In this document: positions 1 to 5,925 of the stretch, piece by piece | Layout: each line of letters begins with the position of its first letter | Position numbering within the stretch: the first letter of the stretch is position 1 | Assembly (NCBI RefSeq): GCF_006345805.1 | Contig: NW_021829783.1 | Location: 1 to 5,925 of the forward strand | Direction of reading: 5' to 3' | DNA length: 5,925 nucleotides | Source of the DNA: Octopus sinensis | Lineage: Eukaryota | The notes under the pieces: generated by a model | What the model was told of the DNA's origin: nothing | Seen by the model: only the letters and a program-made list of their open reading frames with translations | The model's database searches: none | Position numbers and translations under genes: made by a program

Positions 1-461
1 TAAATAAGATGATAGGAAGAAACAAAAAAAGAAATGAAGAACCAAAAAAAATAAAAAGGAAAAGGTGGAGTTGCAGCAGGGAAGGGTGTAAGTGGGAGAG
101 GAGGAGGAGGGGGAATGAATCGGAAGAGAAGGAGGTTGGAGAGGAAGCTGGAGAGGAAGTGGAAGGGGAGAACATATCATATCTCACAGAACTATAGGCA
201 GTTATTAACCATCGTTTTCACTGTCAAAAGTAGAAGGGTTTTGAAGATAAAGGTGCGATTGACATCGAAGATGTGCAAGAGAATAGAAGAGAACGCGTGG
301 ACCGTGAGGATGTGGGTGGGGGTAGAGAGAGAGGGGAGAGGTGGGGAGAGGAGGAGAGAGGAGGAGAGAGGAGGGAGACCGGGTGGAGAGATGGCAGACA
401 AGTAACAGGAAGAGGATGTGGAGGGTGCGAGGAAATTGAAGGAGTTGAAGAAGAAGGAGAA

Positions 462-462
<1 letters not shown>
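1..462. repeat. Purine-rich (GA/GGA/GAA) low-complexity region
   Basis: Strongly A/G-biased + strand with degenerate GGAGAGA units (e.g. gaggagagag repeats around 345-372). The short ORFs here are compositional. Confidence 0.75.
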
Positions 463-492
<30 letters not shown>

Positions 493-525
493 AAGAAGAA
501 GAAGAAGAAGAAGAAGAAGAAGAAG
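463..525. repeat. Perfect (AAG)21 microsatellite
   Basis: Uninterrupted AAG from 463 to 525. Confidence 0.97.
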
Positions 526-619
526 AAAATATGTTATGACGAATAGGATTGGATGTGGTTAACGTGATAACTGAAGGGGGTGGGGAGCAGGGGTGGCCAT
601 TGTGTAGCTGGTAATTTGT

Positions 620-643
620 GGTGGCGGTGGCGGTGGCGGTGGC
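620..643. repeat. (GGTGGC)4 hexanucleotide tandem repeat
   Basis: ggtggc x4 followed by ggggg. Confidence 0.9.
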
Positions 644-674
644 GGGGGAAGTAATTATAGTAGCAGTAGCTAAT

Positions 675-962
675 GATGATGACGACGACGACGACGACGA
701 TGATGATGATGATGATGATGATGGTGATGATGACGATGACGATGGTGATGATGACGATGACGATAACGATGATGTTGATGACGATGACGATGATGATGAT
801 GTTGATGATGATGCTGATGATGATGATGATGATGTAGATGATGATGATGATGATGGCGATGATGATGATGTTGATGATGATGATGATGTTGATGATGATG
901 ATGATGACGATGTTGATGATGATGATGATGATGATGACGATGACGATGATGATGATGATGTA

Positions 963-999
<37 letters not shown>

Positions 1000-1102
1000 T
1001 AGATGATGATGATGATGTCGGTGTTAGTGATGGTGAAGGAAGTAGTGATATTGGTAGTGATGTCGGTGGTGATAGTGGTGGTTGTGATATTGATGGTGGT
1101 AG

Positions 1103-1156
<54 letters not shown>

Positions 1157-1203
1157 CGATGATGACGACGACGATGATGATGATGATGATGATTTTGATG
1201 ATG
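675..1203. repeat. Long imperfect (GAT)n microsatellite with degenerate core
   Basis: GAT units with in-phase GAC/GTT/GGT/GTA/GCT variants at 675-1016, degenerate mostly-NNT triplets at 1017-1103, and near-pure GAT/GAC at 1104-1193. Confidence 0.95.
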
Positions 1204-1258
1204 AAATCTTTCCGAAATTTAGATGAAGGTCGGCGTGTAATTTCAAAGGAAATCTGTT

Positions 1259-1525
1259 GTGCTCCGACAGAGACATTTCTGCAATTTCTTGGTGAACGAC
1301 CGGCACAAATGACTTTCGCTGTACAGTTGCTCATTCCGTTCATAAAAGTCGACGTTGCCTGCACGAGTACACCGTGTACAACATATCAGGAGCCGAAGTG
1401 GTCGAGCAACGTGAAATGAAGTGCTATGCACATGAACGCAACGCACCCACCACCTGCTCCGGGAAGCGAAACCAAGATCGCAAGAACGTGAATGCATCAT
1501 CCTAACTAGCAGGGTCACACACCCT
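1259..1525 (-). mobile_element. Old, degenerate tRNA-derived SINE (family C-like head)
   Basis: Minus strand reads agggtgtgtgaccctgctagttagg...ggtttcgcttcccggagc...tgcgttgcgttcatg (decayed A and B boxes), alignable to the + strand head at 5111-5199 (aaggtgtatggctcagtggtaag...gtttgattcccggact...tgtgttgtgttcttg). The head (about 1400-1525) is supported internally; the 3' boundary near 1259 is approximate and rests on recollection of similar octopus repeats. Confidence 0.6.
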
Positions 1526-1531
1526 CGGTTA

Positions 1532-1922
1532 AGTGGAGGCGCAATGGTTCAGTGGTTAGGGCAGCGGACTCGCGGTCATAGGATCGCGGTTTCGATTCTC
1601 AGACCGGCGTCGTGAGTGTTTATTGAGCGAAAACACCTAAAAAGCTCCACGAGGCTCCGCAGGGGGGAATGGTGGTGGATCCCTGCTGTACTCTTTCCAC
1701 AACTTTCTCTCACTCTTACTTTACTGTTTCTGTTGTACCTGTATTTCAAAGGGCCGGCCTTATCACTCTCTGTGTCACGCTGAATATCCCGAGAACTACG
1801 TTAAGGGTACAACGTTGTCTGTGGGAGGTGCTCAGACATTTACACGTTAATTTCACGAGCAGGCTTGTTCCGTTGATTCGGATCAACCGGAACCCTCGTC
1901 GTCGTAACCGACGGAGTGCTTC
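1532..1922 (+). mobile_element. Full-length tRNA-derived SINE, family A copy 1 (tRNA-Arg-like head; resembles octopus OR1/OR2-type SINEs)
   Basis: A box TGGTTCAGTGG 1545-1555; B box GTTTCGATTCTC 1589-1600; 5' about 185 nt shared with 3604-3781; 16-bp TSD cacacaccctcggtta (1516-1531) / cacacatcctcggtta (1923-1938), 15/16 identical. The family name is from memory. Confidence 0.9.
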
Positions 1923-2194
1923 CACACATCCTCGGTTATTACATCGGTTCGTAGAGCTTGAACAATCTTGGTGCAATCGGCATAAGTATTTTTTTTCCAA
2001 TCATTTTACACAATGTTGGTGGAAAGGGAAAAATGTGAAAGATGTCATGGTTTTTATTTGTAAACGTGTGTGAGCATTGTGAGAATTGTGAATAAGAAAC
2101 ACTGATTGCACAAACCACTAGTCAAATACAGTTCTATATTTAAGAGATGAGGGATTATGTACATTATTTACATTATTTACATCTTGTTTGTTAT

Positions 2195-2242
2195 TAACAC
2201 AACGTTTCGGCTGATATACCCTCCAGCCTTCATCAGGTGTCA
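2195..2242 (-). ncRNA. Minimal type I hammerhead ribozyme motif
   Basis: Minus strand: UGACAC-CUGAUGA-A-GGCUGG-agggUAUA-UCAGCC-GAAAC-GUU-GUGUUA. Core boxes CUGAUGA and GAAA are present; stem II is 6 bp; stem I UGACAC/GUGUUA is 6 bp; stem III is reduced to the loopless palindrome ACGU; predicted cleavage after GUU (between 2201 and 2200). Confidence 0.8.
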
Positions 2243-2318
2243 TGGGGAAATTTCGAATATTAGGTCTCATTCTTAAGGTAATTTCTTAAGTTATTTTCCG
2301 ATGTTATTATTATCAAAT

Positions 2319-2441
2319 AGGTCAATTTTGCCTTTCATCCTTTCGGGGTCGATAAATTAAGTACCAGTTACGTACTGGAGTCAATCTAATCGACTGGTCC
2401 CCTCCCCCAAAATTTCGGGCCTTGTGCCTAGAGTAGAAAAG
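2319..2441 (+). mobile_element. 5'-truncated SINE, family B (copy B0)
   Basis: Matches the 3' half of 3918-4134 and 4135-4353 (gcctttcatcctttcggggtcgataaattaagtaccagt...agtagaaaagattatt); lacks the A/B-box head; tail merges with (ATT)n. Confidence 0.88.
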
Positions 2442-2542
2442 ATTATTATTATTATTATTATTATTATATTATTATTAGTTATTATTATTATTATTATTAT
2501 ATTATATCATCATCATCATATTATTATTATTGTTATTATTAT
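2442..2542. repeat. Imperfect (ATT)n microsatellite with short (CAT)n insert
   Basis: Directly visible ATT triplets. Confidence 0.93.
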
Positions 2543-2619
2543 TCAGTCACTGCTTGGAATCGAACTCGGAATCTTGGAGTTAGTAGCCCGCGCTCTTACC
2601 ACTACGTCATAGCCAGTGA

Positions 2620-2666
2620 GGCTACTAACCCCAACATTCCGAGTTCGATTTCAGGCAGTGACCTGA
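2620..2666 (+). repeat. Inverted partial copy of the tRNA-like head (B box only)
   Basis: ggctactaaccccaacattccgagttcgatttcaggcagtgacctga is the reverse complement of 2543-2588 with 4 mismatches and 1 indel; spacer is 31 nt. Confidence 0.9.
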
Positions 2667-2774
2667 TACTACTACTACTACTACTACTACTAATAATAAT
2701 AATAATAATAACAACAACCAACAACAAACAACAACAACAACAACAATAATAATAATAATAATAATAATAATAAT
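2667..2774. repeat. Compound (TAC)n(TAA)n(CAA)n(TAA)n microsatellite
   Basis: Directly visible. Confidence 0.95.
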
Positions 2775-3347
2775 CCAAAAATGAAAACTTTTATTCTTTT
2801 TTCGTTTTATTTCTGTTTTTTGTTGTTGTTGTTTTTTTTTTGTTAGACTGATAACTGTTTCGTCTAAATTTTTCTTACGTTTCAAACATTTTACAACCTC
2901 AGCTTCCGTCAAAAAATCCTGCGAACTTTGACATTCTTTTGTACGAGGTAGCTGAAGAATTTTACGAACACAGTATCAATTACTTTAAACACCACATAGA
3001 GTTTAGATTCACCTTCCTGATTTTGTCGTATCCAATTTTTTTTCTTGAAATTTCATTATTAGCTTTTTTTTTTGATATCTGATTTTAAAAAATTAGGTTA
3101 AGATAATAATCTAAGTCGAAAGTGTATACCATCTTTCTATTATGTCTTCGTTGTGTCGCGTATAATGACTAGTTTCATAAAAGTGTTTAAAAATATGGTT
3201 ATGATACTTGACGCTATTGTGACGAGGGAAGTGATGTTTGAACTGTTGTTATTAGCGATTACATTCTAAATGTATTTCTATCTATATTTGTTTGGTGGCC
3301 AATGTTTGATATTCAGTGTATGTTTAATTTTCGGGAGTATGTTATTT

Positions 3348-3581
3348 AATTCTTTATTGCCCACAAGGGGCTAAACATAGAGGGGGACAAGCAAGGACAG
3401 ACAAATGGATTAAGTCGATTACATCGACTCCACTGCGTAACTGGTATTTATTTAATCGACCCCGAAATGATGAAAGGCAATGTTAACCTCGGCGGAATTT
3501 GAACTCAGAACGTAGCGGCACACGAAATATCGTCAAGCATTTTGCCCGGCGTGCTAACGATTGTATCAGTTCGCCGCCTTG
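3348..3581 (-). mobile_element. Full-length SINE, family B (copy B1, alternative 3' tail)
   Basis: Minus strand begins aaggcggcgaactgatacaatcgttagcacgccgggc; B box GAGTTCAAATTCC 3506-3494; 19-bp TSD tttcgggagtatgttattt (3329-3347) / ttttgggagtgtgttattt (3582-3600), 17/19 identical. Confidence 0.9.
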
Positions 3582-3603
3582 TTTTGGGAGTGTGTTATTT
3601 TTA

Positions 3604-3906
3604 GTGGGGGCACATGGCCTAGTGATTAGAGCAGCGGACTCGCGGTCGAGGGATCACGGGTTCAAATCTCAGACCGGGCGATGTGTGTGTTTATGAGCAG
3701 AAACACCTAAGCTCCACGCGGTTCCGGCAGAAGGTAATGGCGAACTTCTGTTGACTCTTTCGCCACAACTTTCTCACTCTTTTCTCCTGCATCTTGTAGC
3801 TCACCTGCGACGGACCGGCGTCCCTTCCAGATGGGGATCCTATACGCCAAGGAAACCGGGAAACCGGCCCAAATGAGCCAAGCATGGCTCGAGAAGGAAC
3901 AAACAA
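3604..3906 (+). mobile_element. Full-length tRNA-derived SINE, family A copy 2 (different 3' tail)
   Basis: A box TGGCCTAGTGA 3615-3625; B box GGTTCAAATCTC 3659-3670; gcagcggactcgcggtc is identical to copy 1; aacaaacaa tail; exact 11-bp TSD tgttattttta at 3593-3603 and 3907-3917. Confidence 0.9.
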
Positions 3907-3917
3907 TGTTATTTTTA

Positions 3918-4134
3918 AGGTGGCGAGCTGGCAGAATCGTTAGCAAGCCGGGCGAAATTCTGAGGTATTTCGTCTGCCGCTATGTTCTGAGTTCAAATTC
4001 CACCGAGGTCAACTATGTCTTTCATCCTTTCGAGGTCGATAAATTAAGTACCAGTTGAGTACTGCGGTCGGTGAGATCGACTGTCCCACTCCCTACAAAA
4101 TATAAGCCGTGAGCCAATAGTACAAAGGATTATT
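3918..4134 (+). mobile_element. Full-length SINE, family B (copy B2)
   Basis: A-box-like TGGCAGAATCG 3929-3939; B box GAGTTCAAATTCC 3989-4001; conserved ctttcatcctttcgaggtcgataaattaagtaccagt domain; ends aaaggattatt. Confidence 0.9.
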
Positions 4135-4353
4135 AAGGCGGCGAGCTGGCAGAATCATTAGCATGCCGGGCGAATTCTTAGCGGTATTTCGTATGCGGCT
4201 ACGTTCTGAGTTCAATTACTGCCGAGGCCGACTTTGCCTTTCATCCTTTCGATATCGATAAACTAAGTACCAGTGAAACACTGGGGTCGATGTAATCGAA
4301 TAGTCCCGTCCCCTCAAATTTCAAGCCTTCTGGCTCCAGTAGAAAGGATTATT
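4135..4353 (+). mobile_element. Full-length SINE, family B (copy B3), tandem to B2
   Basis: Starts aaggcggcgagctggcagaatc immediately after the B2 attatt tail; colinear with B2; ends agtagaaaggattatt. Confidence 0.9.
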
Positions 4354-4441
4354 AAACGTATAATTTTCGGTTTATTAAGCTCCCATGCAGTGATGAAAAA
4401 TCTGGTAGTTTTCATAATATCATTACAAGTTGTCAGAATAA

Positions 4442-4667
4442 TAATCTTTCTTCTATAGACAAAAGGCCTGAAATTTGTGGGACGGGGGAGTAGTCGATTA
4501 CATTGAACCTTCCCCCAGTACACAACTGGTACTTATTATTCAATCGATCCCGAAAGGATGAAAAGCAAAGTCAACCTTTGCAGAATATGAATCCAGAATG
4601 TCAACAGATGAAATTCCGCCAAGCATTTTGTCCTGTGTGCTAACGATTCTCCCAGTTCGCTGCTTTG
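4442..4667 (-). mobile_element. Diverged full-length SINE, family B (copy B4)
   Basis: Minus strand begins aaagcagcgaactgggagaatcgttagcac and contains ttttcatcctttcgggatcgattg...taagtaccagt, ending tagaagaaagattatt; degenerate TSD agttgtcagaataa (4428-4441) / aattgtcaaagtaa (4668-4681), 11/14 identical with all differences A/G transitions. Confidence 0.85.
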
Positions 4668-5110
4668 AATTGTCAAAGTAAAAAAAAGTTGTGGTGTAGC
4701 TGCCAAGTTTGTTGGCTGAGCTGCGTGATGATAAAAACTGATTTTATTGCTGTTGCCGTTCTTGTTAATACTCTATAAACTGACTGGACAAACTAATTGT
4801 CGAATTAGACAAGCTATTCCATCATCCATGACCACACCATCATTGTGTGATATATATATAAGGAACCCAAGAACTCATATTATCGAACATGTCATTTTTC
4901 TTTGAACGTACGGTGCGAAATTAGGGAGATTCGACTTCTATGTTTAGCCGGCCAAGCGACAACATTGAAGCTCTCTCAGTGGTTCCTTTCGTAAAGGTTT
5001 TTTTCTTACAATAGAATTTTAACTGTCGGTGTAGGATTCCAAAATGAAATTTAAGTAGTCCTGATAGTACTTTCTAGGAAACTGTTATTTAAAGTGTTTA
5101 ATACTCTATT

Positions 5111-5425
5111 GAAGGTGTATGGCTCAGTGGTAAGAGTGTCCGGCTCACAATCATGAGGCAGAGAGTTTGATTCCCGGACTGCGCTGTGTTGTGTTCTTGC
5201 TCCATTTTAGTCACCTGTAGAAATGAGTTGCAACGTCACAGGTACCAAACTGTATCGGCCTTTGCCGTTCACTTGGATAACATTAGTGGCATGGAGAGGG
5301 GAGGAGGCTGGTATGCATGAGTGCTGCTGGCCTTCCATAAAAACAACCTTGCCTGGACTTGTTGCCTTCGAAAGGAACCTTTCTAGGCTCAGTCCCATGG
5401 TCATTCATGGTCGAAGGGGGTCTTT
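5111..5425 (+). mobile_element. tRNA-derived SINE, family C
   Basis: A box TGGCTCAGTGG 5120-5130; B-box-like GAGTTTGATTCC 5163-5174; GC-richer body than its flanks; terminal hairpin ccatgg-tcat-tcatgg 5395-5410. No clear TSD, so the 3' end is approximate. Confidence 0.75.
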
Positions 5426-5484
5426 TCTCATTTACATTTTACGCTTTAGAAAATAATACCTTCGAAAATATCAGCATCAGCATC

Positions 5485-5555
<71 letters not shown>

Positions 5556-5577
5556 GAGGAGGAGGAGGAGGAGGAGG
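5485..5577. repeat. Compound (AGT)23(AGG)8 microsatellite
   Basis: AGT at 5485-5553 then AGG at 5554-5577, preceded by short cagcat repeats. Confidence 0.96.
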
Positions 5578-5697
5578 CGCGGCGGTAAAGTGGAAGGAAT
5601 TTCAGTCGCATTCACTGTTGTCGCTATCGCTTGTCATCTTTGTTTTGGTCTTGATCACTGTGGTGGTTCCGTTTTTGGCCCTCTGCAGTTACATTGC

Positions 5698-5699
5698 CG

Positions 5700-5733
<34 letters not shown>

Positions 5734-5734
5734 T

Positions 5735-5782
<48 letters not shown>

Positions 5783-5783
5783 G

Positions 5784-5814
<31 letters not shown>

Positions 5815-5925
5815 CGTCATCATTATCATCATCACATCGTCGTCGTCATCATCAACATCACATCATCATCGTCATCATCTTTATCATCATCATCATCGTC
5901 ATCGTCATCGTCATCATCATCATCA
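5698..5925. repeat. Imperfect (CAT)n microsatellite running off the window end
   Basis: CAT units with CGT/TAT/CAC/CAA variants. Confidence 0.96.

What the first reader, a model, noticed from the sequence alone, without database searches (positions are those of the whole stretch)
2129..2614. Candidate system: tRNA-promoter SINE carrying a hammerhead, possibly mobilised by a Penelope-like element
Seen: removing the B0 fragment, which sits between two TTA-repeat segments (2303-2313 and 2442-2542), leaves one minus-strand unit: Pol III A/B-box head, (AAT)n linker, about 60-nt spacer, hammerhead, AT-rich end, with no evident TSD or LINE-type tail. Known: ordinary SINEs use LINE tails; the nearest precedent I know is Schistosoma Sm-alpha (tRNA-related repeat with a hammerhead). 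Inference: a Pol III-driven, self-cleaving non-autonomous retroelement that may use a Penelope RT and could yield circular RNA from tandem copies. I cannot confirm novelty without a search.
Basis: partly seen in the sequence, partly recalled or inferred. Interest (0 to 1): 0.85.

Follow-up and report, generated by a model that had tools for sequence, protein, structure and literature searches.

The report
Penelope retrotransposon with tRNA-type promoter
This stretch is the terminal repeat of a Penelope-type jumping gene rather than a separate SINE, and the tRNA-derived promoter boxes built into that repeat likely let RNA polymerase III copy the whole protein-coding element, which would be unusual for a gene that encodes its own reverse transcriptase.

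Summary
In detail: tRNA-like head, (AAT)n linker and a minimal hammerhead form one repeated unit (adjacent in 24 of 29 ribozyme-picked and 24 of 29 head-picked loci). But the unit is not an independent SINE. It is the pseudo-LTR of an autonomous Penelope/Poseidon element. In longer copies the head lies 29 nt after the RT/GIY-YIG ORF's stop codon, and the 'spacer, hammerhead, AT-rich end' is the first ~50 codons of that ORF. The window holds a decayed solo repeat with the typical inverted partner and a foreign SINE fragment inserted. What is new is the head: derived from tRNA-Arg(ACG), with A and B boxes kept. 29 of 34 copies that reach it start within -17..+11 of it. The ORF's sense strand has no TTTT shared between 10 copies, against 9-13 in three other Penelope-like ORFs of this genome. 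Pol III transcription of the whole element is therefore likely (about 0.6) but untested; RNA-seq gave no start or cleavage signal. No such Penelope promoter was found in 10 literature searches; Repbase and Dfam could not be checked.

The parts
2543..2614 (-). tRNA-Arg(ACG)-derived head of the pseudo-LTR; A box 2609-2599 (one change in this copy), B box 2565-2557
   Evidence: aligned with the genome's own tRNA-Arg(ACG) genes; weak Rfam tRNA match of a sister copy, 14.9 bits, below the gathering score
2442..2542 (-). (AAT)n linker, upstream part, merged with the simple-repeat tail of the inserted B0 SINE
   Evidence: linker of variable length in other copies
2314..2441 (+). inserted 3' fragment of an unrelated tRNA-headed SINE family (B0); brings TTTT at 2440 and 2412 onto the element's sense strand
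2271..2313 (-). rest of the linker and short leader before the start codon
2127..2270 (-). first 48 codons of the Penelope ORF, open in this copy (MRPNIRNFPMTPDEGWRVYQPKRCVNNKQ...), with a short in-frame deletion
   Evidence: the same frame runs on into the ORF in L115, L119, L122, L131, L137; similar N-terminus in homolog P0012
2196..2241 (-). minimal type I hammerhead inside the ORF start: 5-bp stem I, extra A before stem II, no stem III but palindromic ACGU, predicted cut after 2201 (GUU)
   Evidence: sequence, stems, core intact in 90 of 150 ungapped copies, descriptor of PMC4209133
2125..2129 (-). 3' end of the insertion, likely the reverse-transcription start point; 0-7 further bases match the ORF continuation
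2620..2666 (+). inverted, 5'-truncated second head (partner arm) joined head-to-head
   Evidence: inverted partner in 40 of 68 copies
2667..2774 (+). microsatellite linker of the partner arm, where that arm ends

Best explanation
[quoted passage not shown] Shown: the repeat order ORF end - head - (AAT)n - ATG - hammerhead - repeat end - rest of ORF; solo, truncated and inverted copies of it. Inferred cycle: Pol III starts a few bases before or at the first tRNA base of the upstream repeat and runs about 2.8-3 kb through a TTTT-free sense strand; the RT/endonuclease nicks AT-rich DNA and starts cDNA internally about 150 nt into the ORF sequence (the fixed 3' end). Starting in the downstream repeat gives ORF-bearing, 5'-truncated copies; starting in the upstream repeat runs off the RNA's 5' end at the head and gives SINE-looking solo copies such as this one. 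A short hairpin at the head's 5' edge would let the cDNA fold back and form the head-to-head pairs. The hammerhead would cut 70 nt after the ATG, as a dimer or with protein help, so it would separate the head and start codon from the rest rather than release a SINE. The window's copy is likely dead: changed A box and TTTT brought in by the B0 insertion.
For: Structure: of 30 loci picked by the sequence upstream of the head, several run 0.6-1.6 kb into an RT + endonuclease ORF (RVT_1 E 1e-9); in most of 30 loci picked by the ORF's 5' part the repeat's end abuts it directly; pLTR-ORF-pLTR copies L151, L156; homologs incl. an Anolis protein, 166 hits. Start at the head: 29 of 34 copies that reach head position +11 begin within -17..+11; full-length L118, L137/L148 also begin at the head. 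Boxes: A and B box kept while the stems diverged from tRNA-Arg. Terminator avoidance: 10 long copies (1.6-2.3 kb each) have 9-21 TTT runs but 0-2 TTTT, 8 sites in all, none shared; 3.7-5.5 expected per copy; synonymous resampling expects 3.4 per unit, P about 0.03; three intact Penelope-like ORFs of other families in this genome have 9, 13 and 10 at the same T content and no A/B box; 78 foreign Penelope ORFs have observed/expected 1.55 against 0.19 here, and 1 of 51 long ones has none. Internal RT start and a hammerhead inside the ORF start match the Anolis Poseidon element (PMC11167929).
Against: No direct transcript evidence: three unstranded RNA-seq runs showed no pile-up of starts at the head or ends at the cut site, and 67-72% of laid reads ran on into unrelated sequence. 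The ten copies descend from one ancestor, so the TTTT test is one observation with P about 0.01-0.03. About 10 of 78 foreign ORFs are as TTTT-poor per kb as single copies here, and a small LINE control from this genome was also poor (2 seen, 5.8 expected in 1.56 kb). The hairpin at the head's 5' edge (not more stable than shuffles) could stop RT there without a transcription start. D. virilis Penelope uses a LINE-like internal promoter (PMC2377424 abstract), and PMC10886601 argues that autonomous elements must use Pol II because of Pol III's processivity. How an uncapped Pol III RNA would be translated is unexplained. No intact ORF of this family was recovered.
Confidence: 0.6

Rival explanations
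1. The head is a passenger: a tRNA or SINE remnant that landed in the 3' UTR of an ordinary Pol II (or read-through) transcribed Penelope element; 5' ends pile up there because the hairpin and tRNA-like fold stop RT, and TTTT scarcity is chance or has another cause.
For: Hairpin at the junction and about 330-400 reads per run leaving at position -7 as fold-back inversions; TTTT-poor LINE control; low-TTTT tail among foreign ORFs; no RNA start signal.
Against: Copies without an inverted partner also start at the head (L003, L008, L018, L021, L026, L203); A and B boxes kept; other Penelope-like families of this genome have 9-13 TTTT; the head sits where the promoter of a Penelope tandem is expected.
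Confidence: 0.25
2. One reading: the solo units are a self-propagating Pol III SINE, born from the pseudo-LTR, that is copied in trans by the Penelope protein, while the autonomous element is transcribed otherwise.
For: Solo copies far outnumber long ones (read depth about 2000-3000 on the repeat, about 700 on the ORF end, under 20 on the ORF 5' half in run X21); they hold promoter boxes and the fixed 3' end; TTTT is rare in head and ribozyme segment (2 of 23; 8 of 61).
Against: No solo-specific subfamily (29 solo vs 31 ORF-linked copies); TTTT avoidance extends over the whole ORF, which a short SINE would not need; in the Anolis element the RNA needs ORF sequence beyond the RT start (PMC11167929), which solo copies lack.
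Confidence: 0.1
3. Retrozyme-like route: paired hammerheads cut out a unit-length RNA that is circularised and reverse transcribed round the circle, giving the tandems.
For: Proposed for Penelope elements in PMC4209133; internally deleted repeat-ORF start-repeat copies exist (L112, L121, L124, L128, L130, L135); palindromic ACGU allows a dimer.
Against: No long head-to-tail arrays among the loci seen; copy ends lie at the fixed 3' point and at the head, not at the cut site; cleavage was not needed in vitro for the Anolis element (PMC11167929); GUU is a weak cleavage triplet (recalled).
Confidence: 0.05

Closest known systems
Penelope/Poseidon elements, e.g. Poseidon of Anolis carolinensis (PMC11167929) and Schistosoma Cercyon minimal hammerheads (PMC4209133)
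   Same: single RT + C-terminal GIY-YIG-type ORF, pseudo-LTR partial tandems, inverted 5'-truncated partner, minimal hammerhead overlapping the ORF start, fixed internal 3' end, AT-rich flanks
   Different: the pseudo-LTR carries a tRNA-derived A/B-box head and the sense strand lacks shared TTTT; neither was found in the papers read or in the control elements
Schistosoma Sm-alpha / Sj-alpha SINE-like elements (seen through PMC6765202 and PMC2770079 passages)
   Same: tRNA-related Pol III promoter followed by a hammerhead in a dispersed repeat
   Different: those are non-coding and work from tandem short units with an active hammerhead; here the unit is the terminal repeat and ORF start of a coding element with a minimal hammerhead
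TRIMp3 elements Cassandra, Helenus, Ajax (PMC10886601 passages)
   Same: small-RNA-derived Pol III promoter inside a terminal repeat
   Different: they are short non-autonomous LTR elements; here the element is Penelope-like, about 2.8 kb, and encodes its own RT
Non-LTR retrozymes (PMC7229834 passages; bioRxiv 10.64898/2026.07.22.740005 parts 1-2)
   Same: short hammerhead-bearing repeats related to Penelope pseudo-LTRs, including monomers
   Different: defined by head-to-tail tandems and circular RNA; no tRNA or Pol III promoter mentioned in the preprint (0 occurrences)

Membership tests
Penelope/Poseidon PLE | single ORF with Penelope-type RT | tested here: met
   RVT_1 hit; homologs with PF00078+PF28514+PF26215, 33-69% identity
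Penelope/Poseidon PLE | C-terminal GIY-YIG endonuclease | tested here: met
   C-terminal stretch resembles that of homologs P0003, P0012, P0058 by eye and P0028 matches family locus L070 to residue 808 of 825; Pfam itself gave no hit on this stretch
Penelope/Poseidon PLE | pseudo-LTR partial tandems flanking the ORF | tested here: met
   L120, L125, L129, L151, L156
Penelope/Poseidon PLE | inverted 5'-truncated partner copy | tested here: met
   40 of 68 copies; window 2620-2774
Penelope/Poseidon PLE | minimal hammerhead in the pseudo-LTR | tested here: met
   descriptor match, core intact in 90 of 150 copies; Rfam silent; no informative covariation in so young a family
Penelope/Poseidon PLE | no Neptune/Nematis zinc-finger-like linker | tested here: met
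   absent by eye in L075, while a CxxPxCxxC motif is present in control ORFs L318-L320; the motif's meaning is from PMC8557442 and recall
Penelope/Poseidon PLE | placement in the clade by RT phylogeny | not tested
   similarity only; no tree built
Penelope/Poseidon PLE | ribozyme cleavage and RT/EN activity | not testable with these tools
   needs biochemistry
tRNA-derived SINE | tRNA-derived head with A and B boxes | tested here: met
tRNA-derived SINE | non-coding element distinct from its autonomous partner except for the tail | tested here: not met
   the whole unit, head included, is part of the coding element; no solo subfamily
tRNA-derived SINE | target-site duplication | tested here: inconclusive
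   1 of 10 non-inverted copies has a 9-bp match (L203); the rest are within the cross-locus null
tRNA-derived SINE | Pol III transcription | not testable with these tools
   unstranded RNA-seq uninformative
Sm-alpha-like element / non-LTR retrozyme | head-to-tail tandems of the short hammerhead unit | tested here: not met
   arrangements in the loci examined were solo, inverted or ORF-linked; no genome-wide array search was made
Sm-alpha-like element / non-LTR retrozyme | circular RNA product | not testable with these tools
   needs RNase R and divergent RT-PCR

The most novel reading that the evidence does not exclude
An autonomous, protein-coding retrotransposon whose messenger RNA is made by RNA polymerase III from a captured tRNA promoter: the 2.5-kb ORF has been purged of Pol III terminators, the uncapped RNA is translated from an AUG just behind the tRNA-like leader, a hammerhead 70 nt downstream switches it off or matures it, and SINE-like solo copies arise directly from its 5' end.
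Probability: 0.4. Interest if true: 0.88.

Novelty: new variant of a known kind. Interest (0 to 1): 0.7.

Why it matters
If the head drives the element, this is a natural case of a long protein-coding Pol III transcript in an animal, against the stated view that autonomous retroelements must use Pol II (PMC10886601). It would give a testable promoter for a retroelement class whose transcription and hammerhead function are poorly understood, and a direct route by which SINE-like, hammerhead-bearing repeats (Sm-alpha, retrozymes) could arise from an autonomous element. Even if the head is a passenger, thousands of apparent tRNA SINEs in this genome are really Penelope terminal repeats, which matters for repeat annotation.

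Tried and rejected
Rfam and ARAGORN on the window: only chance snoRNA matches in microsatellites, no tRNA or hammerhead. Folding z-scores for ribozyme and head not significant; the co-fold of two ribozyme copies did not give the catalytic dimer as its minimum. Covariation: not informative, copies decay neutrally. Independent-SINE reading: rejected. A second 3' break about 250 nt into the ORF: suspected, not supported, breaks are scattered. Splice-acceptor idea at the repeat's end: dropped because the frame reads through from the upstream ATG; not tested further. Expression: no RNA holder on record among the indexed runs; raw reads unstranded with no start or end pile-up at head or cut site. 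tRNA-like heads in other Penelope elements: regex found one in 78 control loci (L248); Rfam on 18 of the 79 loci found one tRNA, also in L248, before a truncated RT and probably unrelated; most of these contigs are short, so this is weak. One candidate long-frame copy (top row) could not be examined. Earlier scan findings: none.

Full report
Observation. The minus strand of 2129-2614 reads head (2614-2543), AAT repeat, B0 insert, short AAT repeat, leader, minimal hammerhead (2241-2196) and an end at 2129. Standard tools do not call either motif. The genome (G000, 2.72 Gb; an animal, by recall of its repeats an octopus, not established by a call) holds many copies: 2627 and 1315 first-look candidates for ribozyme segment and head, 40 scored each. 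Leaving out the window itself, the head lay upstream on the same strand in 24 of 29 loci picked by the ribozyme segment, and the ribozyme segment lay within 250 nt downstream in 24 of 29 loci picked by the head, never with B0 between. In 40 fixed 10-kb stretches the family occurred at 1 locus, which suggests thousands of insertions with wide uncertainty. B0 is the 3' part of another repeat with further copies in the window.

What it is. Some copies extended 5' of the head into shared sequence. Searching with that sequence gave 30 loci, in several of which it ran 0.6-1.6 kb into a frame with RT and endonuclease motifs, with the head 29 nt after the stop. The RT stretch hit RVT_1, while the endonuclease stretch hit no Pfam model. 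A protein search gave 166 homologs, most of the 120 listed with PF00078, PF28514 and PF26215, among them an Anolis protein. Picking 30 loci by the ORF's 5' part showed the repeat's end running straight into it in most, with the head just upstream in L118, L119, L120, L121, L125, L129, L135, L137; L151 and L156 are repeat-ORF-repeat. An ATG 34 nt before the hammerhead core reads through the ribozyme into the ORF in L115, L119, L122, L131, L137, the window still gives 48 open codons from it, and homolog P0012 has a similar N-terminus. So the 'spacer, hammerhead, AT-rich end' is the ORF start, as in Anolis Poseidon, where the cut lies 26 nt after the start codon and RT starts 111-118 nt into the ORF (PMC11167929, parts 1-2 of 4 read). 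The ribozyme fits the minimal type of PMC4209133 (parts 1-2 of 4 read): short stem I, extra base before stem II, palindrome in place of stem III, pairs on opposite strands. Its core is intact in 90 of 150 ungapped copies. An inverted partner arm was present in 40 of 68 copies and in the window (2620-2774), a Penelope hallmark (PMC8557442, passages). Solo (29) and ORF-linked (31) copies showed no diagnostic column after correction. One of 10 non-inverted copies had a 9-bp flank match.

The head. It aligns base for base with the genome's tRNA-Arg(ACG) genes, keeping A and B boxes while anticodon and stems changed. Of 68 copies (29 picked by the ribozyme segment, 39 by the last 70 nt), 43 carried head sequence; 34 reached position +11, and 29 of these began within -17..+11 of the first tRNA base (one of the five longer calls, L235, is doubtful). 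Copies without a partner arm (L003, L008, L018, L021, L026, L203) also began there. A hairpin at this edge can explain the fold-back junctions, seen also as 331-401 loose read ends per run, and is a competing cause of the pile-up.

Terminator test. I predicted before counting (note) that Pol III transcription of the whole element would leave no TTTT on the sense strand. In the 10 of 20 fetched long loci with at least 1.6 kb of continuous ORF there were 9-21 TTT runs each but 0-2 TTTT, 8 sites in all and none shared, against 3.7-5.5 expected per copy by base shuffling and 0.8-3.8 by a trinucleotide model. Synonymous resampling on 69 stop-free tiles expected 14.5 and found 4, or 3.4 per unit, P about 0.03; A5 and A6 runs were also below expectation there (33 vs 44, 6 vs 13). 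Controls: 78 of 79 foreign Penelope loci with enough coverage had observed/expected 1.55 against 0.19, and 1 of 51 long ones had none, but about 10 of 78 were as poor per kb as single copies here. Three intact ORFs of two other Penelope-like families in this genome had 9, 13 and 10 at the same T content and no A/B box. Against: a 1.56-kb LINE control had only 2 where 5.8 were expected. Because the copies share one ancestor, this is one moderately significant observation with supportive controls.

RNA. Three raw RNA-seq runs of a coded organism B and contigs of organism C cover the repeat. The libraries are unstranded, most reads run on into other sequence, and no start or end pile-up appeared at the head or the cut site; they reflect dispersed copies inside other transcripts and say nothing about the promoter.

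Mechanism. Shown: anatomy, family membership, copy boundaries. Inferred: Pol III start at the head, read-through of the ORF, internal RT start at the fixed 3' end, solo copies as run-offs from the upstream repeat, fold-back inversions at the hairpin, dimer- or protein-dependent cleavage. I put the structural assignment at about 0.95, Pol III making the full-length template at about 0.6, and that RNA also being the translated message at about 0.4. The window's copy is likely inert: A-box change and TTTT at 2440 and 2412 from B0.

Prior art. Ten searches listed no Penelope element with a tRNA or Pol III promoter. Nearest: Sm-alpha (passages of PMC6765202 and PMC2770079; Ferbeyre 1998 seen only as a reference), TRIMp3 (passages of PMC10886601, which state that autonomous partners must use Pol II), retrozymes (passages of PMC7229834; bioRxiv 10.64898/2026.07.22.740005 parts 1-2 of 5 plus a term search, no tRNA or Pol III), D. 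virilis Penelope promoter (PMC2377424, abstract), octopus repeat annotation (PMC13282606, passages, no hammerhead), mollusc SINEs and giant squid genome (PMC4758252, PMC6962438, passages). Ohshima and Okada 1994 and Lunse 2016 were seen only as references. Subscription papers, Repbase, Dfam and all supplements were not seen and may already hold the family's sequence.

Verdict. A Penelope/Poseidon pseudo-LTR, new variant: tRNA-derived promoter boxes in the terminal repeat of an autonomous element, with indirect signs of full-length Pol III transcription. Interest 0.7.

Noticed in passing
window 3911-4136 and 4129-4355 (+), about 3413-3581 (-), about 4439-4667 (-): Four longer copies of the B0 tRNA-headed SINE family, two of them head-to-tail (period 219).
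   Followed up: partly
window about 1529-1717, 3600-3781, 5119-5182 (+): A third repeat family with a tRNA-like head (76% between the first two copies).
   Followed up: no
window 447-527, 673-1204, 5485-5577, 5700-5925: Long GAA, GAT, AGT/AGG and TCA microsatellites; they cause the chance snoRNA hits.
   Followed up: no
G000:C2:3121912-3157893: About 95 listed tRNA-Arg(ACG)-pattern matches in a tandem array with a period near 206 bp.
   Followed up: no
L112, L121, L124, L128, L130, L135: Internally deleted copies: repeat, 235-270 nt of ORF start, then a jump to the head or ribozyme of a second repeat; two jumps land at the head's 5' edge. Possible non-autonomous dimers with two hammerheads.
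   Followed up: partly
L318:432-2774, L319, L320: Intact 775-883 aa ORFs of other Penelope-like families with a CxxC linker; several 781-aa open frames suggest a recently active family. L318's 3' region has repeated CCAAT-like and TGACGT motifs.
   Followed up: partly
L248:1964-2031: tRNA-like sequence (38.6 bits) about 480 nt before a truncated Penelope RT in a metagenome contig; probably an unrelated insertion.
   Followed up: partly
L203: A solo copy with a 9-bp flank duplication and a 4-base extension past the usual 3' end.
   Followed up: no

What the first reader, a model, noticed from the sequence alone, without database searches (positions are those of the whole stretch)
2195..2242. 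Hidden minus-strand minimal hammerhead ribozyme
Seen: complete core CUGAUGA...GAAAC-GUU with 6-bp stems I and II, one extra A after CUGAUGA, and stem III collapsed to the palindrome ACGU (within AACGUU). Known: minimal type I hammerheads with palindromic helix III are typical of Penelope-like elements and metazoan retrozymes and are proposed to cleave as dimers. Inference: a monomer should be weak or inactive, while two copies could cleave after GUU at 2201/2200.
Basis: partly seen in the sequence, partly recalled or inferred. Interest (0 to 1): 0.85.

Follow-up and report, generated by a model that had tools for sequence, protein, structure and literature searches.

The report
Penelope hammerhead behind a tRNA-like promoter
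The predicted self-cutting RNA motif is really there but is one worn copy among thousands of the end repeat of a Penelope-type jumping gene; the unusual part is that this protein-coding element carries a tRNA-like promoter sequence at the point where many copies begin, so it may be read by RNA polymerase III.

Summary
The motif is there as described. It is a known kind, the minimal type I hammerhead of Penelope-like retroelements (PLEs). The genome holds 5,231 exact core matches (control 2). The window copy is a pseudo-LTR fragment of an RT + GIY-YIG PLE found in the same genome, with the PLE signatures: head-to-head pairs, one 32-nt tail per pair (42 of 44) and target duplications. The hammerhead lies inside the ORF's first codons, as published for the anole PLE, whose ribozyme needs the element's protein. 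Copies decay neutrally, so a host function at this locus is unlikely. The unusual part is a tRNA-like A-box/B-box segment about 33 nt after the ORF stop. Of 48 head-bearing arms, 28 begin within -14..+8 of its first base. A distant PLE (36% identity to a close homolog) has A/B boxes at the same place; five other PLE 3' UTRs do not. This suggests a Pol III promoter in the pLTR of an autonomous element. T-run avoidance is only weak support, and no RNA data were examined. The scan noted this tRNA-headed repeat before on other DNA (e1-9549991, e1-9538922); their notes describe a short element and mention no coding parent.

The parts
2195..2242 (-). Minimal type I hammerhead motif; predicted cut between 2201 and 2200; read in frame with the element's ORF (core gives P-D-E)
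2129..2160 (-). 32-nt PLE 'tail' (codons for HNxSSLKYRT near the ORF start); outer end of this arm
2161..2194 (-). Segment between ribozyme and tail, with the 9-nt repeat (2154-2182); about 12 nt shorter than the family majority here; arms without a tail end at its 3' end
2243..2313 (-). pLTR body upstream of the ribozyme, with the likely start codon at 2270-2268 (cut site 70 nt downstream); frame open for 50 codons to the end of the insertion
2319..2441 (+). Fragment of an unrelated repeat (SINE-like; four more copies in the window) inserted in the (AAT)n spacer
2442..2541 (-). (AAT)n spacer between tRNA-like head and body
2542..2618 (-). tRNA-like head with A box and B box; in ORF-bearing copies it starts about 33 nt after the stop codon
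2620..2782 (+). Inverted partner arm: 3' part of the head (2620-2666), then (TAC/AAT/AAC)n; it stops at the start of the body, so it carries no second ribozyme

Best explanation
The motif is the hammerhead of a Penelope/Poseidon-type retrotransposon's pseudo-LTR, and the window holds one short, decayed insertion that was likely copied from an RNA starting at the element's tRNA-like head. Shown: the element's order is ORF stop, about 33 nt, tRNA-like head, (AAT)n, ATG, hammerhead, tail, rest of the RT-EN ORF; arms end at two fixed 3' points; 5' ends pile up at the head's first base. Inferred from the anole PLE: the RT primes internally at those two points, about 120 and 150 nt into the ORF, on both nicked target strands, and copies back to the RNA's 5' end. 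This would give head-to-head pairs with one tail and a target duplication. Priming at the first pLTR-ORF junction of a transcript would give the short copies; priming at a later junction of a tandem transcript would give the long ones. Inferred: the RNA 5' end is set by the A/B boxes acting as an internal Pol III-type promoter. The ribozyme is predicted to be nearly silent as a monomer and to cut only with a partner copy or the element's protein. Cutting would separate the start codon from the ORF. At this locus it likely does nothing.
For: Parent element: 25 of 30 loci chosen by the endonuclease protein (one is the query's own locus) have the head right after the ORF and 23 of 30 have the ribozyme downstream. 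17 of 30 loci chosen by the ORF 5' DNA have the ribozyme directly upstream; 8 of 11 printed translations keep the register from the ATG through the ribozyme into the RT N-terminal region, 2 of 11 without a stop in 140 codons (also L241). RVT_1 hit E=1e-9. PLE signatures: 42 of 44 inverted pairs in 115 loci have exactly one tailed arm; 34 of 44 share a flank string of 8 nt or more, against 75 of 1,892 mismatched flank pairs (described for PLEs in PMC8557442). Two RT start sites, ribozyme in the ORF start, protein-assisted cutting: PMC11167929. 5' ends: 28 of 48 head-bearing arms in 58 loci chosen by the ribozyme begin at -14..+8, 14 begin further inside the head, 6 run beyond, 4 of those more than 300 nt. 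Only 21 of 79 head-start arms abut an inverted head start, so hairpin fold-back explains a minority. No diagnostic difference between 33 ORF-linked and 73 head-start copies in 244 columns (smallest p 0.0065 before correction). Head is tRNA-like: 17.2 bits with a profile of 15 host tRNAs against at most 9.2 in 200 shuffles; A+B box score reached in 0 of 1,000 shuffles. Distant PLE L281: A+B boxes between stop and ribozyme (0 of 1,000 shuffles), a ribozyme with different stems but the same ACGU palindrome, and the same reading frame. Five other PLE 3' UTRs lack such boxes.
Against: No RNA evidence of any kind. ARAGORN (30 loci) and Rfam do not call the head a tRNA. A and B boxes are not better kept than the rest of the head among copies (8.2-8.6% against 6-7%). 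L281's segment scores only 4.6 bits with the whole-tRNA profile, not significant, and it is one element. T-runs: none of four or more in the 2.5-kb majority sense strand (4.5 expected from base composition), but G-runs are also absent (3.1 expected). With the protein held fixed P is only 0.02-0.18, and L281's ORF has two TTTT runs. Kojima argues that Pol III processivity is too weak for autonomous LTR elements (PMC10886601). D. virilis Penelope has an internal promoter with a downstream promoter element like other Drosophila non-LTR elements (PMC2377424). Only 3 of 30 ORF-start loci begin cleanly at the head (L344, L347, L351). RT stalling at the palindrome that overlaps the head start is not excluded.
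Confidence: 0.62

Rival explanations
1. Two-tier system. The full element is made by Pol II from upstream or read-through promoters. The tRNA-like head drives only short Pol III RNAs from lone pLTRs, which the parent's RT copies in trans, so the short copies act as a PLE-dependent SINE born inside the parent's 3' UTR.
For: Same pile-up of 5' ends. Short copies far outnumber long ones: 4 of 28 distinct loci in a position-ordered sample reach the ORF. T-run support for Pol III crossing the ORF is weak.
Against: No subfamily split between short and long copies. The anole RT needs the first 172 nt of the ORF RNA, and short copies end about 150 nt into the ORF, so their RNA may lack the binding site (inference across families).
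Confidence: 0.2
2. The head is a passive relic of a SINE or tRNA fragment that landed in the 3' UTR. The pile-up of 5' ends comes from RT stalling or fold-back at the palindrome (TGCCC-AC-GGGCA) at the head start, not from a transcription start.
For: The palindrome overlaps the pile-up. 21 of 79 head-start arms abut an inverted head start. Boxes show no extra conservation among copies.
Against: 58 of 79 head-start arms join something else. The local fold in the one ORF-linked copy folded is weak, z = -0.93. L281 has A/B boxes in the same position with unrelated sequence.
Confidence: 0.13
3. One reading: a functional ribozyme at this locus, or a retrozyme unit, that cleaves host or circular RNA as a dimer.
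For: The core is intact in this copy; about 17 of 76 unselected copies keep both core boxes. Minimal PLE hammerheads show low dimer cleavage in vitro (PMC4209133).
Against: One core match in the contig. The partner arm is inverted and lacks the motif. Neutral decay: non-CpG substitution 5.2% in the core, 4.9% in stem I, 6.5% in stem II, 4.7% in flanks. The family has an ORF-bearing parent and is not an array of ORF-less tandem units.
Confidence: 0.05

Closest known systems
Minimal type I hammerheads in pLTRs of metazoan Penelope-like elements (Cervera and de la Pena 2014, PMC4209133; parts 1-2 of 4 read)
   Same: No helix III, palindromic 15.2-16.2, extra base before stem II, G10.1-C11.1 pair, thousands of mostly single copies, some in close inverted pairs.
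   Different: No tRNA-like segment or Pol III promoter appears in the parts read; supplements not seen.
PAc, Poseidon element of Anolis carolinensis (Frangieh et al. 2024, PMC11167929; parts 1-2 of 4 and passages read)
   Same: RT + C-terminal endonuclease ORF, ribozyme overlapping the ORF start, two 3' end points defining a tail, pLTR tandems.
   Different: Here the likely ATG lies upstream of the whole ribozyme (cut 70 nt after the A, against 26 in PAc) and the end points are about 120 and 150 nt into the ORF. 'tRNA' and 'polymerase III' do not occur in that paper's main text.
TRIMp3: Cassandra, Helenus, Ajax (Kojima 2024, PMC10886601; passages read)
   Same: A small-RNA-derived Pol III promoter sequence inside a terminal repeat.
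   Different: Those are non-autonomous LTR elements with PBS and PPT; here the repeat is a pLTR and the carrier encodes its own RT.
Schistosoma hammerhead-bearing SINE-like repeats (as reviewed in PMC6765202; passages read)
   Same: Pol III-type promoter followed by a hammerhead.
   Different: Described as non-coding tandem repeats; no coding parent sharing the promoter is mentioned in the passages.
Metazoan non-LTR retrozymes (PMC7229834, passages; bioRxiv 10.64898/2026.07.22.740005, part 1 of 5 and passages)
   Same: Type I hammerhead in a short repeat related to PLE pLTRs.
   Different: Retrozymes are ORF-less head-to-tail arrays; this family is mostly single or head-to-head and continuous with an ORF.

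Membership tests
Minimal type I hammerhead of PLEs | Core CUGANGA / GAAA / UH with stems I and II and no helix III | tested here: met
Minimal type I hammerhead of PLEs | Extra base between 9 and 10.1, G10.1-C11.1 pair, palindrome at 15.2-16.2 | tested here: met
   against the features listed
Minimal type I hammerhead of PLEs | Located in the pLTR of a PLE | tested here: met
Minimal type I hammerhead of PLEs | Compensatory changes in stems | tested here: inconclusive
   None evident within the family. L281 has different stems with the same layout, seen by eye; no formal covariation test was run.
Minimal type I hammerhead of PLEs | Site-specific cleavage (dimer or protein-assisted) | not testable with these tools
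   needs a bench assay or RNA-end data
EN+ PLE, Penelope/Poseidon clade | Single ORF with an RT domain | tested here: met
   RVT_1; 73% identity over residues 207-803 of the 806-aa homolog P0134
EN+ PLE, Penelope/Poseidon clade | C-terminal GIY-YIG endonuclease | tested here: inconclusive
   Pfam gives no GIY-YIG hit. Called from the recalled motif look (VYSIPC..YKGET) and its alignment to homologs.
EN+ PLE, Penelope/Poseidon clade | No CX2-5CxxC zinc finger between RT and EN | tested here: met
   Absent; present in another PLE family of this genome; criterion
EN+ PLE, Penelope/Poseidon clade | pLTR tandems, inverted 5'-truncated partner, 30-40 bp tail on one side | tested here: met
   criterion
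EN+ PLE, Penelope/Poseidon clade | Placement in the RT phylogeny with named references | not tested
   no named reference set was fetched
tRNA-derived SINE | tRNA-derived head with A and B boxes | tested here: met
   (ARAGORN and Rfam negative)
tRNA-derived SINE | Non-autonomous lineage distinct from its partner element | tested here: not met
   the ORF-bearing copies carry the same head; no diagnostic columns
tRNA-derived SINE | Transcribed by Pol III | not testable with these tools
   only indirect signs
Non-LTR retrozyme | ORF-less head-to-tail tandem units, each with a hammerhead | tested here: not met
   short tandems occur in a few loci (L096, L099, L104, L275) but the family is continuous with an ORF
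TRIMp3 (Helenus, Cassandra, Ajax) | Non-coding element between two true LTRs with PBS and PPT | tested here: not met
   coding parent and PLE-type ends; PBS and PPT were not searched for

The most novel reading that the evidence does not exclude
A clade of Penelope-like elements uses a captured tRNA-type internal promoter in its pseudo-LTR, so that RNA polymerase III transcribes a 2.5-kb protein-coding retrotransposon. The uncapped RNA serves as message and template, the in-frame hammerhead acts as a switch that cuts off the start codon, and every pLTR copy is at once a SINE-like unit.
Probability: 0.27. Interest if true: 0.82.

Novelty: new variant of a known kind. Interest (0 to 1): 0.5.

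Why it matters
The ribozyme itself adds one more family to a described class. If the tRNA-like head is the working promoter, this would be an autonomous retroelement with a Pol III-type promoter, which bears on how SINE-like elements arise and on how uncapped retroelement RNA is translated. The thousands of genomic copies also record the RNA start and the two RT start points, which gives an in vivo check of the internal-priming model from the anole PLE. In practice, such pLTR fragments could be mislabelled as SINEs or lone ribozymes.

Tried and rejected
Rfam scans found no hammerhead in the window and no tRNA in heads. ARAGORN at default found none in 30 loci; relaxed settings gave inconsistent calls and 18 hits in L281, so they are noise. 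My first reading, a stand-alone tRNA SINE with a separate PLE partner, was dropped when the ORF appeared upstream of the head. The GIY-YIG Pfam search and a second PLE family led to other PLE families; those checked (L031-L080) did not match this pLTR, and both sets served as T-run controls. An 18-nt likeness of the tail to another PLE's coding end (E 0.058) was treated as chance. A subfamily split of short and long copies was not found. The strict A/B regular expression hit L281 (1 of 20,000 shuffles; 0 hits in 218,918 bases of 18 other loci) but missed this family's own head, so it was replaced by a weight matrix. The L281 rows were out of frame and were redone. Energy evaluation of the active dimer failed, and co-folding gave another arrangement; only duplex energies (-1.7 kcal/mol for ACGU, -3.5 for AACGUU) were usable. 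No target duplication was found for the window's own insertion (by eye). Viral contigs gave no relatives and genome contigs one short hit that was not examined. A search of G000 with L281's endonuclease returned as top hits many places already found for this family and no sister family that I could see; its loci were not examined further. Literature searches listed no paper whose title or abstract start describes a tRNA-like segment in a PLE pLTR; most hits were seen only as listings. Repbase, Dfam and subscription journals could not be searched, and no supplements were read, so the family may already be annotated there.

Full report
1. The observation. The minus strand at 2242..2195 holds the motif as described. 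Alone it is weak evidence: a relaxed core pattern appears in 85 of 200 shuffles, folding z is -1.32 and Rfam has no hammerhead among its 36 matches. The family makes it real. A DNA search gave 3,077 candidates, 40 scored. An exact core pattern gave 5,231 matches against 2 for the control; the first 100 listed all look like this family. One 62-nt stretch has 288 exact copies. The window is a whole contig of a 2.7-Gb genome. No sequence call names the host; earlier scan notes guess an octopus, which fits my recall of such repeats.

2. Anatomy of the repeat. Copies share a 77-nt tRNA-like head, an (AAT)n spacer, about 48 nt of body, the ribozyme, about 46 nt, and an optional 32-nt tail. In the window this arm runs from 2618 to 2129 on the minus strand. 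A fragment of another repeat interrupts the spacer (2319-2441). An inverted partner starts at 2620 and stops before the body. In 115 loci there were 44 inverted head-to-head pairs: 42 had exactly one tailed arm, and 34 shared a flank string of 8 nt or more, against 75 of 1,892 mismatched controls. The inverted partner and one-sided 30-40 bp tail are described PLE features (PMC8557442, passages).

3. The parent. Some copies continue upstream of the head into an endonuclease-like C-terminus. Of 30 loci chosen by that protein (one is the query's own), 25 have the head after the stop (about 33 nt in most) and 23 have the ribozyme further on. Long copies show a decayed ORF with an RT domain, 73% identical over residues 207-803 to an 806-aa homolog. 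No zinc finger lies between RT and endonuclease, which points to the Penelope/Poseidon type. Pfam does not recognise the endonuclease, so that label rests on a recalled motif, and no tree was built. Of 30 loci chosen by the ORF's 5' DNA (L331-L334 and L339/L344 look redundant), 17 have the ribozyme directly upstream. Eight of 11 printed translations keep the register from an ATG in the body through ribozyme and tail into the RT N-terminal region. The window copy keeps that frame for 50 codons. So the hammerhead lies in the coding sequence and the tail is coding sequence near the ORF start.

4. What is known about such ribozymes. Minimal hammerheads with these features are general in metazoan PLEs; monomers of the one tested did not cut and dimers cut weakly (PMC4209133, parts 1-2 of 4; review PMC6765202, passages; the Lunse paper itself was not available). 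In the anole PLE the ORF starts within the ribozyme, cutting needs the protein, cutting is not needed for insertion, no reads ending at the cut site were found, and RT starts internally at two sites that define the tail (PMC11167929, parts 1-2 of 4). Here the predicted monomer fold sequesters the core. In 78 copies from 70 loci not chosen by the ribozyme, non-CpG substitution is 5.2% in the core, 4.9% in stem I, 6.5% in stem II, 5.7% in loop II and 4.7% in flanks. About 17 of 76 keep both core boxes, a count that depends on gap placement. The intact core in the window is therefore unremarkable.

5. The tRNA-like head. ARAGORN and Rfam do not call it. A profile of 15 distinct host tRNAs, covering few isotypes, scores the family majority at 17.2 bits against at most 9.2 in 200 shuffles, and the window's head at 13.8. 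A weight matrix finds TGGCGTAGTGG and AGTTCGATTCC 33 nt apart, matched in 0 of 1,000 shuffles. In 58 loci chosen by the ribozyme, 48 arms carry head sequence: 28 begin at -14..+8, 14 further inside, 1 at -17, 1 at -109 and 4 beyond -300 (arms cut before the head are not in this count). Of 79 head-start arms in 115 loci, 21 abut an inverted head start, 24 abut a partner cut elsewhere and 34 abut unrelated sequence. Short and ORF-linked copies show no diagnostic column after correction (33 against 73 copies, 244 columns). The simplest reading is that both come from the same RNA, whose 5' end is the head start. A metagenome search gave 19 distant loci. One, L281, is an intact tandem PLE (36% identical to P0134) with A and B boxes between stop and ribozyme (0 of 1,000 shuffles), a ribozyme with other stems but the same palindrome, and the same frame. 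Five other 3' UTRs, three from this genome and two from the metagenome set, have no such boxes; many of the other metagenome loci end before their 3' UTR. Against: the whole-tRNA profile gives L281 only 4.6 bits, and the boxes are not better kept among copies.

6. Does Pol III cross the ORF? The majority sense strand has no run of four T in 2,478 nt (4.5 expected by composition), while zinc-finger-linker PLE ORFs of like T content have 9-13 in 2.3-2.6 kb. Copies show 15 runs in 52 kb. But G-runs are absent too, low phenylalanine content explains part of the gap, P is 0.02-0.18 with the protein fixed, and L281's ORF has two such runs. This is weak support. Kojima's argument on Pol III processivity (PMC10886601, passages) and the promoter of D. 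virilis Penelope (PMC2377424, passages) speak against it. Ribozyme-aided cap-independent translation has been reported for RNA viruses (PMC13725137, passages), but here cutting would remove the likely start codon.

7. Mechanism and verdict. Shown: family, parent, layout, two 3' end points, 5' pile-up, A/B boxes, neutral decay. Inferred: internal priming, RNA start at the head, Pol III use, weak or protein-assisted cutting. The tRNA-like segment in the pLTR of a coding PLE is a variant I did not find described in searches, where most hits were seen as listings only; PMC6962438, PMC13282606 and PMC7229834 (passages) and the retrozyme preprint (part 1 and passages) do not describe it in what I read. 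Repbase, Dfam, subscription papers and supplements were not seen. Interest 0.5; novel case 0.27.

Noticed in passing
window 1544-1602, 3614-3673, 5118-5180 (+): Three more tRNA-like heads (21-27 bits with the host tRNA profile) that look like ordinary SINE starts.
   Followed up: no
window 3911-4355 (+), 3413-3489 and 4437-4577 (-): Copies of the repeat whose fragment sits in the spacer at 2319-2441; two are in tandem with a 219-nt period.
   Followed up: partly
L010, L016, L023, L083, L085, L092, L122: The (AAT)n spacer often holds other repeats with AAT tails, so it looks like an insertion hot spot.
   Followed up: partly
L061:5230-5290, L066:4757-4810, L070:4763-4815: A zinc-finger-linker PLE family with intact 780-aa ORFs has a hammerhead-like motif with a changed core (UUGAUAA in place of CUGANGA; palindrome ACAUGU).
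   Followed up: no
L066:9755-9800: Another PLE family has a minimal hammerhead-like motif starting UUGAAGA and ending GAAACGUU.
   Followed up: no
L281 (5,862 nt): Intact PLE in two identical 2,791-nt tandem units with an 855-aa frame from an ATG just before the ribozyme core; two TTTT runs within about 170 nt after the predicted cut and none further on. The identity of the units may reflect assembly.
   Followed up: partly
P0141 N-terminus: The peptide QRFGRLILRPSSG looks like the antisense reading of a hammerhead of this type, hinting at an inverted pLTR in a close relative; DNA not seen.
   Followed up: no
L012:1500-1590 (-): The segment after the cut site folds into a stem enclosing an A-rich loop (z = -2.77); it spans the first 3' end point. 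The window copy has lost part of it (z = -1.27).
   Followed up: partly
family-wide: U7-to-A is the most frequent change at a non-CpG position of the ribozyme (11 of 75 copies); recalled as the one freely variable core position.
   Followed up: partly
window 447-527, 673-1204, 5485-5577, 5700-5925: Long trinucleotide microsatellites; they cause the snoRNA-like Rfam noise.
   Followed up: no
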